Shown: piece by piece, positions 1-53,879 of the stretch
Layout of the letters: every line of letters starts with the position of its first letter
Numbering within the stretch: position 1 is the stretch's first letter
DNA from: an uncultured Bdellovibrionales bacterium
GTDB taxonomy: Bacteria > Patescibacteriota > Minisyncoccia > Moranbacterales > DUUL01
Length of the DNA: 53,879 nt
Direction of reading: 5' to 3'
NCBI GenBank assembly: GCA_964643985.1
Contig: CAZXUS010000003.1
Span: 1 to 53,879 of the forward strand
The notes under the pieces: model-generated
What the model saw: only the letters and a program-made list of their open reading frames with translations
Database searches by the model: none
Told to the model about the DNA's origin: nothing
Translations under genes and position numbers: made by a program

Positions 1-1231
1 TTAAAATTTCTTGAAATTCATCTCGAGACAATTCGTTATTTAAACGTTTTTCAATACTATTTTTGAAAATATTCATTTTGTATTCAGTTTTTTTAAGAGG
101 ATATCTTTTAACAAAAAATTTACATAAAGCTAAGGCTGATTTAAAAGGCTCCGAATAATCGATTAATTGAGCTTGTTCATTAAAGATTGTCACTTCTTTA
201 ACAAATTTTTCAGCCGTTCGCTTGTCCCAGCCGGCTCCACCTTTATCCATTGAATTATTGACTTGATCAAAAAACTGCTTCTCATTTGACATTCCCAAAA
301 GAAATTTTTTCATTGATTGTTGCGTTAAATCAGTTTGATAATTGGTAATTGGCAACATTAAATAAGAAAAAATTTGTTTGACCTTAAAAGGTGTAAGTAA
401 TTTACCAATATGCGAATTTGATAAATCCTTAAAGGAATTCATTAAAAGTCGTAAATCATTTGGAATTATTGTTTCCCTGGTAACAACCATCCTTTTTTTA
501 TTTTCTTTGTCAAATTTAGCTTTTTTATTCTTTTTAACAACCACCACTTTTTGAATCTTTCCATCTTTAACATAAACAATTCGATCAGCAAAAGCCAAAT
601 GCGCATGATCATGAGTCACCATTACAATTGTTTTTTTATCAAGCACGTTCAATTCCTTCAAAATAGCCATCACGTTATAGGTTGATTTTGAATCCAAATT
701 ACCAACCGGTTCATCCGCTAAAATTATTTCAGGCTTATTCATCAAAGCTCTAGCAATGGAAACTTTTTGTCGTTGTCCTCCGGAAATATCAGAAGGATAT
801 TTACTGCCTTGATCACCAATATTAAACCGATCCAAAAAACCTTGAGCCAATTCTCGCCTTTTTTTCAAATCAACCCCAAAAAAAACTTGAGGAAGACAAA
901 CATTATCAAGGACCTTTAAAGAGTTAATCAAATGAAAAGATTGAAAAATCATTCCGACAATATTTCGTCGATAATCAGCCTTTTCATTACTATCAAAACC
1001 GTTAATATTTTTACCCAAAACATTTATTGTTCCACTAGTCGGCGTTTCAAAACCAGCGATTGAATTCAATAAAGTTGATTTTCCACATCCAGACGGACCA
1101 AAAATTATGACCCATTCTTGTGGCTCAAATTCTAAATTAACGCTATCCAAGGCTCTGACTTGATTAGCTTCGCCTTTGTGATAAATAACGTTAAGGTCTT
1201 TAATTTCTACTATATTTTTTGTTTCTGACAT
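1..1231 (-). CDS. ABC transporter ATP-binding protein (MacB/LolD-like ATPase) with a long C-terminal extension; 3' end runs off the window
   Basis: ATG at 1231..1229. My translation is MSETKNIVEIKDLNVIYHKGEANQVRALDSVNLEFEPQEWVIIFGPSGCGKST (Walker A), ..YPSDISGGQRQKV.. (ABC signature), ..ILADEP.. (Walker B). The frame stays open to position 1, so it is missing from the ORF track. Confidence 0.8.
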   Translation of the reverse strand, partial: MSETKNIVEIKDLNVIYHKGEANQVRALDSVNLEFEPQEWVIIFGPSGCGKSTLLNSIAGFETPTSGTINVLGKNINGFDSNEKADYRRNIVGMIFQSFHLINSLKVLDNVCLPQVFFGVDLKKRRELAQGFLDRFNIGDQGSKYPSDISGGQRQKVSIARALMNKPEIILADEPVGNLDSKSTYNVMAILKELNVLDKKTIVMVTHDHAHLAFADRIVYVKDGKIQKVVVVKKNKKAKFDKENKKRMVVTRETIIPNDLRLLMNSFKDLSNSHIGKLLTPFKVKQIFSYLMLPITNYQTDLTQQSMKKFLLGMSNEKQFFDQVNNSMDKGGAGWDKRTAEKFVKEVTIFNEQAQLIDYSEPFKSALALCKFFVKRYPLKKTEYKMNIFKNSIEKRLNNELSRDEFQEIL

Positions 1232-1255
1232 TCTCCCTTTAATTTTAAATTAAAA

Positions 1256-3859
1256 TTAATTAGCTATGTTTTCTGGATTTTCTTCAAGTAAATTAAGTTC
1301 GGTTTCTTCTTCTGTGATTGGATTCTCGTTTATTATTGGAGATTCCTCAATAATTGGTTTTTCTTCAGTCAAAACCTCTGCCTCCTTTTGATTCAAATCA
1401 GAAAGAGCTTCCCTGCCACCTTTCAAATTATCAATAATAGTTTGCAATAATTCATTATCTTCATTGGTTTCTTGAATCTTTTCAAATTCTTTTATTGCTT
1501 CAGCTCTCTTTCCTTGTTTATCAAGAACTAAACCAAATAAATAACGGGCATTGGCATATTGAGGATTTAACTTGATAGCTTTTGAAAGATAAATTTCAGC
1601 TTGATTATAGTCCTCTTGTTGATAATAGATTCTGCCTAAATCCATTTGCAATTCCGCGGCGTTTGGATAAATCTCAATGTTCTCAATAGCTTTGTTTAGA
1701 GCTTTTTCTGTTTCACCTTTTTTCTCATAAAGTCCTACCAAAGAAATATTGGCACCCACGTGGTCAGGTTTTATTTTCAAAGCCTTTTTAAGATAATCTT
1801 CCGCCATTGCTAAATATTCTAAACTTTTTTGAGGAAGTTCGATTTTATCTCCCGCTTGTTTACCGGAATTGCTTTCTAGAGTTTCTAAATCAGCCAAAGT
1901 TATCTGAACGCTTGCCATTGATTGATATATCTCTGGATTTTTGGGATCTAATTCAATTGCTTTTTGATAATTCTCGATGGCTTTTTCGCCTGAACTTTTT
2001 TGAAGAATGATAAATTCCTTATAAAGGTTGGCGATTGAAACTAGATTCAAAGAATCAGCCGGATTTAAAGTTTTAGCTTGTTCTAAGGATTGTAGCGCAC
2101 TTTTAAACCGAGTGCTTATATAGTTAGATTCTTCCGGTGTTAGATTTTCCAAACCTTTTTCGGTAATTTTTTCCTTCGCTAACGCTAAATGAACTATTGA
2201 TAAATCCCGATAATAAACATCACGATTGGGATCAAGTGAAACCGCTTTTGAAATCTTTTCGGCGGTTTTATTGACGTCACCTTCTTGATTACCGGCTTTC
2301 AAAGCTTGATTGAAATAAATAGCAGCTATATATTTTTGACCATGAAGATAAACTACTGCCGTAAATCCGATTATCACCAAAACAAAACCAAATGAAAGAA
2401 AAAAGGAAGTTTTTGGACTATTGGAAGTTGTAGTAAGCTCATTGGCGGTTTGACTTTTATCCTTATTATTCAAGAAATAAGTAGTCAACAGCAAAGCAAA
2501 GAACAACCACCACAGCATCAAAATGGTGATATTAGAAAAATACAAGAACAAGAAAATAGTCAAAAACAGCCAACCAACGGCCATTGAAATAACCGAATAA
2601 TTATTAAAATTATTATTTTCAGCACTATTTATATTCTGAATTATTCGAATGGCCTCTTTAAACAAAATTGCAAAACCAGAAACGACTAGAAACAAAAATG
2701 AAATTATTCCTAAAAGCCCCGTGGTTGAAGCTAAAGTTAAAAAGAAACTAGTGGACTCGTTGAAATTAACCGCTGAAAACTCGCCCAAATCACTTGGTCG
2801 ATGTTGCTTATAAACATTAGAAAAAGTCGCTGGACCGCTTCCTAGCATTGGATTATCTTTGAGAGAACTTAGCGAAATTTTTGTAGCAATTTCATGTTTC
2901 AAAAAAACTTCTACCGGCAAATCAACATTATTCAGAAGAGGTTTTCCTCGAAGAAAAAACATCAAAGTAAGAATTAAAAAAATCATCGGCAAAACTCTAG
3001 CTTGCGAAGGCTTCTTATTTTCAATTAGAATAGCGATTCCCAAGATAATTGCCAACATAATAAGCAAAACTATCCAAATCATTTTGAAATTGACTACTGC
3101 CAATATAAAGAATGAACCCACTGACAAAACAATCAAAAATCCCTTAATCCACTTGGAAATATCAGAAAGAAACAACGTGACGGAAATTAGAAAAACTAAA
3201 GCTATATAAATTGCAAAAATATAAACCGAACCGATTGTAGTAAAAGAAGCAATTTTAGCGAACTCAAACGGTAATAAATAAATCCCTAAAAATTGCAATA
3301 CGCCAAAAAGCACTAAAATAAAACCGCCCAAAAGGAAGGCAAACATCAATTTAGCAACCCCGCTGTAATCACTGATATTATTAAAGATTAAAATGAAAAA
3401 TGTGACCAGAAAAAGCATTGTCACGAAAGCATTGCTCTCGCCTCCAAAATAGCCCCACATACTTTGTTCATAATAACTTGAATAGAAAGTGCTCAAAGCG
3501 TAAATCAATAAAAATGTTAAAACTGGAATTAGCACAAAACTTTTTCGAAATCGTATTTCATTTCTCCAGGCCATTTTTCCAATCCAAGCCAAGACACTGA
3601 TCCCGATTAGTCCAATCAATAAAGTTTGCTTATTAAGTTCCAACGGACTAGAAACATTAACGTAGAAAAAAATCGGTAAAAAAGCCGTCACTAAATATAA
3701 AGGAATTTTTATCAACAAATCCATTAATTTTGAATTTTTGAGACTTCTTTCTTTTTCGTTACTTTTTGTCACAACTTTATCAACACTTTTTTCCGCGATA
3801 ACTTGATTTTTAACTTCTTTTCTAACATTCAAGAAATTTTTTATTTCATCTTTTTTCAT
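1256..3859 (-). CDS. Polytopic membrane protein with an O-antigen-ligase-like (Wzy_C-type) domain and C-terminal TPR repeats
   Basis: 867-aa ORF. Many hydrophobic segments fill the first ~500 aa. TPR-like repeats follow (AIELDPKNPEIYQSMA, ALKIKPDHVGANISLVGLY, AIKLNPQYANARYLFGLVL). Confidence 0.6.
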   Translation of the reverse strand: MKKDEIKNFLNVRKEVKNQVIAEKSVDKVVTKSNEKERSLKNSKLMDLLIKIPLYLVTAFLPIFFYVNVSSPLELNKQTLLIGLIGISVLAWIGKMAWRNEIRFRKSFVLIPVLTFLLIYALSTFYSSYYEQSMWGYFGGESNAFVTMLFLVTFFILIFNNISDYSGVAKLMFAFLLGGFILVLFGVLQFLGIYLLPFEFAKIASFTTIGSVYIFAIYIALVFLISVTLFLSDISKWIKGFLIVLSVGSFFILAVVNFKMIWIVLLIMLAIILGIAILIENKKPSQARVLPMIFLILTLMFFLRGKPLLNNVDLPVEVFLKHEIATKISLSSLKDNPMLGSGPATFSNVYKQHRPSDLGEFSAVNFNESTSFFLTLASTTGLLGIISFLFLVVSGFAILFKEAIRIIQNINSAENNNFNNYSVISMAVGWLFLTIFLFLYFSNITILMLWWLFFALLLTTYFLNNKDKSQTANELTTTSNSPKTSFFLSFGFVLVIIGFTAVVYLHGQKYIAAIYFNQALKAGNQEGDVNKTAEKISKAVSLDPNRDVYYRDLSIVHLALAKEKITEKGLENLTPEESNYISTRFKSALQSLEQAKTLNPADSLNLVSIANLYKEFIILQKSSGEKAIENYQKAIELDPKNPEIYQSMASVQITLADLETLESNSGKQAGDKIELPQKSLEYLAMAEDYLKKALKIKPDHVGANISLVGLYEKKGETEKALNKAIENIEIYPNAAELQMDLGRIYYQQEDYNQAEIYLSKAIKLNPQYANARYLFGLVLDKQGKRAEAIKEFEKIQETNEDNELLQTIIDNLKGGREALSDLNQKEAEVLTEEKPIIEESPIINENPITEEETELNLLEENPENIAN

Positions 3860-4109
3860 TGGTGTTTTTGTTATTATTCATTAAAGTTTAAAACTAAACC
3901 GACCAAATTACTAATGGCTTAATTTCAATTATACTAATTTCTAAAAAATATGCAAATCGAATTTAAAACAAAATTTTTCAAAAAAATCCGTCCAAGTTTC
4001 TCCTTAGGTTCAACCCCAGCGAATACAGGGGTCGAACCCAAGGAAAAACTCAAAAAACCCTAGAAAATTTTTAACAAATACAATTCTAGACTTCATTTAT
4101 GACTATCTA

Positions 4110-4138
4110 TTGCCTTCCAGATAAAAATATGATAAAAT
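4110..4138 (+). promoter_or_regulatory. Putative sigma70-type promoter of rpmE (TTGCCT-17-TAAAAT)
   Basis: TTGCCT at 4110-4115, 17-nt spacer, TAAAAT at 4133-4138, about 50 nt upstream of the rpmE ATG. Confidence 0.35.
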
Positions 4139-4188
4139 CTCATTTGAAGTTGTTTGTTTTAAACTGTTTATAAGATTAAAGAAGATTT

Positions 4189-4470
4189 ATGAAAAAGAAA
4201 ATTCACCCAAAATATAATTCAGAAGTTGAGGCTAAATGCGCTTGCGGTAGCACTTTTAAAGTTGGTTCAACGGCCGAAGTTATCAATGTTGAAATTTGTA
4301 GTAAATGCCACCCTTTTTATACTGGAAAAGAAAAATTAGTCGACAGCACTGGACGAGTTGACCGATTTAAAAAACGAATGGAAAAAAGTCAAGAATTAAA
4401 AGTCAAAAAAACTAAAAGCCCTGAAAAAGAAGCTTCTGAAACTATCGAAAAAGCAGAAACTAAAAAATAG
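4189..4470 (+). CDS. rpmE: 50S ribosomal protein L31 (Zn-ribbon type)
   Basis: [34 protein letters not shown] is a typical L31 sequence. Confidence 0.9.
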
Positions 4471-4483
4471 CACTCTTTATAAA

Positions 4484-4525
4484 AATTCCCGCTACTATTT
4501 CCAAAAATAGGCGGGAATTTTTTTA
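4484..4525 (+). terminator. Intrinsic terminator after rpmE
   Basis: AATTCCCGC (4484-4492) pairs with GCGGGAATT (4511-4519), followed by a T-run. The arms match those of the ATTCCCGC/GCGGGAAT repeat family. Confidence 0.7.
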
Positions 4526-4529
4526 TATA

Positions 4530-4720
4530 GGGACTGTTTCCAAATACAGTTTTATAGCGAAAAATTAGAATTTTGAGGTAAATTTTTCAAACAATTTTTG
4601 AAGCTTTAGCGTTAGTTAAGGCAATAAAATTTTTGTAAAATTTAACCAAAATTATAATTTTGTCCGCCTCGGCAAGCCTCAGCGAGACGGGCAGTAAAAA
4701 GGGTGTTTGGAAACAATCCC
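4530..4720. mobile_element. MITE-like element, family D (TIR GGGACTGTTTCCAAA), copy 1, carrying a nested 29-bp palindromic insert at 4663-4691
   Basis: Left end is GGGACTGTTTCCAAATAC. The right end TTTGGAAACAATCCC is its inverted repeat. The internal long AT-rich hairpin is shared with copies at 34091, 34476 and 52467. Confidence 0.7.
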
Positions 4721-4789
4721 ATGTAAGAATTGTTTCTAATATATGCTATACTTTATTTAAATAAATTTTAAACACTTTCAAATAATTTA

Positions 4790-5860
4790 ATGAAGCAAGA
4801 AAGGCTCGATAAAATCAAAGAAAATTACGCTGAATTAAAAAAAGAGTTGGAAAATCCAGCTAATTTTTCTAATCCCGAAAAACTCAAAGGAATTAATAAG
4901 GAATTAAGCGAAAAAGAAGAACTAATTGACCAAATCAAAAAATTAGAAGAAACCCAGAGACAACTTCAAGAAAATAATAAATTTCTCAAAGAAGAACAGG
5001 ATGAAGATCTTTTAGAAATGGCCAAAGCCGAAAAAGAAGAACTGGAAAATAGTTTAGAAAACTTAGAAAATACGATTGAAAAACTTCTCCTACCCTCCGA
5101 CCCTCGGGATAAAAAAAATATTATCGTTGAAATTCGAGCCGGAGCTGGAGGCGACGAAGCCAGTCTTTTTGCCGCTGAATTATTCAAAATGTATTCTCGT
5201 TACGCTGAAAAAAATAATTGGCGAACTGAAATAAATAATTCAAATTCCAATGGTTTAGGTGGCTTCAAGGAAATAATTTTTGAAATTTCTGGAAAAAATG
5301 TTTACTCAAAACTCAAATTCGAATCTGGAGTTCATCGAGTGCAAAGAATTCCCGAAACTGAAAAACAAGGACGAGTCCATACTTCCACTGTCACAGTAGC
5401 GGTTCTTCCTCGAGCCGAAAAAACCGACTTAGAAATCAGACCGGACGAACTAAGAATTGACACCTTCGCCTCTTCTGGGCCCGGTGGACAATCTGTTAAT
5501 ACCACCAATTCCGCCGTTCGAATAACCCATCTTCCAACCGGAACGATGTCTTCTTGCCAAGATCAAAAGTCTCAACTGCAAAACAAAGAAAAAGCGATGC
5601 AAATTCTTCGCTCTAGACTTTTAGCTCAAAAAGAAGAAAAAGAGCAAGCTGAGGCTTCTTCAGCCCGAAAACAACAAATTGGAACAGGTGACCGAAGCGA
5701 AAAAATTAGAACCTATAATTTTCCTCAAGACCGAATTACTGATCATCGAATCAAAACTAGCTGGTCTAATATTGAAACAATTTTAAACGGTGAATTAGAC
5801 GACATCATTAATCAAATCACTCAAAAAGATTTAGAAATGAAACTTAATGATGAAAATTAA
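4790..5860 (+). CDS. prfA: Peptide chain release factor 1
   Basis: GGQ motif ([11 protein letters not shown]) and RF1-type PxT region ([14 protein letters not shown]). 356 aa. Confidence 0.95.
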
Positions 5861-6779
5861 AGAAATTCTTAAACAAGCCAACCGACAACTGCAAAAATAT
5901 TCTCCGACTGCCCCCCTTGATGCGGAAATTTTATTAAGTTCAGTTTTGAAAAAAAATCGAGAATTTTTGTTTTCCAATCCTGACTATCAACCTTCTTCTC
6001 AAAAAATAAAAACTTTCAAAGCTCTAATTCAAAAAAGAATTGAGCAAGAACCGATTGCCTATCTCATTAAAGAAAAAGATTTTTACGGCCGAACTTTCGA
6101 TGTTGATTGCTCGACCCTAATTCCTCGCCCCGAAACCGAACTTTTAGTTGAAAAAACCCTAGAATATTGTCATAAAGAATTTTATCCTTCCCAAAATATC
6201 GCTCTCATTGATATTGGAACTGGATCAGGTTGTATTTTAGTCTCACTTTTGAAAGAACTTCAAAAGAAGCGTTTTAGAGAATCTAAAATCAAAGCTTTCG
6301 GAATTGATATTTCAGCAAAAGCTTTAAGAATTGCTAAGAAAAATTCAGAAAGAATAGAGCTTCTTACTAAAATTAATTTTTTGAAAGGTAGTTTATTGGA
6401 ACCAATTTTTGGGAAAAATTTCTCTGTTTCTAATTTTAGCAACTGCTTTCCAGCAAATACGCAACTAGTAATTACCGCTAACCTGCCCTATTTATCAGCT
6501 GACATTTATGAAAACTGCCCTAAGTCAGTTCTTGATTTTGAACCCAAAAAAGCGCTCATCGCCAAAAAAGACGGCCTAGAATTCTATTTAAAGCTCTTAA
6601 ATCAGATCAAACGATTAAAACTACCTGATTTAGTTCAAAATCTTTATTTAATTTTTGAAATATCGCCGGAGCAAAAAAATCTTGCCGAAGAAGATTTTAA
6701 GAAGATTTTTCCTAACTTAAAAGTTAAATTCAGCAAAGACCTTGCCCAAAAATGGCGTTTTATTGAAATTTTCTTTTAA
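5847..6779 (+). CDS. prmC: Release-factor glutamine N5-methyltransferase (HemK/PrmC)
   Basis: Overlaps the prfA stop by 14 nt. SAM-binding motif IDIGTGSGC. The catalytic tetrapeptide reads NLPY (ITANLPYL) rather than NPPY. Confidence 0.85.
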
Positions 6780-6863
6780 ATGGTGTAAAATTAAAACAAG
6801 TCAATTCTTAAGATTGCAATTTAAAAATCAAAACTTTTTTCTTCTGTTCTTCCCTTTTCAGAC

Positions 6864-7003
6864 TGTCATTCCCGCTCACATCTTGTCATTTCCGCACTCA
6901 ACTTGTCATTCCCGCTTTAAACTTGTCATTCCCGCGGAGGCGGGAATCCAGAATTTTAAGATTATGACTTCTCCCCCTAGATTCCCGCCTCCGCGGGAAT
7001 GAC
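6864..7003. repeat. Family A array: four 20-bp units (TGTCATTCCCGC+N8), a terminal palindrome GTCATTCCCGCGGAGGCGGGAATCCAG (6925-6951), and an inverted copy (6981-7003)
   Basis: Units start at 6864, 6884, 6904 and 6924. The stem-loop is ATTCCCGC-GGAG-GCGGGAAT. The reverse-orientation copy is ATTCCCGCCTCCGCGGGAATGAC. Confidence 0.85.
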
Positions 7004-7104
7004 AAAGATGTTTTTACTTTTAATTTAGGCTCTTATCTTTTAACTTTTATATTATTGAAATTTTTTTATAAATACCCTATGTTTAAATAAATACCTTAAT
7101 CCTC

Positions 7105-7554
7105 ATGACTAAATTAGCAATTAACAAGAAGGCGCACTTTGATTATGAAATTCTCGAAACCTTCGAGGCTGGTTTAGTATTAAAAGGCTACGAAGTCAAA
7201 TCTGCCAAAAACGGTCATATTTCCCTCAAAGGTGCTTTTGTCACTTTTAGAAGAAACGAACTTTATCTAACCAACGCCCATATCAATCCCTATAAACAAG
7301 CTGGGATTATTGAAGGTTATGACCCCACCAACCCCCGGAAACTGTTAGTCAAAAAAAGTGAACTAAAAAAACTAATCGGAAAAGTTCGAGTTGATGGCTT
7401 GACATTAATACCCATTTCAATGTATAATAAAAAAGGTCTAGTCAAGTTAGAATTTGCGTTAGGCAAAGGAAAAAAACGAACCGATAAACGTCGAACCATT
7501 CAAGCTCGGGAAAATAAAGTTAAAATTTCACGAGCATTCAAAGAAAGAAGATAG
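7105..7554 (+). CDS. smpB: SsrA-binding protein SmpB
   Basis: KKAHFDYEILETFEAGLVLKGYEVKS.. is a typical SmpB N-terminus. 149 aa, next to the tmRNA gene. Confidence 0.95.
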   Translation: MTKLAINKKAHFDYEILETFEAGLVLKGYEVKSAKNGHISLKGAFVTFRRNELYLTNAHINPYKQAGIIEGYDPTNPRKLLVKKSELKKLIGKVRVDGLTLIPISMYNKKGLVKLEFALGKGKKRTDKRRTIQARENKVKISRAFKERR

Positions 7555-7567
7555 AATTTTGAATTTC

Positions 7568-7617
7568 AAATTTTGAATTTTGCTGTGCCTCGCCGTAGCT
7601 TTAGCGAAGGCGGGATT
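7568..7617. repeat. Left arm of a 50-bp inverted repeat flanking ssrA (contains the family B1 core CCTCGCCGTAGCTTTAGCGAAGGCGGG)
   Basis: AAATTTTGAATTTTGCTGTGCCTCGCCGTAGCTTTAGCGAAGGCGGGATT matches the reverse complement of 8404-8453 at 49 of 50 positions. Confidence 0.9.
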
Positions 7618-7791
7618 CAATGTCGAATGAACTAATTTCTTAATTTTTAAATAAAATTTATTTAGAGAATTAAGTCATTAAAAATTGATTAAAAATTCAA
7701 AATTGGAAATTTAAAATTAAGAAAAGCTAATCTTTTTTTAATTTTATTTCCTAAAGATTAACTTTTAATAAAACATTAAACGTGTACCCTC

Positions 7792-8265
7792 GGGGGTGTC
7801 AGGCTTCGACAGGTTAAGTATTTTGAAATTTGCAAGCTGAGTTATATGCCTCATTAAAAGCATATAGGGATTGGCTTTAAGTGTTATTTTGTTTTCAAAA
7901 TTGAAAAGAACATTTAAAGCCAATCCCGAAACCTTATAAGTGCAAACTTATATAACAAAGCAAAAAGTGCGTTAGCATCAGCTTTCACACCCAATTTTGC
8001 TGCTGCCATAGCTTAATATAACCTATGGTCCATCGATTGATCGACTCTCAATAGATCTTATTCGGTGTCAACATTGAGATATAATTAATTTGTTTTCTTT
8101 TGGCAAATTAGTTGAATTCTACAAAAGAGGATTTATTAATTATTTTGTTTGTTTAAAGATTTTTAAATTCTATGGAATTTTATTATTCCTAAAATAAACA
8201 CTCTAAGCTTGTAGACGATTTTAAAATTTTGACACTGGACATGGGTTCAATTCCCATCACCTCCA
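7792..8265 (+). ncRNA. ssrA: tmRNA (SsrA), about 474 nt
   Basis: The 5' end GGGGGUGUCAGGCUUCGACAGG pairs with the 3' end CACCUCC-A. It has a G3:U wobble (alanine identity) and a T-arm GGGUUCAAUUCCC. CCA is not fully encoded. The tag reading frame GCA(7942)..TAA(8016) encodes ANLYNKAKSALASAFTPNFAAAIA. Confidence 0.9.
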
Positions 8266-8403
8266 CAAATTATTTTACTCTCTTAGTAGAGAGTAAAAAA
8301 TTAATTTTTAATTTTTTAATTTTTAATGACTTAATTTTTAATTACGCAAGCTCTGCCTGCGTTCATTGAGACATTGTTTAAAAAATTAAGTAATTCAAAA
8401 TTA

Positions 8404-8453
8404 AATCCCGCCTTCGCTAAAGCTACGGCGAGGCACAACAAAATTCAAAATTT
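8404..8453. repeat. Right arm of the 50-bp inverted repeat flanking ssrA
   Basis: See 7568-7617. Further matching inverted blocks lie at 7671-7687 / 8318-8334 (TTAAGTCATTAAAAATT). Confidence 0.9.
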
Positions 8454-8547
8454 ATAATGCCCTTTGGGTGTAAAATTTCTTTCTGCCATTGCCAAAAACA
8501 TAACTTTTTGATATATTTAATAAAATTTAATAAACTAAACTAAAACC

Positions 8548-9093
8548 ATCAGAAGAGTATTTAAACCAGTCCCCCAAAAACCAAAAAATAAAGTCAACGA
8601 AGCCATTCACTACCCTACTGTTCGTGTTGTAGGCGAAAGAGGCGAGCAACACGGAATTTTAGAAATTCGTGATGCTTTGATTTTAGCCAGATCACAAGAT
8701 TTAGACTTAGTGGAGATTGCCCCCAAAGCCAAACCTCCTGTTTGCAAGATAATTGATTGGGGAAAATTCCAATATCTAGAGACTAAAAGAAAAGACGGCA
8801 ATAAAAAAACCCAGAAAAAAACCAAATTAAAAGGAATTCGCTTTCGACCCAGTACCGGCGAAGGAGATTTAATCTTCAAAGCCGAACAAGCTAAAAAGTT
8901 TTTAGCCAAAGAAAACAAAATCAAAATTCAAGTTGTTTTAAGAGGGCGAGAAAAAGCTTTTTCCGAACAAGCCAAGAAAAGATTGAAAGAATTCATTGAC
9001 AAAATCGATTTTCCAGTTAAAATAGAACAAGACATTAGACAACAAGGAAATGGTTTTAATGCCATCATAGCTCCTATTATCAAAGGAGACTAG
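8548..9093 (+). CDS. infC: Translation initiation factor IF-3, probably starting at a non-canonical ATC codon
   Basis: The frame is open from 8539. The conserved N-terminal domain (..KVNEAIHYPTVRVVGERGEQHGILEIRDALILARSQDLDLVEI) lies upstream of the track's TTG start at 8677. The only near-cognate in-frame start upstream is ATC at 8548. Confidence 0.75.
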   Translation: MRRVFKPVPQKPKNKVNEAIHYPTVRVVGERGEQHGILEIRDALILARSQDLDLVEIAPKAKPPVCKIIDWGKFQYLETKRKDGNKKTQKKTKLKGIRFRPSTGEGDLIFKAEQAKKFLAKENKIKIQVVLRGREKAFSEQAKKRLKEFIDKIDFPVKIEQDIRQQGNGFNAIIAPIIKGD

Positions 9094-9140
9094 TTTTAAT
9101 TTGCGATTAATAAAATATTTGAAAATAATTTCATCAAATT

Positions 9141-9338
9141 ATGCCAAAACTTAAATCAAGAAAAGCAGTGACAAAAAGGTTTAAAACAACCGCTACTGGA
9201 AAGGTTTCCAGAAGAAAGTCCAATCAAAATCATTTCAACGCTCGACAGACTTCTGACCAAAAAAGAGCCAAGCGAGGCAACCAAATAGTCACCCCCGGAA
9301 AAATTAGCCGGTCAATCAAAATGGATATTCATAGTTAG
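9141..9338 (+). CDS. rpmI: 50S ribosomal protein L35
   Basis: MPKLKSRKAVTKRFKTTATGKV.. is typical L35 and sits in the infC-rpmI-rplT order. Confidence 0.9.
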   Translation: MPKLKSRKAVTKRFKTTATGKVSRRKSNQNHFNARQTSDQKRAKRGNQIVTPGKISRSIKMDIHS

Positions 9339-9408
9339 TTGTTAAAAATAGAGTAGAAGTATAAATCAAGAAATAATTCGAATAATCAGAAGAAAATTTA
9401 TAGGTTTA

Positions 9409-9490
9409 AGTGTAGTTCGAGGCGGATTTGAGCAACGAACGAGACGCACTAAGTTGGTGCGTCGAGTGAGTAGCGGAAAATCCAACAAAG
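9409..9490 (+). repeat. Family C structured element (AGTGNAGTTCGAGG..GAGCAACG..hairpin..GAGTGAGTAGCGG), intergenic copy between rpmI and rplT
   Basis: Conserved blocks are shared with 39201-39278 (reverse strand), 42254-42345 and 52326-52466. Central hairpin is GACGCAC-TAAGTTG-GTGCGTC. Confidence 0.8.
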
Positions 9491-9523
9491 AAATACACCA
9501 AACATTTAATTTTCAATATATAC

Positions 9524-9877
9524 ATGCCAAGAATAAAACGAGGTGTCACCGCTTCAAAAAGACGATCGAATCTATTAAGCCGAGCCAAAGGTTTCAAATG
9601 GCGACGAAAAAGTAATTATCGAGCTGCCAAAGAAGCTTTGATTAAAGCTGGAAAATATTCCTACCGAGATCGAAAAAATAAAAAACGAACTTTCCGAGCA
9701 CTTTGGATTTTGCGATTGAACAATGCTCTAAGAGCCAACGATTGGAAATATTCAACTTTTATCAAATATCTACGAGACAACGTTATCGAATTAGATCGAA
9801 AAGTTCTTTCTGGCCTAGCCATGAACGAACCAGAAATCTTCAAACGAATGATTGATAAATTTAAAGCGACTAAATAA
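9524..9877 (+). CDS. rplT: 50S ribosomal protein L20
   Basis: MPRIKRGVTASKRRSNLLSRAKGF.. is typical L20. Confidence 0.95.
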   Translation: MPRIKRGVTASKRRSNLLSRAKGFKWRRKSNYRAAKEALIKAGKYSYRDRKNKKRTFRALWILRLNNALRANDWKYSTFIKYLRDNVIELDRKVLSGLAMNEPEIFKRMIDKFKATK

Positions 9878-9902
9878 ACCCTCAAAATCTTTTATATATT
9901 CA

Positions 9903-9931
9903 AAACGCCTCTCTCACCGAGGCGTTTTTTT
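9903..9931 (+). terminator. Intrinsic terminator after rplT
   Basis: AAACGCCTC-TCTCACC-GAGGCGTTT followed by a T-run. Confidence 0.85.
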
Positions 9932-10051
9932 ATTATAGCTTTTAGACCGTACCATAGAACGTTCTATCTATACCATAAATTATCCCTAAAAAAAGTTCTG
10001 GTACCCAAAAATCTTTTTTTCATCCCCGCTTTTACCCTATTTCCACGAAAA

Positions 10052-10100
10052 ATTCCGAGCGGTTCGACCTCTGTGCCTACAGCGGTCGAACCGCTGGAAT
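10052..10100. repeat. Family E palindrome (..GCGGTTCGACC..GGTCGAACCGC..)
   Basis: ATTCCGAGCGGTTCGACCTCTGTGCCTACAGCGGTCGAACCGCTGGAAT. Related hairpins lie at 4002-4043 and 10587-10635. Confidence 0.7.
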
Positions 10101-10165
10101 TTCAACTCTCCGCTTTGTCATCTACAATTCCCGCTTTCATCTTTGTTTTTACTGCTATCGTTTTT

Positions 10166-10190
10166 GTCATTCCCGCGGAGGCGGGAATCC
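10166..10190. repeat. Family A palindrome GTCATTCCCGCGGAGGCGGGAATCC, preceded by decayed CCCGCTTT units
   Basis: Exact match to the core at 6925-6949. Degenerate units are visible from about 10110. Confidence 0.85.
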
Positions 10191-10284
10191 AATTTATCAA
10201 ATAAAATTCAATCCCACCCAAAAAACCCAAAACAAAAAGGCACTGTTCCTCGAACACCACCTTCATAAAATATTTTTTTTAATT

Positions 10285-10593
10285 TCAATTCTCCAAAAAA
10301 GAACTTTCATACTCAAGCTTATCAATAAAATGGATAATCAATCCAACTATTAAATAAAGAAATTCCATTAACGCAACGAACAACCAATGAACTGGAAGAA
10401 AAAATCCAAGAATAGTGAAGAATAATAACACTATCCCAATTAAAAAAAGAAAAGTATTAGATAAATCATTTTTGGTGTCTATGAAACAAACCCACCCCAA
10501 CAATTTCAAATAAAAAATAACCTTTCTCCATTTTTTCATACTCCCCTCCCCTTTTAATTTATCTATGACTTTTTTATCTACTAATTTCCCCAC
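10285..10593 (-). CDS. Hypothetical small membrane protein
   Basis: 102-aa ORF with two or three hydrophobic segments and no recognisable motif. Start codon is uncertain (an internal MKKWRK start is possible). Confidence 0.35.
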   Translation of the reverse strand: MGKLVDKKVIDKLKGEGSMKKWRKVIFYLKLLGWVCFIDTKNDLSNTFLFLIGIVLLFFTILGFFLPVHWLFVALMEFLYLIVGLIIHFIDKLEYESSFLEN

Positions 10594-10768
10594 GGTTCAA
10601 CCCTGGTAAATTCCCATGGTTCAACCGCGGGGAAACTGTAAAAAAATTACTATCAAGAAACAACTCCGCTTAAAAAACTCCAAATCAACTCCAAACATCA
10701 TTATTATCCAAAAAACCCTTCCGAACAAGAGTATTTGACTATTTATTATTATTCCTATCTTCATTTTG

Positions 10769-10859
10769 TCATTCCTACTCGCACTCTCAATGAAGCAAAC
10801 ATTGATAACTTTGTCATTCCCGCTCACATTCTGTCATTCCCGCGGAAGCGGGAATCCAG
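10769..10859. repeat. Family A array (GTCATTCC units) ending in the palindrome GTCATTCCCGCGGAAGCGGGAATCCAG (10833-10859)
   Basis: Same architecture as 6864-6951. The track ORF 10621..10827 overlaps it and is probably spurious. Confidence 0.8.
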
Positions 10860-10873
10860 TTTAAAAAATACAA

Positions 10874-11258
10874 TCATAAATTACTCTCCAAAAAATCCTT
10901 AAGCGCTTTTAAATCTTTTTTATCTTTATCATAATAATAAGTCTTTATCCCAACAGACTGTGCACTTTCAACTGCCTCTTTATCATGTTCAAAATAAACA
11001 ACATCCTCTGCTTTCAAATTAAAAAATTCCAACATTTTCTGATAATATTCTAGATTAGTCTTTTCAGGACTATGTTTCAAGGTAAAAACTTCATAAGCCA
11101 ATTTATTTAAACCGAATTTTTCCATTTGTTCATCGTTTGCTCCAGTCAAAACAATTTTTTTATTTGGATACTCTTCCAACAATTCATACATACCCCCTAT
11201 GAATTCCACTTTCTTTAATGACGAAAGCATTAACCGCATCCACTAAAATTGTTTTCAT
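10874..11258 (-). pseudogene. HAD-superfamily hydrolase disrupted by a +1 frameshift in a G5 (C5 on + strand) run
   Basis: ATG at 11258 gives MKTILVDAVNAFVIKESGIHRGYV*. The track ORF (10874..11239) continues ..GGMYELLEEYPNKKIVLTGAND.. in another frame. Deleting one C from 11193-11197 joins them as ..GIHRGMYELLEEY.. Confidence 0.65.
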
Positions 11259-11371
11259 GATAAATATTTTAATACTTTAAACACAAATATTTTTATTTAG
11301 AGACCTCCATAGAAGTCTCTCTAATAACCACTAGAGATTTTCTACTCTCGCCTAAATTTAATGCTTCCAAT

Positions 11372-12349
11372 CTAATGCACAATAATTTTCAGTTCAACTT
11401 TTTTACCAACTTTTAATTTTGCAGTTCCACCAATCGGAAAAGTTATCAGAGGATTAGTGTGTCCAAAATCAACATTAGCAATAATTGGAATATCATTAAG
11501 TTCTTCCTTTGTTTTAATTATATATTTTAATTTATCCAAAGTCATTTCAGTTTCTTTTTGAAATCTCCCGATCACTATTCCTTTTACTTTCTCAAAATTT
11601 GGCTGATAGATTAAAGATTGCAAATCTCTATCAAAATCATGAGGCTTTGCTTTTCCATCATCTTCAAGAAATAAAATTGAATTTGAAATATCTGGCATAA
11701 ATTCAGTTCCCTGAAGTAAGTTAAAGGTACAAAGATTTCCGCCTAAAATTGCTCCTTCTACTTCACCTTTATTTATAACAATAAAACCCTCATTTTTAAT
11801 AATTTTTCTATTTTCTTGATCCCTAAACCAAATATCGTTCGACCAAGTTTCAGAAGCTTTGACTTCAAATTCACCCTCTTGAATCAAACATTTCTTAAAA
11901 TACTCAAGATTATATTCAAATTCTTTTTTCATTCCCCAGTTTGAAAAATGAAGACCAGAATACGTGACCAATCCTGTTTTAGCTGTAATTGCATTTGTCA
12001 AAACAGTAATATCTGAATATCCACAAATAATTTTAGGATTATTCTTAATTAAATCATAATCAAGATATTTCAAGATTTGATTTGAATTAAATCCTCCAAT
12101 TACCGTAAAAATTGCTTTTACGTTTTTATCTAAAAAAGCTTCATGTAAATCCGCTACTCTTGATTTGATTGAAGACGAAATGAATATATCTGTTTCTTTA
12201 CAATTCTTGGAAAAAGTAATTTTGAAACCCTGTTCTTCGAGCCTTCTCTATCGCTAACTGAATCAATTCTTCCAAAGCAAAGACAAACTTCTTGCCGGAG
12301 CAACAATTCTAATTTCATCGCCTAATTTTAATTTTGATGGAATTATCAT
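11372..12349 (-). pseudogene. LD-carboxypeptidase (peptidase S66, LdcA/MccF-like) with two frameshifts near the 5' end
   Basis: ATG at 12349 gives MIIPSKLKLGDEIRIVAPARSLS.., then stops. The conserved-looking ..FALEELIQLAIEKA.. is in a second frame. The first frame resumes with ..EEQGFKITFSKNCKE..GGFNSNQILKYLDYD.. and runs into the track ORF (CGYSDIT nucleophile motif, FGHT). Confidence 0.6.
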
Positions 12350-12470
12350 AAAATAAATTAATTTTTATATTAACAATTTAAAACTTTTTCTTTAATTATT
12401 TTTTCTCATTTTTTTGTTTTACCAAAATTTAATCTCATCGAAACTAAACAGATAATATTTTCAGATAATC

Positions 12471-12812
12471 TTATTTCATTTTTTTTATAATAATTCCTAT
12501 TATCGAACCGACCACAAAATAAAAGCCAAGGATAACAGTCATAAAAGGTATTAAATCATTTGCACTAATCCGAAAATCAATAATCGAGTTAAACAAAGCC
12601 ACGGGAATTGAAACTATCAAAAGTGAAGTTTGAAAACAAACTTTAAATGATTTTTCGCATACATCAAGCGAACAAAGCTCCGTGCATTGCCCTCCGGAAA
12701 AAAATGAAAAAATAAAACCAATTATTAATACCAATAAAATAGCGATACCAACCGAAATCAAACCGCCCTTTAACCAATAAAGATTCTCTCTAAACAATTT
12801 TGAAATAGTCAT
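12471..12812 (-). CDS. Hypothetical small membrane protein
   Basis: 113 aa, three hydrophobic segments, a cysteine-rich loop, no known motif. Confidence 0.35.
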   Translation of the reverse strand: MTISKLFRENLYWLKGGLISVGIAILLVLIIGFIFSFFSGGQCTELCSLDVCEKSFKVCFQTSLLIVSIPVALFNSIIDFRISANDLIPFMTVILGFYFVVGSIIGIIIKKMK

Positions 12813-12928
12813 CGTAAATTTAAAAATAAATTAATTATTTAACTTCCAAAAACAATACTTTTTAGTTTATATTATTTTTATTTTACCACTTTAAATGTTA
12901 AACACAAAAAACTTAAATAATATTGTTT

Positions 12929-13240
12929 TCAAATATTCAAAGTCTTATCTTTAATTATCTTTTCCAAAACCTCTCTATTATCCTCCTCTCTCACCCTAAT
13001 ATTCCGCTCTTCTCCACACTTTTCACATTTTTGAACCAAAATCCATTCTTGATTTTTCAAAAAAGCGTTCACCGGCTTCATTAATCCGCCACATTCATTA
13101 GCTCGATCTCCCGGATTTATATCAACATGCTTGGAATACAAACAGCTCGGACAATGGTTAGTATAACCATCCCCTTTCACCACCTTCCCACAATTCTCAC
13201 ACCTAAAATCTTCAATCCTCCGCTGAAATTTCTTCCCCAT
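12929..13240 (-). CDS. RNHCP domain-containing protein
   Basis: F-R-C-E-N-C-G..GYTNHCPSCLYSKHVD..GGLM matches the RNHCP signature as I recall it. Confidence 0.6.
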   Translation of the reverse strand: MGKKFQRRIEDFRCENCGKVVKGDGYTNHCPSCLYSKHVDINPGDRANECGGLMKPVNAFLKNQEWILVQKCEKCGEERNIRVREEDNREVLEKIIKDKTLNI

Positions 13241-13250
13241 AAAATCCTAT

Positions 13251-13280
13251 TAATTCTAATTCTAATTCTAATTCTAATTT
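13251..13280. repeat. Hexanucleotide microsatellite (TAATTC) x about 5
   Basis: TAATTC repeats at 13251, 13257, 13263, 13269 and 13275 (last copy TAATTT), 11 nt upstream of the RNHCP gene start on the - strand. Confidence 0.9.
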
Positions 13281-13284
13281 TTAC

Positions 13285-13312
13285 CTCTCCCATACACTGG
13301 AGTATGGGAGAG
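13285..13312. repeat. Family F palindrome CTCTCCCATAC-ACTGGA-GTATGGGAGAG
   Basis: 11-bp arms. The same sequence recurs inside miaB at 37125-37150. A degenerate relative lies at about 13755-13790. Confidence 0.85.
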
Positions 13313-13319
13313 ATACTTT

Positions 13320-13769
13320 TCATTTTTCATCCCTCTTATTTTTATAATTATCCAATAAATTAAATATTAGAAAATGAGCTGGAAATTTTTGCTTCATCGC
13401 TTCCCACTCATTGGTCGGCAAAATTTTTCTCCGTTGTTTTTGATTTTTTGCTTCTTTAAACTCATTCATATATCCACCAAAACCACTAAAAAGCCAACGA
13501 TTGACACTTCCAATTGTGCTATTTCCAACTTTCAGTTTCTTTTGTATGTCAGGATAAGAAAAACCCACCAATAACATTTTAGCAATCTCTATTCTATGCA
13601 TTATCATTATAATTTCCCCAGGAGTCAACAAGTCCCTCAAAAATTTTTCTGCATTTTGCTCTGTTTTTATTCTGGAAATCATTCCACAAAATTCCTTCAG
13701 CATTCTCTTCCTTTTTTGTGGATCAACATCATAAAATCTTTTTCTCATTTTTTCTTCACTACCATACAC
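13320..13769 (-). CDS. TrpR-like / YerC-YecD family DNA-binding protein
   Basis: ..FLRDLLTPGEIIMIMHRIEIAKMLLVGFSYPDIQKKLKVGNSTIGSVNRWL.. resembles the YerC/YecD (Trp repressor-related) family. Confidence 0.6.
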   Translation of the reverse strand: MYGSEEKMRKRFYDVDPQKRKRMLKEFCGMISRIKTEQNAEKFLRDLLTPGEIIMIMHRIEIAKMLLVGFSYPDIQKKLKVGNSTIGSVNRWLFSGFGGYMNEFKEAKNQKQRRKILPTNEWEAMKQKFPAHFLIFNLLDNYKNKRDEK

Positions 13770-13801
13770 TGTAGTATAGTAGTGTCTATTATTTTTATTA
13801 A

Positions 13802-14524
13802 CTAATTTTTATTAACTAAAACTTGGCTTAATTCTTGAACTTTGGTTTCTTTAACGTTTTCTTTGAATTGAGCGTAGCACATTGGACAGGGAGTAATTAG
13901 AGTTTCAGCTTTGGTTTTGGCAACTTGGTCAAAACGGTCTCCTGCAATTCGATTTGATAACTCAGGATTATTGGTTTTTACTCCCCCGCCTGCCCCGCAA
14001 CAATAACTTTTCTCCCGATTCAAATCCATTTCCTTAATTTTAAAACCCACTTTCTCGATGATTTCCCTAGGTTTTTCATAAATACCCAAACCTCGCCCCA
14101 AATGGCAAGGGTCATGATAGGTCGCTAAACCTTTATTTTGACTTTTAAATTTTTTCAAAGTTTTATCCGAGATAATCTCCGTCATATGCAAAACTTCAAT
14201 ATCCCAATCAGCTCCCAAAATTTCTTTGTAGTCTTTTCGCAAAACCAAAGCACAGGCTGGACAATTGGTAATAATTCGGTCGACACTGTGTTCCTTAAAT
14301 ATTTTCAAATTCTTTTCCGCCACTTCTTTAAAAAGTTTCTTCCCTCCGGCGTTTTTAACTGGAGAACCACAACACAACTCTTTATCCGAAAGTTTAATAA
14401 AATCAATCCCCTCTTGTCGCAAAATCTCTTCATAATTAGCTTGAATATCCTTCAACACAAACTTCGTCAAACACCCCGAATAATACAAAGTATTCCCTTT
14501 AAACATTTTTTTGAATATACTCAT
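13802..14524 (-). CDS. (Fe-S)-binding protein with two cysteine-rich CCG domains (LutA/GlcF/HdrB-like)
   Basis: Two CCG motifs are present (..ELCCGSPVKNAGG.. and ..SYCCGAGGGV..). 240 aa. Confidence 0.6.
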   Translation of the reverse strand: MSIFKKMFKGNTLYYSGCLTKFVLKDIQANYEEILRQEGIDFIKLSDKELCCGSPVKNAGGKKLFKEVAEKNLKIFKEHSVDRIITNCPACALVLRKDYKEILGADWDIEVLHMTEIISDKTLKKFKSQNKGLATYHDPCHLGRGLGIYEKPREIIEKVGFKIKEMDLNREKSYCCGAGGGVKTNNPELSNRIAGDRFDQVAKTKAETLITPCPMCYAQFKENVKETKVQELSQVLVNKN

Positions 14525-14591
14525 TTGATAAAATTAACTAATATATACTTTTTTAATTCTACCCCACCTCCTTTTCTTTATCAAATTAAAT

Positions 14592-14620
14592 TTGATTTTT
14601 AAAAATATTTTTGCTAATAT
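14592..14620 (+). promoter_or_regulatory. Near-consensus promoter TTGATT-17-TAATAT in front of the ORF-free region
   Basis: TTGATT at 14592-14597, 17-nt spacer, TAATAT at 14615-14620. Confidence 0.5.
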
Positions 14621-14626
14621 TTAAGT

Positions 14627-15117
14627 CCATGCCAAAGTGCATGCGGGTCTGAAGGATAATGCGAAACAATCCAGGAGTTCTGTGCTATCAACAACAATTA
14701 AGCCAGAAATCGCTCAAAACGCCCACTTACCCCAGAGAACTGAGACTCCAGTAGACAAATCACCAGTCGAGGATAGATATTTCAAGGAGAAATCCTAGAA
14801 ATCTAGTGCTGTATTCCCTCACGCTAACAAACCTGCGAAGATTTTAAATCTTGCTGGTGATTTCCTTTAAAGTCTTAGGCCTTTGAAGATTTAGATCTTT
14901 TTGTTATTATTAGAAAAAGCTTAGAAGCGATGTGGCGCGGATATTAATTTTTCCGCATAGGTTCAACTCCTATACCAATCGGCTAAAATAACAACGTATT
15001 GCGTAGGATAGCTGGAAGGCTTGTGATTTCCCAAGTCGCCCTTGAAATACCAGCCTTGCCTTGTTATAGTGGCGCTAAGCTTTTATGAGGGAGTTCTTAT
15101 CATAGGCTCCCTCTTTT
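14627..15117 (+). ncRNA. Candidate large structured non-coding RNA of unknown class (about 490 nt)
   Basis: No ORF of 60 aa or more in any frame. Visibly more G+C than the flanks. A promoter lies upstream and a terminator at the 3' end. Several long-range complementary 10-mers and nested helices are present (see findings). Confidence 0.5.
15087..15117 (+). terminator. Intrinsic terminator closing the candidate ncRNA
   Basis: GAGGGAG (15087-93), 13-nt loop, CTCCCTC (15107-13), TTTT. Confidence 0.65.
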
Positions 15118-15177
15118 ATTTTGCCAAAAATTACAAAATTTCTTGTCTTATTTTAAAAACTTTTCTAAGATTAGGCT

Positions 15178-16539
15178 ATGAAACTAAATCTTGAAAAAAT
15201 TGCAAAAACTTTACTTCTGACTTTGATTTTTGTTTTGCCTTTTAATTTTCACTATATTTTCAACTTCTCTGCCACTCAAGATCTTTTATTTTTTAAAGAA
15301 AATCTTCAATATTCACTTTATTTTTTTGACCTACTTTTTTTAATAATTTTTCCAATTTGGCTTTTCAAAAAACTTAAAACGCCGAACTTTTTAAAGTCGA
15401 ATTTACTTTTTATTGGGCTAATTGTTTACTTATTGGGAAATTCTTTTTTCATTTCTTCCGACTTCTCCACTTCCTTATATAATTCTTTGCGTCTAATCGA
15501 AGTTCTATTTTTCTTCCTGATTTTCATTGATTTAGCCAAAAACAAAAAGTTTTTCAACCAAACTGTTTATTTAATTTTTCTAGCCGAAGTAATCCAAGCA
15601 ATCCTCGCTCTTTTTCAATTCATTTTTCAAAAATCTCTCGGTTTAAAATTCCTCGGCGAAAGTATTTTGAATCCTCAAACCTTAGGAGTCGCCAAACTGG
15701 AACTTCACGGCGAAAAATTTATTAGAGGGTACGGAACATTTCCTCACCCCAATTTGCTGGGCGCCTTTCTATTTTTAGCTTTAATTTGCGGTCTATCTTT
15801 TATTTTAAAAAATAATTTTAAAATTCCCTTTTCGCTTCCAGACAAATTTAAAAAATTAAATTTAACTCCTAAAATTAAATTTTTAACTGGAAAAATTCAT
15901 TTTCAAGCTGGTTTATTTCTAATCTTAACTGGAATAATTATAACTTTTTCTCGAAGCGTTTGGCTCATAACAGCCTTGTTGGGAACTGCTCTTTTTTTTC
16001 AATTGCTCTTCACCAAGAAATATAGATTTAAATCAGTATTTAAATCAGTATTTCCAATTTTAATTATTTTAATGTTCCTTCTTTTCAGCTTCGCTAAATT
16101 CATTCCAGCCCGGCTCTGTTTCGAAAATTGTCAAGACCAATCTGCCACTCTTCGACAAAATTATTCCCAATTTTCTCAAAAAATTATCGACAATAACTTT
16201 TTGACTGGAATTGGCCCTGGGCAATTCGTTCCCATTTTCAAAAAAATCAATCCTCAAAATTTACCCGACTGGAATCTTCAACCAGTTCATAATATTTATC
16301 TTCTCGCTTGGAGCGAAATTGGATTAATCGGCTTTTTGCTTTTATTTTTCTTTATTCTAAAAAATTCAAGCTTTTCAAAAATCAATTCTCAAAATCAACT
16401 TTTTCTTTTTTTAATCATTGGCTTTTTGCTTCTCGGTTTCTTTGATCACTACTTTTGGACCCTCCCTCAAGGTCAATTCATCTTCTGGCTTTCTCTTGCC
16501 TTATTCACAACTTCGGGTAAAATTAGAGATAGTATGTAG
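15178..16539 (+). CDS. O-antigen ligase family (Wzy_C-like) polytopic membrane protein
   Basis: 453 aa, about 11 hydrophobic segments, ..ITFSRSVWL.. loop motif typical of the family. Confidence 0.6.
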   Translation: MKLNLEKIAKTLLLTLIFVLPFNFHYIFNFSATQDLLFFKENLQYSLYFFDLLFLIIFPIWLFKKLKTPNFLKSNLLFIGLIVYLLGNSFFISSDFSTSLYNSLRLIEVLFFFLIFIDLAKNKKFFNQTVYLIFLAEVIQAILALFQFIFQKSLGLKFLGESILNPQTLGVAKLELHGEKFIRGYGTFPHPNLLGAFLFLALICGLSFILKNNFKIPFSLPDKFKKLNLTPKIKFLTGKIHFQAGLFLILTGIIITFSRSVWLITALLGTALFFQLLFTKKYRFKSVFKSVFPILIILMFLLFSFAKFIPARLCFENCQDQSATLRQNYSQFSQKIIDNNFLTGIGPGQFVPIFKKINPQNLPDWNLQPVHNIYLLAWSEIGLIGFLLLFFFILKNSSFSKINSQNQLFLFLIIGFLLLGFFDHYFWTLPQGQFIFWLSLALFTTSGKIRDSM

Positions 16540-16605
16540 TATTGAGTATCTAATATATCGCTTTCGGCGAATTTACTTTCTTAAATTCTATAGTTTCCTC
16601 CATTT

Positions 16606-16755
16606 GTCATTCCCGACTTGTTCAGAAATCCAAAAAAGGAAGTCTTTAGTTTAAATTTTCTGGATTCCCGCCTCCGCGGGAATGACAGAATTAGAGGCAA
16701 AAATCAAGAAATTTAGAATAACAATATTGTCATTCCCGCGGAGGCGGGAATCCAG
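16606..16755. repeat. Family A cluster: a degenerate unit (16606-16633), an inverted palindrome (16660-16686) and a direct palindrome (16729-16755)
   Basis: CTGGATTCCCGCCTCCGCGGGAATGAC and GTCATTCCCGCGGAGGCGGGAATCCAG face each other 42 bp apart, just upstream of valS. Confidence 0.85.
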
Positions 16756-16775
16756 ACTTTTATTTTACAAACTTC

Positions 16776-19418
16776 ATGACAACCCTAGCTAAAGCCTACG
16801 AATCCAAAAAACACGAAAAAAAAATTTATGAATATTGGGAAAAATCAGGAAAGTTCAATCCGGATAATTTAGATTTGCCCGAAACTGCCAAACCCTACAC
16901 TATCATTCTTCCTCCTCCTAACATCACCGACAAACTTCATCTGGGACACTCTTCAATGCTAGCTATCGAAGATTTGCTAATTCGCTATCACCGAATGAAC
17001 GGTTTCAAAACTTTATGGCTTCCGGGAACTGATCACGCTGCCATTGCTACTCAAAATGTAGTTGAGAAAAAATTACTCAAAGAAAAAAATCAAACTCGTC
17101 ATGATTTAGGTCGAGAAAAGTTTATGGAAGAGGCTTGGGATTTTATGGAAACCACTCAAGCTACAATTCTTAATCAAACTCGCCGAATGGGAGCTAGTCT
17201 GGATTGGTCTCGTTTAGCCTTCACTTTTGATGAACAACGCCAAAAAGCCGTCGAAAAAATGTTTATTGATATGTATAAAGCCGGTGCGATTTATCGAGGC
17301 GAACGAATGGTAAACTGGTGTCCAAGGTGCCAATCCACCTTAGCCGATGACGAAGTTGAACACAAAGAAGAAAAAGCCAAACTTTACTGGTTGAAATATG
17401 GACCTTTTATCTTAGCTACATCCCGGCCAGAAACCAAATTGGGCGACACCGCTGTGGCTGTCCATCCCGATGATAAAAGATATCAAACGATGATTGGCAA
17501 AGATTATGAAATCAAAGGAGTTTTAGGAAAATTTACTATTAAAGTTGTCGCCGATAAAGTCGTTGATCCTTCCTTTGGTTCTGGCGCCATCAAAGTGACA
17601 CCGGCTCACAGCTTTGTTGATAGTGAAATTGCCCTTCGTCACGATTTACCTTCTAAGAAAATCATTAATGAAGCCGGTAAGATGATGAGTAACTGTGGAA
17701 AATACGCCGGAATGACCGTTCTAGAAGCCAGAGAAGCCATCGTAGCAGATATGCAAGAATTGGGATTAATTGATCATATCGACGAAAATTATCAACACAG
17801 CACTGCGATCTGTTATCGTTGCAATACTATCATTGAACCGCTCCCTTCCAAGCAATGGTTTATTTCTGTTGATAAAAAGCTAGACCGTCTCGACGGAAAA
17901 TCACTCAAAGAAAAAGCGCTGAAAGTTTCTCAAGAAAAACAAATTGAATTTATTCCAAAAAGATTTACCAAACGCTATGAAGACTGGATAGAGAATCTTC
18001 ATGATTGGTGTATCTCCCGTCAAATCTGGCTGGGACATCGAATTCCCGCTTGGCACAAAGATGGCGAAATAAAAGTTCAAACTGAAACTCCCGGTACAGA
18101 TTGGATTCAAGACCCTGATACTTTGGATACCTGGTTCTCTTCTGGAATGTGGACCTTTTCCACTCTCGGCTGGCCCAATAATTTTGAAAATGAAAATAAA
18201 TCTGGAGATTTAGCTGATTTTCATCCCACTCAAGTTTTAAACACTGGCTATGAAATTTTAACTCTTTGGGTTTCCCGAATGATTATGATGTCCCTATTTG
18301 CCGTTCAAGAAATTCCTTTTGAAAAAGTTCATTTACACGGAATGATTTTGGACCAAAATGGCAAAAAAATGAGCAAATCCAAAGGCAACGGAATCGACCC
18401 AATTGATATGATTGATAAATACGGCACTGACGCCGTTCGACTTTCCCTCCTAATTGGAAGCACTGCCGGCAATGATATGAAAATATCCGAAAGAAAAATC
18501 GAAGGTTATCGAAATTTTGTTAATAAAATTTGGAATATTGCTCGATTTGTTTTGAATCGACTAGAAACCGAGAAATTAAATTTTGACAAAAAAATAGCTG
18601 ATTTAAATTCAACCGACTTGACGCTGGCTGATAAATGGATTCTATCAAAAATGCACCGACTTAACTTTGAAATCAGAATTGACATTGAAAATCACGACTT
18701 CTCCACCGCCGGAGAAAAACTTCGGAAATTCACGCGAGAAGACTTTGCGGATTGGTATCTAGAAATTTGTAAGATTGAAAATAATCCTGCTAAACAAATT
18801 ATTTTGACTGAAATTCTGAAAGATTTATTAAAACTTTGGCATCCGTTAATTCCTTTTGTCACTGAAACTATTTGGCAAAAAATAGCCAGCTCAATGTTGA
18901 TGACTGAAACTTTCCCTGAAAAAAATAAATACGAAAAATATTCAGAAAAAGTTGAAGATTTTGACTTGATTAAAAAAATTATAACCATCATTCGAAATGC
19001 TCGAGCTCAATATCGATTAAATCCTCAAGATGAAATAGAAATCATAATCCAAGCCAAAAAGCATTCTGAAAAATTACAAAAAGACCAGATTTTATTAGAA
19101 AAACTAGGCACTTCAGCTAAAAAAATTGAAATAACCGAAACTGGTGAAAAAATTGCTAATGCTTTTTTTGGTCAGGTAAAAAATATTAAAATCTACATCC
19201 CCCTAGAAGGGATTGTCGACTTAAAAAAAGAAACAGAACGATTAAACAACGAAATTGAAAGATTAAAAAATATTTCAAATTCTTTAGAGAAAAAATTAGC
19301 TAATACAAAATTTGTTGATAACGCCCCTAAAGAAATTGTAGAAAAAGAACAAACCAAAAAAGAACAACTAAAAATAAAAATAAAAAATCTTGAAGAACAA
19401 CTCCGAGCAATTAGCTAA
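16776..19418 (+). CDS. valS: Valyl-tRNA synthetase
   Basis: Class I motifs PPPNITDKLHLGH and KMSKS, a CP1 editing region and a C-terminal coiled coil. 880 aa. Confidence 0.95.
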   Translation: MTTLAKAYESKKHEKKIYEYWEKSGKFNPDNLDLPETAKPYTIILPPPNITDKLHLGHSSMLAIEDLLIRYHRMNGFKTLWLPGTDHAAIATQNVVEKKLLKEKNQTRHDLGREKFMEEAWDFMETTQATILNQTRRMGASLDWSRLAFTFDEQRQKAVEKMFIDMYKAGAIYRGERMVNWCPRCQSTLADDEVEHKEEKAKLYWLKYGPFILATSRPETKLGDTAVAVHPDDKRYQTMIGKDYEIKGVLGKFTIKVVADKVVDPSFGSGAIKVTPAHSFVDSEIALRHDLPSKKIINEAGKMMSNCGKYAGMTVLEAREAIVADMQELGLIDHIDENYQHSTAICYRCNTIIEPLPSKQWFISVDKKLDRLDGKSLKEKALKVSQEKQIEFIPKRFTKRYEDWIENLHDWCISRQIWLGHRIPAWHKDGEIKVQTETPGTDWIQDPDTLDTWFSSGMWTFSTLGWPNNFENENKSGDLADFHPTQVLNTGYEILTLWVSRMIMMSLFAVQEIPFEKVHLHGMILDQNGKKMSKSKGNGIDPIDMIDKYGTDAVRLSLLIGSTAGNDMKISERKIEGYRNFVNKIWNIARFVLNRLETEKLNFDKKIADLNSTDLTLADKWILSKMHRLNFEIRIDIENHDFSTAGEKLRKFTREDFADWYLEICKIENNPAKQIILTEILKDLLKLWHPLIPFVTETIWQKIASSMLMTETFPEKNKYEKYSEKVEDFDLIKKIITIIRNARAQYRLNPQDEIEIIIQAKKHSEKLQKDQILLEKLGTSAKKIEITETGEKIANAFFGQVKNIKIYIPLEGIVDLKKETERLNNEIERLKNISNSLEKKLANTKFVDNAPKEIVEKEQTKKEQLKIKIKNLEEQLRAIS

Positions 19419-19905
19419 AAAAAATTCTCTGCCAATTTCAAAAATATTGATTTTTTTAATCAGTGGTTTTTTGGCAGGTTTTTTATCGCTAGGACTTTCA
19501 GTTCTAACAATTTCAATTTTTAACAATTTTTATTTTTTAACCAATACTATTTTAATCTCCAGCATAATATTGATTTCGGAAGAAGAATTAATTAAATTTA
19601 TTTTATTAAAATTCTTATTTCCTATTTTTTCAAAATCGAATTTAATTAACATTATTAACGGTTTTTTATTTGGATTGGGTTTCGGACTTTTTGAATTAAT
19701 TTTGATTAAATTAAATAATTTCTCTAATATTTTTAATTTATTACCAATTTTATTAATTCATTCTGCTACTTCAATAATAATTGTTTTAGCTATTTTAAGG
19801 CTTAAAAAAGACAAAAAATGTTTTTATTTATATTTTCTATTGGCAATTTTATTACATTTAATTTATAATCTAAGTATAATTTATTATCAACATTTACATT
19901 TTTGA
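19390..19905 (+). CDS. Membrane protein, possibly a PrsW/CAAX-like intramembrane protease
   Basis: 171 aa, all hydrophobic. SEEELIKF (EExxK-like) and HLIYN (HxxxN-like) motifs. TTG start overlaps the valS end, so the true start is uncertain. Confidence 0.35.
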   Translation: MKNNSEQLAKKNSLPISKILIFLISGFLAGFLSLGLSVLTISIFNNFYFLTNTILISSIILISEEELIKFILLKFLFPIFSKSNLINIINGFLFGLGFGLFELILIKLNNFSNIFNLLPILLIHSATSIIIVLAILRLKKDKKCFYLYFLLAILLHLIYNLSIIYYQHLHF

Positions 19906-19977
19906 AAATAGTTGTTAAAATTAAAATAAATATTTAGAGAGAGCCCCTCTCTAGAGAAACTAAGTAATCAAAAAATT

Positions 19978-20643
19978 ATGACAAAACAAAAAAAATCTTT
20001 CTTTGAAAAATTAACTGGAATTCAAAAAATTGATGACGAGAGTGAAATTGAAATAAATGATTCTTCTCTTCCCAAAAAAGAGCTAATAGAAGAAGATGCT
20101 TATGAATTTCCAGCCAAAAAAGAAATAGAGAAAGAAGTAAAAGAAGATAATGATTTTTTCTCAGAAAAAGAAGATGAACCAGAAGAAAGCGAAGAAAACA
20201 AAAAAGATAATGATGTCACCCCAAATTTTTCCGAAGAGCCTACTAAGCCTTTAAAAATAAAAGAAGAGAAAGAAGAACCCGATTCAAAAGAAGAAGAAAT
20301 TGAACCTGACTCTGAAGGACAACTAACAATCGACGTTTATCAAACCGATAGAGATATCGTCATAAAATCAACCATCGCCGGAGTTAAACCAGAAAATTTA
20401 GACGTAGACATCAACAGTGAAATGGTGACAGTCAAAGGAAAAAGAACTCAAGACGACGAAGTTGACTCTGAAAGCTATTATTATCAAGAATGTTATTGGG
20501 GACCTTTTTCTCGATCCATAATTCTTCCAGTTGAAATCGTCACTGAAAAAGCCGAGGCTACTATGAAAAATGGAATCTTGACTATTAAACTACCAAAAAT
20601 GGAAGTAGCCAGAACCAGAAAATTACAAGTTCGAGGCTTCTAA
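19978..20643 (+). CDS. Hsp20/alpha-crystallin family small heat-shock protein with an acidic N-terminal extension
   Basis: C-terminal alpha-crystallin domain (..LTIDVYQTDRDIVIKSTIAGVKPENLDVDI..NGILTIKLPK). Confidence 0.85.
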   Translation: MTKQKKSFFEKLTGIQKIDDESEIEINDSSLPKKELIEEDAYEFPAKKEIEKEVKEDNDFFSEKEDEPEESEENKKDNDVTPNFSEEPTKPLKIKEEKEEPDSKEEEIEPDSEGQLTIDVYQTDRDIVIKSTIAGVKPENLDVDINSEMVTVKGKRTQDDEVDSESYYYQECYWGPFSRSIILPVEIVTEKAEATMKNGILTIKLPKMEVARTRKLQVRGF

Positions 20644-20711
20644 ATTGACCTTTACCTTTTTTTATAAGATAATTAAGACCAGTCCGTGCTGGTTTTAATT
20701 TTTAAAATAAA

Positions 20712-22067
20712 ATGAAATTAATTAATTATCCCAAAATCCTTTTTTTATTTTTAGTCCTATTTATCTGCCTAGGTAGTTTTAAAGATGCCAAGGCTTTTGA
20801 AGAAAAAAACAAACTAGGCTTTTTTGACAATAAACCTTTACAAGAAATTCTCGAAAAACCTTTTTATTTATTTGGAGACAATCAAGACGATGCCATCCCT
20901 TTTTATCTTAAAGATTTTATTGAATGGGATTATCAAATCACCTATGACTCCAATTATCATTCGGAAATTGAAAATCCTTTTATCAATCAAGAAGAAGATT
21001 TTTCAAAAAACTATTACTTAGAATTAAGTCAACTTTACAAAGAAAAACTTCATTACAAAAAAACTTCTACAATTTTTCTGAAAGAAAATGAGACTAAAGA
21101 ATTCCTCGACTCCATTGCCAAGAACATCAATCAAGCTCCAATTGACGGAAAATTTAAAATAGATGAGAATAATCAATTATCAGTTTTAGAAAAAAGCCAA
21201 AAAGGAGCTATCTTAATGGTAGATACTAGTTATGAAAAAATAAAAAAAAGTTTATTAGAAAATCCCCAAGCCTTGTATATTTCCTTGGCTATTAAAGAAG
21301 AATCACCTGAAATTTCCACTAAAAATCCTGATAAATATCAGATAAAAGAATTGATTGGAACCGGAAAATCTGACTTTACTGGTTCTACTCAAACTAGAAT
21401 TTACAATATTGAAACAGCTGCCAAAAGATTTAATGGCTTGGTCATCAAACCGAATGAAGAATTCTCTTTCACTACAATTCTTGGGGAAGTAGATGAAACA
21501 ACTGGCTACAAAGAAGAACTAGTCATCAAAAAGAATCAAACCGTTCCAGAATTTGGCGGAGGAATTTGTCAACTATCCACCACAATGTTTCGAGCTGCTT
21601 TGAATACTGGACTTAAAGTAACCGAAAGGCACAATCATTCCTATCCCGTTCATTACTACAACCCACCTGGAACCGACGCCACTGTTTATGTTCCTAAGCC
21701 AGATTTAAAAATTAAAAATACCACTGACGATTACTTACTAATTCAAACCAGAATAGACAAAACCACTCGAAAATTCTACATCGATTTCTATTCTAGAGAA
21801 GATCTTTTCAACGTTGAACTAATTGGACCTGAAGTCGTCGAAAGAACCTCTGAAGGTAAATTAAGGACTACTCTGAAGCAAATAGTTAAGAACAAAGACG
21901 ATCAAGAAGTTTTTCAAGATATTTTTAAAAGTTTTTACGACAATCCCGCCAACTACCCCAGCCCTAATCAAATCATTACAGAAAAACCCAAGGATTGGTC
22001 CGGCCGACAATGGGATGAGTATTATGCAAAATTTGGAGGGATGATTGAAGAATTAAGGAAGGATTAA
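20712..22067 (+). CDS. VanW family protein with an N-terminal signal/anchor
   Basis: ..GGGICQLSTTMFRAALNTGLKVTERHNHSYPVHYY.. is the VanW core. Confidence 0.8.
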   Translation: MKLINYPKILFLFLVLFICLGSFKDAKAFEEKNKLGFFDNKPLQEILEKPFYLFGDNQDDAIPFYLKDFIEWDYQITYDSNYHSEIENPFINQEEDFSKNYYLELSQLYKEKLHYKKTSTIFLKENETKEFLDSIAKNINQAPIDGKFKIDENNQLSVLEKSQKGAILMVDTSYEKIKKSLLENPQALYISLAIKEESPEISTKNPDKYQIKELIGTGKSDFTGSTQTRIYNIETAAKRFNGLVIKPNEEFSFTTILGEVDETTGYKEELVIKKNQTVPEFGGGICQLSTTMFRAALNTGLKVTERHNHSYPVHYYNPPGTDATVYVPKPDLKIKNTTDDYLLIQTRIDKTTRKFYIDFYSREDLFNVELIGPEVVERTSEGKLRTTLKQIVKNKDDQEVFQDIFKSFYDNPANYPSPNQIITEKPKDWSGRQWDEYYAKFGGMIEELRKD

Positions 22068-22390
22068 AAAATTTCAAAATCTTCACCTCTGCGAACCTTT
22101 GGCGAGACAGACAAATTGTTTCAAATATCAAATCAAATTCTAATGTTAAATTCAAAATAGTAGTCTCTATAAAGGCTACTATAGTGTACACTATGATGTA
22201 CACTTTATAGATGTTAAATTTTAATTTAAAAAATGCATCATATATAAAAATTTTATTATCAATTTTTGTCTTTCGAGAAAAGTTAATTTATTCTCCATCG
22301 ACATACTGATTATGATTAAGGATTATTTTATTATATTAGTGGTGCTTTTAGTTTAGAATCTTTAATTTAAAAGCTAAGATTGTAAAAAAG

Positions 22391-23131
22391 ATGATTCTTT
22401 TATATAATATCTACATGAACATAATCTATTCTAAAAAATCAATTCTTCAGGATATTTTAAGAATTTGCTCAGTCATTTTGCATATTGCCGTTTATGTCAG
22501 CAGTTTTGCTTTTCTAAGTTTAACTTTATTTATATTTGCGAAATTTGTTAAATTTAATATAGAGTTTTTCCATATTATTGCTTTTTTATTATTATCTTTT
22601 ATTCTTTTTACAAAAATAAAAAATGAGAGAATTAAAAAATTTGGTTATTATTTAGGAAAGATTTTGACCATTTTTGTTAGTGTTTTTATCTTGTTTCTTT
22701 TTTTGAATTCATATTTAAAAATTTTCGATAATATAGATCAATTTTTTACAGTTTTTTTAAGAACTTTTGAAATCTTTGTTAATAGATTTGCTCTCGGAAT
22801 ATTATTCGCCATTGGGTCGATTTTACTATATATTTATTTCGCCTCTCTTTTGTTAAAATTTGTTTTAAACATAACGCAAAAAGTGACAAAGTTTGTAAAA
22901 ATAATTTTTGGTTTGATAGCTACATTTATTATACTTATTCCATTTTTATATTTTTTGAACAAATTTTCCATTGTAGTTTTAAATGATTTATTTTATTCTA
23001 ATTTTAGTTGGTTTTTTGGATTTTCGTTAATTTCTCTTCATTTAAATTACTTACTTAAGGAAATCAAAATAATAATAAATTCTAATACTACCCATGCCTC
23101 AAGTGCGGCGGTCGACACACTGAGCAACTAA
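22391..23131 (+). CDS. Hypothetical polytopic membrane protein
   Basis: 246 aa, very hydrophobic, no known motif. Confidence 0.35.
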   Translation: MILLYNIYMNIIYSKKSILQDILRICSVILHIAVYVSSFAFLSLTLFIFAKFVKFNIEFFHIIAFLLLSFILFTKIKNERIKKFGYYLGKILTIFVSVFILFLFLNSYLKIFDNIDQFFTVFLRTFEIFVNRFALGILFAIGSILLYIYFASLLLKFVLNITQKVTKFVKIIFGLIATFIILIPFLYFLNKFSIVVLNDLFYSNFSWFFGFSLISLHLNYLLKEIKIIINSNTTHASSAAVDTLSN

Positions 23132-23172
23132 GATAATGTTAAAATTTTTAAAAAATTAAAGTATTAATAAAT

Positions 23173-23511
23173 ATGGTCCAAATCTTATTAATAGGAATAG
23201 GTATATTAATTATAATAAAAGGAAACTTAAAAGTTTCAGATACCAAAGAAATAGTTAGACCACAATCAATTTATTGGGGATTAATTGTAATTATATACGG
23301 CATTGCCGTTTCTTTTTTACCAGATCAACTGATCTATAGTTTAATATTTTATTCTTCTTTTATATTAATATTGACTATTTTCCTGATTAAAGGAAGAACG
23401 ATTGCATCTAGCGAGGCCATCGCAAAATCTAAAGACACAAAAAGAAACTTAATTATACTATTGGTCTTTATTGCAATAGTGGTTACTGTTTTTTATTTCT
23501 TTCTGAAATAA
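23173..23511 (+). CDS. Hypothetical small membrane protein
   Basis: 112 aa with four hydrophobic segments. Confidence 0.35.
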   Translation: MVQILLIGIGILIIIKGNLKVSDTKEIVRPQSIYWGLIVIIYGIAVSFLPDQLIYSLIFYSSFILILTIFLIKGRTIASSEAIAKSKDTKRNLIILLVFIAIVVTVFYFFLK

Positions 23512-23535
23512 AAAACCACCCCGGAGGGTGGTTTT
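23511..23535. terminator. Bidirectional intrinsic terminator (A-run, CCACCC-CGGA-GGGTGG, T-run)
   Basis: Begins within the stop codon (23509-23511) of the 23173..23511 ORF. Confidence 0.8.
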
Positions 23536-23545
23536 GGATTGATAA

Positions 23546-23695
23546 GGGGAATCGTGCGCAAGTCACTAAACTTGTGCGTCGCCTTCGGCTTGCACTCGTT
23601 AAGTGCTTCCTGCCCGGACTCGGCCCACTCTCTATAATTCCTCGCTAGCTCGGAATATGGGGCCTCCGTCTGTCCGATTCCCTCTAGTCGCTCCA
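23546..23695 (+). ncRNA. Candidate G+C-rich structured RNA of unknown class (about 150 nt) ending in a copy of the tRNA-His 3' end
   Basis: Bounded by two terminator hairpins. Closing helix is 23546-54/23675-83. Internal hairpins lie at 23556-77, 23581-89, 23592-606, 23608-18 and 23622-64. G-U pairs are only valid on the + strand. Confidence 0.45.
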
Positions 23696-23702
23696 AAACA
23701 AT

Positions 23703-23730
23703 AAAACCACCCCGAGGGGTGGTTTTGTTT
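23703..23730. terminator. Bidirectional intrinsic terminator between the candidate RNA (+) and tRNA-His (-)
   Basis: AAAACCACCCCGAGGGGTGGTTTTGTTTT. Confidence 0.8.
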
Positions 23731-23732
23731 TG

Positions 23733-23804
23733 GGCGACTAGAGGGAATCGGACCCTCATAGCTGGTACCACAAACCAGTGTTCTACCACTGAACTATAGT
23801 CGCC
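23733..23804 (-). tRNA. tRNA-His (anticodon GTG) with genome-encoded G-1
   Basis: Reverse complement is G-GCGACTA-TA-GTTC-AGTGGTA-GAAC-A-CTGGT-TTGTGGT-ACCAG-CTATG-AGGGT-CCGATTC-CCTCT?-TAGTCGC-C. The cloverleaf folds with a G-1:C73 pair, GUG in the anticodon loop and T-loop UCCGAUU. CCA is not fully encoded. Confidence 0.9.
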
Positions 23805-24043
23805 ATGTAGTTAAGTATTTAGTATTTAATATTTGGTATTTAGTATGGAGTATTACTAAATTTTAACTTTCACTACTTTCGTAATACTTGATACAAAATA
23901 CTTTATACAAAATACCAAGTTATTCTAACATCTATTTGGAATAATTTCAAGAGGTATGTTATACTAAAATTAAATAAAAAATTAACTTGGTTTATTAACA
24001 AATATCTTTTTGCAAAATTTATTCGATAATAACCTTCAAAAAA

Positions 24044-24232
24044 ATGAACATAAAAATTAATGATGATGCTTGTATTGGATGCGGAAGATGCACTGAAATT
24101 TGTCCCAAAACTTTTAGATTAAACAATGACACAATGAAAGCAGAAGTTGTTTCTGATGATAATTCAGAATGCGTTTACAAAGCTGCTGATCAATGCCCTA
24201 CTGATGCTATTTTAGTTGATAATGAAAAATAA
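24044..24232 (+). CDS. Small [4Fe-4S] ferredoxin
   Basis: 62 aa. CIGCGRCTEICP plus a distal C..CP. Confidence 0.8.
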   Translation: MNIKINDDACIGCGRCTEICPKTFRLNNDTMKAEVVSDDNSECVYKAADQCPTDAILVDNEK

Positions 24233-24261
24233 TTTTAAATTTCTTCTCAAAAAACTAGGCT

Positions 24262-25881
24262 TTAATCCTGGTTTTTTTCTTCTTTAAAAAGTTCACCTTT
24301 AAACAAAGGAACTAGACTTTCCCCTGTCATTTTATCAGTTTTCTCAATTTCCAATAAATCCAAAATGGTTGGCGCAATGTCAGACAAAAAACCTCCTATT
24401 TCAAATTTTTCATTTTCTATTGAAAAACCTTCTTTTTGATGATTACTAGAATCAATCAACCAACAAGGAACTGGATTATTAGAATGTTCCGTGTCTTTAT
24501 CGCCCGTTGATAAATTTATCATTTCTTCAACATTGCCATGATCAGCCGTGACGATTAAAGTTCCATTCAACATCAAAGTTTTTTCGATTATTTGATTAAG
24601 GCACTTATCCGTAAACTCCACTGCCTTGACACCTGCATCAAAATCACCCGTATGCCCCACCATATCTGGATTGGCATAATTAACTAAAACAAAATCAGGA
24701 CAATTCTTTCCCCCCAATTTTTCAACTATTTTATCCGTCACTTCTTGAGCACTCATTTCAGGTAAATCAGCATAAGAAGAAATTTTCTTAGATAAAACAT
24801 GAACTTTTTCTTGATTCTTGTAATCAACCATTATGCCTCCATCAAAAAAATAGGTCACATGAGCAAATTTTTCAGTTTCCGCTATTCGTAATTGTTTTAA
24901 GCCGGCTTTTTCTATTGCTTCACCAACCCTAGAAGTAATTTTCTGAGACAAGAAAACAACATCCACTGACAAACCAGCTTCATATTCAACAAAACAAACC
25001 ACTTTTACCCCTTCAATCGGTTTAATATCTTTAAATTTATCAAAACCTGGTAAAGCAAAAGCTTTTATAATTTGCTTAGCTCGATCTTTTCTAAAATTAA
25101 AACAAATAAAAACGTCATTTTTTTCTATCTTTGCGATTGGTTCTCCATTTTCTTCAATTACTACCGGTTCTAAAAATTCGTCCGAAACGTCCTTTTTGTA
25201 TTGATCATCCACGGCTTTCAATAAATCAGTATTTTTTAAACCCACCCCGTAGACCATCGCGTCATAAGCCTTTTCAATTCGATCCCAATTTTGACTTCTA
25301 TCCATTGAATAATAACGACCGCCAATCGTAGCTACTTTTCCGACTCCAATTTGTTTAATTTTTTCTAATAAATCCCTTAAAAAAATCTGAGCACTTCGTG
25401 GCGCAGTATCCCGACCATCCGTCGCAGCATGAATAAAAACATCTTCAAATTCATGCTTTTTCATCACTTCCAACAAAGCAAATAAATGCTCAATGTGAGA
25501 ATGCACCCCACCGTCACTGACAAGCCCAAATAAATGAATTTTAGATTTATTTTTTTTTGCAAATTCAATATTTTTTACCAAAACCTCATTTTCAAAAAAA
25601 CTTTCATCTTGAATAGCCGTGTTAATAACAGGCAATTTTTGATAAATAATTTGCCCAGTTCCCATTGCTTGATGACCAACTTCAGAATTTCCCACTACGC
25701 CCCAAGGCAAACCCACTGCAATTCCAGAGGCTTGAAGATAGGTTTTAGGATAATATTTATCAAGTTTATCAATAGTTGGTAAATTTGCTTTTAAAATCGG
25801 ATTTCCCCGAGTTTCTCCGGTTTCACCCCAACCATCTAAAATACAAAGCACTACTGGCCCTTTTTTATTTTTTATCATCAT
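24262..25881 (-). CDS. gpmI: 2,3-bisphosphoglycerate-independent phosphoglycerate mutase
   Basis: 539 aa. ..VVLCILDGWG.., ..GNSEVGH.., ..TADHGN.. are iPGM motifs. Confidence 0.9.
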   Translation of the reverse strand: MMIKNKKGPVVLCILDGWGETGETRGNPILKANLPTIDKLDKYYPKTYLQASGIAVGLPWGVVGNSEVGHQAMGTGQIIYQKLPVINTAIQDESFFENEVLVKNIEFAKKNKSKIHLFGLVSDGGVHSHIEHLFALLEVMKKHEFEDVFIHAATDGRDTAPRSAQIFLRDLLEKIKQIGVGKVATIGGRYYSMDRSQNWDRIEKAYDAMVYGVGLKNTDLLKAVDDQYKKDVSDEFLEPVVIEENGEPIAKIEKNDVFICFNFRKDRAKQIIKAFALPGFDKFKDIKPIEGVKVVCFVEYEAGLSVDVVFLSQKITSRVGEAIEKAGLKQLRIAETEKFAHVTYFFDGGIMVDYKNQEKVHVLSKKISSYADLPEMSAQEVTDKIVEKLGGKNCPDFVLVNYANPDMVGHTGDFDAGVKAVEFTDKCLNQIIEKTLMLNGTLIVTADHGNVEEMINLSTGDKDTEHSNNPVPCWLIDSSNHQKEGFSIENEKFEIGGFLSDIAPTILDLLEIEKTDKMTGESLVPLFKGELFKEEKNQD

Positions 25882-26054
25882 TTTATATTTAATTGCAACA
25901 GATTCAAGAATCTATTTAAAATCTCACCGTAATTTTAAAAGTTGTCTCTTGTTTACTAAAAAAATTCTACCACATCAAACTTTCTTTTACAATAAAATTG
26001 AATAATGATATTATTGAGAAAAGATTAACAAACTTCATAATCCGTTTCGCTAAG

Positions 26055-26098
26055 GTCCGTCTCGCGTCGCTTGCCGAGGCGGACTTGCCGAGACAGGC
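26055..26098. repeat. Family B2 palindromic element (reverse orientation relative to 4663-4691)
   Basis: The reverse complement GTCCGCCTCGGCAAGCGACGCGAGACGGAC resembles GTCCGCCTCGGCAAGCCTCAGCGAGACGGGC at 4662-4692. Confidence 0.7.
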
Positions 26099-26104
26099 AA
26101 AATT

Positions 26105-29100
26105 GTGGCTGAAAAAAGCCCTATAAAAAATAATTCTCAAAAAGTGCATAAAAAGTTCACCCATTTACACGTTCATACTCATTACAGCCTGTTGGATGGC
26201 TTAGGAAAAATTGACGACTTATTGGAACGAGCTAAAGAATTTGGAATGGATTCAATGGCCATCACCGACCACGGAACAATGTATGGCGTTATTGAATTTT
26301 ATCAAAAAGCCAAAAAAGCGGGAATTAAACCAATTATTGGTTGCGAATTTTATTTAACTCCCAACAGTCTAGAAAGCAAAAAACCACGAATTGACGAAGA
26401 ACGTTTTCATTTAATTTTACTTGCTAAAAACAATCAGGGTTATCAAAATTTAATGAAACTCGTTACAATAGCTCATCTTGAAGGTTTTTATTACAAACCT
26501 AGAATTGACCTCAGAGTTTTGAGAAAATACGCCGAAGGTCTAATCGGTTGTAGTGGTTGCGTTCAAGGCCAAATATCACAACTGGTCATTGGAAATAAAA
26601 TGAAAGAAGCCACTGAAAAAGCCTTGGAATATCAAGAAATTCTTGGCAAAGGAAACTACTATTTAGAGCTTCAACATCTTCCTCAATTAGAAAAACAGAA
26701 CATCGCTAATAAGGGTCTAAAAGAAATTTCCAAAAAAACCGGTATTCCTTTAGTGGCCACCGCTGACGTTCACTATGTCAACGAAGATGATGCTCACGTT
26801 CAAGATATTTTAATGTGTCTTCAAACTGGAAAGAAAATTAACGACACCAATCGCTTTTCGATGAAAGAATTCAAGCTTTATTTACGAAGCCCAGAAGAAA
26901 TGCACGAACTTTTCAAAGACACCCCTGAAGCTTTGGAAAATACCCGAAAAATCGCAGAAAGGTGCAATGTTGAAATTGAATTTGGTAATCATAAATTACC
27001 TAATTATGAAGTTCCCAAAGGCTTTACTCCCCAATCTTATTTAAGAAAACTTTGCGAAGATGGTTTACCAGAACGTTATGGTAAAAAAATCACCAAAGAA
27101 CATCTAGAACGACTGGACTTTGAATTAGGAGTTATTAAAAAAATGGGCTTTGCTGGTTATTTTTTGATTGTTCAAGATTTTGTTAATTGGGCCAAAAATA
27201 ACGGAATTATTGTTGGACCTGGTCGAGGAAGTGCCGCTGGAAGTATTATCGCCTATTTAACTGGCATTACCAATATTGATCCCATTGAATTTAAACTATT
27301 ATTCGAGCGTTTTTTAAACCCCGACCGGATTTCTCTACCTGATATCGATTTGGATTTTCCGGATGACCGACGAGATGATGTTTTGGCTTACGTTCGAGAT
27401 ACTTTCGGTCACGATCACGTCGCCCAAATTATCACTTTCGGAACCATGGCAGCCAAAGCAGCCATTCGAGATGCCGGAAGAGTTTTAGATTTTGAATATT
27501 CTTATTGCGACAAACTTTCTAAAATGGTGCCAGCCTTCACTGGATTAAAAGACGCTCTTGAAAATACCGCCGAACTAAAAAATGAATACAAAAATAATGA
27601 AGACGCTCGTCAAATCCTAGACGCTGCCGTTCGTCTAGAAGGCGTTGCTCGCCACGCTTCAGTTCACGCCTGTGGAGTGGTTATCACCCCCGAACCAGTC
27701 GTTGAATACACACCCCTTCAATATATGACCGGCAAAGAAGATCAGGGCATGGTGACTCAATACAATGCTTCTTCCAGATCTTCTTATGTTGAAAAAATTG
27801 GTTTAGTTAAAATGGATTTTCTAGGACTAAAAAATCTAACTATTATTCAAAACGCACTCAGCATCATCAAAAAAACGACTGGAGACATTGTCGACATCGA
27901 TACTCTTCCGCTAACCGATAAAAAAACTTTTAAACTTTTACAAAACGGAGACACCACCGGTGTTTTTCAATTAGAATCTTCCGGGATGAAACGTTATCTA
28001 AAAAAACTCAAGCCCACTGTTTTTGAAGATATTATCGCAATGGTAGCCCTTTATCGACCGGGTCCGATGGAATGGATTCCAGATTTTATTGGAGGAAAAC
28101 ACGGAACTAAAAAAGTAGAATATCTTCATCCAAAATTAAAACCAATTCTAGAAAACACTTACGGAGTAGCGGTTTACCAAGAGCAAGTAATGCAAATTTC
28201 TCGAGAATTAGCCGGCTTTACTCCGGGCGAAGCAGATGTTCTGCGAAAAGCGATGGGTAAAAAAATTCACGAAATGATTCAAGAACAAAAAAAGAAATTT
28301 ATTGAAGGCTGTGTTGCAAATAAAATCAACGCCAAATTAGCCGAAAAAGTTTTTTCTTTCATTGAGCCTTTCGCTGGCTACGGATTTAATCGTTCTCACG
28401 CCGCTTGCTACGCTTTAATAGGTTATCAGACTGCTTACCTCAAAGCACACTACCCGGCTCAATTTATGGCCGCCCTGCTTAATTCTGATAAAGACGACAT
28501 TGACCGAATTGCAATTGAAATTGAAGAATCTCGTCAAATGGGAATTGAAGTTTTAGCGCCCAATATCAACGAAAGTTTTAATGCTTTCGCGGTGATTATG
28601 AACAACCTGGAAGAAGTGGAGAAAATCAGAGCCAAGGCCAAATCTAAGAAAAAAACTCTGCCTAAAATTCGCTTTGGATTAGAAGCCATCAAAGGTGTTG
28701 GCACCAACATTGCCACCGAAATTATTAAAGAACGTCAAAAAAATGGCCCTTTCAAAGATATAATAGAAATCGTCGAAAGAGTTCAATGTCGAGATTTAAA
28801 TAAAAAATCGCTAGAAGCTATGGGAAAATCAGGCGCTTTAGACGATTTAACCGAAAGAAATCACTTAATTCAAAATATGGAAGCAATCCTGAGCTATTCT
28901 AAGCAATATCAGAAAACCGTCGCTTCTGGACAAACTTCCCTATTTGGAATAGTTGGCGAAAATCAACCCGAATTAGAAATCCCCAAAATATCGCTTCAAA
29001 CTGTCGATCCGGCTTCCGACCGAGTCCGACTTTCCTGGGAAAAAGAACTTCTAGGCCTTTACATTTCCGATCATCCATTAAGAAATTATCAAGACTACTT

Positions 29101-29722
29101 CTCTGCTCACGCTATTCCCATTCGAAATCTTCATAACGGCTTAATCAACCAGACTATTGTTCTGGGAGGAATTATTACTAAAGTTCAAAAAATTTACACT
29201 CGAAAAAATAAATTAATGATGTTCAATACTATTGAAGATGGAATTGGAAAAATGGAAATTTTAGTTTTCCCCAAAACTCTAGAAAAAGATCCTGAAATTT
29301 GGCAAGAAGAAAAAATTGTTTTGATTAAAGGAAAATTATCCGATAAAGACGGCGAATACAAACTCTTGTGTGAAGAAGTTAATCTAGTAGACGAAGCCGA
29401 ACTTCAAACATTCAAAAAAGAAGGCAAGAAGGAAGGCTTTGGAGTTAATTCCTCATTTAATAATGAGATAGGGAATAATCAAATAAAAACTGAAAAAACT
29501 CACGACATCACCGTCCACATCACTAAAAATCAAGCTCAAGAAAAACTTAGTGCTATTTCTAAATTATTAAAAAATGTCACCAGCGGAAATAGCAAAATTT
29601 TTATTACCACCGAAGGCCGAGCCGGAAAATTAGAAATTCCGCAAAAAATAGGCTACAGTAAAGAAATAGTGGCCCAATTAACAAAAATTGTTGGAAAAGA
29701 AAATGTCAAAGTTTCTGATTAA
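26105..29722 (+). CDS. dnaE: DNA polymerase III alpha subunit
   Basis: PHP domain start HLHVHTHYSLLDG, polymerase core, OB fold. 1205 aa. GTG start per the track. Confidence 0.95.
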   Translation: MAEKSPIKNNSQKVHKKFTHLHVHTHYSLLDGLGKIDDLLERAKEFGMDSMAITDHGTMYGVIEFYQKAKKAGIKPIIGCEFYLTPNSLESKKPRIDEERFHLILLAKNNQGYQNLMKLVTIAHLEGFYYKPRIDLRVLRKYAEGLIGCSGCVQGQISQLVIGNKMKEATEKALEYQEILGKGNYYLELQHLPQLEKQNIANKGLKEISKKTGIPLVATADVHYVNEDDAHVQDILMCLQTGKKINDTNRFSMKEFKLYLRSPEEMHELFKDTPEALENTRKIAERCNVEIEFGNHKLPNYEVPKGFTPQSYLRKLCEDGLPERYGKKITKEHLERLDFELGVIKKMGFAGYFLIVQDFVNWAKNNGIIVGPGRGSAAGSIIAYLTGITNIDPIEFKLLFERFLNPDRISLPDIDLDFPDDRRDDVLAYVRDTFGHDHVAQIITFGTMAAKAAIRDAGRVLDFEYSYCDKLSKMVPAFTGLKDALENTAELKNEYKNNEDARQILDAAVRLEGVARHASVHACGVVITPEPVVEYTPLQYMTGKEDQGMVTQYNASSRSSYVEKIGLVKMDFLGLKNLTIIQNALSIIKKTTGDIVDIDTLPLTDKKTFKLLQNGDTTGVFQLESSGMKRYLKKLKPTVFEDIIAMVALYRPGPMEWIPDFIGGKHGTKKVEYLHPKLKPILENTYGVAVYQEQVMQISRELAGFTPGEADVLRKAMGKKIHEMIQEQKKKFIEGCVANKINAKLAEKVFSFIEPFAGYGFNRSHAACYALIGYQTAYLKAHYPAQFMAALLNSDKDDIDRIAIEIEESRQMGIEVLAPNINESFNAFAVIMNNLEEVEKIRAKAKSKKKTLPKIRFGLEAIKGVGTNIATEIIKERQKNGPFKDIIEIVERVQCRDLNKKSLEAMGKSGALDDLTERNHLIQNMEAILSYSKQYQKTVASGQTSLFGIVGENQPELEIPKISLQTVDPASDRVRLSWEKELLGLYISDHPLRNYQDYFSAHAIPIRNLHNGLINQTIVLGGIITKVQKIYTRKNKLMMFNTIEDGIGKMEILVFPKTLEKDPEIWQEEKIVLIKGKLSDKDGEYKLLCEEVNLVDEAELQTFKKEGKKEGFGVNSSFNNEIGNNQIKTEKTHDITVHITKNQAQEKLSAISKLLKNVTSGNSKIFITTEGRAGKLEIPQKIGYSKEIVAQLTKIVGKENVKVSD

Positions 29723-29759
29723 TGGAACTATTTCCAATCTCCATTTTTAAAAATAAATT

Positions 29760-30272
29760 ATGTCAGAAGAATTAAAAATCATCGACAACATTCGCAAGCA
29801 AGGCTTTCGCCCTCAAGTAGTAGGCTGTTTTATTTATAATAGTAAAATTTTATTTCTATACAAAAAAGAACATAATCTTTGGCAATTTCCTCAAGGCGGA
29901 ATCGAAAACGAAGAAACTATTCAACAAGCGCTCAAGAGAGAGATGACCGAAGAGTTAGGAAAAGATTTTATCAATAATTGTGATTTATCCAATCCCTTGA
30001 TTTTTAACGAGCAACAACTAAAATTCCCCTCTAGTTCCAAGGGTTTTCGAGAACTAAAAACAGATCTTGAAGAAAAAATTAAAATGAAAGGCAAACGTTA
30101 TTTCTTTATAAAAATCCCAACCAATAAAACCAAAATTAAAATCAACCAAACTGAATTTGACGACTATCAATGGCTAACTTTTGCCGAAGCTTCGTCAAAA
30201 GCTAAGGAGATTTACCAAAAAGGAAAAAGACAACTCACCCTAAAAGCTATTGAATCTTTAAAAAACAGCTAA
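29760..30272 (+). CDS. NUDIX hydrolase
   Basis: NUDIX box GGIENEETIQQALKREMTEELG. Confidence 0.85.
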   Translation: MSEELKIIDNIRKQGFRPQVVGCFIYNSKILFLYKKEHNLWQFPQGGIENEETIQQALKREMTEELGKDFINNCDLSNPLIFNEQQLKFPSSSKGFRELKTDLEEKIKMKGKRYFFIKIPTNKTKIKINQTEFDDYQWLTFAEASSKAKEIYQKGKRQLTLKAIESLKNS

Positions 30273-30295
30273 TCCAAAATTTATAAATCAAAAAA

Positions 30296-30329
30296 CCACG
30301 CTGATTAATAATCAGTACGTGGCATTTTA
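30296..30329. terminator. Hairpin terminator between convergent genes
   Basis: CCACG-CTGATTAATAATCAG-TA-CGTGG followed by CATTTTAATT. Confidence 0.55.
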
Positions 30330-30425
30330 ATTCTTTCGATAAAAAAATTAAATTGATAATTCCTCGGTAATAACTTCCACTAAAGAATTATTGACATCTT
30401 TATTGGACATTGAAATTTCAAAAAA

Positions 30426-30854
30426 TTATTCTTTACTAAAATTCCAAGCTTCCTGCTTTCCAGTTTCTTTCAAAATTGGTTTCTCTATAAGACCTCCTTG
30501 TTTCATCGCCAAAATCAATTCAACTGCTCTAGAATGAGTTCCCTGAGACCACTTAACTGAATCAGTCGCCAAATTAATTAAAGCTTTTTCAAATTGAATT
30601 TTCAAATTTGATTCCCAGACCATTATTGATTTAAGAAGAAAAGAAAAAATCTTGAGAATCACACCATCAAGAGAAATTTTATTTTTGCTATTATAATAGA
30701 AAGAATTCTCTTTGTTTTCGTTAAAAAAAAGAATACTTTTAAAATCTTCCTGCTGAGAATATAAGATAATGTCCAAACAAATATAAAATTCATTCTCCAA
30801 AAGTTTTTCAGTAAGTAAAAAAACTCGCTTCCTTAAATTTTCCCGATCCGCCAC
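30426..30854 (-). CDS. Hypothetical protein
   Basis: 142 aa. GTG start preceded by GGGAGG. No motif recognised. Confidence 0.4.
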   Translation of the reverse strand: MADRENLRKRVFLLTEKLLENEFYICLDIILYSQQEDFKSILFFNENKENSFYYNSKNKISLDGVILKIFSFLLKSIMVWESNLKIQFEKALINLATDSVKWSQGTHSRAVELILAMKQGGLIEKPILKETGKQEAWNFSKE

Positions 30855-30940
30855 TTTATACCTCCCAATATAAAATATTTAAAAACATCCTATCTATGAA
30901 TACCACAAAACAAGCCTTGAAGCAAGGTTTAATTGTTTTT

Positions 30941-31228
30941 TTAAAAACTAAAAAAGTTTAAAATAAAATATATAAAAGAAATATTTTGAATTATTAACAA
31001 CGGAATTCCAACAATAAAATACCATTTTTGCGTTTTGTGACGAAAAGCAAACATCCCCGCATAGACTCCAACACTCCCAAAAAAAGTTGCCATAAAAAAT
31101 AACAATCCCTCCGAAATTCTTTTATTATTCCTATTCCTTGAACGATTTTTATCCCAAAACATTATCAAAAACGCCATCAGATTAATCCCACCAAAAAATC
31201 CCAAAACAACATACGATCCTAATTCCAT
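30941..31228 (-). CDS. DUF1294 family membrane protein
   Basis: ..FWDKNRSRNRNNKRISEGLLFFMATFFGSVGVYAGMFAFRHKTQKWYF.. matches the DUF1294 pattern as I recall it. Confidence 0.6.
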   Translation of the reverse strand: MELGSYVVLGFFGGINLMAFLIMFWDKNRSRNRNNKRISEGLLFFMATFFGSVGVYAGMFAFRHKTQKWYFIVGIPLLIIQNISFIYFILNFFSF

Positions 31229-31391
31229 ATTAATTATTTATTTTTAAATTTTTTATAAACGCCTTTTTCAATCACGATTCATTATCACCCATCTAAATCT
31301 CACTGTCTATCCTCCGCAATTTATTTTTCCAAAAAATAATAGCCCCGCAGTGTTAGTCCGCAAGGCTATCAAATATTCTTTTACTAAAAAA

Positions 31392-32087
31392 TCATTCAAT
31401 CGAGACTTTTCCATTTATAGAAATTTTGATTGTCTGATCTTTAATTAGTATTTTAAAAGATTTCTTGAGAACAAAAGCTTCTTCCCTCCCCCCAACAACA
31501 AAAAAAGCTACCGTTTCTTTTTCACGGCTCCCATTGAACCCTATTCTCAAATCATAAATTTTCTTCAATCTAGCCAAAGGAAATTTTCCCGATTCAGAAT
31601 CAATTCGATAATTACAATTCATTTTTCGAGGTTCTTTGAGTTTTTTCATAAAACCCCTTACCGCAAATATCCTTCTACTCTGAGACATTATCGCGGAAAT
31701 ACTTTTTCTCAGTCTCGTCTCATCAACCTCCCCATTTAACCAGTAGGCTTTTCTTATTAATTCCGGAAAACGATTCTTGATGGCCTCTTTCAACCAACCG
31801 ACTTGAAAAAGCCACTTTCCATCCCGGAAAGCTTCTTCTTTGGAAATAACTCCTTTTTGAAAAAGCAATTCAGCATTTTTATGCCAATTGCAAAGAACAA
31901 TTAGAATAGCCTGAGTCAAAGAGGTTGGTTTTTCTTCAAAAGCAACAATCTCTTTCGAAATATCAGAAATTTCTTCCTCAATATTTGCTCCAAATATTTT
32001 CGGCTTTTTCATATTCCTGGTCAATTTTTTCAGCAAGTTCTTCATTTCTGGCGACATCCCGGTTTTAGCTCCGCTTGATTCCAACAT
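31392..32087 (-). CDS. Hypothetical protein (start moved to the internal ATG)
   Basis: The track ORF 31392..32192 overlaps the upstream 63-aa ORF by 92 nt. An internal ATG at 32087 (MLESSGAKTG..) follows GGGAG by 8 nt and lies 13 nt after the upstream stop. Confidence 0.4.
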   Translation of the reverse strand: MLESSGAKTGMSPEMKNLLKKLTRNMKKPKIFGANIEEEISDISKEIVAFEEKPTSLTQAILIVLCNWHKNAELLFQKGVISKEEAFRDGKWLFQVGWLKEAIKNRFPELIRKAYWLNGEVDETRLRKSISAIMSQSRRIFAVRGFMKKLKEPRKMNCNYRIDSESGKFPLARLKKIYDLRIGFNGSREKETVAFFVVGGREEAFVLKKSFKILIKDQTIKISINGKVSIE

Positions 32088-32100
32088 CGACTTTTCTCCC

Positions 32101-32292
32101 TTATTTTTTGTTAAAATTTCTTCTTCTCCTAATAACATTTTCAGAAACCTTAACATAATTCTCGGAAATATTAGTGTTAATCCTTCTTCCAATATTTTCA
32201 GTTCCGATCATTTGTCCCCAGAGTTTTTCCAATCTTTCTCTCTTTTCTCCGCTCAATTCAGTTCTGCTTCCAACTACATCCCAATTCGACAT
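32101..32292 (-). CDS. Hypothetical small protein (63 aa)
   Basis: Strong SD (GGGAGGAAG) lies 7 nt upstream of the ATG at 32292. Confidence 0.4.
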   Translation of the reverse strand: MSNWDVVGSRTELSGEKRERLEKLWGQMIGTENIGRRINTNISENYVKVSENVIRRRRNFNKK

Positions 32293-32492
32293 TCTACTTC
32301 CTCCCCTTTTTCTTTTTTAGATTTTCAAATAACTACTCCTCTGCTACAAAACACCAAAAAACTATACCACACAATTTTAAGTTTGTAAATACCACACTTA
32401 TAAAAAACAAAATTAACTATTTTTCACTTAAAAATTGAACTTTATTTAAAAATTACCCGCCTACCAGTAGAAAAGCAAAATTAAAAATTGTC

Positions 32493-33467
32493 TTATATCC
32501 ACCCAAAAAGCTTGCCAATATAAAAAACATAAAAAATCAACAGAAAAACTCCTTCCCATTTTTTGATCTTTTGGTCTCGTACTACGAATACATACATAAA
32601 AGTCGCGGCCACCATCATTGGAATTCCAAAAAATAAAATGTTTTCTGGAATTATCAAAGTGCCCACCATCGCTGAAATCCCCATTACGGCAAAAGCGTTG
32701 AAAACATTAGAACCCAAAATATTCCCTACTGCTATTTCAATATTACCTTTTCGAGCCGCTGCCAAACTAACTGCTAATTCTGGCAACGATGTCCCCAAAG
32801 CCACCACACTAGCCGCGATAATTTCTGTTCCAATCTGAATTAAATTTGAAAAATAAACCACCGATTCAATTGTGTACTTAGCCCCTAAAAAGATAAAAAT
32901 TGAACTACCGATTAAAACCAACAAGCTTCCGCCAGGAAATTTATTAATTTTTTCAACCTCCAAGTCTTCTTCAATATCAGATTTCATTTCTAATTTCTCT
33001 ATCCAATTCCCGTGTTTAGAAAAAACAGTATGATATAAAAATAAAAACAATCCCAAAACACATAAAACTCCTTCAAAAAAAGTAAACTCCCTGTCCATCA
33101 TGGCAATAATAATCAAAAGGGTTGATCCTAAAAGAGCCAATAAATCAGTCCCCACTACTTTTTGACTAAACTTTCTTTTAGTCGAAACAATCGCCACTAT
33201 TCCCAGAACCAAAAAAATATTCGTAATATTTGAACCAATCACATTCCCCGCTACAATCTCTGAATGATTTTTCAAAACTGCCAACACCGAAGAAACCAAT
33301 TCAGGCAAAGACGTTCCTAAAGCCACAATCGTCACGCCGATCACAAAAGCCGGCAATTTAAAAAACATTCCAATCTTTTCCGCTGATTCAGTAAAATAAT
33401 CCGAAGCTTTCATCAAAATCGCCAAACTAATCACAAAAATTCCACCCCACAAAACTATTTCCGACAT
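32493..33467 (-). CDS. Ca2+/Na+ antiporter (CaCA family, YrbG-like)
   Basis: Two alpha-repeats: GNVIGSNITNIFLVLG and GNILGSNVFNAFAVMG. Confidence 0.8.
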   Translation of the reverse strand: MSEIVLWGGIFVISLAILMKASDYFTESAEKIGMFFKLPAFVIGVTIVALGTSLPELVSSVLAVLKNHSEIVAGNVIGSNITNIFLVLGIVAIVSTKRKFSQKVVGTDLLALLGSTLLIIIAMMDREFTFFEGVLCVLGLFLFLYHTVFSKHGNWIEKLEMKSDIEEDLEVEKINKFPGGSLLVLIGSSIFIFLGAKYTIESVVYFSNLIQIGTEIIAASVVALGTSLPELAVSLAAARKGNIEIAVGNILGSNVFNAFAVMGISAMVGTLIIPENILFFGIPMMVAATFMYVFVVRDQKIKKWEGVFLLIFYVFYIGKLFGWI

Positions 33468-33482
33468 ACTTTTTATTAAAGT

Positions 33483-34064
33483 TTAGAAAAACCAAATTCT
33501 GGCTAAATAGTCGCCAAAATTGGTTATTATAATCGAATAAATGATAAATCCCAGCGAAGAAAAAAGAAAAAATTTCTTGATTTTAATATGTGATAAGCCA
33601 AAGGCCGCCGTAATTATATCAATCGGCAAAATCGGCAAAAAATAAAAAACCAACAAATAATTTTCGTGACGAGTAATGGCTTTACAATAACGCTCTAAAC
33701 GGTCTTTTCGAATAAACTTGGCCACCAAAAATTTCCCATATCTTCGAGCCAAGAAAAAAACGATCAAAGTCCCAATAATATTACCGATATAATTATAGAC
33801 AGAACCCCAAATCGGACCGAAAATAAAGCCGGCACTAATAGCCGGAACAAACCCTGGGATCGGCGCTACCACCACTTCCAAAACAATCACACCAATAATA
33901 ATAACCGGTCCCCAAACTCCAAAATTATTGATAAAAATCTGAAAAGATTCTTTATCGCCGAATAACCCTAACTGATCTTTTTCAACAAAAGCCCACAAAA
34001 TTGCCAAAAGCAAAACCATTCCCACTGCAAAATCATATCTATATTTATGAATTCTTTTTCTCAA
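33483..34064 (-). CDS. TVP38/TMEM64 (DedA-superfamily) membrane protein
   Basis: ..VVAPIPGFVPAISAGFIFGPIWGSVYNYIGNIIGTLIVFFLARRYG.. Confidence 0.7.
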   Translation of the reverse strand: MRKRIHKYRYDFAVGMVLLLAILWAFVEKDQLGLFGDKESFQIFINNFGVWGPVIIIGVIVLEVVVAPIPGFVPAISAGFIFGPIWGSVYNYIGNIIGTLIVFFLARRYGKFLVAKFIRKDRLERYCKAITRHENYLLVFYFLPILPIDIITAAFGLSHIKIKKFFLFSSLGFIIYSIIITNFGDYLARIWFF

Positions 34065-34090
34065 TTTTATATTATTTTAAGATTTATTAA

Positions 34091-34251
34091 GGGGCTATTT
34101 CCAATCACAATTTTGTTACGAAATTTTTCAATTTTGAGATAAATTATTTAAAAATTTTTGAAGCTTTAATGATAATTAAGGCAAAACAATTTTTAGATAA
34201 TTTATCTCAAAATTGAAAAATTGCAGTAAGAATGGTGACTGGAAACAGTCC
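34091..34251. mobile_element. MITE-like element, family D, copy 2
   Basis: GGGGCTATTTCCAATCAC ... GTGACTGGAAACAGTCC terminal inverted repeats. The internal hairpin is shared with the other copies. Confidence 0.7.
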
Positions 34252-34305
34252 TATTGAACTATTAAATTAATTCTAACACTATACCAAGTTGAAAACAATT
34301 AAGCC

Positions 34306-34333
34306 TTGACAATTTATCCATTCATTCTAAAAT
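34306..34333 (+). promoter_or_regulatory. Promoter of the thrS leader (TTGACA-16-TAAAAT)
   Basis: TTGACA at 34306-34311 and TAAAAT at 34328-34333. Confidence 0.6.
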
Positions 34334-34475
34334 ATCATTAGTACTTGTGGCGATTGGCGTATCCACCAAATACGCATCTTTTAAAAGATTGAGAGATTAT
34401 TCTCCGCTAAACCAAGCAAATTTTAAAGAGTCTTAGTTTTAAAAACTAGGGAATCTAAGTGGAACCGCGATAAAA

Positions 34476-34638
34476 GGGACTGTTTTCAAACATTGTTTTG
34501 TTGTGAAAAGCTAGAATTTTAAGATAAATTTTTCAAATAATTTTTGCAGGACTAGCAAATCGCTAATTCAAAAAAATTTTTGAAAAATTTAGCTAAAATT
34601 ATAGTTTTGCAACAAAAAGAATGTTTGGTAATAGTCCC
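34476..34638. mobile_element. MITE-like element, family D, copy 3, inside the T-box antiterminator loop
   Basis: GGGACTGTTTTCAAACATT ... AATGTTTGGTAATAGTCCC. Confidence 0.7.
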
Positions 34639-34642
34639 AAAT

Positions 34643-34697
34643 AAACCTCGTCTTAGAAATTGTTCAATTTTTGAACTATTTTTGAGATGAGGTTTTT
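34643..34697 (+). terminator. T-box leader terminator
   Basis: AAACCTCGTCTTAGAAA pairs with TTTGAGATGAGGTTT (three G-U pairs on the + strand only), with an inner GTTCAA/TTGAAC helix and a T-run. Confidence 0.8.
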
Positions 34698-34710
34698 ATG
34701 TTTAAAAAAA

Positions 34711-34790
34711 ATCATCGATCACCAGTCATCGGCTATCGGCAACTGTTTAGAATAGCGCTCGATAACCAATTACTGATTACTGATGACCAG
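34711..34790. repeat. Family G imperfect palindrome (..GATCACCAGTCATCGG .. ACTGATTACTGATGACCAG)
   Basis: Shares an exact 16-mer (GTCATCAGTAATCAGT, reverse complement of 34772-34787) with 47770-47785. Confidence 0.75.
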
Positions 34791-34826
34791 ATTTATAAAT
34801 AATTTTTAATAAATTAATATATCTTT

Positions 34827-36593
34827 ATGAAAAACGACAAAAAAAAGAAAAAGCTCCAATTATTACGTCACAGCACTGCTCACATTTTGGCCACCGCTGT
34901 TTTAAAATTTTTCCCAGAAGCCAAATTTGCAATTGGTCCATCCATCGAAAATGGTTTTTATTATGATTTTGAACTTCCCCGTCCTTTAATTCCAGAGGAC
35001 TTGCCGTTATTAGAAGCCGAAATGAAAAAAATCATCAAAGCCAATTTTGCCTTTGAACAAAAATTAGTTCCCAGCCAAGAAGCTTTGGCTAAATTCAAAA
35101 AACTCGACCAACGATTCAAAGTCGAATTAATTGAAGATTTGATTAAAGAAAAAAATTCAGAAGTTAGCCTCTACAAATTGGACGGTTTTATTGATTTATG
35201 TAGCGGACCTCACATTGAATCTTCCGGCGAAATTGACCCTCAAGCTTTCAAATTGACCACAATTTCCAGCGCTTATTGGCGCGGCGATGAAAAACGAGAA
35301 AGTTTACAAAGAATTTACGGAACAGTTTTTGAAAATAAAGCCAATCTCAAAAAACATTTATTCGAAATGGAAGAAGCCAAAAAACGAGACCACCGAAAAC
35401 TTGGAAAAGATCTTGATTTATTTTGTTTTTCCGATTTAGTTGGACCTGGACTTCCTCTCTACACTCCCAAGGGAACTATTATTAAAGAAGAATTGCAAAA
35501 ACACATTGAAAGTGTTTGCAAAAAATATGGATTTCAGAAAGTCTCTACTCCCTCTCTAGCCAAACCTGAACTTTTTGAGATTTCTGGACATGCTAAAAAA
35601 TTTGGTGATGAATTATTTCACGTCACTTCTGAAAAAAAACACGATCTTGTTTTAAAACCAGTTCAATGCCCTCATCAAACTCAAATCTATGCTTCAAAAA
35701 ATAGATCATATAAAGATCTCCCTATAAGATATATGGAATCTGACAAACAATATCGAGCAGAAAAAACAGGTGAAGTTGGAGGACTATCCAGAGTTTATGC
35801 GATTACCGTCGAAGATGGTCATTCATTTTGTCGAGTCGATCAGATAAAAGAAGAAATAGAAATAATGGTTAATATTATCAAAGATTTCTATGGCAATTTA
35901 GGTCTTTGGGGTAATCACTGGGTTTCTCTCTCAGTTAGAGATTATGATCATCCAGAAAAATACATTGGCGACACAAAAGATTGGGATAAGTGCGAATCAA
36001 TGTTGGAATTAATTTCTAAAGAAATGAAATTAGATGCAAAAAAATGTGAAGGAGAAGCAGCCTTATATGGTCCAAAATTAGACTTCATGTTTAAAGATGC
36101 CACCGGAAGAGAAATACAAATTCCAACTATTCAATTAGATTTTGCAACTCCCAAAAAATTCGGTTTATTTTATATAGACGAGACAGGAAAAAAAGTTCCT
36201 CCGGTAATGATTCATCGAGCAATCCTTGGTTCATACGAAAGATTGCTGGCTCTTTTGATAGAACATTTCGCAGGCGCTTTCCCTTCTTGGTTGGCACCAG
36301 TTCAAGTGGCCTTACTTCCAGTTTCTAAAAAATTCAATGATTATTCTCAAAAAATTGCAGAAGCATTAGAAAAAGCTGAGATTCGAATCGAAACTCCTGA
36401 TGCAAACAACTCTCTTGGAAAAAGAATCGCCGAAACTACCAAACTTAAAGTCCCTTACATTTTAATTATGGGAGAAAAAGAAGAGAAAGAAGATACCGTG
36501 ACGATTAGAAAAAGGGGTCAGAAAGAGCAAGAAACTCTAAAAATCGCTGCTTTTGTGAAGATGATTAAAAAAGAAATTACTAAAAAAATTTAG
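34827..36593 (+). CDS. thrS: Threonyl-tRNA synthetase (no N-terminal TGS domain)
   Basis: Starts at the editing-domain motif RHSTAHILA, with a class II catalytic core and an anticodon-binding domain. 588 aa. Confidence 0.95.
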   Translation: MKNDKKKKKLQLLRHSTAHILATAVLKFFPEAKFAIGPSIENGFYYDFELPRPLIPEDLPLLEAEMKKIIKANFAFEQKLVPSQEALAKFKKLDQRFKVELIEDLIKEKNSEVSLYKLDGFIDLCSGPHIESSGEIDPQAFKLTTISSAYWRGDEKRESLQRIYGTVFENKANLKKHLFEMEEAKKRDHRKLGKDLDLFCFSDLVGPGLPLYTPKGTIIKEELQKHIESVCKKYGFQKVSTPSLAKPELFEISGHAKKFGDELFHVTSEKKHDLVLKPVQCPHQTQIYASKNRSYKDLPIRYMESDKQYRAEKTGEVGGLSRVYAITVEDGHSFCRVDQIKEEIEIMVNIIKDFYGNLGLWGNHWVSLSVRDYDHPEKYIGDTKDWDKCESMLELISKEMKLDAKKCEGEAALYGPKLDFMFKDATGREIQIPTIQLDFATPKKFGLFYIDETGKKVPPVMIHRAILGSYERLLALLIEHFAGAFPSWLAPVQVALLPVSKKFNDYSQKIAEALEKAEIRIETPDANNSLGKRIAETTKLKVPYILIMGEKEEKEDTVTIRKRGQKEQETLKIAAFVKMIKKEITKKI

Positions 36594-36597
36594 TTTT

Positions 36598-36732
36598 CAA
36601 AAGCACCAAATCCAAAATTACAAATACCAAATAAGCACCAATTTTCAAAATTCAAATATCTAAACCTGACTTCGATAAAGTTTTGAATTTAAGAAATTGT
36701 AATTTGTGATTTATTTGGAATTTGGTGCTTTG
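36598..36732. repeat. Long AT-rich imperfect palindrome (about 135 bp) between thrS and miaB
   Basis: CAAAAGCACCAAATCCAAAATTACAAAT opposes ATTTGTGATTTATTTGGAATTTGGTGCTTTG. The inner pair is TCAAAATTCAAA / TTTTGAATTT. Confidence 0.7.
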
Positions 36733-36752
36733 AGTTTGTAATTTACGAAAAT

Positions 36753-37865
36753 ATGAAATATTTTATCCGCACTTTCGGTTGTCAAATGAATTTCTCCGAT
36801 TCCGAACGAATGGCAACTTTTTTTGAACAAAATAATTTTGAACCAGCCGACAAAATCGATCAGGCTGATTTAGTGATTTTCAACACTTGCGGAGTGCGCC
36901 AAATGTCCGAACACAAAGTCTACGGCCACGTTCACAATGTTTTTAAAAAAGACCCCCAAAGAAAAAAAATTGTAGTTGTCACCGGCTGTCTCGCTCACCG
37001 CGAAGAATTTCGAAAACGACTAGAAAATAAAGTCGATTTATTTTTACCCATCAAAGACTTCCCTAAAATATTAAAATTAATCGAAAAAAACAAAACTCTT
37101 TTAAAAAAATTAAAAGCAACTAAGCTCTCCCATACACTGGAGTATGGGAGTGAAGAAAATTGCTATCTTAAAATAAAGCCCAAGTACGAGAAAAAGGAAT
37201 CCGCTCTCGTGCCAATTATGACCGGATGTAATAATTTCTGCACTTATTGCATTGTTCCCTACGCCCGCGGACCTGAATGGTCTCGACCTTTTAAGGAAAT
37301 TCAAACAGAAATTAAAAAACTATGTCCTTACACGTGTAAGGACATATGTAAGGACATAACTCTGCTAGGACAAAATGTAAACTCTTACCGAGATAACGAA
37401 ATTTCCTTCCCGATCCTGCTAAACACTCTAGCCAAAGAATTTCCCAAAATAACTTTCAGATTTCTCACTTCTCATCCCAAAGATTATTCCGATGAACTTA
37501 TCAACGTCATTGCTCAAAACAAAAATATTTCCCGTCAAATTCATCTGCCAATTCAAGCCGGCAGTGACAAAATCCTCAAAGCGATGAACCGCCCTTACAC
37601 TCAAAAATATTATTTAAACCTCATTAAAAAAACTCGAGAAAAAATTCCGGAGGCTAAAATCTCCACCGACGTAATTGTCGGTTTCCCTGGAGAGTCCGCA
37701 GAAGATTTTCAAGAAACCGTCAAAGTTTTTAAAGAAGTTAAATTCTCCGAAGCCTTCCTTAATAAATATTCCCCCCGTCCCGGCACCGCCTCTTTCAATC
37801 TCAAAGACAACATTTCTTTGGATGAGAAAAAAAGAAGAGAACAAGAATTAAGAAAATATTTCTAA
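36753..37865 (+). CDS. MiaB/RimO-family radical-SAM methylthiotransferase lacking a TRAM domain
   Basis: N-terminal FGCQMNFSDSE..NTCGVR and radical-SAM CNNFCTYCIVPYARG. The ORF ends at ..EKKRREQELRKYF, right after the core. It contains two palindromic repeats (37125-37150 and 37322-37357). Confidence 0.8.
   Translation: MKYFIRTFGCQMNFSDSERMATFFEQNNFEPADKIDQADLVIFNTCGVRQMSEHKVYGHVHNVFKKDPQRKKIVVVTGCLAHREEFRKRLENKVDLFLPIKDFPKILKLIEKNKTLLKKLKATKLSHTLEYGSEENCYLKIKPKYEKKESALVPIMTGCNNFCTYCIVPYARGPEWSRPFKEIQTEIKKLCPYTCKDICKDITLLGQNVNSYRDNEISFPILLNTLAKEFPKITFRFLTSHPKDYSDELINVIAQNKNISRQIHLPIQAGSDKILKAMNRPYTQKYYLNLIKKTREKIPEAKISTDVIVGFPGESAEDFQETVKVFKEVKFSEAFLNKYSPRPGTASFNLKDNISLDEKKRREQELRKYF
37125..37150. 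repeat. Family F palindrome inside the miaB-like CDS
   Basis: CTCTCCCATACACTGGAGTATGGGAG is identical to 13285-13310 and is read in frame as ..LSHTLEYGS.. Confidence 0.85.
37322..37357. repeat. Perfect 24-bp palindrome ATGTCCTTACACGTGTAAGGACAT plus a 12-bp tandem copy, inside the miaB-like CDS
   Basis: Read in frame as ..LCPYTCKDICKDI.., at the position where family members usually carry a short helix before ..ITLLGQNVNSY. Confidence 0.8.
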
Positions 37866-37937
37866 ATTCAATTTACAATAAACCAATTTACAATTTATAA
37901 TAAATTTTCAATTATTTAATTTTCAATTTCCGCAAAG

Positions 37938-37973
37938 GCTCGCCTCGCCATAGCCTTAACGAAGGCGGGCGAG
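37938..37973. repeat. Family B1 element (GCTCGCCTCGCCATAGCCTTAACGAAGGCGGGCGAG)
   Basis: Related to 7585-7617 and 8404-8437. Confidence 0.7.
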
Positions 37974-38079
37974 AATCCAGATTAAAAAATAAAAATTAGC
38001 AAATAAACAGCTAAAAAGAGAAGTTCTCAGACTCCCCTTTTAAAATTGATCTGATTATTTAACCAGATATTTTTGAAAA

Positions 38080-38259
38080 TCAATGTTCACATTTATGAAA
38101 TTTTGTTCTTTCGCTTTTAGAAGAGTTCCCGGTTAGCCTTTTATTCAATTGGCTAAGCCAAGCATAAATTCTCAATCTCCATGAAAATTTTGGCTCAAAA
38201 TATTCAGATCCTTTTCCGCCCTGTTTTTTCAATTTCTCATACAATGATTCTTTTTTCAT
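38080..38259 (-). CDS. Hypothetical micro-protein (59 aa), below the ORF-track cutoff
   Basis: AAAGGAG lies 6 nt upstream of the ATG at 38259. My translation is MKKESLYEKLKKQGGKGSEYFEPKFSWRLRIYAWLSQLNKRLTGNSSKSERTKFHKCEH*. Confidence 0.45.
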   Translation of the reverse strand: MKKESLYEKLKKQGGKGSEYFEPKFSWRLRIYAWLSQLNKRLTGNSSKSERTKFHKCEH

Positions 38260-38357
38260 TACCCGCTCCTTTTACAAAGAATTTAATTATTTAAAATCAC
38301 ATTTTAGTTTCATTATCTCAATTCATTTTGACTATTATCAATTTTGGAATGATTTTT

Positions 38358-38393
38358 ATTGACCAAGGAAACTAATTAGTTTCCTTGGTCAAT
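38358..38393. repeat. Perfect 36-bp palindrome ATTGACCAAGGAAACTAA|TTAGTTTCCTTGGTCAAT
   Basis: 18-bp arms, no spacer, no flanking T-run. Sits between two micro-ORFs. Confidence 0.9.
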
Positions 38394-38408
38394 CTGGTCG
38401 AATGCTTT

Positions 38409-38537
38409 TTAAATAGTGAACCTCATCTCGCGTATTCTCCTAGGTAGCGGCCTTCTCTTGAGTAATTCAATCATTTTTTTTGCCTTTCTACATTTTTCAA
38501 CAAATTCTTTTCTTTTTTCTTTATCTTGCTTTAGCAT
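38409..38537 (-). CDS. Hypothetical very basic micro-protein (42 aa)
   Basis: AAGGAGG lies 6 nt upstream of the ATG at 38537. Translation is MLKQDKEKRKEFVEKCRKAKKMIELLKRRPLPRRIREMRFTI*. Confidence 0.45.
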   Translation of the reverse strand: MLKQDKEKRKEFVEKCRKAKKMIELLKRRPLPRRIREMRFTI

Positions 38538-38755
38538 TTTGCACCTCCTTAAATTTGAAAATCTAAAACAATGCCCTCTCTAAAATGTTTTCAGGTAACG
38601 CAGAAAAAAAATTTCCTGCAAGTAAAAATTTTTTATCCCAGAGATTGTTAACTATCAACCTTCAACGAGATTATTCCGCACAATACCAGAAATGAACCAA
38701 AGTAAACAAGTCTCTCTCCATTGACGGGTAATCCAATTGCAGTGTTTGGATTCGA

Positions 38756-38857
38756 CTAAACCGAACAAAATCCCACAATAATTGCCAAACCGCCGAATAT
38801 TAGAAGAGTGTTGAAGCGTCTATAAAACTTTCTCGAAAACGCTACTATTTTTTTCAC
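38756..38857 (-). CDS. Hypothetical hydrophobic micro-protein (33 aa); the frame stays open for 35 more codons after an in-frame TAG
   Basis: AAGGAGGG lies 7 nt upstream of the GTG at 38857. Translation is VKKIVAFSRKFYRRFNTLLIFGGLAIIVGFCSV*, then SNPNTAIGLPVNGERLVYFGSFLVLCGIISLKVDS* (to 38648). Confidence 0.4.
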   Translation of the reverse strand: MKKIVAFSRKFYRRFNTLLIFGGLAIIVGFCSV

Positions 38858-39032
38858 TTAAAATCCCTCCTTAATTAAGTTAATAAAAACCACCTAAAAA
38901 TATTTTCTCAATAAATCAAGTTATTGTCAATCTCTAGCAGCACAAACTCAAAACCTTTCTTCTTATCGGATTTCGATATTCGAAAGCCATTGAAAATTAA
39001 ATCATTGAAAATTGATTGTAAATTGAAAATTG

Positions 39033-39854
39033 TTAATTGTAAATTAGTACCACTATCTCTCCTTTGACTTTATCTGGATTTTCTTCGTAATATTTTTTAA
39101 TATCAGCGACTTCTCCGCGTTTTATTTCTTCAAATATCTTAGTTAATTCTCGCCCTAAAATTATTTTCTTGCCTGAACTACGAGTTTGGCACATTTCTTT
39201 GTCAAAACCTCCGCTACTCACTCCACGTACTTTCAAATACGCTTCTTTGCGTTGCTCGGCTTTTCCTCGAACTGCACTCAAATTCATATTTCCTGATTCT
39301 TGGGAATTTTCAAATTCTTCTTGTAATTTCTCTATTAATTCCAAATTTTTCATCAAACGATAAGGAGATTCATAATAAAGAGTTGGATAATTAGAAGCTA
39401 GAACTTCTCGGAAAAATTTCTCCCGACCTTTTTTGTTGGGTGGAAAACCCATAAAAGTGAAACGAGTCATATTAATTCCAGCCACGGAAACCAAAGCACT
39501 CAAAGCATTAGCTCCTGGGATGGGAGTTATTTTTATATCATTTCCAAAAAATTCCAAAGCACGTTCAATCAAAAGATTACCCGGATCAGAAATTCCTGGC
39601 GTTCCTGCATCGGTCACCAAAGCTACTTTCTCAACCTGCTTCATCTCCTCTAAAATCTTCCTAATCTGATTATCATTACTTTGCTGATGATAAGCTTTCA
39701 AGGGCTTAACAATTTCATACTTGTTTAGTAAGACTTTAGTTTTTCTAGTATCCTCGCAAAGAATAAAATCTGCCTCCTTAAGGGTTCGAACCGCTCGAAA
39801 GGTAATGTCCTCCAAATTGCCAATCGGCGTAGCAACAATCGAAAATTCTAACAT
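39033..39854 (-). CDS. rsmI: 16S rRNA (cytidine1402-2'-O)-methyltransferase RsmI with an internal insertion of about 45 aa
   Basis: ..VATPIGNLEDITFRAVRTLKEADFILCEDTR.., ..TDAGTPGISDPG.., ..GRELTKIFEE.. The insertion is ..ENSQESGNMNLSAVRGKAEQRKEAYLKVRGVSSGGFDKEMCQTRSSG.. Confidence 0.85.
   Translation of the reverse strand: MLEFSIVATPIGNLEDITFRAVRTLKEADFILCEDTRKTKVLLNKYEIVKPLKAYHQQSNDNQIRKILEEMKQVEKVALVTDAGTPGISDPGNLLIERALEFFGNDIKITPIPGANALSALVSVAGINMTRFTFMGFPPNKKGREKFFREVLASNYPTLYYESPYRLMKNLELIEKLQEEFENSQESGNMNLSAVRGKAEQRKEAYLKVRGVSSGGFDKEMCQTRSSGKKIILGRELTKIFEEIKRGEVADIKKYYEENPDKVKGEIVVLIYN
39201..39278 (-). repeat. Family C element inserted in frame in rsmI
   Basis: The - strand reads AGTGCAGTTCGAGGAAAAGCCGAGCAACGCAAAGAAGCGTATTTGAAAGTACGTGGAGTGAGTAGCGGAGGTTTTGAC. 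It has the same length and conserved blocks as 9412-9489. Confidence 0.8.
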
Positions 39855-39863
39855 TAAAGTAAT

Positions 39864-42104
39864 TTAATTTTTAATTTCTCCCTCTTCTTTGACCTGCGAC
39901 AAGCTCACTGAAAAAACCTTTGAATAACCACCAGAATCCATCGTAATTCCATATAAAATATCCGACATTCGCATCACTTCGCGAGAATGAGTGGCTAAAA
40001 TAAATTGGGTTTTGTGGGAAAGTCGTTTTAAAATTTTACTAAATTTATCGGCGTTGGCTTCGTCCAAATTAGCTTCAATTTCATCTAAAAAAGCAAATGG
40101 GGGTGGGTTGTAGGAAATCAAAGCAAACAGCAAGGCAATCGAGGTCAAAGTCCGCTCTCCGCCAGAAAGCATATTTAAATTATTAATTCGCTTTCCCGGA
40201 GGATTGACTTTAATCTCAATTCCATACTCAATTTGTTTTTCTGTTTCTTCTGAATCATCTTCTAAATCATCGGTTCCCTCAACCCCTTTTCTTTTTTCAA
40301 TTTTAATTTTTTCCAATTTAGCTGAACCTCCGGCAAATATTTGTTTAAAATAAATAGCAAATTCTTTATTAATAGAAAGAAAAGCTTGGCTTAAACGTTT
40401 TTTAATGGTCTTTTCCATTTCAACAATCACGCTGCTCAAATCACTCAAAGTCAATTTCAAATCTTGAGATTCTTTTTTTAAAAAATCATATTTTTCCTGA
40501 AGTTCTCGATGCTCCTCCACTACTGCTACATCGATTTCCTTAACTTGTTCTAACTGCCAATTAAGTTTTTCAATCTCCATTTTCAAATCTTCTGTACTCA
40601 ATCGACCAGAAATCGCTCGCAACTCTTTAATTTCACCTTTAAAATTAGTTTGAATATCTTTTTCAATTTCCCTTAATTCTTGCTCAAGCTTGTTTTTTTC
40701 TAGCCTTAAATGTTGAATATATCGTTCCGCTTTTTCCATTTCAAATTGCTCTCTACGAAGTTGATCCTTGTAATTCACTCTTAATTCCTGCTTTTTTTGA
40801 CTTTCCAGATTAATCACTTGAATTTTCTTATTTTTATCAACTATCTGCTGTTTGCAGTTTTCAATTTTAGCCAAATTCAAATCAGCCAAATCTTTAATTT
40901 TAACCAAATCTTTTTTCATTAAAGCTTTCTTTTGTTCAATTTCCTTGTTAGCTTTCTTTTTCACAGTCTTTCCCGCTTGAATTTCTTTTAATAAATCATT
41001 AATACTGGTCAGAATTTTGGTCACTAAAGATTTACTTTTTTGATTATTCAAATCTTCTTTAATCGCTTTTAATTTCAATAAAATATATTCTTTATCAACC
41101 AAAATAATCTCTTCTTTGTCTAGTTGCTCAATTTTTTCCCGAAGTGATTTTAACTCAATTTCTTTTTGAAAACCCACTCGCTCTAATTCATAGCGCTCAC
41201 TTTCTAATTGAGTTTTTTCTTTTTCTATTTTGGCAATTAACTGATTTTTGATTTGAACAGAATCGTCACTACTTTCTTGAAGTTTTTGATTAACTTCTAC
41301 TATTTTACTTTGACTATTTTCAATTTGGTTTTCAATTTTATTTAATTCAGAGCTGTTTTTTAGTTGATTTTTTTCGGCATTATTCAATTTAACTGCAAAA
41401 TATTGTTTTCTTTTTTCCGCCAATTCTTCTCGAGTTTTTTGACTTTTTTCAATTTTTCGACTTTGATTTTTCAAAACTCTTAATTCTGGTTCGATTTCTC
41501 GCATTAAAGAAATCGCTTTTTCAATATTAATTTTGGTTTTCTTAATTCTTCGAATACTTTTCTTTTTTTTCAGTTGAAATTCTTTTACTCCCGCCGCATC
41601 TTCTAAAAATTCCATTCGTTCCAACGGACTCGATAAAAGAATTTGATCCGTCATTCCTTGATTAACAATTGTATAATTGCCATGTCCAATTCCAGCTCGA
41701 GAAAGTAAATTCATCAAATCAAATAATTTAACTTTACTATTGTTGATCAAATAGTGATTTTCTCCATCTCGATAAATTTTTCGAGTAATCACCACTTGAT
41801 CATAATCAATATCAAAACGCTTACTAGAATTATCAAAAAAAACTGAAACCTGAGCGCAACCCAACTGAGCTTTAGTTGAAGAACCGGCAAAAATGATGTC
41901 TTCCCTTTTATTACCTCGAAGGTTTTTCGCTGATTTTTCCCCAATCACCCATCTTAAAGCGTCCGAAACATTTGATTTTCCACTACCGTTTGGTCCAACC
42001 ACACAGGTGACACCATTTTTTAAATTTTTTCCACCCGAAAAATCCAAGATTGTTTTCTTGGCAAAAGATTTAAATCCAGTAATTTCTATTTTCTGAACAA
42101 ACAC
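39864..42104 (-). CDS. smc: SMC-family ATPase, unusually short (746 aa) with no recognisable hinge
   Basis: N-terminal head ..ITGFKSFAKKT..VVGPNGSGKSNVSDALRWV.. and C-terminal head ..LSGGERTLTSIALLFAL..FLDEIEANLD. About 420 aa of charged coiled coil lie between them. Confidence 0.75.
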   Translation of the reverse strand: MFVQKIEITGFKSFAKKTILDFSGGKNLKNGVTCVVGPNGSGKSNVSDALRWVIGEKSAKNLRGNKREDIIFAGSSTKAQLGCAQVSVFFDNSSKRFDIDYDQVVITRKIYRDGENHYLINNSKVKLFDLMNLLSRAGIGHGNYTIVNQGMTDQILLSSPLERMEFLEDAAGVKEFQLKKKKSIRRIKKTKINIEKAISLMREIEPELRVLKNQSRKIEKSQKTREELAEKRKQYFAVKLNNAEKNQLKNSSELNKIENQIENSQSKIVEVNQKLQESSDDSVQIKNQLIAKIEKEKTQLESERYELERVGFQKEIELKSLREKIEQLDKEEIILVDKEYILLKLKAIKEDLNNQKSKSLVTKILTSINDLLKEIQAGKTVKKKANKEIEQKKALMKKDLVKIKDLADLNLAKIENCKQQIVDKNKKIQVINLESQKKQELRVNYKDQLRREQFEMEKAERYIQHLRLEKNKLEQELREIEKDIQTNFKGEIKELRAISGRLSTEDLKMEIEKLNWQLEQVKEIDVAVVEEHRELQEKYDFLKKESQDLKLTLSDLSSVIVEMEKTIKKRLSQAFLSINKEFAIYFKQIFAGGSAKLEKIKIEKRKGVEGTDDLEDDSEETEKQIEYGIEIKVNPPGKRINNLNMLSGGERTLTSIALLFALISYNPPPFAFLDEIEANLDEANADKFSKILKRLSHKTQFILATHSREVMRMSDILYGITMDSGGYSKVFSVSLSQVKEEGEIKN

Positions 42105-42253
42105 AATACAAAATTTTTAATTTTTAATTTTGTAATTTTATAAATAAATTTAAAATCTAAATTTTTAAACACTCTCAATCAAGACGTTTTAAATTAAAAA
42201 ATTAAGTTTTATTTAAAAATTATAAAATTATATTTTCAGAATTTAAAATTTTG

Positions 42254-42345
42254 AGTGCAATTCGAGGCGAAACTGAAGATTTCAATGAGACGCACTGACT
42301 GGTGCGGCGAACTGGAACCGGAAGTTTCAACGAAGAAGTGTGCCA
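42254..42345 (+). repeat. Family C element, intergenic copy between rnc and smc (antisense to both)
   Basis: AGTGCAATTCGAGGCGAAACTGAAG..GAGACGCACTGACTGGTGCGGCGAACTGGAACCGGAAGTTTCAAC. Confidence 0.7.
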
Positions 42346-42361
42346 AAATGCAAATTCATAT

Positions 42362-43057
42362 CTATTTCCATTTTTTGGCTAATAGACCATTCTCGGCGGC
42401 ACTGCGCTGAGCTTCCTGTTTTGAAGCTCCCTCTCCTTCCGCCACTTTCTCATCCTTCAAAAAAACCGCTATCAAAAAATTCTTATCGTGATCTGGTCCC
42501 CATTCTTTAACCAATTCATAATGCGGAGTGACTTGAGCAATTTCTTGAGCTTTTTCTTGGAAATAGCTTTTAGCATCCAAATAAGTTTTATTTTTAAGAA
42601 TTTCTGGAAGTTTGACGATAATATATTTATTGATGAATTTATCAACTTCCTCAAAACCTTTATCTAAATAAATACTTCCAATCAAAGCTTCCATAGCATT
42701 GGCTAAAATATAATTTCGCGCTTTTCCAGTGTCTTTTCTTTCTCCCTTGGACATTAAAAGAAAATCATCTAATTTGATTTCTTTAGCAACTATGGCCAAC
42801 ATCTCACCATTTACCAAAGCCGCTCGCCAGCTAGTTAAATCTCCCTCTTGATTTTTGTGATTTTTGAAAAGATAATCCGTGACGGATAATTCTAAAACTG
42901 CGTCTCCTAAAAATTCTAAACGTTCATTGTGAGGCAACTCATATTGTCGGTTTTCATTTAAATAAGACCGATGAGTCATTGCCTCTTGCAAGTGATTAAA
43001 ATTCTTAAAAGATAAGTTTATTTTTTTCGCCAAATCTTTTAATCCTTGATTTTCCAT
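42362..43057 (-). CDS. rnc: Ribonuclease III
   Basis: Signature ERLEFLGDAVLE and a C-terminal dsRBD (..EGEGASKQEAQRSAAENGL). Confidence 0.95.
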   Translation of the reverse strand: MENQGLKDLAKKINLSFKNFNHLQEAMTHRSYLNENRQYELPHNERLEFLGDAVLELSVTDYLFKNHKNQEGDLTSWRAALVNGEMLAIVAKEIKLDDFLLMSKGERKDTGKARNYILANAMEALIGSIYLDKGFEEVDKFINKYIIVKLPEILKNKTYLDAKSYFQEKAQEIAQVTPHYELVKEWGPDHDKNFLIAVFLKDEKVAEGEGASKQEAQRSAAENGLLAKKWK

Positions 43058-43201
43058 AAATTTAATTAATACATTAAAATTAGAACAAAAACTTTGCTCT
43101 AATCCAATCTTACCATAATTTTAATTATATGAAATGGTTTATTGACAAATAAAGCTTTTCTAGGCAGACTTTAAATAAAACAAAAAGACAAAGGAGGTTG
43201 T

Positions 43202-43597
43202 ATGGAAAATTCCAGCAGAATGCTTTTAGTCCAAACTAAAATTAAAAAAATAGGAGGATCTGAATATTATCAAGGATTTTTGGCTATACATGAAACTGTT
43301 TTTTCTTTTGAAATAAAATTTCCACTTTTTTTCAATTATATTAACCAATTTTTAGACCCTTCTTTTTTCTGGGATTTATCAAACATCACGCTTGAAAATT
43401 CAGAAAAAGAACGAATCGTTCTCGATAATGAAGAACGTAAACTTTTCCTATTAGCAGTAGGAGCCGCTACTGTGCCTATGGCTAAAAACAAAAAAGGTTA
43501 TTCGACTTCTTCAAGTAAACTTTTTATCAACGACGAAACAATTAAAAAATTAAACAAACCAAAGTTTGATTGTAAAATACCAATTAAATTATGTTAA
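43202..43597 (+). CDS. Hypothetical protein
   Basis: 131 aa. AAAGGAGG SD lies upstream of the ATG, and a hairpin follows the stop. No motif recognised. Confidence 0.4.
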   Translation: MENSSRMLLVQTKIKKIGGSEYYQGFLAIHETVFSFEIKFPLFFNYINQFLDPSFFWDLSNITLENSEKERIVLDNEERKLFLLAVGAATVPMAKNKKGYSTSSSKLFINDETIKKLNKPKFDCKIPIKLC

Positions 43598-43652
43598 CCA
43601 TCAAAAACCCCAGGCCAAATAGCCCAGGGTTAAAAATTATCAGAAATTCTTA

Positions 43653-43895
43653 TTAAGCTGCTATTTTAAACTCTTTTCGATCACAATATTCTGCAGTTTT
43701 ACCCACATTCCACTGTTTCACGGGAGTTATAAAACCTACAACTCTAGCATAAACTTCAGTCCCAATAAACTTATTTGCACAATTTTCACATCGGTAAACT
43801 CCTTCTTTTTTCCAAAAACTCACATTGGAATCCCCAACTTTAATTTCCTTTCCACAATCAACACATCTTGTGTTTTTTGATATTGATTTTGTCAT
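43653..43895 (-). CDS. Stand-alone NrdD C-terminal module: Zn-ribbon plus glycyl-radical domain (80 aa)
   Basis: CVDCG..CENC, then ..TEVYARVVGFITPVKQWNVGKTAEYCDRKEF, matching the class III RNR C-terminal pattern EVYSR(V/I)xGY..WNxGKxxE..R. Confidence 0.75.
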   Translation of the reverse strand: MTKSISKNTRCVDCGKEIKVGDSNVSFWKKEGVYRCENCANKFIGTEVYARVVGFITPVKQWNVGKTAEYCDRKEFKIAA

Positions 43896-44044
43896 TTTGT
43901 TTTGGGGCTTATTATGGAATAACTTTTACTCAATAATAAACTCAATTATTTTTTATGTATATTTAACCTTGATCCCCCTCCTTAAATTCAAGGATGATTT
44001 TAAAAAACTTCAATTATCAAATTTCATTATCAATTCAATCTAAT

Positions 44045-46141
44045 TCAACTGACTATCTCAGAATAAACCTCACATTGCTGTTCTATTAAACACTTAGGAC
44101 ATTGTTTATGTTCTCCACTCAAATAACCGTGAATTGGACAAACACTAAAAGTTGGAGAAAGAGTAAAGTAAGGCATTTTATAACCAATAGCAATCTTTTT
44201 AACAAAAGACTTAACTATCTCAATATCATTAATTTTTTCTCCTAAAAAAGTGTGAAAAACAGTTCCTCCCGTATATTTAGTTTGAAGTTGATCTTGCAAA
44301 TCTAAAGCTTCGAATGGATCATCTGAAAATCCAACTGGCAATTGAGAAGAGTTCGTGTAATAAGGAGTCTCTTCGATTTTATCTTTTTTGTTGCTATTGG
44401 CAAAAATCATTTTAGGAAATCGATTTTTATCCTTCAGAGCTAATCTATAGCTAGTTCCTTCAGCTGGAGTAGCTTCTAGATTATATAAACTACCCGTCTC
44501 TTTTTGAAAATCAATCATTCTATCTCTCATAAAATCTAAAATTTCCTCGGCTAATTTCACCCCTTTTTTCGTTGTAATATCTTCTCTGATAAAATTCAAA
44601 AGAGCTTCGTTCATCCCAATAATTCCAATAGTAGAAAAGTGGTTACCCCAATAAGTCCCTCTCCTTTTAAACATATCCTTTAAATAAAATTTCGAGTAAG
44701 GATATAATCCATTTTGAGTAAATCCTTCAATTGTTTTTCTTTTAATCTCCAAGCTTTCCTTAGCAATGTCCATTAGATTGCTTAAACGTTTTAAGAAATC
44801 AGCTTTATCTTTAGCTAAATAACCAATTCGAGGTAAATTAATAGTGACGACGCCGATAGACCCAGTTAACGGAGCTGATCCAAATAGACCACCCATTCTT
44901 TTGTGTAATTCTCGATTATCCAATCGCAATCGACAACACATTGATCGAGCGTCCTCAGGATCCATATCAGAATTTACAAAATTGGCAAAATATGGAATTC
45001 CATATTTAGCCGTCATTTGCCAAACTTTATCTAATTTTTTATCATCCCAATTAAAATTTTTAGTTATATTATAGGTTGGAATCGGAAAAGTGAAAACTCG
45101 TCCAGTAGCATCTCCCTCGCTCATTACTTCCGCAAAAGCTTGATTAATCATATTCATTTCTTCTTGAAAATCTCCATAAGTATCCTTTTGCGGTTTTCCT
45201 CCAACAATAATATTTTGGTCCTTATACATTTTAGGACAATTCAAGTCCATCGTAATATTAGTAAAAGGAGTTTGAAAACCAACCCGAGTTGGAACGTTTA
45301 AATTAAAAACAAACTCTTGCATCGCCTGTTTGACTCCTTTGTAATCTAATTTATCATATTTAACAAATGGAGCTAATAAAGTATCAAAGTTGGAAACAGC
45401 TTGAGCTCCAGCAGCTTCTCCTTGAGTTGTATAGAAAAAATTCACTAACTGCCCCAAAGCTGGTCGAAGATGTTTTGGCGGTTTACAAGAAACTTTTCCA
45501 GCCACCCCAGTAAAACCCTGCGTTAACAAATCCTGCAAATCCCAACCGCAACAATAGGCGGAAACCTTGTCTAAATCATGAACATGAAAATCACCTCCTT
45601 CGTGAGCACGCTTAATTGATTTTGGATAAACTCTTTCCATCCAATACTTTCCACTAACAATTGAGGAAATATAGTTATTCAAACCTTGCAAAGAATAAGC
45701 CATATTAGAATTTTCCTTGACTTGCCAATCAATTTCACCCAAATATTTATCGACTAAATTAACCGCTTCGTCTAAAGATTTTTCAGTATTCCGCAATGAA
45801 GAACGCTTATTTCGATAAAGAATATAGGCTTTAGCGGTTTTATCAAAATCCAAAATCATCAGAACCTGCTCGATTGTGTCTTGAACTTCTTCGATATTGG
45901 GAATATAGCCAGGTCGAGCTTTTTTTAACAACATTTGAACCGCTTTTTTGGTGACGTTATCCGCCGCCTTCAGGCTTCCTTCTCCAATCTCTTTAAAGGC
46001 TTTGTAAACTGCTTCTTTAATTTTACTTTTATCAAATTCAACGATTGAACCATCTCTCTTGATAATCTTTTCAATAGTTTTTTTCGCCTTAGCTTTTTTC
46101 ACTGGGCTTTTTTTCTTTTCCGCATTTTTTTGTTTTTTCAT
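44045..46141 (-). CDS. nrdD: Anaerobic ribonucleoside-triphosphate reductase large fragment, truncated just at the glycyl-radical motif
   Basis: ATP-cone (IIKRDGSIVEFDKSKI), class III core and Zn site (CPIHG..CPKC). Ends ..QQCEVYSEIVS*, where homologs continue EVYSRIxGY... Confidence 0.9.
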   Translation of the reverse strand: MKKQKNAEKKKSPVKKAKAKKTIEKIIKRDGSIVEFDKSKIKEAVYKAFKEIGEGSLKAADNVTKKAVQMLLKKARPGYIPNIEEVQDTIEQVLMILDFDKTAKAYILYRNKRSSLRNTEKSLDEAVNLVDKYLGEIDWQVKENSNMAYSLQGLNNYISSIVSGKYWMERVYPKSIKRAHEGGDFHVHDLDKVSAYCCGWDLQDLLTQGFTGVAGKVSCKPPKHLRPALGQLVNFFYTTQGEAAGAQAVSNFDTLLAPFVKYDKLDYKGVKQAMQEFVFNLNVPTRVGFQTPFTNITMDLNCPKMYKDQNIIVGGKPQKDTYGDFQEEMNMINQAFAEVMSEGDATGRVFTFPIPTYNITKNFNWDDKKLDKVWQMTAKYGIPYFANFVNSDMDPEDARSMCCRLRLDNRELHKRMGGLFGSAPLTGSIGVVTINLPRIGYLAKDKADFLKRLSNLMDIAKESLEIKRKTIEGFTQNGLYPYSKFYLKDMFKRRGTYWGNHFSTIGIIGMNEALLNFIREDITTKKGVKLAEEILDFMRDRMIDFQKETGSLYNLEATPAEGTSYRLALKDKNRFPKMIFANSNKKDKIEETPYYTNSSQLPVGFSDDPFEALDLQDQLQTKYTGGTVFHTFLGEKINDIEIVKSFVKKIAIGYKMPYFTLSPTFSVCPIHGYLSGEHKQCPKCLIEQQCEVYSEIVS

Positions 46142-46223
46142 TTTTTTCGGTCCCCTGCTTAATTTTTAATTAGTATCTATTTAAAATAGTTTTACCTTGG
46201 AAATGATCCCACATTAAATTAAT

Positions 46224-46676
46224 TTAATTGGTTTTTTTAATTTTGTGAAGTTCTTTTACAAATCTTTCTCCGCTTCCAAATGATTTAAAAACTGAAGCAA
46301 ATCTCAAATAAGCCACTTGATCTTTCTTTTTTAACTTTTCCAAAATAGCCGTTCCTATTTTTTTAGAAGTAATTTCGGCTGTTCCTTCACAATTTATTTC
46401 CGCTTCAATTTCATCAATCAATTGAATTAGACTCTCTCCCTGAATTCTTTTATTAGTAGCTTTCTTGATTCCTTCTTCAATTTTATTTCTTTGATAAGCT
46501 TCTTTCGTTCCGTCTCGTTTGACTACCGTTCGATTTAAAATTTCGACTTGTTCATAAGTAGAAAATCGAGCCTGACATTTTTCGCATTCTCTTCTTCTTC
46601 GAATGGTTTTATTGTCGTTAGTATCTCTGGAATCGATTACTTTTGTTTCGCTATGACCGCAAAAAGGACATTTCAT
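46224..46676 (-). CDS. nrdR: Transcriptional repressor NrdR (start moved to MKCPFCGH)
   Basis: Zn-ribbon CPFCGH..CEKC plus an ATP-cone. The 21 extra codons of the track ORF overlap the NrdR box and the predicted transcription start. Confidence 0.85.
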   Translation of the reverse strand: MKCPFCGHSETKVIDSRDTNDNKTIRRRRECEKCQARFSTYEQVEILNRTVVKRDGTKEAYQRNKIEEGIKKATNKRIQGESLIQLIDEIEAEINCEGTAEITSKKIGTAILEKLKKKDQVAYLRFASVFKSFGSGERFVKELHKIKKTN

Positions 46677-46710
46677 TTTTTTTATTAAATTTTTTATTTT
46701 TTCCCTAAAA

Positions 46711-46726
46711 ACACAACATCTTGTGC
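46711..46726 (-). promoter_or_regulatory. NrdR-box-like operator (GCACAAGATGTTGTGT on the - strand)
   Basis: Fits ACAC-N8-GTGT (recalled consensus acaCwAtATaTwGtgt) with one arm mismatch. Lies 35-50 nt upstream of the nrdR ATG. Confidence 0.55.
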
Positions 46727-46748
46727 TTTCAATCTTCATTACTCTACT

Positions 46749-46777
46749 ATTATAATTTCTATAGGGAACCTTGTCAA
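46749..46777 (-). promoter_or_regulatory. Consensus sigma70 promoter TTGACA-17-TATAAT for nrdR-nrdD
   Basis: On the - strand, TTGACA is at 46777-46772 and TATAAT at 46754-46749. Confidence 0.7.
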
Positions 46778-46809
46778 GGAAAAAATTGATTAATTTTTAT
46801 TCTGACCAT

Positions 46810-46883
46810 AGGACTGTTTCTAATCACTCTTTTTACTGTAATTTTCCAATTTTGGTAACAAAATTGCAATTAAAAACGGTCCC
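46810..46883. mobile_element. Short (74-bp) internally deleted relative of the family D MITE-like element
   Basis: AGGACTGTTTCTAATCAC ... AAAACGGTCCC retains both ends of the family. Confidence 0.5.
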
Positions 46884-46964
46884 ATTCTATCTATTGAAAT
46901 TAAGCCCTTGATAAGCTAAAATAAATTGCGAAGATTCCATTTAATTAATTTAAATTTAACAATT

Positions 46965-47762
46965 ATGTTGAATTTTATCGGCGTAGTTCCATTTTCACCA
47001 GCTATTATTCCGGAAATTAATAAAAAAAATCTCCTACTAACCAAAAAAACAATCTCTGAGCTAGAAAAATTTTCCGAAGAATTAGCCCATTTTAAGCCTG
47101 ATACAATCTTTTTTGTTTCTCCTCGCGGTCCAATGCGTTATGATAAATTTACCATAAACATCGAAAAAAATCTCAAAGGAAACTTTAATAAATTTGGGAT
47201 TGATAATCAAAAAGATTATTTTTATTCTGGAAATTATTCACTCGCTAAATCTATTTTAAAAAAATTACGTCAACAATATTTTCCAATTGAAGCTGTTCAA
47301 GAAGAAAACATCGATTACGGAACACTAGTTCCTTTATCTTTTTTCGATAAACATTTTAAGAAAAAACCCAAAATAGTCACCTTGACTTTTTCTTCTTTAA
47401 GCTGGGAAGATCATTTTCATTTAGGCGAAATTTTAAAAGAAGTTTTTGCTAAAACCGAGGAAAATATTGCTTTTATTGTCAATGGTGATTTATCCCAAAG
47501 AACTAGTGACGATTCTCCTGAAAAATTTTCTCCTTACAGCGTCAAATTCGACCAAACCTTGATTAAATTATTAAAAAATTCCGAAACTAACAAAATTTTG
47601 AAATTAAATCCTGAATTCTGCAAAGAAGCTGGGGAATTAGGCTTAAGATCAATTATTATTGCACTTGGAATTTTGAATAAAACTCGCAACAAATTCTCTA
47701 AAATATCTTATGAAGCTCCGTTTGGGGGAGGATATTTGATTGGAAGATGGACACTGAAGTAA
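46965..47762 (+). CDS. LigB / MEMO-like (class III extradiol dioxygenase fold) family protein, possibly with substituted metal ligands
   Basis: MLNFIGVVPFSPAIIPE.., ..IDYGTLVPLSF.., ..IVNGDLSQR.. resemble the family blocks GxxPHxP, DHGxxVPL and SGDLSH. The start was moved to the ATG at 46965. Confidence 0.45.
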   Translation: MLNFIGVVPFSPAIIPEINKKNLLLTKKTISELEKFSEELAHFKPDTIFFVSPRGPMRYDKFTINIEKNLKGNFNKFGIDNQKDYFYSGNYSLAKSILKKLRQQYFPIEAVQEENIDYGTLVPLSFFDKHFKKKPKIVTLTFSSLSWEDHFHLGEILKEVFAKTEENIAFIVNGDLSQRTSDDSPEKFSPYSVKFDQTLIKLLKNSETNKILKLNPEFCKEAGELGLRSIIIALGILNKTRNKFSKISYEAPFGGGYLIGRWTLK

Positions 47763-47769
47763 AACAACG

Positions 47770-47840
47770 TCATCAGTAATCAGTCACCGGTCATAAACAA
47801 AGTTTACTGCTTAATGACTGATGACTACTGACCAATGACA
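47770..47840. repeat. Family G imperfect palindrome
   Basis: GTCATCAGTAATCAGTCACCGGTCAT ... ATGACTGATGACTACTGACCAATGAC. Confidence 0.75.
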
Positions 47841-47881
47841 CTTATTCTACAATTATAAATCTTAAAAACCATATATTAAGA

Positions 47882-49873
47882 ATGATGTCTAAATGCTATT
47901 ATTATCGAATTATCCCTCTCACTCGGATTTCAATTGATCACGAGCCTCATTTTACCTACCAATCTGAAGAAAAAATTTCTTTCGGTTCTTTGGTTATTAT
48001 TCCTTTTGGCAGAAAAAAAGTCAAAGGAATAGTTTTAGACGAACAACCGAAGCCTTCTTTTCGAACTCGAAAAATATTGCAAATTAAAACAATTAATCTG
48101 GTAAATAAAAAACAAATAGCTTTGGCTAAAAAAATTTCAGAATATTATTTCACTCCATTGGGCGTAGTTTTAAAATTTTTTACCTTTAATATTACCAAAA
48201 AAATCGTTGAAATTGACAAAGAAAATTTTTCTGAAAAATCTAAGATTCAATTGACTGAAGCTCAAAAGAAAGTCTTAGGGGGAATATCTGCCATAGACAG
48301 ACCTTCGGGAAATAACCAAAAGAAATTTCTAGTTTTTGGCCCAGCTTCTTCCGGAAAAACAGAAATTGCCATGGCTTTAATTGAAAAAAATTTACAAGAA
48401 AAAAAGCAATCATTGGTGATTTTACCTGAAATATTTTTATCTTATCAAGAAATTTATCGCTATCAAAAAAGATTTTTTGACAAGAAAGTGGCGCTACTCC
48501 ATTCTCAACTAAAACCTTCTGAAATTTCTGCTATTTGGACGCAAATCAAAACCGGAGAAATAGATATCCTAATCACTACCAAAATCGGTTGTTTTATGCC
48601 ATTTAAAAATTTAGGGGCCATTATCGTTGACGAAGAGCAAGACATTTCTCATAAAAATTGGAATCAAAATCCAAAATATCACGTCGAAAAAGTGGCCAGC
48701 TGGCTAGCGCAAATCTATCAATCTCAACTAATTTTTCTTTCCGCTACCCCTTCTATAAAAAATTATTGGAAAAGTAAAAATAAAGAAAACAACTGGCGAT
48801 TATTAGAATTACCTCCGCTTGAAATCAATAAAATAAAAGTACTGGAACCAGAAATTAAAATCATCAATTTATGGGAAAAATCCTATCAAAGAAATGGCGA
48901 TATTTTATTCTCCAGAGAACTTTTAGCTGATTTTAAAAAAACGCTAGAAAAAAAGAAAATTTCTCTGATTCTAGTTCCCTACCATGGCAAAAGCCAAGCG
49001 GTTTTTTGCGAAAAATGTAAAACCACTTTAAAATGTCCCAAGTGTGAGACTTCTCTTGTCCACACTAAAGATATTTATCAATGTCTTCATTGCGATTACA
49101 AAATTTCCAGTTTAACTAGTTGTCCAACCTGCAAAAGCTACAAACTCAAAAACGTTGGTTTTGGAACCGAATCAGTCGCTTCCGAAATTAAAAAAAGATT
49201 TCCCTATTCTAACGTTAGTTTGGTAGAAAAAAGCAGTTTTGAAAAAAATAAGTCTCGAACTCTTTTGTTTAAAAAAATTAGAGAAAATAAAATTGATTTT
49301 TTAATTGGAAATCAAACTATTGCTAAAGGTTTCGATTTCCCCAACATCAATTTAGTCGCAATTCTCAACGCTCAAAGATGGACCGGAAAAGCTGATTATA
49401 AATTTGACGAACGTTGGTTAGGTGGTTTTTTCCAAGTTGGCGGACGCCTTAATCGACCTCATAGCGACCAGCAAGGAATATTTTATATTCAAAGTTTTAA
49501 ATCCAATCTTGAAATTTTAGATAATCTTAAAAAATGGGACTGGCATAAATTCATCGGAAAAGAGCTTATTAATCGAGAAGCACTCGGCTATCCACCTTTC
49601 AAAAAATTATATCGATTAACTTTCAAAGATTTTAATAAAGAAAAAGTTGAAAAAATTGTCAACAAAGTATATAATCAACTACAAGAGAAGTTCACTGAAG
49701 ATGAAATCATAATCTTTGAACCTTTTTATAGTTTTATTAAAAAAAAGGGAATTTTTTGGAATAAACATATTTTAATAAAAACCGAAAACAAGGAAAGTAA
49801 TAAATTTAAAAATCAATTAAAAAAACTTTCTGTCGCTTGGAGTATTGATCCCGATCCAGAAAATATCTTTTAA
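47882..49873 (+). CDS. priA: Primosomal protein N' (PriA helicase)
   Basis: Walker A GPASSGKTE, DEEQD (DEAH-box position) and a Cys-rich Zn region CEKCKTTLKCPKCE..CLHCD..CPTCKS. Confidence 0.9.
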   Translation: MMSKCYYYRIIPLTRISIDHEPHFTYQSEEKISFGSLVIIPFGRKKVKGIVLDEQPKPSFRTRKILQIKTINLVNKKQIALAKKISEYYFTPLGVVLKFFTFNITKKIVEIDKENFSEKSKIQLTEAQKKVLGGISAIDRPSGNNQKKFLVFGPASSGKTEIAMALIEKNLQEKKQSLVILPEIFLSYQEIYRYQKRFFDKKVALLHSQLKPSEISAIWTQIKTGEIDILITTKIGCFMPFKNLGAIIVDEEQDISHKNWNQNPKYHVEKVASWLAQIYQSQLIFLSATPSIKNYWKSKNKENNWRLLELPPLEINKIKVLEPEIKIINLWEKSYQRNGDILFSRELLADFKKTLEKKKISLILVPYHGKSQAVFCEKCKTTLKCPKCETSLVHTKDIYQCLHCDYKISSLTSCPTCKSYKLKNVGFGTESVASEIKKRFPYSNVSLVEKSSFEKNKSRTLLFKKIRENKIDFLIGNQTIAKGFDFPNINLVAILNAQRWTGKADYKFDERWLGGFFQVGGRLNRPHSDQQGIFYIQSFKSNLEILDNLKKWDWHKFIGKELINREALGYPPFKKLYRLTFKDFNKEKVEKIVNKVYNQLQEKFTEDEIIIFEPFYSFIKKKGIFWNKHILIKTENKESNKFKNQLKKLSVAWSIDPDPENIF

Positions 49874-49905
49874 TAAAAAAATTAATCAATTCTTAGCAAT
49901 CAATT

Positions 49906-50355
49906 ATGAAAATATTAGAATATCCCAACGAAATTTTAAGAAACAAATCCGAAGAAGTTAAAGATCCAACTAGCGTTGAAACCAAACAGTTAATCGCGGA
50001 GATGCTTCAAACTATGAGAGCCAACAATGGTTTAGGCCTAGCAGCCCCTCAAGTTGGAAAAAATTTGAGACTTTGTATGATTGAAATTGAACACGAACTT
50101 TTTGTGTTGATAAATCCAGAAATCAAAAATATTTCCAAAGAAGAAATTTTAGCTGAAGAAGGTTGCCTTTCTTTTCCTAATAAATTTCTAAAAATTTCAA
50201 GAGGTAAAAGAATAAAAATAAAAGCCACTGATTCAAATGGTAAAAAACAAATTATTAGAGCTCGGGGACTTTTAGCTCGAGCTATTCAACACGAAATTGA
50301 CCATCTGAACGGGGTTCTAATTGTTGACCGAGTTGAAGAAAACCAGAATGCTTAA
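49906..50355 (+). CDS. def: Peptide deformylase
   Basis: Motifs GLAAPQVG, EGCLSFP and HEIDHLNG. Confidence 0.95.
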   Translation: MKILEYPNEILRNKSEEVKDPTSVETKQLIAEMLQTMRANNGLGLAAPQVGKNLRLCMIEIEHELFVLINPEIKNISKEEILAEEGCLSFPNKFLKISRGKRIKIKATDSNGKKQIIRARGLLARAIQHEIDHLNGVLIVDRVEENQNA

Positions 50356-50388
50356 TAAACTATTTTTAAATAACTTTTCCAAAAATCA

Positions 50389-51342
50389 ATGAAATTGAAA
50401 GACGCTCGAATAATTTTTATGGGAACTTCTTTTTTTGCTAAAGAAATTTTAAAAAATTTGATTGAAAGCGAAATAAAAATTAACTTAGTTATAACCCAAC
50501 CCGATAAACCGGCTGGAAGAAAAAAAGAATTGAAATCATCCGAAATAAAAATATTCACTCAAAAAAATAATCTAAAGTTAGCTCAGTTTCCAAAATTAAA
50601 CGAAAACGCTATTTCCGAAATTGAAAAAATTAAACCTGATTTAATTTTAGTAGTTGCTTATGGACTGATAATTCCTCCGGAAATTATCAAACAACCTCCA
50701 TATGAATGTGTCAATATTCACCCTTCCCTACTGCCCAAACTTCGTGGTTCTTCCCCGATTCAAACTGCATTGCTCGAAGGATTTGAAAAAACTGGAACGA
50801 CTATAATGAAAATCGATTCTAGCATTGATTCCGGCGAAATAATCGCTCAAAAAACAATTCAAATAAAAGCTCAGGATATTTACCCTGCTCTAGAAAAAAA
50901 TTTATTAAAGATAACTAACAAAATTTTAATAAAAACTTTAGATGATTATCTTGAAAAAAAAATCACTCCCAAACCACAAAATCACGAACAGGCTTCTTTT
51001 ACTAAAATAATCAAGAAACAAGACGGTCAAATTGATTGGACTGAAACTTCTGAAAAAATTTACAACAAATTTAGAGCGTTTTATGATTGGCCTCAGATTT
51101 ACACTTTTTGGACAAATAAGGGAAAAACTAAAAAAATCACTTTAACCGAAATTGCGTTGACCAATCAAACCAAAAAAGATAAAAAAATCGGTGAAGTTTA
51201 TCAAGAAAATAATCAAGTTTTAGTTAATGCTAAACAAGGCTCACTGATTCTAGAAAAAATAAAATTAGAAGGCAAGAATAATTTAACCATTAAAGACTTC
51301 CTAAACGGCAATCCCGCTTTAATTGGAAGTATTTTAAAATAA
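50389..51342 (+). CDS. fmt: Methionyl-tRNA formyltransferase
   Basis: ..IIFMGTSFFA.., ..NIHPSLLPKLRGSSPIQ.. 317 aa, downstream of def. Confidence 0.95.
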   Translation: MKLKDARIIFMGTSFFAKEILKNLIESEIKINLVITQPDKPAGRKKELKSSEIKIFTQKNNLKLAQFPKLNENAISEIEKIKPDLILVVAYGLIIPPEIIKQPPYECVNIHPSLLPKLRGSSPIQTALLEGFEKTGTTIMKIDSSIDSGEIIAQKTIQIKAQDIYPALEKNLLKITNKILIKTLDDYLEKKITPKPQNHEQASFTKIIKKQDGQIDWTETSEKIYNKFRAFYDWPQIYTFWTNKGKTKKITLTEIALTNQTKKDKKIGEVYQENNQVLVNAKQGSLILEKIKLEGKNNLTIKDFLNGNPALIGSILK

Positions 51343-51347
51343 AAAAA

Positions 51348-52163
51348 ATGACAAAAAAAGACAATTCAACTTTAATTGCGTTTTCCACAATGATGATTTT
51401 ACTAATGGCGGTAATTATATATTTCGTAATAACCAAAAAGAATTCTTCCGATGAAAATTCTCTGCTGGAAACCGAAGAAGAAAAAATTGAAGAGCTCAAT
51501 TATAATCTTACTTTTATAACCCCTAAAAAAGTTTTCGAAGCTATCCGTAAAGAAAATTCTCTCATAATTGACACTAGAAATAATCCAGATTTCATTGAAA
51601 ATCACATTGAATCTTCGATAAATATTCCTTTGGAAAATTTTATCGAGAAAGAATTTCAATTAGATATAGAAAAAAATCTAATTTTCATAGAAAAAGAAGG
51701 AACTCAAGACGGAAAAAAAATAGCCAACCGACTCAAAGAAAATGGCTATAAATTAAATTACTTAAAAGGTGGACTCTACAGTTATCTTGGCGCTGGTTAT
51801 GACTTAATTTCCTACGGAGACGTCAATTCAGCTCAAGATAGAGCCAAGGTCAATTTAATCGATTTAGCAACTCTCGGAAGCAAACTCACTTCTGGGGAAA
51901 GATTTATCTATTTAGATGTTCGAAAAAAAAGTGATTTTGATAAAGATCATTTTGAAAATTCAGTCAATATCGCCTTAGAAGATTTAGAAAAAAATAAAAG
52001 CAATCTTCCAACTGGAAAACTTTTAATTATCGATGAAAATAACGCCCGCAGTTTTAAAGCTGCCGTTCGATTGTCCGATATGAATGTATTGACTGTTTAT
52101 TACTTAACCGATAAATATAGTGAATTTAAAAAAGCCATTCAAAATAAAACACTACTGAAGTAG
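51348..52163 (+). CDS. Membrane-anchored protein with two rhodanese-like domains
   Basis: N-terminal TM segment and two repeats of the rhodanese pattern (..IIDTRNNPDFIENHIESSINIP.. and ..YLDVRKKSDFDKDHFENSVNIA..). I saw no active-site Cys. Confidence 0.55.
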   Translation: MTKKDNSTLIAFSTMMILLMAVIIYFVITKKNSSDENSLLETEEEKIEELNYNLTFITPKKVFEAIRKENSLIIDTRNNPDFIENHIESSINIPLENFIEKEFQLDIEKNLIFIEKEGTQDGKKIANRLKENGYKLNYLKGGLYSYLGAGYDLISYGDVNSAQDRAKVNLIDLATLGSKLTSGERFIYLDVRKKSDFDKDHFENSVNIALEDLEKNKSNLPTGKLLIIDENNARSFKAAVRLSDMNVLTVYYLTDKYSEFKKAIQNKTLLK

Positions 52164-52325
52164 AGTTTTATTTTGAAATTTACAATAAACTTTTGATAAA
52201 TATTCAATACTCAACATTCAACATTCATTCAACAACTAAATACTTCAATACTCAATTATTGAATATTGATAAATTGGATATTGAATGAATATTGTTTATT
52301 GAATATTGAACATTTGCTCTTAATT

Positions 52326-52466
52326 AGTACGGCGAACGAAAAGTGCAGATTTCAACATAATAAACGCCTCCAAAGCTAGAGACTTAATAATTTAAGTAAA
52401 GTTTGAGGAGAATTTGAGCACCGAGTAAGACGTACTGAAAAGTACGGCGAACGAGTGGCGGAAATA
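52326..52466 (+). repeat. Family C element(s): a partial copy plus a full copy
   Basis: AGTACGGCGAACGA occurs twice (52326 and 52441). The full unit is ..GTTTGAGGAGAATTTGAGCACCGAGTAAGACGTACTGAAAAGTACGGCGAACGAGTGGCGGAAATA. Confidence 0.7.
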
Positions 52467-52627
52467 GGGACCAAGTTTGAATACAATTTCGTAATGAAAT
52501 TTTAAATTTTTGAGGTAAATTATTCAAATAATTTTTGAAGCACTGGCCATAGTCAATGTAATAAAATTTTTGTATAATTTAGCCAAAAATTTTAGATTGA
52601 ATAGAAAGAGTATTTAAATTTAGTCCC
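52467..52627. mobile_element. MITE-like element, family D, copy 4
   Basis: GGGACCAAGTTTGAATAC ... GTATTTAAATTTAGTCCC, with the shared internal hairpin (..TTTTGAGGTAAATTATTCAAATAATTTTTGAAGC..). Confidence 0.7.
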
Positions 52628-52661
52628 AAGACAAAAAAATTTACTAAATTTTTAAGTCTCA

Positions 52662-53879
52662 TCAGTACTCTCTTTGCTCGATTTCCATGATGCGATTGTA
52701 CTTGGCGGCTCTCTCAATCCTCGCCGGCGCCCCAAACTTCACATACTCCGCTTCCGTCGCAATCGCTAAATCAGCAATAAAATCATCCGCTGTTTCTCCA
52801 CTTCGATGCGATACCGCAATTTTAAAATCATTATCTCGAGCAACATTAATTGCCCTAATCGTCTCAGACAAAGATCCAATTTGATTAACTTTAATTAAAA
52901 CCGCGTTACAAGCATCCTTATTAACCGCTTCTTGAATTAATTTTTCATTAGTCACCAATAAATCATCTCCGATTATCGGTAATTTATGTTTATTTTCTTG
53001 ATTAAAAGCAATCCAACCCGTCCAATCAAATTCACTCATCGGATCTTCAATCACTTTCATATTATATTTTTCAATCCATTCTTGATACATTGATTGGATT
53101 TTTTTGCTATCCAATGAAACTTTTTCTAATTTCAAATTATATTTATTGGTTTTTTTATCATAAAAACTGTTAGCCGCCGCATCAATTCCAGTTCCCACTT
53201 CTTTTTTAGAATAACCAGCTTTCTTAATTGCTTTTTGGATAAACGCTAAAGCACTTTGATTATCTGGCAAGCGAGGAGCAAAACCGCCCTCATCACCCAC
53301 CGCTACTCGATAATCGTCCCCAATCAAAATATTTCGTAAATTATGATAAACTTCCGCTCCGGCTCTTATCCTATCGGTAAAATTTTCAAAACCAAATGGC
53401 ACCACCATAAATTCCTGAATATCCAATAAACTGTCAGAATGTTCTCCACCATTAACTAAATTCATCATTGGAATTGGAAATTTATAATCAACGCTTTCTT
53501 CCAAATCATAAACTTTTCGTAAATATTTCCACAATGGTAAACCTTTTTTAATCGCCGCCACTCTGGCCACCGCTAAAGAAACTGCCAAAATGGCATTGGC
53601 TCCCAACCTTGATTTGTTTTCAGTTCCATCCAATTCAATCATAATTTGATCGATTTCTTTTTGATCAAAAATTGACATATTTTTAATAGCAGGAAAAATT
53701 TCTTTTTCAATATTCTCACAAACCTGCTGAACTCCCTTGCCTAAAAATCTTTTCTTGTCACCATCCCGAAGCTCTAAGGCTTCTTTGGTTCCAGTAGAAG
53801 CTCCTGAAGGCACCGCTGCCTTAGCCGACGTTCCGTCCATCAATGTCACTCTAGCCTCCACTGTCGGATTAGCTCTCGA
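52662..53879 (-). CDS. eno: Enolase; the 5' end runs off the window
   Basis: ..SGASTGTKEALELRDGDKKRFLGKGV.., ..DDLLVTN.., ..SHRSGETAD.. The frame is open upstream of the track's Met (..PTVEARV..) to position 53879. Confidence 0.95.
   Translation of the reverse strand, partial: SRANPTVEARVTLMDGTSAKAAVPSGASTGTKEALELRDGDKKRFLGKGVQQVCENIEKEIFPAIKNMSIFDQKEIDQIMIELDGTENKSRLGANAILAVSLAVARVAAIKKGLPLWKYLRKVYDLEESVDYKFPIPMMNLVNGGEHSDSLLDIQEFMVVPFGFENFTDRIRAGAEVYHNLRNILIGDDYRVAVGDEGGFAPRLPDNQSALAFIQKAIKKAGYSKKEVGTGIDAAANSFYDKKTNKYNLKLEKVSLDSKKIQSMYQEWIEKYNMKVIEDPMSEFDWTGWIAFNQENKHKLPIIGDDLLVTNEKLIQEAVNKDACNAVLIKVNQIGSLSETIRAINVARDNDFKIAVSHRSGETADDFIADLAIATEAEYVKFGAPARIERAAKYNRIMEIEQREY

Follow-up and report, generated by a model that had tools for sequence, protein, structure and literature searches.

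The analysis of the window, that is, the whole stretch of 53,879 nucleotides under study, revealed that the region from about 14627 to 15117 (+ strand) is very probably a real, independent gene for a structured non-coding RNA, belonging to an undescribed and lineage-restricted family, and that this RNA almost certainly contains a replica of the L1 stalk of 23S rRNA (helices H76-H78). The L1 stalk is the part of the rRNA that binds protein uL1 and on which the elbow of the E-site tRNA docks. A near-complete copy of it in a free-standing bacterial RNA has not been previously described. The gene has its own promoter and terminator, is non-coding, and has homologues conserved above the neutral level with compensatory changes, the covariation support from three sequences being weak.

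The gap between the CCG-domain gene (13802-14524, - strand) and the Wzy_C gene (15178-16539, + strand) comprises 653 nt (14525-15177), and the genes around the RNA are those of CCG-domain, RNHCP, TrpR-like, Wzy_C, and ValRS proteins. As originally claimed, no open reading frame of 60 or more amino acids was found across this gap, the largest ones in the ORF scan being of 53 aa (14637-14798) and 50 aa (15042-15194). The reported G+C enrichment was likewise confirmed, with values of 0.36-0.41 (about 40%) at 14600-15100 as compared to 0.326 for the window and mostly 0.24-0.31 for the other spacers, and all of the sequence features listed in the original prediction lie where it had placed them. 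The region was 100% identical in three independent assemblies (the window plus L005 and L006, from other samples), and an assembly artefact is thus excluded. The possibility of a decayed protein gene, raised earlier, was not sustained: tblastx against all syntenic loci matched shared promoter DNA only, with no protein-level similarity in the body of the RNA.

The transcription unit and its limits are defined by the following elements:

14556-14584, - strand: divergent promoter of the CCG-domain gene (TTGATA-17-TAGAAT, 10/12 in the promoter scan), upstream limit of the RNA unit
14592-14620, + strand: promoter of the RNA, with -35 TTGATT (14592-97), a 17-nt spacer, extended -10 TG (14612-13), and -10 TAATAT (14615-20)
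near 14627, + strand: predicted start of the RNA
15087-15122, + strand: putative intrinsic terminator, GAGGGAGU.CU-UAUCAU-AG.GCUCCCUC, then UUUUAUUUU
15143-15171, + strand: Wzy promoter (TTGTCT-17-TAAGAT), ending 6 nt upstream of the ATG at 15178, downstream limit of the RNA unit and outside the RNA

The promoter of the RNA is present as predicted, but its description as near-consensus was overstated; it matches the consensus at 8/12 positions, which places it under the cut-off, and for this reason it was not listed by the consensus scan. It is conserved as TTGCCT-17-TAACAT in L017 and TTGTCT-17-TAATAT in L018, two relatives of the locus, and the arrangement including TATTTTTG(C/T)TAA(T/C)AT is common to the window and both of them. 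At the opposite end, the predicted hairpin and T-run were confirmed (GAGGGAG at 15087-93, CTCCCTC at 15107-13, then TTTT). In the MFE structure, the terminator stem comprises 10 bp, has one bulge and a loop of 6 nt, and is followed by UUUUAUUUU; it was not picked up by the scan rule because of the loop or the bulge; the RNAs of the relatives likewise finish with a stem and then a U run. Transcription of an RNA gene of about 490 nt is a prediction from these boundaries. Further downstream, cTTGCTTt-N17-TA(G/A)AAT was found 6-7 nt ahead of the Wzy ATG in 12/12 syntenic loci, with or without the RNA, and the Wzy mRNA is predicted to be leaderless, with its own promoter downstream of the RNA terminator. 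Since Wzy has this conserved promoter of its own, the RNA is not the Wzy leader, and the earlier alternative of a very long 5' leader is disfavoured. The block TTCTACC...CTTTATCAA at the promoter of the CCG gene is also conserved in every syntenic locus. The RNA is a self-contained unit inserted between these two promoters.

Comparison with shuffled sequences showed a stable fold of the + strand (z = -3.33) versus the - strand (z = -1.20), and the G-U pairs, which occur in H78 of the window and in helices of the relatives, are compatible with the + strand only. The two 10-nt complementary pairs reported before (14757-66/14854-63 and 14915-24/15075-84) proved exact, and a third perfect pair, missing from that report, joins 14778-87 to 15040-49; three perfect 10-nt inverted repeats were reached in 1/500 dinucleotide shuffles. 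The predicted architecture is as follows:

14627-14765, + strand: conserved 5' domain, promoter-proximal, alignable to L017 and L018
14628-32/14639-43, + strand: hairpin H1 of the 5' domain
14654-59/14727-32 (H2a) and 14661-63/14720-22 (H2b), + strand: long arm of the 5' domain
14678-82/14704-08 (H3a) and 14684-86/14701-03 (H3b), + strand: further part of the long arm, 5' domain
14735-37/14746-48, + strand: short hairpin H4 of the 5' domain
14757-14863, + strand: domain 2, closed by the perfect 10-bp helix AAAUCACCAG/CUGGUGAUUU, present in the MFE structure
14771-14797, + strand: domain-2 hairpin AGGAU-N17-AUCCU, with UAUUUCAAGG (14778-87) in its loop
between domain 2 and the 3' domain, + strand: A+U-rich linker
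14915-15084, + strand: 3' domain, closed by the perfect 10-bp helix AAAAGCUUAG/CUAAGCUUUU, present in the MFE structure of the full RNA and of the domain alone
14930-14983, + strand: three-way junction of stem GAUgUGG/CCAAUC, hairpin GCGGA-N10-UCCGC, and the T-arm-like hairpin, present in the MFE structure
14957-73, + strand: T-arm-like hairpin AUAGG-UUCAACU-CCUAU, with a T-loop-type loop

The 5' edge of domain 2, CCAG(U/A)C(G/C)AGG(A/G)U, is conserved in L017 and L018, the remainder of the domain being unalignable. The 3' domain encloses the three-way junction and, adjoining it, the L1-stalk replica. The T-arm look-alike followed by ACCA, pointed out in the original prediction, exists as a hairpin, but it does not constitute a free tRNA-like 3' end, because in the MFE structure ACCA is base-paired: CCAAUC pairs with GAUgUGG and closes the three-way junction. 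In Rfam, the junction region resembled tRNA-Sec only weakly and in part, over the variable arm and the T arm (13.3 bits, E 2.2).

The replica occupies about one sixth of the RNA and is composed of the following parts:

14988-15067, + strand: replica of the 23S L1 stalk (H76-H78), from alignment with E. coli 23S and the Rfam LSU model
14988-94/15061-67 (plus 14996/15059), + strand: H76-like stem, an unrelated stem of 7-8 bp in the place of H76
15000-11, + strand: loop strand UGCGUAGGAUAG (E. coli counterpart UGUGUAGGAUAG)
15011-15/15050-54, + strand: H77, GCUGG/CCAGC, with a compensatory change relative to E. coli
15018-23/15032-37, + strand: shortened H78, GGCUUG/CAAGUC, of 6 bp with one G-U pair and an 8-nt loop
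15038-49, + strand: loop strand GCCCUUGAAAUA (E. coli counterpart GACCUUGAAAUA)

Alignment with 23S rRNA, using an E. coli-type reference, showed two collinear matches, in which 15000-15026 corresponds to E. coli 2109-2134 and 15034-15057 to 2158-2181. Their scores were 32 and 33, compared to a maximum of 24 over 30 shuffles, and they were the sole 23S-like hits in the window. The aligned stretch reads UGCGUAGGAUAGCUGGAAGGCUUG-UGAUUUCC-CAAGUCGCCCUUGAAAUACCAGCCUU in the window and UGUGUAGGAUAGGUGGGAGGCUUUGAAG...GGAGCCGACCUUGAAAUACCACCCUU in E. coli. Given a 106-nt stretch to search, the Rfam model LSU_rRNA_bacteria placed 14988-15067 on its positions 2124-2217 and reproduced the H76/H77/H78 pairing (14.8 bits, E 0.0048), all of the replica pairs are canonical (19/19), and in H77 the E. 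coli pairing GGUGG/CCACC is replaced by GCUGG/CCAGC, a compensatory change. The segment thus combines the three-helix arrangement H76-H77-H78 with both conserved loop strands, GUAGGAUAG and CUUGAAAUA. Its L1-like secondary structure has a free energy of -12.3 kcal/mol, and the MFE structure of the isolated segment is a different one, at -19.9 kcal/mol. L1 binds specifically to a 55-nt fragment of 23S rRNA (PMC2175363). The replica retains the two loop strands of the tRNA-elbow platform, as well as the base of H78. We take the 55-nt fragment to cover the region of the replica, with H78 truncated. According to the literature, the 23S rRNAs of some CPR bacteria likewise have a shortened H78 or none. 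The replica may be a very recent copy of an rRNA segment, not yet shaped by selection.

These results modify the original prediction. The nested complementarities AAGGCT/AGCCTT and ATTTC/GAAAT are real, but they lie inside the replica, where the homologous pairs are GCUGG/CCAGC (H77) and GGCUUG/CAAGUC (H78). Similarly, its assignment to an unknown class holds in so far as the RNA belongs to no Rfam family, but the L1-stalk replica was overlooked and its sequence drawn with other helices.

The third inverted repeat connects domain 2 to the replica. The loop of the domain-2 hairpin holds UAUUUCAAGG (14778-87), which is complementary at every position to the stalk loop strand CCUUGAAAUA (15040-49), a target sequence that is identical in E. 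coli 23S (2164-2173), and AUCCUA (14792-97) is complementary to UAGGAU of the other loop strand. By pairing with this key loop strand of the replica, 14778-87 could hide the replica in a second, masking conformer; alternatively, it could be a pairing site for the real 23S stalk.

The comparison with known RNA classes supported the claim that no described family is present. In the Rfam 15 search of 14500-15200, no family reached the gathering score, the best hits (E 0.86) were miRNA/sRNA models at chance level, and nothing meaningful appeared at E<=10 over the 700-nt region; over the whole window, only the tmRNA (7792-8268) and tRNA-His were found. No Rfam family was detected in the relatives L007, L010, L011, L013, and L017 either. 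RNase P, T-box, tRNA, 6S, SRP, introns, and the large ornate RNAs were rejected, since none had Rfam support at the gathering score or at E<=10. The families covered by this search also included the riboswitches and the ribosomal-protein leaders. A 23S gene (RF02541) would need about 2.9 kb of collinear sequence and at least 50 bits, and only the 80-nt match with 14.8 bits is present; outside the replica, no similarity to 23S, 16S, or 5S was found above shuffles. A likeness by eye of the 5' domain to 23S nt 170-240 or to 16S h23 was not supported by nhmmer or by shuffle-controlled local alignments. ARAGORN found no tRNA or tRNA-like gene; weak matches are confined to the T-arm hairpin and the hairpin before it, a D arm is missing, and ACCA is paired. 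A T-box was rejected because no RF00230 match was found at E<=10 and because the terminator is separated from Wzy by an independent promoter, the L1-type platform being the only part present. An L1-type ribosomal-protein leader was rejected as well, with no rplK or rplA among the scanned ORFs of the window, a terminator in the RNA itself, and a separate promoter for the next gene. There was also no indication of a mobile element, with no terminal repeats at the boundaries, a housekeeping context, no second copy in the window, and no match among phage records.

Wzy protein homologues carry the labels Moranbacteria or Patescibacteria, and the gene order in the contigs of the relatives is RNHCP - CCG - [gap] - Wzy_C - ValRS. 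The RNA was found at the same locus and in the same orientation in L017, L018-21, and L007-10. The gap between the CCG and Wzy genes measures about 580 nt in L017 and L018-21 and 1193 nt in L007-10, while in L105, L108, L011/L023, L103, L109, and L026 it is A+T-rich, 130-350 nt long, and too short for the RNA; in L013 it is filled by other genes. Four lineages carry the RNA and at least seven related lineages lack it, and any function of the RNA is therefore dispensable. The RNA family is small and lineage-restricted, occurring in some Moranbacteria-like CPR bacteria between the CCG and the Wzy-ValRS genes. Phylogenetic analysis of the CCG protein grouped L007, L017, and L018 in one clade and the window with two RNA-less lineages, the Wzy tree being less well resolved; compared with the CCG tree, the distribution of the RNA requires several losses or transfer between relatives. 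A search of genome contigs with the CCG protein returned only distant, non-syntenic matches, and a metagenome search with the Wzy alignment added mostly distant loci.

The part of the gene shared with the relatives is its beginning. In blastn, 14533-14786 of the window was 63-66% identical to L017 and L018, and the MAFFT alignment showed that the shared sequence consists of the promoter and the 5' domain of about 140 nt, past which the RNA is swapped or hypervariable, its 3' part having no counterpart in these relatives. When 153 kb were searched with a covariance model of L017 and L018 only, one additional match was obtained, the site in the window (13.8 bits, E 0.08). Homologues exist in related genomes, and compensatory changes occur in the 5' domain of the three sequences compared: helix by helix, seven pair positions in H1-H3 of the window, L017, and L018 are changed on both sides and still paired, with three mispaired cells in the window. 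The formal count in the model-fitted alignment gave 2 double changes in H2, which with 3 sequences is not significant. For comparison, four-fold degenerate sites of the flanking genes were 40-46% identical between the window and L017/L018, the random expectation being 29%, and between L017 and L018 the RNA was 78% identical versus 57-69% for four-fold sites. The RNA is conserved above a nearly saturated neutral level, which argues for constraint and against a decaying remnant. L007 was not detected by the 5'-domain covariance model and is tied to the family only through the context of the H13 hairpin, described below, and the 3' closing helix.

The RNAs of L017, L018, and L007 have no stalk and carry instead the loop of 23S helix H13, AGUAGCGGCGAGCGAA (E. 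coli 241-256). The loops of L017 and L018 are identical to that of E. coli (16/16), and the loop of L007 agrees at 15/16 positions, with scores above all shuffles; the closing stems differ in each lineage. The AGUAGCGGCGAGCGAA motif was absent elsewhere in about 600 kb of loci. The tip of H13 lies in the E-site pocket of the 50S subunit with H21 and H88, and contacts bL35 (PMC13372681).

On these grounds, the RNA may be a separately transcribed, modular, and dispensable molecule that acts in trans as an rRNA mimic for uL1 and/or the tRNA elbow, a reading to which we assign a probability of roughly 0.45. According to this proposal, a conserved 5' scaffold domain would be followed by variable domains, the last of which would display one element of the 50S E site, namely the L1 stalk (H76-H78) in the window and the H13 loop in the L007/L017/L018 clade. 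Acting as a ribosome mimic or decoy, the replica would bind free uL1 through rRNA-like determinants and/or the tRNA elbow, so that uL1 or tRNA would be titrated away from the ribosome or bound in parallel with it, and pairing of 14778-87 with the loop strand would mask the replica in an alternative conformer. The binding of uL1 or tRNA and its regulatory outcome are both predicted here. Speaking against the proposal, a trans-acting sponge for a ribosomal protein is not known in bacteria. A broader version, which we regard as rather doubtful, would make these RNAs the first of a class of 'ribosomal E-site mimic' RNAs acting in trans, that is, a conserved scaffold with interchangeable replicas that capture deacylated tRNA, ribosomal proteins variably lost in CPR bacteria (uL1, bL35/bL28), or E-site factors or antibiotics, with the 14778-87 antisense segment as an on/off switch.

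Four other explanations were weighed against the mimic. It is fairly unlikely that the structured RNA has nothing to do with the ribosome and that the L1 copy is a folding module, whose double T-loop platform docks the T-loop hairpin 14957-73 intramolecularly in the manner of a tetraloop and its receptor. The T-arm-like junction and the replica are indeed adjacent arms of one domain under a 10-bp closing helix, the module is swapped in the relatives as expected of interchangeable structural parts, and the same elbow-docking motif is re-used in RNase P and T-box stem I (PMC4810234, PMC4919913). However, the likeness to 23S is found at the sequence level (about 50/59 positions) and includes the H77/H78 junction read by uL1, the hairpin beside the T arm has no loop G for an elbow-type pair with C56, and no homologue keeps both modules together. 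An rRNA gene or rRNA insertion that once lay at this locus and is now decaying, with lengths from 0 to 1.1 kb reflecting progressive deletion, would account for the rRNA-derived segments, the patchy distribution, and the length variation at one site (130-350 nt when empty, 400-500 nt, and about 800 nt), and long insertions are frequent in CPR 23S genes (10.1101/2022.01.07.475337). This origin is nevertheless improbable: no match to 23S, 16S, or 5S exceeds the shuffles outside the two short modules (with the E. coli-type 23S reference), the modules are complete units with their own closing helices and show no collinearity with 23S, conservation of the 5' domain and promoter is well above that of four-fold sites and comes with compensatory changes, and the H13 loop is kept while its stem covaries in three lineages.

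The RNA shares its orientation with Wzy-ValRS, its terminator comes directly after the 3' domain, and ValRS follows Wzy by 20-25 nt in the relatives, which together would suit a cis-acting leader or attenuator of Wzy-ValRS, for instance a T-box-like one in which the L1-type platform grips the elbow of tRNA-Val and controls the terminator at 15087-15117; the elbow-binding motif of T-box stem I is the L1-stalk motif. Such control is very unlikely, given that Wzy has its own leaderless promoter past the terminator, whether or not the locus carries the RNA, that neither a T-box match at E<=10, nor T-box sequence, nor an antiterminator was found, and that the relatives have no L1 module and seven lineages have the same genes without the RNA. 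Finally, the RNA could regulate by pairing with the ribosome, UAUUUCAAGG annealing to the invariant loop strand CCUUGAAAUA of the real 23S stalk, e.g., during assembly, and the replica serving as a built-in competitor. The 10 nt are fully complementary to their target, which is identical in E. coli, and the other loop strand can pair with AUCCUA (14792-97), but the 10-mer could simply result from the target copy within the RNA itself (an intramolecular alternative fold), the relatives have no equivalent complement to the H13 loop, and in the mature stalk the loop strand is buried in tertiary contacts. We consider this mode of action extremely unlikely.

In comparison with known systems, the replica resembles the 23S L1 stalk (E. 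coli nt ~2093-2196) in its loop strands, the 5-bp helix H77, the base of H78, and an H76-like stem, and differs from it in that H78 is cut to 6 bp with an 8-nt loop, the H76 sequence is unrelated, and the host RNA is a molecule of 490 nt with its own promoter and terminator instead of a 2.9-kb rRNA. Like the L1-binding autoregulatory sites in mRNAs (bacterial L11-operon leader and Methanococcus L1-operon mRNA), it is a non-ribosomal copy of the uL1 motif at the H77/H78 junction (PMC2175363). Those sites, however, are minimal mimics of 36-49 nt inside the mRNA of the regulated operon and do not have the two loop strands, whereas the RNA of the window is trans-encoded, has no rplK or rplA among the scanned ORFs of the 54-kb window, and carries the full rRNA-type site including the tRNA-elbow platform. 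It also has in common with T-box stem I and the RNase P S-domain that a non-ribosomal RNA bears an elbow platform of the L1-stalk type; these modules resemble the stalk in 3D motif only and not in sequence, and the RNA of the window, unlike T-box and RNase P RNAs, has no Rfam match, specifier, antiterminator, P4, or catalytic core.

The large RNAs GOLLD, ROOL, OLE, raiA, and HEARO are several hundred nt long, multi-domain, and patchy in distribution, with conserved and variable halves and T-loop or tRNA-like elements nearby. The RNA of the window is similarly large, multi-domain, and patchy, with one conserved and one variable half and a T-loop element, but it does not match the Rfam models of these RNAs and does not lie in a phage or mobile element. 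An rRNA replica is not known in any of these large RNAs. So far, rRNA mimicry has been recognized only as short cis-acting sites in ribosomal-protein mRNAs; a free-standing replica of the full L1 stalk would extend this principle past cis sites, and sister RNAs whose shared scaffold bears a second E-site element would carry it to modular decoys acting in trans. The ribosomes of CPR bacteria are reduced, uL1, bL9, and bL28 being variably missing, and an RNA competing for uL1 or tRNA elbows would, if true, bear on the balance of ribosome components in these bacteria. With about 80 nt, the replica also offers a small natural construct on which the L1 stalk can be studied off the ribosome and, if it is instead a recently captured rRNA fragment, it documents the recruitment of rRNA pieces into new RNA genes.

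Four pattern scans of viral contigs returned nothing or true 23S. The end of one viral contig (L110) was observed to carry 90 nt of an enterobacterial-type L1 stalk with non-rRNA sequence upstream, which is most likely a contig-end chimera and was for this reason set aside as evidence.

The CCG-Wzy intergenic site that holds the approximately 490-nt non-coding RNA gene in the window contains, in the related CPR contig L007 (1808-3000) and likewise in L008-L010, an ORF-free sequence of about 800 nt. In L007, a copy of the 23S rRNA H13 loop lies inside this sequence at 2237-2253, and an uncalled ORF for a 65-aa membrane protein, with an AAGGAGG ribosome-binding site, was found at 2715-2912. The 3' closing helix of L007 (CCACCGAG/CUCGGUGG) covaries with the helix CCACCGGU/ACCGGUGG of the related contigs L017 and L018. 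In another relative, L013, the RNA is replaced at the same site (1310-2742) by a gene for an HD-domain protein and an ORF for a 138-aa membrane protein, and this replacement indicates that the CCG-Wzy spacer is a hot spot of gain and loss.

On the downstream side, the Wzy_C promoter is conserved at 15143-15178 of the window and at the equivalent position in 11 other loci. The end of its -10 hexamer is separated from the ATG by 6-7 nt, a spacing that implies a leaderless Wzy_C mRNA throughout this group of CPR genomes. On the upstream side, the window and its relatives share a conserved cluster that adjoins the IF3-L35-L20 operon, in which presence of the second gene varies by lineage:
12929-14524, minus strand: RNHCP zinc-ribbon gene, Trp-repressor-like gene and CCG-domain gene

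Analysis of the spacers in the window revealed six copies of a REP-like palindrome, ATTCCCGCGGAGGCGGGAAT, against 0.03 expected:
6928-6947, 6981-7000, 10169-10188, 10836-10855, 16664-16683 and 16732-16751: REP-like copies, all intergenic

In the Wzy-ValRS spacer, two copies are arranged as an inverted repeat of 34 nt, which is why mirrored short 'FPRRRESR' ORFs occur there. A stretch 3' of rplT is without ORFs (G+C 39%), with very strong structure predicted for both strands (z -6.0 and -5.1) and no Rfam match at the gathering score:
9878-10284: rplT terminator, near-perfect hairpin of about 20 bp and one REP-like copy

Approximately 90 nt of an enterobacterial-type 23S L1 stalk (H76-H78) were found at the end (1-100) of a 42.8-kb viral contig, L110 (IMG/VR UViG_3300000032_000059), where non-rRNA sequence and a long hairpin precede the stalk. 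The likeliest explanation is a chimera formed at the contig end; less probably, it represents a phage-borne stalk copy.

At 7105-8268 of the window, smpB is directly followed by a long tmRNA (477 nt, G+C 32%, tag ANLYNKAKSALASAFTPNFAAAIA), which carries large insertions when compared with the Rfam consensus.

Follow-up and report, generated by a model that had tools for sequence, protein, structure and literature searches.

The window (the whole 53,879-nt stretch of DNA analyzed here) carries housekeeping genes for RF1, SmpB, tmRNA, ValRS, HSP20, VanW, ferredoxin, iPGM, DnaE, ThrRS, SMC, RNase III, NrdD, PriA, and enolase, and belongs to a genome with a G+C content of approximately 25 per cent. 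The named homologs nearest to its iPGM are from Patescibacteria, part of them labelled Moranbacteria, and the order ValRS-HSP20-VanW-[gap]-tRNA-His-ferredoxin-iPGM-DnaE is kept in relatives whose iPGM proteins are 68–79 per cent identical. The cargo of the VanW/tRNA-His interval varies: the window has two membrane ORFs, the related locus L020 three small ORFs, L005 a hydrolase, and L021 nothing. The tRNA-His(GTG) gene occupies the minus strand at positions 23733–23804 (23733–23803 according to ARAGORN; Rfam score of 65.9 bits). It encodes both G-1 (23804) and C73 (23733), has the T-loop UCCGAUU, encodes the CCA end incompletely, and is preceded by a sigma-70-like promoter that matches at 10 of 12 positions. 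A coding reading of the region was rejected because the 98-aa minus-strand ORF at 23493–23789 begins within the tRNA gene and is spurious.

Past the tRNA-His gene lies the terminator hairpin T1 (23703–23726), common to the gene and to the element described here. Beyond T1, on the plus strand, the final 20 nt of tRNA-His (G53 to C72) recur without a mismatch in inverted orientation at 23672–23691, and UCCA comes next (23692–23695). The 20-mer GTCCGATTCCCTCTAGTCGC, which is found at 23672–23691 (plus strand) and 23734–23753 (minus strand), has no third match in the window with up to three mismatches (matches expected by chance with three mismatches: 0.01); the copy is meaningful, and chance is excluded. 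Gene end and copy are the arms of a near-perfect palindrome of approximately 82 nt (23672–23753) with T1 at its center. On the opposite side of the element is a second terminator hairpin, T2 (23512–23535; AAAACCACCC-CGGA-GGGTGGTTTT), which the terminator scan flagged on the minus strand and which is nearly identical to T1 (alignment of 23500–23556 with 23693–23752). The similarity extends beyond the hairpins: a module of the terminator plus the next ~20 nt is present twice in the window (23506–23554 matches 23697–23750). Because the module is duplicated, the tRNA-His 3' end occurs once more in the window, at 23536–23554 and in the gene's orientation, as a decayed copy (GGATTGATAAGGGGAATCG versus GGGCGACTAGAGGGAATCG) with matches at 12 of 19 positions, the inner 8–9 nt (23546–23554) being contiguous. 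The element itself (23546–23695) is 55 per cent G+C, and G+C is 0.55 at 23550–23699 versus 0.17–0.30 in the flanks; neither end of the element leaves room for a promoter. The initial annotation, made from this DNA alone, had described the 20-nt copy, the G+C-rich segment, and its position between two terminators, and all three descriptions hold, both terminators having been found by the terminator scan. Beyond that annotation are the decayed far-end copy and, in relatives, the 19-bp terminal repeats, the two kinds of core, and an arrangement like that of the tRNA-linked repeats (TLRs) of Escherichia coli.

No known Rfam family accounts for the element. None fits it at the gathering score in the window, and searches of the window segment, L004, and L021 at permissive E-values returned only tRNA, tmRNA, and spurious miRNA-hairpin matches to the palindrome. 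The RtT family does not match the element at the gathering score or at E ≤ 10, 1, or 5. A Y-RNA/YrlA-like module, one of the meanings initially offered, is disfavored: Y-RNA/YrlA has no Rfam match even at E ≤ 10, the 34 ORFs of at least 140 aa in the 54-kb window include neither a Ro/TROVE nor an RtcB gene, and the bases derived from the tRNA belong to the closing helix and to no internal T/D-like module. By-eye resemblances to SRP RNA domain IV, the class II tRNA D-arm, group II intron domain V, and RNase P P4 were dropped for inconsistent pairing and want of Rfam support. A pattern scan of genome contigs yielded eight matches and no true member. The three that were read are false: two (L012 and L009) are protein-coding DNA with a conserved PDSAHGTNPAS stretch, and one (L014) lies in sequence rich in G+C. 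The match length of L012 and L009, 69 nt, recurs in L011 and L013, and L007, L008, and L010 were judged by Rfam only. The PDSAHGTNPAS stretch resembles glycine-cleavage P protein. Two matches in metagenome contigs are both random G+C-rich DNA and add no new member, a scan of viral contigs with a 17-mer of the tRNA end found phage tRNA arrays only, and blastn of the complete unit of L024 against phages and plasmids returned nothing.

We read the gap between VanW and tRNA-His in nine lineages. Between the VanW side and the tRNA-His terminator there are two kinds of G+C-rich unit, A and B, each in constant orientation. Type B occurs in five lineages (the window, L020, L004, L003, and L024/25/26), and type A occurs in L021 and L023, L017, and L028 (partial), with a 30-nt hairpin insert making the difference between L021 and L023. 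The two can stand in tandem: in L004 and L003, A is fused to B on B's far side, and in L024 a decayed A adjoins B; these three loci have two units (B then A on the minus strand), and the window, L020, L021, and L017 have one. L005/6 and L019 have no unit, L005 and L019 having a single terminator, and L001/2 keep only the last ~38 nt. In all nine genome lineages with the element, it begins 42 nt past tRNA-His on the minus strand, beyond T1.

In L024, the type B unit is complete and is bounded by inverted repeats that match perfectly over 19 bp (GGGCGACTAGAGGGAATCG...CGATTCCCTCTAGTCGCCC), each equal to the tRNA-His 3' end; its far-end copy matches that end at 19 of 19 positions. In type A, the far-end copy is 25 nt long with 3–4 changes in L021, reaches through a whole pseudo T-arm, and in L017 is extended by 48 nt of flank. 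This far end of L017 (pseudo T-arm plus flank) is identical at 62 of 66 positions to the real tRNA end plus flank of L003, and is a displaced old tRNA 3' end.

The B cores are 70–86 per cent identical and 51–57 per cent G+C in genomes with iPGM 68–79 per cent identical, and the L003 copy has drifted to 44 per cent G+C. A covariance model of type B (R1) scores 155 bits in the window, 149 in L004, 149 in L020, 142 in L024, and 128 in L003, and finds one copy per genome, at the tRNA-His locus only (the 54-kb window and the other loci, 155 kb in all). Homology of A and B was rejected, since R1 gives type A only 12–15 bits; type A has a core of its own, with one compensatory change (GGGCGC/GCGCCC versus GGGAGC/GCUCCC). 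The window and L020, whose cores are 86 per cent identical and one compensatory change apart, have decayed differently, the far-end copy in the window and the near-end copy in L020. As the far-end copy decayed, the closing helix of the window was reduced to 9 bp. In this sub-lineage, selection keeps the core and the inner 8–9 bp of the closing helix, and the acceptor-stem mimic is dispensable; because the mimic is broken on one side and the core is kept in both, tRNA-like processing cannot be essential there. The five B cores and the A cores are uniformly oriented relative to the tRNA and hence are no invertible switch. An invertible promoter switch was rejected on this single orientation, the G+C-rich core, and the lack of a conserved -10 element. 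A TATAAT in the window at 23633–23638 is not conserved.

Written on the plus strand, the conserved fold of type B consists of a closing helix and two long arms. In the closing helix P1 (GGGGAAUCG/CGAUUCCCU), positions 23546–23554 pair with 23675–23683; it is 9 bp long in the window and 19 bp in L024, is 100 per cent paired in five genomes, and was correctly drawn in the initial fold. The first arm, P3 (23560–23608; triloop at 23584–23586), is built from AAGU/GCUU, ACU/AGU, AAC/GUU, GUGC/GCAC, and GCC/GGC, with compensatory changes at 7 of 14 pairs and 95.7 per cent of its cells paired. Its conserved pairing, AAGU-ACU-AAC-GUGC...GCAC-GUU-AGU-GCUU, is one long arm and takes the place of the separate hairpins GCGCAAGU/ACUUGUGC and GCAC/GUGC (23592–23595/23603–23606) proposed initially. 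The junction that follows is CCUGCCC (23609–23615; CCUCUCC in L004 and L003); a CU-rich run in type A, CUUCCUCUC, resembles it. The second arm, P4 (23616–23671), contains GGAC/GUCU (23616–23619/23668–23671), GGCCC/GGGCC (23622–23626/23660–23664), and AUUCC/GGAAU (23637–23641/23652–23656), which encloses a conserved 10-nt loop, UCGCYAGCUC (23642–23651). All three P4 helices vary: GGCCC/GGGCC becomes GGCGC/GCGCC in L020 and GGCAC/GUGCC in L024, GGAC/GUCU becomes GGUC/GACU in L024, and AAUUCC/GGAAUA becomes AGUUG/CAACU in L004. Compensatory support for P4 is in a manual register, because the realignment based on the covariance model kept a 1-nt register shift in L004 and L024 and P4 of these two was scored by hand. 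Thus, compensatory changes in relatives support the previously proposed GGCCC/GGGCC, AUUCC/GGAAU, and GCC/GGC pairings, and the proposed UCC/GGA hairpin shows no covariation and clashes with GGAC/GUCU.

In the model-based alignment of type B, a sample of five sequences of which two are decaying, 87.7 per cent of cells are paired and both sides have changed in 12 pairs. The covariation score is 0.321 versus 0.179 in shuffles, none of 500 shuffles reaches the observed value, and the signal collapses when partners are slid by 1–3 columns. Folded as a single sequence, the window's element gains only modestly over shuffled sequences (z = −2.5 on the plus strand and −3.3 on the minus strand); the complete unit of L024 has the identical Y shape at −68.4 kcal/mol (z = −6). 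The element is real, conserved, structured, and outside Rfam, and it probably functions at the level of RNA. The suggestion of a structured RNA is upheld insofar as a structure is conserved, with covariation, at the tRNA-His loci of relatives, some of which have lost it; several helices of the fold first drawn are not conserved.

We tentatively interpret the element as a unit of a lineage-specific set of structured, tRNA-His-linked repeats that resemble TLRs, a read-through passenger RNA with tRNA-like processing. What the loci show is its conservation, its compensatory changes, the architecture of its repeats, and its decay or loss in certain lineages; its transcription, strand, processing, and the role of its core we infer. 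A complete unit comprises the last 19 nt of tRNA-His copied at the far end in the gene's orientation, an inverted copy beside the tRNA terminator, and the G+C-rich core between the two. The two copies base-pair over 19 bp, forming a helix whose sequence is that of the tRNA-His acceptor and T stems and which closes a two-armed, Y-shaped core. The unit would be transcribed as a passenger, most likely through read-through of T1 from the strong tRNA-His promoter, and, because RNase P and the enzymes that trim 3' ends should take its closing helix for the end of a tRNA, it would be cut out and stabilized. The conserved core may then serve as a stable small RNA whose conserved loops perhaps bind a protein, and units may arise and reshuffle through duplication and recombination at the tRNA 3' end. 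In the window's unit, the far-end copy has lost its outer half to decay, which removes the acceptor mimic and leaves the core with a 9-bp closing helix. One prediction counts against this minus-strand view: in the read-through RNA, the tRNA 3' end would refold with the inverted copy into a 38-bp hairpin (−90.6 kcal/mol), which would spoil that tRNA molecule.

The element may instead be a stand-alone small RNA of the plus strand, convergent with tRNA-His and sharing its bidirectional terminator, a possibility to which we give somewhat less credence. The ends of such an RNA would mimic the acceptor/T helix of tRNA-His, with G-1 opposite C73 or U73 and NCCA following, and the palindrome would be the product of two convergent genes with identical end sequence and terminator, which would explain the inverted copy and terminator as one structure. 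The criteria that bear on strand (wobble pairs, fold energy, and terminator T-runs) conflict. In the intact B copies (the window, L004, and L024), all six non-Watson-Crick pairs are G-U on the plus strand and A-C on the minus strand (six versus zero), but the decaying copy of L003 has seven A-C versus two G-U on the plus strand. The hairpin and closing helix of type A contain internal G-U pairs on the plus strand (10 G-U cells versus 1 A-C cell, in a structure that was itself predicted on that strand). The plus-strand copy of the tRNA end is also the best preserved, surviving even in L001, which has no core. NCCA follows this copy in the window, L001, L021/23, L028, L004, L003, and L017, and an extra base that breaks the palindrome creates it in several loci (an extra T giving UCCA in the window, L001, L021, and L028, and an extra C giving CCCA in L003); in L021, the extra T is paired as G-U with an extra G in the other arm of the palindrome. 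However, L024 has CCCG at this place, and the "CCA" of L021 is mostly base-paired. Transcription of the plus strand is also hard to account for, as no promoter-like site lies upstream in any genome examined, the terminator abuts the 5' end, and L017 has no co-oriented upstream gene to feed read-through. Unpaired positions are 74 per cent pyrimidine on the plus strand, which is unusual in a structured RNA, and 74 per cent purine on the minus strand, and the consensus fold is weaker on the plus strand (−39.9) than on the minus strand (−46.6). Layout, promoter logic, and loop composition favor the minus strand, and wobble pairs favor the plus strand. The plus-strand call of the initial annotation was therefore too confident: wobble pairs give a mixed picture, the layout speaks for the opposite strand, and the G-U argument drew in part on a helix that is not conserved.

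Two further explanations place the element at the level of DNA or of termination. It is unlikely, in our view, to be a DNA-level feature or scar of repeated site-specific integration, duplication, and recombination at the tRNA-His 3' end, in which att-like direct repeats and an inverted copy surround a small piece of foreign DNA. Any structure would then either provide a substrate for recombination, in DNA that is single-stranded or cruciform, or have no role. Such an origin would fit the VanW/tRNA-His interval as a hot spot whose cargo differs between genomes, the direct repeat of the tRNA 3' end that bounds the insert, the gain, loss, and fusion of units among close relatives, the prevalence of Watson-Crick pairs in intact copies (125 of 131), and L017, in which the displaced old tRNA 3' end is still joined to its old flank. 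Displacement of this kind is what integration into a tRNA gene classically leaves behind, and the "relic of recombination at the tRNA gene" suggested at the outset captures part of the origin. Nevertheless, the 34 ORFs of at least 140 aa in the 54-kb window include no integrase, transposase, or recombinase (the initial annotation had likewise noted no integrase nearby), the element was not found in the phage, plasmid, and viral-contig collections, and there is one copy per genome with no dispersed copies in the 155 kb scanned. The five B cores are uniformly oriented, which does not suit an invertible switch, and a core of 55 per cent G+C with compensatory changes would be unexpected under neutrality in a genome of 25 per cent G+C; where selection seems relaxed, in L003, the core drifts to 44 per cent. 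Far less probable still is that the element is only a bidirectional terminator of extended length, or an insulator, separating the highly expressed tRNA-His gene from the convergent genes on the VanW side, with the inverted copy lengthening the terminator stem and the core serving as a spacer between dual terminators. Strong, near-identical terminators do lie on both sides of the segment, and the palindrome does extend from the stem into its arms (across the spacers CCAAAAC in the window, CCAGAATCC in L001, and CCCCACA in L004). Yet a spacer would not retain two long arms through compensatory changes, both arms of the palindrome are never within terminated transcripts, and a single terminator suffices for L005 and L019. 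Our preferred description is a tRNA-His-linked repeat unit of the TLR kind, a probable small RNA with signals borrowed from the tRNA.

A bolder reading, which we consider improbable, is that complete units are mimics of the tRNA-His acceptor arm, with an 8-bp stem, G-1 opposite C73, and often a following CCA, or alternatively that they are the smallest known self-targeting integrative modules. G-1 opposite C73 is the known identity set of HisRS. If the units were such mimics, RNase P and the CCA-adding enzyme would mature them, and they might even be charged with histidine. Bacterial chromosomes would then have an equivalent of the plant-virus tRNA-like ends that accept histidine, for use as a sensor, decoy, or donor. 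If they were integrative modules, units of ~150 nt would carry nothing beyond a folded core and a tRNA-end att site.

To our knowledge, few non-coding RNAs are known in Patescibacteria, and the element offers a compact, covariation-supported RNA candidate for the group. It is also a test case for whether mimicry of a tRNA end serves processing or more.

Among known systems, att-site duplications made by integrases with tRNA gene 3' ends as their target, and CIME-like islets devoid of an integrase, share with the element a direct repeat of a tRNA 3' end that bounds an insert, a displaced old 3' end with its old flank (L017), and variable neighboring cargo. They differ in that the insert of the element is only ~150–250 nt, has no nearby integrase, and comes with an extra inverted copy and structural selection on the insert. 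Mimics of tRNA ends to which tRNA enzymes are recruited (the tRNA-like domain of tmRNA, viral 3' tRNA-like structures, mascRNA, and YrlA) likewise pair their ends in an acceptor-like manner; the end helix of the element carries real tRNA sequence, and NCCA is often encoded after it. In contrast to these mimics, the element has no T-loop or D-loop mimic, its T-loop bases being paired, no Rfam match to tmRNA, YrlA, or mascRNA covers it, there is no Ro gene in the window, and the acceptor part is decayed in the window and L020.

The closest likeness is to TLRs, which include the RttR/rtT units of the tyrT operon; they have been known in Escherichia coli since 1978, and most of them have no assigned function. 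Their 3'-terminal 18–19 bp equal the 3' end of the upstream tRNA or rRNA, and 1–5 are found per locus; RrA, RrB, and RrF (rrnA/B/D), each with the dual terminators T1 and T2 on either side, arise from T1 read-through, and the repeat has been proposed to direct processing (PMC8144298). Reading the E. coli tyrT locus directly, we found the terminal 19 nt of tRNA-Tyr six times without a change, at a spacing of 178 nt; each unit also contains GGGGAAGGAT, which is complementary to 10 nt of the repeat. When the element is read on the minus strand, it parallels TLRs in having a tRNA or rRNA gene directly upstream on the same strand, in ending in an 18–19-nt copy of that gene's 3' end, and in forming one to several tandem units. 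Its order of tRNA-His, T1, unit, and T2 is that of rrnB, with the unit between two terminators, and the tyrT units contain a 10-nt internal complement of their repeat. Unlike TLRs, the element adds a full-length inverted copy that yields a 19-bp closing helix, has a G+C-rich core with two covariation-supported arms, belongs to a family in which unrelated cores A and B have common ends, and resides in a Patescibacterium. It has no similarity to TLRs in sequence or to Rfam RtT and, given that the RtT model does not match, is an analog of TLRs rather than a homolog. A TLR-like architecture has arisen with unrelated sequences in a very distant, genome-reduced lineage, where compensatory evolution keeps it against a strong A+T pressure. 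Its presence there suggests a general way for bacteria to gain new stable small RNAs, in which the 3' end and terminator of a highly expressed tRNA gene are duplicated and a passenger sequence borrows the promoter and processing signals of the tRNA.

The space between the conserved neighbour gene VanW and the structured repeat unit linked to tRNA-His is variable (window 22391-23511; 6313-7600 and 7083-7850 in the loci of two relatives, L020 and L005, respectively). Its cargo differs from genome to genome and is mostly unannotatable: the window has two membrane ORFs there, L020 has three small ORFs and L005 has a hydrolase. Locally, this space forms a hot spot for the turnover of genes. On the other side of the unit, position 55 of the T-loop of the window's tRNA-His (23745-23751, UCCGAUU) is C, as it likewise is in the tRNA-His of the relatives' loci L004, L020 and L003. 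Position 55 of tRNAs is nearly universally U (pseudouridine 55), and the tRNA-His of L001, L021 and L024 has the usual T-loop, UUCGAUU. The tRNA-His and its inverted 3'-end copy, which adjoins the tRNA's terminator, have a common base at this T-loop position in six of nine genomes. An A+T-rich, MITE-like insert of ~160 nt in L003 (about 7108-7267 in locus coordinates, with 23-bp terminal inverted repeats GGATTTCTGATTAAGATTATTTT) separates a terminator remnant from tRNA-His. The right end of this insert recurs in L017, where at about 6236-6290 it flanks the displaced copy of the tRNA-His 3' end at the far end of the type A unit, type A being one of two unrelated G+C-rich cores of such units.

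Elsewhere in the window, the tmRNA gene (7792-8268) is bracketed by a pair of 81-nt inverted repeats (7563-7643 and 8378-8458) that are 88 per cent complementary, both of which contain a G+C-rich 28-nt motif, GCCTCGCCGTAGCTTTAGCGAAGGCGGG (7587-7614 on the + strand and 8407-8434 on the - strand). These repeats could be a long processing stem, a reading suggested by the RNase III that is encoded in the window (42362-43057), or else two inserted repeats. The G+C-rich motif, GCCTCGCC-N12-AAGGCGGG, has a third occurrence in the window (37942-37969), and it is also an optional 30-nt hairpin insert within the type A units of L021 (6212-6238) and L024 (5279-5305). The type A unit of L023 is without this insert, even though the iPGM proteins of L023 and L021 are identical, so the motif has the look of a small G+C-rich repeat with rapid gain or loss.

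Two A+T-rich inverted repeats of 44 nt (37884-37927 and 38989-39032; 91 per cent complementary) bracket a segment of ~1.06 kb that has a radical-SAM gene on one side and a methylase gene on the other; the segment contains only small ORFs of 55-59 aa and may be a small inserted element. Two further repeat families are present in the window. The four members of one, A+T-rich direct repeats of ~136 nt (4527-4662, 34088-34223, 34473-34608 and 52464-52599), are 64-76 per cent identical. The other family consists of G+C-rich hairpins, TTGTCATTCCCGCGGAGGCGGGAATCCAG, that are arranged in intergenic DNA as tandem copies and inverted pairs (6864-7015, 10144-10192, 10811-10859 and 16659-16756) and resemble REP elements or terminators.

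Follow-up and report, generated by a model that had tools for sequence, protein, structure and literature searches.

A compact T-box leader upstream of thrS in a CPR genome with a 163-nt palindromic repeat in its antiterminator loop

Results

The thrS locus and its leader

The window, by which we mean the whole 53,879-nt stretch of DNA that was analysed, carries a gene for threonine--tRNA ligase, preceded by a promoter, a structured leader and an intrinsic terminator. A palindromic repeat is embedded in the leader. The features of the locus, all on the forward strand, are the following:

34306..34333, +: sigma-70-type promoter, TTGACA (34306-11), 16-nt spacer, TAAAAT (34328-33)
34341-34703, +: T-box leader upstream of thrS
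34357..34375, +: ultrashort stem I, 6 bp long and capped by a 7-nt apical loop (GCGUAU-CCACCAA-AUACGC)
34376..34425, +: middle region with small hairpins, equivalent of stem II / IIA-B
34426..34453, +: discriminator entry, comprising the purine string AAGAG (34426-30), the 9-bp stem III (34431-51) and AA (34452-53)
34454..34470, +: 5' strand of the T-box, comprising A1 UCUAAG (34454-59), the bulge UGGAACC (34460-66) and A2 GCGA (34467-70)
34471-75 and 34639-47, +: internal-loop residues around the repeat element, UAAAA and AAAUAAACC, respectively
34476..34638, +: 163-nt palindromic repeat element in the A2 apical loop
34648..34657, +: 3' strand of the antiterminator, comprising A2 UCGU (34648-51) and A1 CUUAGA (34652-57)
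34643..34697, +: intrinsic terminator of 18+6 bp, including three G-U pairs, with a U-run after it
34827..36593, +: thrS, threonine--tRNA ligase (TIGR00418, 632.8 bits, E = 6.5e-190)

The promoter, which had been proposed from the sequence in an initial annotation of this DNA, can be read off at the same coordinates, matches 11 of 12 positions and is the top promoter-like site within 34050-34900, placing the probable start of the transcript at about 34340. Upstream of stem I, and as far from it as in the window, three related loci (L004, L014 and L144) have TTGACA-17-TAAAAT or TAAACT. Stem I begins about 16 nt past the presumed transcript start and is followed by the middle region, where an F-box-like CCGCUAA (34404-10) stands after a small hairpin. 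At this position relatives have a hairpin-hairpin-CUAA(A/G) arrangement, and Rfam aligns the matching part of one of them, L013, to the IIA/B and F-box positions. A IIA/B pseudoknot is evident in L013 by reading and ambiguous in the AT-rich sequence of the window. Stem III is present in the minimum free energy (MFE) folds of the leader.

The T-box-like sequence itself, AAUCUAAGUGGAACCGCG, occupies 34452-69. Its two helices are a perfect 6-bp A1 between UCUAAG (34454-59) and CUUAGA (34652-57) and a 4-bp A2 between GCGA (34467-70) and UCGU (34648-51), with the UGGAACC bulge between them and a wobble pair, G34467-U34651, at the base of A2. The 3' strands of both helices (34648-57) are part of the 5' arm of the terminator, making antiterminator and terminator mutually exclusive. 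The T-box sequence, the bulge and the terminator had all been located in the initial annotation at coordinates that hold on a direct reading of 33900-35000, and the pairing of A1 and A2 with the terminator arm proposed there is borne out, A2 being 4 bp long, one more than counted earlier. Three G-U pairs of the terminator were also said to exist on the forward strand only, and indeed the folding energy is -27.6 kcal/mol (z = -9.1) for this strand and -16.5 kcal/mol for the reverse strand, where the terminator is weaker because three of its pairs are G-U. It lies 130 nt upstream of the thrS start codon, and a scan of the region detected no promoter-like site downstream of it. The spacer in between (34698-34826, 130 nt) was considered as a further copy of the repeat and rejected, as it matches nothing else in the window and its folding is weak (z = -2.1).

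Comparison with related leaders identifies a T-box

At the Rfam gathering threshold the window yielded matches to tmRNA and tRNA-His only, and no T-box reached that threshold (93 bits) either in the window or in 19 relatives. In E-value mode, the Rfam T-box model (RF00230) gave 18 bits at 34328-34490 (E = 0.096), with the 5' half of the T-box aligned correctly and the 3' half forced into the start of the element; the score is this low because the antiterminator is split by the element. The same model in the same mode recognised 10 of 10 tested relatives (27.5-54.4 bits, E 3.7e-9 to 0.03), which stay below the gathering threshold because they lack 74-90 of the model positions that make up the long stem I.

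The closest ThrS proteins, with 69-73% identity, come from Candidatus Moranbacteria and Parcubacteria metagenome-assembled genomes, and in many of these genomes GGUGGAACCGCG is found 100-130 nt upstream of thrS, with a short hairpin before it (a 7-9-nt loop containing ACCA) and a short antiterminator loop and a terminator after it. A covariance model (R1) built from 12 related CPR thrS leaders, the window being left out, matched 34352-34491 with 64 bits (E~1e-11). This was the sole strong match in 54 kb, the next one scoring 12.8 bits, and the model also detected 33 leaders among 160 related loci. A stem I hairpin like that of the window was seen in about 30 relatives, and a terminator of like design in 11 of the 11 tested. 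When 34476-34638 is removed, the leader aligns colinearly through the antiterminator with orthologous leaders (L144, L004 and L014), in which the two flanks of the element are contiguous antiterminator halves, as had been supposed for the window. In L144, A1 (UCUAAG/CUUAGA) is identical to that of the window, A2 is GCGAGA/UCUCGU and the loop is 18 nt long.

Covariation was assessed with RNAalifold on 13 leaders, including that of the window with the element excised. Stem I and A1, each of 6 bp, and the 4-bp A2 all appear in the consensus, and compensatory changes are seen in 13 of 16 pairs, among them all six of stem I. In the alignment 97.6% of cells are paired, and sliding the partner columns lowers this to 37-49%. 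The covariation score of 0.861, which none of 500 shuffles attained, falls to 0.12-0.23 for slid columns. At the basal pair of A2, 10 of the 13 leaders have the G-U wobble, the UGGAACC bulge is invariant in the relatives and UGGA is present in all of the roughly 50 CPR thrS leaders identified. The signature of a T-box discriminator has been described as RRRxG-stem III-AA together with a basal G-U wobble in A2 (PMC7583486), and all signatures are found here: the wobble, AAGAG-stem III-AA and UGGAACC. What the leader lacks is an extended stem I bearing a K-turn, an AG bulge and a distal platform for the tRNA elbow, its stem I consisting of 6 bp and a 7-nt loop; this is as in class III T-boxes and hence not disqualifying.

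That the likeness to a T-box could have arisen by chance, in an ordinary 5' UTR with a repeat and a terminator-like hairpin, would fit the lack of an Rfam match at the gathering threshold, but it is effectively refuted by the comparative data and we regard it as exceedingly improbable: homology, covariation and a 64-bit match from an independent model all speak against it, and the window contains the motif RTGGNACCRC twice where 0.2 occurrences are expected. Judged by its sequence and that of its relatives, 34341-34703 is a real, unusually compact and presumably tRNA-sensing T-box leader of thrS. The T-box identification made in the initial annotation has thus been strengthened by the R1 match, the recognition of relatives by the Rfam model and the covariation of stem I, A1 and A2.

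Specifier and cognate tRNA

Two ACC codons had been put forward as candidate specifiers, with the choice between them left open. The first (34365-67) lies in the 7-nt loop of stem I and is followed by the conserved purine A 34368; the second (34411-13) sits in a CUAA-N stretch and is replaced by other bases in relatives. ACCA stands unchanged in the apical loop of all 13 aligned leaders. Because the loop ACCA is invariant and the second ACC is not conserved, the specifier can be assigned to 34365-67.

No tRNA-Thr gene was found within the window. On a 902-kb contig of a relative whose ThrS is 69% identical (L164), there is a tRNA-Thr(GGU) with the acceptor stem GCCGUUG/CAACGGC and U73, and three Saccharimonadia loci (L059, L061 and L065) have a tRNA-Thr(CGU), likewise with U73; L065 itself carries a UGGA T-box. 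The U73 of these tRNAs matches the UGGA of the bulge, so that a tRNA-Thr with the acceptor end anticipated in the initial annotation does exist in relatives (L164 and L065).

A dispersed family of palindromic repeats

The element in the leader is one of a family of repeats, of which the 54-kb window contains four full copies and a mini copy, all intergenic. Apart from the copy at 34476..34638, these are:

34091..34252, +: second copy, 54 nt upstream of the thrS promoter
4530..4720, +: copy between rpmE and prfA, with a nested 29-nt GC-rich insert
52467..52640, +: copy between a convergent rhodanese-domain gene and an enolase gene
46810..46883, strand not assigned: 74-bp mini copy with the family termini only, between divergent nrdR-like and LigB-family genes

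The three further full copies had been noted before and are real, with 64-76% ungapped identity (~79% by BLAST) among copies. The element in the leader has the termini GGGACTGTTT...AGTCCC, and the GGGACTGTTT pattern, with at most one mismatch, occurs 10 times where 3.0 occurrences are expected. Over its whole length the element is self-complementary to 78%, and its RNA folds into one long hairpin (-60.4 kcal/mol, z = -10.8), in line with the self-folding predicted earlier. Searches for a known RNA family returned chance miRNA-like matches only, far below threshold.

ERIC/IRU, Correia elements, RUP and other MITE-like families are small palindromic repeats that are transcribed within mRNAs. Like these, the family described here consists of intergenic, multi-copy, near-full palindromes of ~100-200 bp with conserved termini, without an ORF and with the possibility of forming RNA hairpins in UTRs. 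It is unlike them in that its copies are old and neither a consistent target-site duplication nor a cognate transposase was found: the flanks of the four copies are inconsistent with a duplication of constant length, and none of the 22 window ORFs scanned against family profiles matched a transposase. At the 34476-34638 copy a duplication of AAA on either side is possible, but in such AT-rich DNA the match could be due to chance. The earlier description of the element as MITE-like is borne out by the inverted termini and the dispersed copies. Given its terminal inverted repeats, its small size and the lack of an ORF, 'MITE-like palindromic repeat' is a fair label, MITE status being a matter of structural resemblance only. 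The element presumably arrived by transposition, and with ~65-79% identity between copies the family looks old.

Search for an element-free allele

The sequence expected at the junction of an element-free leader is GCGATAAAATAAACCTCGT. No element-free allele was found in two genome and metagenome contig collections or among 5.8 billion proteins, and an exact look-up of the ThrS protein returned only one further contig, which is identical. The best ThrS match across these proteins and both contig collections is 73% identical, and since no closer ThrS is available, the 'empty site' is represented by distant orthologous leaders.

Effect of the insertion on the switch

In the MFE fold of the full leader the element is a hairpin on its own, and the terminator is part of the MFE structure whether the element is present or excised. 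When A1 and A2 are imposed on the fold, the penalty is 22.0 kcal/mol for the leader with the element and 21.1 kcal/mol for the leader lacking it; a second calculation gave 22.6 and 21.7 kcal/mol, respectively, so that the predicted gap between antiterminator and terminator is shifted by about 0.9 kcal/mol. In prefix folds, the T-box strand is paired alike before transcription of the element and once the element is complete, and the region scan reported no terminator-like site inside the element. The insertion is thus predicted, from these folding calculations, to leave the competition between the two conformers essentially unchanged. In 11 relatives with a like terminator design the antiterminator costs 7-23 kcal/mol, which puts the window, where the terminator is favoured by ~22 kcal/mol, at the high end of the range.

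The length of the A2 loop sets this leader apart. Among about 50 non-redundant leaders the median is 8 nt and most of the class has 3-30 nt, and the 177-nt loop of the window is the largest. Long, largely palindromic inserts are also found in the A2 loops of L009 (59 nt), L095 (71 nt), L089 (79 nt) and L094 (80 nt). L089 has one 35-nt repeat, 97% identical, at both the stem III position and the A2 loop, and in L052 a 159-nt hairpin with 92% complementary termini, whose core is ~75% identical to the window family, occupies the stem III loop. The A2 helix of the window, with 4 bp and a U/C mismatch at the position of the relatives' fifth pair, lies within the 3-10 bp of its relatives. From the bulge to the decision point there are 239 nt, compared with 66-90 nt in compact leaders, and this longer path could alter the kinetics of the switch; the ~75-bp duplex of the element could also be a target for RNase III.

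Discussion

Taken together, these features suggest a transcription-attenuating T-box that would control thrS from a transcript starting at about 34340. The 7-nt loop of stem I, which resembles an anticodon loop, would display ACC to the GGU anticodon of tRNA-Thr, and the UGGA of the bulge would pair with the free 3'-UCCA end of uncharged tRNA-Thr, stabilising the antiterminator formed by A1 (34454-59/34652-57) and A2 (34467-70/34648-51). With charged tRNA, the 18+6-bp terminator (34643-97) would form instead and transcription would end before thrS. The 163-nt repeat appears to have landed in the apical loop of A2, where it would zip into a long hairpin of its own and so prolong A2 coaxially, with a 5x9-nt internal loop closing the extension. 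If the competition between the conformers is essentially unchanged, as predicted, the switch most likely still works. We consider it probable that the leader is a working T-box with a tolerated insert and that it still regulates thrS in vivo; the case for function is an indirect one, since no element-free allele was found.

The repeat could instead have disabled or weakened antitermination, through misfolding or delay, leaving thrS to be expressed by leakage through the terminator or from an unseen promoter. Such a relic would account for an A2 that is reduced to 4 bp with a mismatched fifth position, for a terminator favoured by so wide an energy difference and for a loop longer than that of any other leader, and regulation does seem to be dispensable in the group, given that four related loci (L003, L005, L083 and L164) lack any T-box. 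However, the conserved core is intact despite the age of the repeat family, with A1, the wobble, UGGAACC, the purine string and the ACCA loop all retained, and the predicted energetic effect of the element is small. Furthermore, a strong terminator has been kept in front of an essential gene with no promoter-like site after it, and thrS in this position would need a working antiterminator. As the A2 loops of four other leaders have also received long inserts independently, loss of function seems to us unlikely, if a good deal less so than the suggestion that the element has been co-opted. According to the latter, the element would, as an extension of A2, lengthen the time window for tRNA capture, or offer RNase III a cleavage site through which the stability of the read-through mRNA is set. 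In its favour, these leaders are without the elbow-binding platform that speeds tRNA capture (PMC7583486), long A2 hairpins occur in ~10% of them, and RNase III cleaves the met T-box leader of S. aureus (PMC7913692). On the other hand, most leaders do with A2 loops of 3-30 nt and evidently need no extension, the inserts are unrelated in sequence between genomes, and the family of the element is also found at ordinary intergenic sites in the window, so that we give co-option very little weight. A T-box that tolerates its insert remains the reading that we prefer.

The closest known architecture is that of the class III T-boxes with short stem I, such as those of Nocardia farcinica and Mycobacterium tuberculosis ileS (PMC10482949, PMC7583486). 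Common to both are a short stem I without the double T-loop elbow platform, a specifier that is displayed in the apical loop with a purine after it, a sequence resembling the F-box, and one and the same discriminator core of UGGN bulge, A1/A2, G-U wobble and a stem III with flanking purines. They differ in that the leader of the window ends in an intrinsic terminator, whereas class III acts translationally through a Shine-Dalgarno sequestrator; furthermore, the window leader reads Thr (ACC) in a 7-nt loop in a CPR host, compared with Ile in a 5-6-nt loop in Actinobacteria, and its stem II appears to be minimal. Transcriptional T-boxes generally need the platform of a long stem I for fast tRNA capture (PMC7583486), and since a platform-less stem I is here joined to a terminator, the thrS class of CPR bacteria is at least unusual. 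With the canonical thrS/thrZ T-boxes of Firmicutes (RF00230) it shares the gene, the regulatory logic, the T-box sequence and the terminator/antiterminator, but it has neither their long stem I nor the AG bulge and distal platform that go with it, and the window scores 18 bits against a threshold of 93.

Insertions on A2 are known. A general remark on them has been made (PMC7583486), and stem Sa of staphylococcal glyS is a lineage-specific hairpin on A2 in a functional transcriptional T-box (PMC9177973, PMC4574755). Stem Sa is short, conserved in the genus and contributes to function, whereas the insert of the window is a 163-nt copy of a dispersed repeat, found in one genome only. Within the part of the literature that we covered, which is incomplete, no paper dealt with the T-boxes of CPR, Patescibacteria or Saccharibacteria, and searches for repeat elements or MITEs in antiterminators returned only unrelated papers. 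What is noteworthy, therefore, is not an insertion on A2 as such but an insert of 163 nt in the core of a switch, and the compact, terminator-coupled CPR class to which this switch belongs.

For T-box biology, the locus offers a natural experiment on the tolerance of insertions, in which a selfish repeat of 163 nt has entered the decision hairpin and the functional contacts are preserved. Seen together with the four other A2-loop inserts and the stem III hairpin of L052, it suggests that the helix tips of the discriminator are safe harbours for mobile or palindromic DNA. It is conceivable, though we think it rather doubtful, that the CPR thrS leaders form an undescribed class of terminating T-boxes, with a class-III-like ultrashort stem I and no elbow platform, in which the long self-folding repeats at the tips of A2 and stem III are more than tolerated and act as kinetic spacers; if so, these would give a slowly binding tRNA more time before RNA polymerase meets the terminator. 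The combination of a platform-less stem I with an intrinsic terminator is an unexpected one, deemed kinetically unfavourable in the field (PMC7583486). On a practical matter, T-boxes are widespread upstream of thrS in CPR/Patescibacteria in a compact form that lies below the Rfam threshold, and annotation pipelines would benefit from allowing for large loop insertions and from a CPR-specific model.

Compact thrS T-box leaders in CPR bacteria

The thrS leaders of Moranbacteria, Parcubacteria and Saccharimonadia found among the related CPR loci used for comparison (L002-L161) form a compact T-box class, in which stem I, the specifier hairpin, comprises 6-8 bp and carries an apical loop of 7-9 nt with the sequence YYACCAA or ACUCACCAA, and in which the UGGAACC bulge and an intrinsic terminator are common to the members. 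The class scores 27-54 bits against Rfam RF00230, i.e. below the gathering threshold of 93. A T-box was absent from the thrS loci of some relatives (L003, L005, L083 and L164).

Example compact thrS T-box leaders, each in the coordinates of its own locus
L004:2778-2915
L013:2805-2934
L144:1637-1786

Inserts were also seen in other thrS T-box leaders. The Moranbacteria leader L089 holds one GC-rich repeat twice, the two copies being 97% identical, and in another CPR leader (L052:2440-2598) a 159-nt hairpin element lies within the stem III loop. The termini of the latter element (24 nt) are 92% complementary and its core is ~75% identical to the window's palindromic repeat family.

Copies of the 35-nt repeat in L089
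1425-1459 and 1527-1561, at the expected stem III position and in the antiterminator A2 loop

Surroundings of thrS

In the window, a 130-nt spacer (34698-34826) separates the terminator from the start of thrS, compared with ~30-60 nt in the compact relatives examined (e.g. L004). This spacer is unique in the window, has a G+C content above that of its surroundings and folds as a hairpin of modest stability (-22.8 kcal/mol, z = -2.1). Upstream of the window's thrS ATG, no Shine-Dalgarno sequence is obvious. According to ARAGORN, a tRNA-Val gene adjoins thrS in 33 related loci (L002-L161); in Saccharimonadia it is encoded on the strand opposite to thrS, directly 5' of the leader.

Repeats in the window

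Two copies of the palindromic family, 34091-34252 and 34476-34638, have the same orientation, are 385 bp apart and enclose between them the thrS promoter and the first two-thirds of the T-box leader. The rpmE-prfA copy (4530-4720) contains a nested 29-nt GC-rich segment, TCCGCCTCGGCAAGCCTCAGCGAGACGGG, which the other family copies lack. As rpmE and prfA run in the same direction, this copy too probably forms part of a transcribed mRNA.

The members of a second repeat family, TGTCATTCCCGCGGAGGCGGGAATCCAG, are arranged both in tandem and as inverted copies, and one pair lies directly 5' of valS (16776-19418). Repeats of this type also lie between the terminator and thrS in the related loci L144 and L095.

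Sites of the TGTCATTCCCGCGGAGGCGGGAATCCAG family in the window
6864-7015
10144-10192
10811-10859
16647-16756

The tmRNA gene (7792-8268) is flanked by inverted repeats (7563-7643 and 8378-8458) of 81 nt, 88% complementary and separated by 734 nt. Of two further pairs, the 44-nt one encloses ~1 kb 3' of miaB.

Further inverted-repeat pairs in the window
13276-13325 and 37112-37161, CTCTCCCATACACTGGAGTATGGGAGAG palindromes
37884-37927 and 38989-39032, 44 nt, 91% complementary

Follow-up and report, generated by a model that had tools for sequence, protein, structure and literature searches.

Repeats of the REP/BIME, ERIC and Correia types are short, multi-copy and intergenic, often lie 3′ of genes, can pair where copies face one another and are conserved across related genomes. 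Transposons bounded by terminal inverted repeats (TIRs), including MITEs, are expected to occur as several whole-element copies and to have a repeat-free orthologous site, integration hot spots and variable islets combine conserved flanking genes with unrelated cargo, and Fst, TisB and Hok are the small membrane toxins of type I toxin–antitoxin systems. We analysed a locus showing likenesses to each of these, a 1.1-kb stretch between convergent miaB-like and rsmI-like genes of an uncultured Patescibacteria/CPR bacterium with a genome of roughly 1 Mb. All positions refer to the window, i.e. the whole analysed stretch of 53,879 nucleotides.

The miaB–rsmI spacer and its flanking repeats

The outer features of the locus are:
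36753–37865, plus strand: miaB-like radical-SAM methylthiotransferase gene, left flank (Pfam Radical_SAM 1.1e-26, UPF0004 2.8e-25)
37866–37927, plus strand: left arm, AT-rich gene-end repeat with four AATTTWCAAT copies (37870, 37885, 37903, 37918)
38989–39045, minus strand: right arm, AT-rich gene-end repeat with five AATTTWCAAT copies
39033–39854, minus strand: rsmI-like 16S rRNA methyltransferase gene, right flank (Pfam TP_methylase 3.1e-24)

Both flanking genes have orthologs in four same-genus genomes, with identities of 68–83% for the miaB-like and 76–88% for the rsmI-like gene. The longest ORF between them measures 59 aa, in agreement with the initial annotation, which had reported none of 60 aa or more. 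Across five genomes of the genus the spacer spans 595, 1010, 1167, 1583 and 4363 nt (about 0.6–4.4 kb), and the cargo of the relatives comprises an HD-domain gene, a SnoaL-like gene and orphans, all mutually unrelated and without protein similarity to the island in a six-frame comparison. The island interior (~38010–38985) is single-copy in the genome, where only the arms and a hairpin of the B1 family recur, and matched no other DNA of its own genome, of 40 relatives or, by blastn, of phages and plasmids. Its GC content is not distinct from that of the neighbouring DNA, and at the miaB–rsmI site we noticed neither an integrase nor a tRNA, nor any likeness to phages or plasmids. Rfam scans, run at gathering threshold over the whole window and by E-value over the island, returned only noise in the form of miRNA and snoRNA models far under threshold. 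In the synteny comparison proposed in the initial annotation, the spacer content differs among the five genus genomes, and arms are present at the same gene ends in two relatives (G002 and G004). The island is a hypervariable, strain-specific accessory slot between two gene-end repeats.

The bounding 25-nt inverted repeat with one mismatch was present as initially described and extends to 44 nt with 91% complementarity (37884–37927 / 38989–39032). The miaB stop codon is immediately followed by the left arm; the right arm reaches into rsmI, overlapping its final codons and its stop. We counted 188 genomic copies of the motif AATTTWCAAT versus about 40 expected; they form 30 clusters, all but one of which lie in spacers between long ORFs. 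Convergent spacers contain the motif at 1.66/kb, co-directional ones at 0.50/kb and divergent ones at 0.07/kb, and at least two copies are present in seven convergent and zero divergent spacers (Fisher p 0.014). Of the ten clusters in convergent spacers, nine are oriented in the sense of the preceding gene, as counted manually from the cluster table.

The arm sequence of ~44–60 nt recurs at dozens of sites in the genome and was matched in 34 of the 40 relatives searched at 81–98% identity, reaching other families of the order. For comparison, the miaB of a member of another genus in the same family (G007) is only 58–64% identical; this AT-rich repeat is kept far better than proteins across the order. 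A literature search gave no account of such repeats in Patescibacteria. In G002 arms are located at the rsmI 3′ end and in G004 at the miaB 3′ end, in both cases around unrelated cargo; since the same gene ends carry arms around different cargo, the arms are a property of the site, not of the cargo. The spacer of a further genus member (G001) lacks arms. At the S1–IVP–ftsX locus arms are found in G002 and are absent from the studied genome, indicating that they are not strictly vertical and may themselves spread, which gives a mobile reading some scope. Arms as the ends of a four-helix-bundle (IVP) element were rejected as a rule, as motif copies lie near one of seven IVP genes. Taken together, the inverted repeat is a common gene-end repeat of the lineage and does not delimit a mobile element. 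The case illustrates that a striking inverted repeat can be trivial, arising where two convergent genes each carry the same gene-end repeat.

Small genes in the slot interior

Reading along the minus strand from the rsmI side, the interior contains:
38902–38930, minus strand: promoter-like site TTGACA-17-GAAAAT with TG, upstream of small gene 1 (consensus match only)
38648–38857, minus strand: small gene 1, a 33-aa ORF (38756–38857), then an in-frame TAG, then 35 open codons
38409–38537, minus strand: small gene 2, very basic 42-aa protein; Shine–Dalgarno (SD) sequence AAGGAGG (38550–38544), 6-nt spacing, ATG at 38537
38358–38393, no strand assigned: 36-bp palindrome hairpin, 3′ of small gene 2 (−24.2 kcal/mol, z −7.7)
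38312–38341, minus strand: promoter-like site TTGATA-18-GATAAT with TG, upstream of small gene 3 (consensus match only)
38080–38259, minus strand: small gene 3, basic 59-aa protein; SD AAAGGAG (38272–38266), 6-nt spacing, ATG at 38259
37926–37982, no strand assigned: GC-rich REP-like B1 hairpin, to which at least seven other genome copies align over about 55 nt

The three SD-led minus-strand micro-ORFs of 59, 42 and 33 aa showed starts, SD sequences and spacings exactly as initially claimed. ORFs of 30–99 aa preceded by AAGGAG and a start number 27 genome-wide, in 246 kb outside long ORFs, and three of these 27 fall inside the 1.17-kb stretch compared with 0.13 expected. A 59-aa ORF by itself is, by estimate, not unexpected in 1.1 kb of DNA with 32% GC; the credibility of the ORFs derives from their SD signals and homologs and not from the length of the open frames.

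For small gene 2 we identified a 56-aa homolog in a same-genus genome (G004:C4:103324-103440), with 49% identity over 35 aa and the same C-terminus (E 4.4e-7; blastp 2e-11). Synonymous differences exceed non-synonymous ones in this pair (pS 0.81 versus pN 0.32), and the two proteins are the only members of the family found across 5.8 billion proteins, genome contigs and metagenome contigs. The perfect 36-bp palindrome noted in the initial annotation lies at its 3′ side, where the RNA would form a 16-bp stem 15 nt past the stop. A homologous hairpin is located 22 nt past the stop of the 56-aa homolog, in which AA/TT replaces GG/CC as compensatory changes; the palindrome is thus the conserved hairpin that follows the 42-aa gene. 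The minus-strand sequence after the stem reads AAAAAUCAUUCC, with no U-tract. A terminator scan detected no canonical terminator in the region, the palindrome and the GC-rich hairpins both being devoid of a U-tract.

Small gene 3 has a single full-length match, a 61-aa protein (P0006) of a distant relative with 41% identity (E 2.8e-7 among 1.84 billion proteins; blastp 3e-17), whose gene lies on a metagenome contig adjoining dciA–dnaN–dnaA. Here, pS was 0.61 and pN 0.36. Word-based searches retrieved no relatives of this ORF. Two tandem-repeat proteins of 834 and 535 aa, returned by the exhaustive search, were rejected as homologs because their scores were built up from numerous weak repeats of one stretch of 29 residues. 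The family B1 repeat assigned to the island by the initial annotation corresponds to the GC-rich hairpin at about 37926–37982, which is multi-copy in the genome and folds at −23.7 kcal/mol on the minus strand (z −2.0). It is likely the 3′ hairpin of a minus-strand small-gene transcript.

The homologs of both proteins keep length and termini; each family has two known members, and conservation is therefore judged from single pairs. Sensitive small-peptide searches, as proposed initially, yielded one homolog each for the 42-aa and the 59-aa ORF and no family assignment: when the peptides and their homologs were compared with Pfam, NCBIfam, PADLOC, PHROGs and PDB sequences, nothing usable was returned, and no look-alikes of the 59-aa and 56-aa proteins were found in the ESM Atlas. 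AlphaFold predicted helices for both small proteins at low confidence (pLDDT 66 and 73), and the 56-aa model had no match in the PDB by Foldseek. The charge and predicted helicity of the small proteins suggest that they may bind nucleic acids or membrane surfaces. Judged from sequence, the 59-aa and 42-aa ORFs appear to be real but extremely rare small-protein genes.

Small gene 1 starts from the SD AAGGAGGG (38872–38865) with 7-nt spacing to a GTG at 38857, and the TTGACA-type −35 box that had been placed near 38925 was found within the promoter-like site at 38930–38902 on the minus strand. The 33-aa peptide has a basic amino terminus and a carboxy-terminal hydrophobic stretch of 17 residues, ending at an in-frame TAG (38756–38758) beyond which the read-through frame extends to 69 codons. 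TAG is an ordinary stop in this genome, terminating 186 of 894 long ORFs. Small gene 1 is thus probably a nonsense-interrupted 69-aa two-helix membrane peptide. The read-through peptide aligns gap-free and in constant register to TM2–TM3 of DUF2304 proteins from the same order (blastp 2e-6; hhalign probability 82%), and a local DUF2304 HMM scored it at 17.9 bits, the top of 20438 genome segments, over profile positions 34–87 of 117. The Pfam DUF2304 model (PF10066) did not match the read-through at E ≤10 or anything genome-wide at E ≤1, and the invariant C-terminal residues of the family are missing. The resemblance of the broken ORF to DUF2304 is borderline and would be lost on correcting for the search of 300 genomes. 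Its origin as a recent pseudogene of the DUF2304 gene of the genus was rejected, the identity to the G004 copy being only 21%. A decayed larger gene was likewise dismissed: a six-frame reading and tblastn with all cargo frames of the relatives turned up nothing beyond the 56-aa homolog and the arms.

Explanations for the island

We consider it likely that the island is a strain-specific accessory spacer, a recombination-prone slot between convergent core genes with gene-end repeats that holds three independent small genes. On this account miaB and rsmI would each be trailed, in their own orientation, by the AT-rich repeat of the lineage, and the bounding inverted repeat would be these two gene-end repeats facing one another. 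The interior would comprise three independent minus-strand small genes: a membrane-peptide gene interrupted by a TAG, small gene 2 with a transcript most likely ended by the 36-bp palindrome, and small gene 3 with its own putative promoter, followed by the GC-rich REP-like hairpin. The distribution of the repeat, the variability of the slot, the homologs of small genes 2 and 3 and the conserved hairpin are observed directly; we infer how the island is transcribed, that the hairpins would act as terminators, that the gene-end repeats may promote cargo turnover, and any role of the small proteins.

It is unlikely that a non-autonomous element of MITE-like or IVS-like type, with the arms as its terminal inverted repeats and the small genes as cargo, was inserted here as a unit. 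Such an element could account for the 91% complementarity of the 44-nt arms, for a very similar arm pair tightly flanking a 120-aa 23S_rRNA_IVP four-helix-bundle gene (G002:C35), for motif copies on either side of an IVP pseudogene in the studied genome (C27), for arm pairs with 15–121-nt loops at C4, C7 and C35, and for arms in one genus member at a locus whose ortholog in another lacks them. The interior is, however, single-copy and absent from the 40 relatives, whereas the arms are mostly solo, adjoining gene 3′ ends, and in G002 and G004 stay at the same gene ends with unrelated cargo. They abut or overlap the flanking stops, with no direct repeats or target-site duplication outside them; the homologs of the 42-aa and 59-aa genes sit elsewhere without flanking arms, and six of the seven IVP genes of the genome lack them. 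A cassette boundary, as the mobile-cassette option of the initial annotation would imply, is hence not supported for the inverted repeat, which is genome- and lineage-wide and tied to gene 3′ ends with differing cargo. Equally improbable is a role of facing arm pairs as recombination or capture sites, in which the long hairpin with its loop would serve as an insertion slot for small genes besides acting as a transcript-end signal. If true, convergent-gene spacers of these Patescibacteria would be miniature cassette-exchange sites for small genes, with the miaB–rsmI island and the arm-bracketed G002 four-helix-bundle gene as two filled slots.

Two further readings concern the ORFs themselves. 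Pure debris or non-coding DNA, with chance frames or fragments of one decayed gene and nothing translated, would agree with a longest frame of 59 codons, not rare by the above estimate, with the in-frame stop of one frame and with the lack of relatives of the 59-aa ORF in word-based searches. Against this stand three strong SD–start pairs on one strand versus 0.13 expected, separate full-length homologs with pS > pN for two ORFs, and the absence of six-frame similarity to the cargo genes of the relatives, rendering this reading very unlikely. The initial suggestion of decayed-gene debris thus survives in part, for the ORF that looks TAG-broken, and not for the two with homologs; that all three are fragments of one known gene is contradicted by their separate relatives in separate contexts, the matches being to different, unrelated partners. 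Also very unlikely is a type I-like membrane toxin encoded by the 33-aa ORF and controlled by an antisense RNA or by the basic peptides next to it. The strong SD, the basic amino terminus followed by a hydrophobic stretch and the location in a variable accessory slot are as expected for such a toxin. However, the hydrophobic stretch halts at the TAG with 35 more open hydrophobic codons behind it, pointing to a truncated two-helix protein, and the homologs of both basic proteins occur elsewhere without such a hydrophobic partner. Neither Pfam, NCBIfam, PADLOC or PHROGs matches nor an Rfam family were obtained in the island, and a consensus scan, a weak test, found no plus-strand promoter-like site at 37930–39060. 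The toxin–antitoxin-like module initially envisaged was consequently not borne out, its peptides being unlinked to any toxin–antitoxin or defence family and the hydrophobic ORF having no antisense promoter beside it.

The accessory-slot explanation places two genes for small proteins (42 and 59 aa), together with a broken one, in a stretch left empty by annotation, and provides an example, in a reduced CPR genome of roughly 1 Mb, of a slot with fast turnover of accessory DNA. Overall, the finding is ordinary to mildly interesting.

Comparison with described systems

The island shares terminal inverted repeats with MITEs and TIR-bounded transposons, but many arm copies are solo, the interior exists in one copy instead of several, and among the orthologous sites only that of G001 is free of arms, while G002 and G004 carry them. 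With integration hot spots and variable islets it has in common the conserved miaB and rsmI flanks and unrelated cargo in five genus genomes, differing in its very small slot (0.6–4.4 kb) and a cargo consisting here only of sub-60-aa genes. With respect to integron gene cassettes, the arms are scattered beside core genes and do not form an array. Like the type I toxins, the 33-aa ORF is SD-led, encodes fewer than 60 aa with one hydrophobic helix and lies in an accessory region; in contrast to them, it has no antisense RNA signal or family match and resembles a truncated longer frame. The small gene 1 read-through shares the GG[ML]A and IG motifs of DUF2304 (PF10066) at only 21–30% identity, but remains under the Pfam threshold, without the first helix, the conserved C-terminal LLSAIE.LEQQ helix or a glycosyltransferase neighbour. 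The palindrome resembles an intrinsic terminator in its stable stem-loop right after a gene, but not in the U-tract. As compared with REP/BIME, ERIC and Correia repeats, the arms stand out as 10-mer arrays (AATTTWCAAT, often at 15-nt distances) of very high AT content that are not palindromic when taken singly, and they are 81–98% identical across families of an order. The B1 hairpin of the island resembles a classic REP-type palindrome, and hairpin and arms alike are multi-copy, intergenic and conserved, as is characteristic of REP-like repeats.

A hypervariable spacer between miaB and rsmI

The genome under study comprises 1.05 Mb at 32% GC in 67 contigs, of which the window is contig C3. 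The following features make up the island (37866–39032) and its setting:

Left flank of the island, + strand: miaB-like gene, converging on the island
38080–38259, − strand: 59-aa ORF
38409–38537, − strand: 42-aa basic ORF
38756–38857, − strand: 33-aa hydrophobic ORF
Right flank of the island, − strand: rsmI-like gene, converging on the island

Both flanking genes are convergent neighbours in all five genomes of the genus (5/5), with a spacer that differs in each. This spacer is a hypervariable accessory slot.

Length and cargo of the miaB–rsmI spacer in the genome under study and the same-genus genomes G001–G004
G001: 595 nt; a 77-aa ORF
G002: 1010 nt; a 200-aa orphan ORF
Genome under study: 1167 nt; three micro-ORFs
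G003: 1583 nt; HD-domain gene, NUDIX fragment, SnoaL-like gene
G004: 4363 nt; several genes without family matches

The island has no protein similarity to the cargos of G001–G004, and DNA searches with its interior returned no match elsewhere in its own genome, 40 relatives, phages or plasmids. Its GC content is not distinctive. The G004 spacer (contig C6, 4.4 kb) holds a 228-aa ORF of about seven tandem repeats (...CQAGIPGL...; locus L028, 4050–4736), which adjoins 88-aa and 386-aa ORFs lacking any Pfam match. The rsmI gene of the window (39033–39854) encodes 273 aa, compared with 228–233 aa in the four same-genus genomes, and the roughly 40 surplus residues (around residue 185–230) coincide with a repeat present also at 9457–9503.

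Small genes of the island

As described in the initial annotation, the minus strand carries three micro-ORFs of 59, 42 and 33 aa, each led by a strong Shine-Dalgarno sequence at 6–7 nt. In such AT-rich DNA a 59-codon frame by itself is not unexpected; the Shine-Dalgarno signals are. The 246 kb of the genome outside long ORFs contain only 27 ORFs of 30–99 aa whose start codon follows AAGGAG, three of which lie in the 1.17 kb of the island, against 0.13 expected. Neither Pfam, NCBIfam, PADLOC, PHROG nor PDB yielded a relative of the peptides, the ESM Atlas contained no look-alikes, and no Rfam family was found within the island. AlphaFold models of the small proteins were helical and of low confidence. 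A binding role for the basic helical proteins, towards nucleic acid or some larger partner, is a guess.

The 42-aa ORF has a 56-aa homolog at a different locus of G004, adjoining lepA, with 49% identity over 35 aa, an identical C-terminus, and a pN of 0.32, pS being saturated at 0.81. Searching 5.8 billion proteins along with genome and metagenome contigs brought no third member to light, and Foldseek gave no match to the model of the 56-aa protein. The 36-bp palindrome is indeed perfect, with a folding energy of −24.2 kcal/mol (z −7.7). DNA alignment showed that the hairpin just 3′ of the ORF stop, CAAGGAAAC-loop-GTTTCCTTG, is homologous with CGGGGAAAC-loop-GTTTCCCCG of G004, two stem positions being altered on both sides. 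Given this homologous hairpin after the stop in both genomes, the palindrome is the conserved 3′ hairpin of the 42-aa ORF. The G004 homolog (contig C4, L043) sits in another run of small Shine-Dalgarno-led ORFs, divergent from lepA, with a 50-aa basic ORF upstream and membrane-like ORFs of 82, 56 and 171 aa downstream (1279–1431, 1749–2763).

For the 59-aa ORF, word-based and genome searches found nothing; HMMER, run exhaustively against 1.84 billion proteins, recovered one full-length homolog of 61 aa with 41% identity (E 2.8e-7 library-wide; blastp 3e-17). Both proteins have an MKKE start, FSW.LR and RTKF motifs and a C-terminal Cys, and pN (0.36) is below pS (0.61). The homolog, with its own Shine-Dalgarno sequence and a hairpin after the gene, adjoins dciA-dnaN-dnaA on a metagenome contig of a distant relative, whose DnaA and DnaN are 49% and 39% identical to those of the genome under study.

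The 33-aa ORF stops at a TAG, an ordinary stop codon in this genome, partway through a hydrophobic run; beyond it, a further 35 codons of the frame are open and hydrophobic. The 69-residue read-through aligns without gaps and in constant register to helices 2–3 of DUF2304 proteins of the order (blastp 2e-6 pairwise; hhalign probability 82%), and a local HMM gave it 17.9 bits, the top score among 20438 six-frame genome segments. Pfam's own DUF2304 model did not match it, and it shares only 21% identity with the intact DUF2304 gene that G004 carries. The apparent link is weak: corrected for a search of 300 genomes, its score would not hold up. The ORF is probably a nonsense-interrupted two-helix membrane-peptide gene, whose DUF2304-like core is unproven.

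The promoter-like site ahead of the 33-aa ORF was confirmed as TTGACA-17-GAAAAT. This site (38930–38902) would drive the 33-aa and 42-aa ORFs, with the transcript ending at the conserved hairpin (38393–38358). A second promoter-like site (38341–38312) may drive the 59-aa ORF, whose transcript would end near a GC-rich REP-like hairpin (37975–37930) and the left repeat arm. That GC-rich hairpin near the left end, designated B1, is likewise present and belongs to a multi-copy family.

Palindromic GC-rich repeats with the core CATTCCCGCGGAGGCGGGAATCCAG occur in the window at 6864–7015, 10144–10192, 10811–10859 and 16647–16756, at times in tandem or as facing pairs, and the longer B1 hairpin looks like an expanded member with an identical outer stem. 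Separately, an 81-nt inverted repeat (7563–7643 and 8378–8458; 88% complementary) flanks the tmRNA gene (7792–8268).

AT-rich repeats at gene ends

The inverted repeat that brackets the island (25 nt, one mismatch) was verified and can be lengthened to 44 nt at 91%. Each arm is an array of the 10-mer AATTTWCAAT, present in four copies in the left arm and in five in the right. The whole genome contains 188 copies where about 40 are expected, and they form 30 clusters, all except one in spacers between long ORFs; counted from the cluster table, 17 of the 30 lie at most 100 nt from a gene 3′ end. Its density is 1.66/kb in convergent, 0.50/kb in co-directional and 0.07/kb in divergent spacers, and at least two copies are present in seven convergent spacers versus zero divergent ones (Fisher p 0.014). 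In convergent spacers, 9/10 clusters are oriented in the sense of the preceding gene (same table). Of 40 relatives, 34 have the 44–60-nt arm sequence at 81–98% identity, and these include members of other families in the order; by comparison, miaB of G007, from another genus of the family, is only 58–64% identical. The repeat lies at the rsmI 3′ end in G002 and at the miaB 3′ end in G004, with wholly different cargo.

Because the same repeat stands at these gene ends and is so distributed genome-wide, the arms are a property of gene ends, not of the island. Where two genes converge, each with the repeat in its own orientation, a bounding inverted repeat therefore arises automatically. From its distribution we infer a putative 3′-end role; candidates are a transcript end or processing signal, or a protein-binding array. 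At the S1-IVP-ftsX locus, the arm pair is present in G002 and missing from the genome under study, hence the repeat is not strictly inherited in place.

In G002 (contig C35; L009, 1500–1970), the AT-rich pair tightly flanks a 120-aa four-helix-bundle gene (Pfam 23S_rRNA_IVP, 2.4e-15), overlapping its first and last codons; the orthologous locus on contig C21 of the genome under study has an IVP gene without arms. This 1-Mb genome contains seven such genes (C21, C9, C31, two on C27, C7 and C10), two with an in-frame stop. A short hairpin motif (TGCACCCAAAGGGCA, then TTATAAA) adjoins the AT-rich repeats at the miaB 3′ ends of G002 and, as a variant, G004 (L026 about 1200–1225; L028 about 5080–5100), and recurs at the C21 locus of the genome under study (about 7815–7835).

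Nature of the island

A mobile cassette, one of the options initially raised, would account for an island between inverted repeats, but those arms belong to gene ends and recur in G002 and G004 around different cargo, leaving this reading unsupported. A toxin–antitoxin module draws on the hydrophobicity of one peptide; since there is no family match, no Rfam family and no plus-strand promoter-like site opposite the 33-aa ORF, nothing else speaks for it. Debris of a decayed gene describes one ORF only.

The island is an accessory spacer specific to this strain, and two of its small genes are real and extremely rare. Features of this kind are ordinary; of mild interest are two by-products, namely a small gene conserved together with its hairpin as a module, and an AT-rich gene-end repeat that spans the order.

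Follow-up and report, generated by a model that had tools for sequence, protein, structure and literature searches.

A palindromic repeat family of Patescibacteria and its in-frame copy in an rsmI gene

An insertion in rsmI and related elements in the window

The window, by which we mean the whole stretch of 53,879 nucleotides analysed here, contains an ORF whose predicted product is RsmI, the 16S rRNA C1402 2'-O-methyltransferase (Table 1). The PDB RsmI chains 5hw4, 3kwp and 9pzg match this ORF with E values of 1e-34 to 1e-36. Within the protein lies an additional peptide, SQESGNMNLSAVRGKAEQRKEAYLKVRGVSSGGFDKEMCQTRSS. An insertion of about 45 amino acids had been proposed from the sequence, and alignments bear this out, at 44 residues against close orthologs and about 47 against 5hw4 (E. 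coli RsmI) and 3kwp, in both of which the site is a loop of 6 to 10 residues. The structure alignments break at residues 175 and 228 of the window protein, opposite residues 173 and 179 of the chain. When aligned as DNA, the filled genes of the window and of its ortholog in L001 are 132 nt, or 44 codons, longer than the empty gene of L002. Among the closest RsmI proteins, only P0001 and P0002 carry the segment, the latter being 84% identical to the window protein. The 19 orthologs P0003-P0021 (227-233 aa, 62-73% identical overall and about 85% over the aligned part), some of which are named Moranbacteria or Moraniibacteriota, are without it, and the site is empty in L119-L121 as well as in L002. 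The same peptide was not seen in RsmI of unrelated phyla. In the AlphaFold model, the inserted residues (approximately 184-227) form a surface excursion of low confidence (pLDDT 37-64), with better predicted core elements on either side. An empty site in orthologs and a surface position, the checks named with the original prediction, were both found. On these alignments, the segment is evidently inserted rather than ancestral.

Table 1. Positions of the rsmI gene, the repeat copies and neighbouring features in the window
Feature	Position	Strand	Evidence
rsmI, 273 aa, host of the insertion	39033-39854	minus	Pfam TP_methylase (E = 3e-24); PDB RsmI chains; ortholog names
rsmI insertion, 132 nt (44 codons), ends uncertain by a few nt	39174-39305	minus	protein and DNA alignments with P0003-P0021 and L002
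Family-C rod hairpin in rsmI, first to last paired base	39175-39293	minus	R1 145 bits (match span 39162-39300); MFE -30 kcal/mol, z = -3.8
Family-C copy in the rpmI-rplT spacer, sense to the operon	9394-9512	plus	R1 138 bits (match span 9387-9525); MFE -36.7 kcal/mol, z = -6.0
ORFs flanking the rpmI-rplT copy	9141-9338 and 9524-9877
Family-C copy between rnc and smc	42239-42357	plus	R1 133 bits (match span 42232-42370)
rnc	42362-43057	minus
smc	39864-42104	minus
Fourth family-C copy, 5' part	52377-52466	plus	R1 33.6 bits, E = 1.5e-6 (match span 52373-52502); outside the training set
Fourth family-C copy, 3' part	52628-52661	plus	base-pairs with 52377-52410 when D1 is taken out
D1 hairpin (second family), nested in the fourth family-C copy	52467-52627 (161 nt)	plus	MFE -49.3 kcal/mol, z = -7.1
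Further D1 copies	4527-4662, 34088-34223 and 34473-34608

The original prediction had quoted a 78-nt block of the insertion (39201-39278, minus strand) as a repeat, here called family C, with relatives in three spacers. Its letters were exact, but 78 nt is the inner part of a hairpin of about 119 nt (39175-39293). We slid the 78-mer over both strands of the window, which gave a background mean of 19.7 identities (sd 3.9, maximum 36). Gapless identity exceeded that maximum at all three spacers: 48/78 at 9409-9486, 46/78 at 42254-42331 and 38/78 at 52394-52471. The first match had been placed at 9412-9489, 3 nt away from its true position, and the relation to 42254-42345 held as proposed. The fourth copy, proposed at 52326-52466, is real but its extent is not, the copy being split into two parts by a nested element. 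The combination GTTCGAGG-N7-GAGCAACG is restricted to the two best window copies, and matched in 0 of 100 shuffles.

The covariance model R1, scanned over the whole window with filters off, returned exactly these four copies and nothing convincing beyond them. The low score of the fourth reflects its interruption by D1, a hairpin of a second family with ends GGGAC...GTCCC. Joined without D1, that copy forms the canonical rod with ends TAGAGACTT...AAGTCTCA and a folding energy of -31 to -32 kcal/mol. The copy between rnc and smc runs antisense to the two genes, with 4 nt separating it from the rnc stop codon. A tRNA-like origin of family C was discarded, as ARAGORN found only tRNA-His and tmRNA in the window.

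The loop of RsmI that holds the insertion has received others. Further RsmI proteins of Patescibacteria carry unrelated inserts in the same loop, and in L122 and L123 these are in-frame hairpins of a TGTCATCCCGC...GCGGGATCCAG repeat family. Unrelated in-frame hairpin inserts at a single position indicate that the loop is permissive and has been invaded repeatedly. Members of the TGTCATCCCGC...GCGGGATCCAG family also occur in intergenic spacers of the window. For family C, the rsmI insertion is the only convincing intragenic case, a single gene lineage among approximately 120 copies. Ten other candidate long ORFs were considered and set aside, the copies lying 5' of real domains or starts, or within spurious ORFs in GC-rich regions.

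Structure, distribution and nucleotide constraint

Family-C elements are approximately 120 to 127 nt long, with sharp inverted ends AGGACTT...AAGTCCT. The strand that reads TTCGAGG folds into a rod of five to six helices, between which lie internal loops of conserved sequence: GUUCGAGG opposite ACGAAGAAAU, and GAGnA... opposite ...GnAnCGGA. Three window copies share one rod dot-bracket of approximately 100 to 120 nt (z = -3.8, -6.0 and -2.3; MFE -30 to -37 kcal/mol), and the opposite strand gave a poorer fold in all three that were tested. The covarying stems quoted in the original prediction were correct. RNAalifold on four sequences (the three window copies and the L001 ortholog) placed 39 pairs, 14 of them with compensatory changes, and the pairing reaches out to the inverted termini. 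None of the 4227 covariance models of Rfam 15 gave a family-C match in the window at gathering threshold, and two family-C copies searched at permissive E values (up to 10) also found no match.

Scanning one genome per species with a pattern made of the loop nucleotides only (23 bases specified, for which we estimate fewer than one chance match) identified 114 stretches in approximately 73 species-level genomes, at 1 to 6 per genome. R1 added extra copies, giving 113 copies in 100 of the pattern loci; 13 of these copies had not been selected by the pattern. Both the size and the taxonomic breadth of the family had therefore been underestimated. Every informatively named genome belongs to a Patescibacteria lineage, the names comprising Moraniibacteriota, Yanofskybacteria, Paceibacterota, Sungiibacteriota, Kerfeldbacteria and Parcubacteria/Patescibacteria groups. 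Among third-party assemblies, several bear the labels Bdellovibrionales, Gammaproteobacteria, Saccharibacteria or Peribacteria; at least CAYWJP01 and CAZTBI01 are mislabelled, since their flanking proteins are 81-86% identical to Moranbacteria. Viral contigs gave 0 matches to the loop pattern, and phage carriage was rejected on that basis. Our search of the literature returned no description of such an element in Patescibacteria, and family C is apparently undescribed so far. Conservation of its loops across several candidate-phylum names is deeper than is usual for decaying selfish repeats.

The 113-copy alignment greatly strengthened the case for a selected structure. Paired positions could form a pair in 94.2% of cells, compared with 69.5% after shuffling and 32-46% with slid partners. 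Compensatory changes were present at 36 of 39 pairs, and the covariation score was 0.64 against 0.19 for shuffled alignments. Loop conservation in this alignment is in part a product of the search pattern, which was built from those loops, whereas the stems were free to vary. Outside AGGACTT...AAGTCCT, sequence information falls directly to zero. Read on the TTCGAGG strand, the pairs include 261 GU and UG combinations against 77 AC and CA combinations. This excess of G-U pairs over A-C mismatches identifies the TTCGAGG strand as the one selected to fold. A mutational origin of the excess was rejected, as it is the same in both transcriptional contexts (134:45 where the flanking genes are antisense, 36:13 where they are sense).

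Nucleotide constraint is also evident within rsmI. Between the window and L001, the 44 codons of the insert differ at 1.0 synonymous and 12.0 non-synonymous positions (dS 0.036, dN 0.126), and the remaining 227 codons at 83.5 and 42.5 (dS approximately 1.1, dN 0.08; Fisher p = 4.6e-5 for insert versus rest). The dN/dS ratio is thus about 3.5 in the insert compared with 0.07 in the rest of the gene. One compensatory change in the central hairpin, from C-G to U-A, causes two replacements, A to V and R to H. As dS of the insert is far below that of the rest of rsmI, selection is acting on the nucleic acid and not on the peptide, in line with the selection on structure that had been proposed from the covarying stems. 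The rsmI copy is in frame and free of stop codons, as had been reported, yet its frame is open in only 25 of 97 family-C copies and no frame is consistently open; we therefore rejected a coding module. A profile of the translated element found nothing significant among 5.8 billion proteins, a database for which the query is too short.

Gene context and evidence on mobility

Family-C copies are oriented relative to their neighbours. In tandem contexts, the flanking genes are antisense to the TTCGAGG strand in 52-55 cases and sense in 15-16, counts that ignore the shared ancestry of copies. For 66 of the 113 copies, the antisense strand has an open frame of 100 codons or more whose stop lies no further than 48 nt from the core, approximately 0 to 12 nt from the end of the element; 10 of these frames terminate at the TAG that ends TAGGACTT. 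Within single loci of 6-8 kb (L094, L108 and L030), copies change orientation along with the gene beside them. Orientation thus follows the neighbouring gene rather than replication direction, and we rejected replication strand as the cause of the bias. Nothing resembling a promoter is positionally conserved within 70 nt upstream of the copies, which argues against an independent promoter. In the majority orientation, the upstream-gene mRNA strand is A-rich after the hairpin, and the opposite strand has weakly T-rich flanks. An intrinsic terminator of the upstream gene was discarded on this evidence, the sequence after the hairpin being A-rich where a U-tract was looked for.

The genes upstream of family-C copies fall into 68 Pfam families. 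Some recur, namely pilC (6), mreB (5), exo/endonuclease-phosphatase (5) and pilB (4), followed by tuf, infC, rplJ and rnc with 2 each. MreB proteins next to family C are 41-78% identical to one another, and recurrence after the same gene (mreB, pilB, pilC) spans genomes whose MreB proteins are only 41-61% identical. Recurrence in such divergent genomes could reflect a host function rather than a parasite.

Comparison of related loci revealed both gain or loss and decay. L119 has a copy after nrdD that is missing from L120, L121 and the window. The rnc-smc site is filled in the window, L088/L119, L120 and L121, with copies of different subfamilies in close relatives, and the L121 copy at the rnc site is decaying (43 bits with R1). 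The ends frequently read TAGGAC...GTCCTA, with a flanking T in about 40% and a flanking A in about 30-40% of copies. No target-site duplication was established, the filled and empty sites at rsmI and nrdD being too diverged to define junctions, and neither a transposase nor an autonomous parent element was seen next to family-C copies in the 8-kb loci.

Interpretation and comparison with known systems

Because sites are filled in some relatives and empty in others, one copy holds a nested insertion and the inverted ends are sharp, we consider that family C is probably a non-autonomous palindromic repeat of Patescibacteria, mobile or recently mobile, of the kind represented by ERIC, RPE and Correia elements. 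One copy would have inserted into the permissive surface loop of RsmI in the common ancestor of this organism and that of L001. It would have been read through, adding 44 residues, because its length was divisible by three and, by chance, no stop lay in frame, and the extra peptide would be a tolerated passenger. A trans-acting protein that recognises the folded single strand may maintain the conserved loops and the one-strand pairing; that strand could be ssDNA during mobilisation, as for REP/RAYT and integron attC, or RNA. Copies would persist chiefly after stop codons, with the folding strand as the template strand of the neighbour, where they may do least damage or be excised least readily. 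In most cases the mRNA does not correspond to the folding strand, so a function at the mRNA level is unlikely to maintain the structure. We favour recognition by a protein of the folded single strand, whether DNA in mobilisation or an antisense RNA.

Family C departs from textbook repeats in its deeply conserved loops, its strand-specific pairing and its antisense, stop-adjacent bias. A bolder proposal, which we advance tentatively and regard as doubtful, is that it constitutes a hitherto unnoticed, Patescibacteria-wide class of structured nucleic acid with a dedicated protein partner, rather than ordinary junk DNA. If so, it would be either a new small or ribozyme-like RNA antisense to gene ends or the hairpin of a new ssDNA mobilisation system, and the strand asymmetry, stop-codon adjacency and antisense bias would reflect mechanism.

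Two rival explanations overlap with the mobile repeat and disagree with it mainly on what keeps the structure. Family C could be a host-functional structured RNA kept at operon junctions, either a 3'-UTR or intergenic element for processing or stability (for example, a site for RNase III or another RNase) or a small antisense RNA, with the rsmI copy as an accidental duplicate. The very strong covariation and the conservation of loops across deep lineages are what such an RNA would leave, as are the conserved G-U positions and the pairing excess on one strand. Recurrence after mreB, pilB, pilC, infC, tuf, rplJ and rnc in divergent genomes, placement of 66 of 113 copies directly downstream of a stop codon, orientation set by the local gene and not by replication direction, and nucleotide constraint that continues within rsmI all point the same way. 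Against this, 55 of 71 tandem contexts have their flanking genes antisense to the better-pairing strand, which is therefore usually absent from the mRNA, upstream promoter conservation and Rfam matches are lacking, and the sequence after the hairpin on the mRNA of the upstream gene is A-rich, not U-rich. In addition, presence varies among close relatives, one copy is decaying at the rnc site, and the neighbouring genes span 68 Pfam families. Taken together, these observations make a host RNA unlikely. That the elements are ssDNA recombination or transposition sites for a dedicated Patescibacteria enzyme, analogous to REP/RAYT or attC, we judge improbable. In favour of such a site, selection for pairing falls on one strand in either transcriptional context, the folding strand mostly serves the neighbouring gene as template, and the asymmetric loops are conserved. 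Persistence of those copies whose active strand is seldom exposed would then produce the orientation bias. The fixed orientation right after an ORF may also recall attC, and another Patescibacteria contig (L123) has a weak Y1_Tnp match. But no integrase, RAYT or Y1 transposase is linked to family C, its copies are dispersed after housekeeping genes and not in cassette arrays, its length is 3-4 times that of REP elements, family-C loops, unlike those of attC, have a conserved sequence, and orientation follows local genes, not replication.

The remaining alternative would make the rsmI segment an ancestral or functional domain of RsmI that resembles the spacer elements by chance. In its favour, two diverged orthologs have kept the segment in frame and free of stops. 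Against it, all other close orthologs and the solved RsmI structures lack the segment, whose dN/dS ratio is about 3.5 against 0.07 in the rest of rsmI, R1 scores it at 145 bits, and AlphaFold assigns it low confidence. This evidence refutes an ancestral domain, to which we attach a negligible probability.

Whatever maintains them, these elements enlarge a sparse record. The genomes of Patescibacteria (the candidate phyla radiation, CPR) are tiny and streamlined, and to our knowledge almost no mobile or non-coding elements have been characterised in them. Family C provides a well-supported repeat family of defined structure, open to modelling and to scans of metagenomes. Hairpin repeats that enter core genes in frame, known from Rickettsia, occur in CPR too, and different repeat families have repeatedly entered a single RsmI loop. 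The rsmI copy is a clean natural experiment in which nucleotide constraint overrides protein constraint in an essential-type gene. Strand-specific pairing and antisense bias offer testable clues to a trans-acting partner.

Viewed as a mobile palindromic repeat, family C can be set beside several known systems. REP/REPIN elements and attC sites are extragenic palindromes that lie just after genes, with structure selected on one DNA strand. REP elements are 20-40 nt long with GTAG or CGTC tags; attC sites have R boxes and form cassette arrays beside an integrase. Family C is likewise palindromic, structured on one strand and placed just after genes. It differs in its length of about 120 nt and its dispersal, and we know of no cognate enzyme. 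Dispersal of its copies after housekeeping genes and sequence conservation of its internal loops set it apart from attC in particular.

ERIC, or IRU, the enterobacterial repetitive intergenic consensus, measures 127 bp, and its effect on the upstream mRNA depends on its orientation (PMC2229807). At approximately 120-127 nt, family C is similar in size; the two are imperfect palindromes forming a long stem-loop, are scattered through transcribed intergenic regions near gene ends, and often terminate in TA. The two occur in different phyla with no known sequence relation. In family C, moreover, the upstream gene mostly runs antisense to the better-pairing strand, genomes of several candidate-phylum names have the loops in common, and no target-site duplication was established. 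RPEs, at 105-146 bp, have an open frame and occur in 19 protein genes (PMC2229807). The parallel with these Rickettsia palindromic elements was drawn in the original prediction, and the analogy is fair: both families are palindromic and of similar size, occupy spacers and have inserted in frame into a conserved housekeeping gene, and the protein tolerates the insert. A shared open frame and numerous intragenic insertions do not carry over to family C, which has no consistently open frame (25/97 copies), a single intragenic case among approximately 120 copies and another host clade. In Neisseria, the Correia (NEMIS) elements combine terminal inverted repeats of 24 bp with a TA duplication and an IHF site, features not established for family C. 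Correia transcripts are substrates of RNase III (PMC2229807); one family-C copy lies directly after rnc. Both are MITE-like hairpin repeats that often adjoin or overlap gene ends, and family C has the small size and stable stem-loop, dispersed copies, sharp inverted ends and filled and empty sites that mark elements of this type.

Hairpin repeat families and the RsmI loop

The RsmI loop that carries the family-C insertion in the window is occupied in other genomes by a different repeat. In the Patescibacteria contig L122, an insert of the third repeat family, TGTCATTCCCGCGGAGGCGGGAATCCAG, lies in frame within the identical loop, and in RsmI of a second such contig, L123, a TGTCATTCCCGCGGAGGCGGGAATCCAG-family insert is also present in a second loop. 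Inverted pairs are frequent among TGTCATTCCCGCGGAGGCGGGAATCCAG repeats.

The window's second hairpin family, D1, has a length of approximately 160 nt. Its outer stem is similar to that of family C, and the family-C covariance model gave D1 a score of 21 bits, from the outer helices only. A family-C copy in the window hosts one nested D1 copy, at 52467-52627.

Repeats and associated genes in the window and compared contigs
Feature	Contig	Positions	Remark
D1 copies	window	4527-4662, 34088-34223, 34473-34608, 52467-52627	ends (A)GGGAC...GTCCC
TGTCATTCCCGCGGAGGCGGGAATCCAG family	window	6864-7015, 10144-10192, 10811-10859, 16647-16756	
TGTCATTCCCGCGGAGGCGGGAATCCAG family	L122	4088-4867	
TGTCATTCCCGCGGAGGCGGGAATCCAG family	L123	4198-5058	
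tmRNA gene	window	7792-8268	
81-nt inverted repeats	window	7563-7643, 8378-8458	
GCCTCGCCGTAGCTTTAGCGAAGGCGGG, further occurrence	window	37942-37969	
CTCTCCCATACACTGGAGTATGGGAGAGA, short palindrome	window	13285-13313, 13757-13785, 37125-37153	three copies
AT-rich 42-nt inverted repeat	window	52198-52315	TTCAATA-like units; just upstream of split family-C copy
nrdD, two ORFs	window	44045-46141, 43653-43895	minus strand
nrdD region	L119	3242-5916	
nrdD region	L120	3478-5911	
nrdD region	L121	2361-4767	
23S_rRNA_IVP genes	L119	9572-9925	one of the three also matches bAvd
23S_rRNA_IVP genes	L123	5088-5474, 6421-6816	
222-aa gene	L123	10493-11161	

Repeats beside nrdD and tmRNA

The anaerobic ribonucleotide reductase gene, nrdD, is split in each of the four related genomes (the window and its relatives L119, L120 and L121): most of it forms one long ORF, and an ORF of about 80 aa stands apart. 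The gap between these ORFs in L119 holds a family-C copy that takes the place of the long ORF's final codons. The tmRNA gene of the window is bracketed by inverted repeats that are 88% complementary and include a fourth repeat, GCCTCGCCGTAGCTTTAGCGAAGGCGGG.

Carrier genomes and a candidate mobilising enzyme

Many third-party (TPA) assemblies with family C are labelled Bdellovibrionales, Gammaproteobacteria or Saccharibacteria (L009, L014, L019, L027, L029, L033, L064, L088 and others). As proteins of CAYWJP01 and CAZTBI01 share 81-86% identity with those of Moranbacteria, the taxonomic labels of at least these two look wrong.

Genes of the 23S_rRNA_IVP family adjoin rsmI in relatives (L119 and L123); none lies beside rsmI in the window. 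L123 has both an RsmI with in-frame hairpin inserts and a 222-aa gene with a weak match to Y1_Tnp, the family of IS200/RAYT-type transposases. The product of this gene is a candidate for the enzyme that mobilises repeats of this kind.
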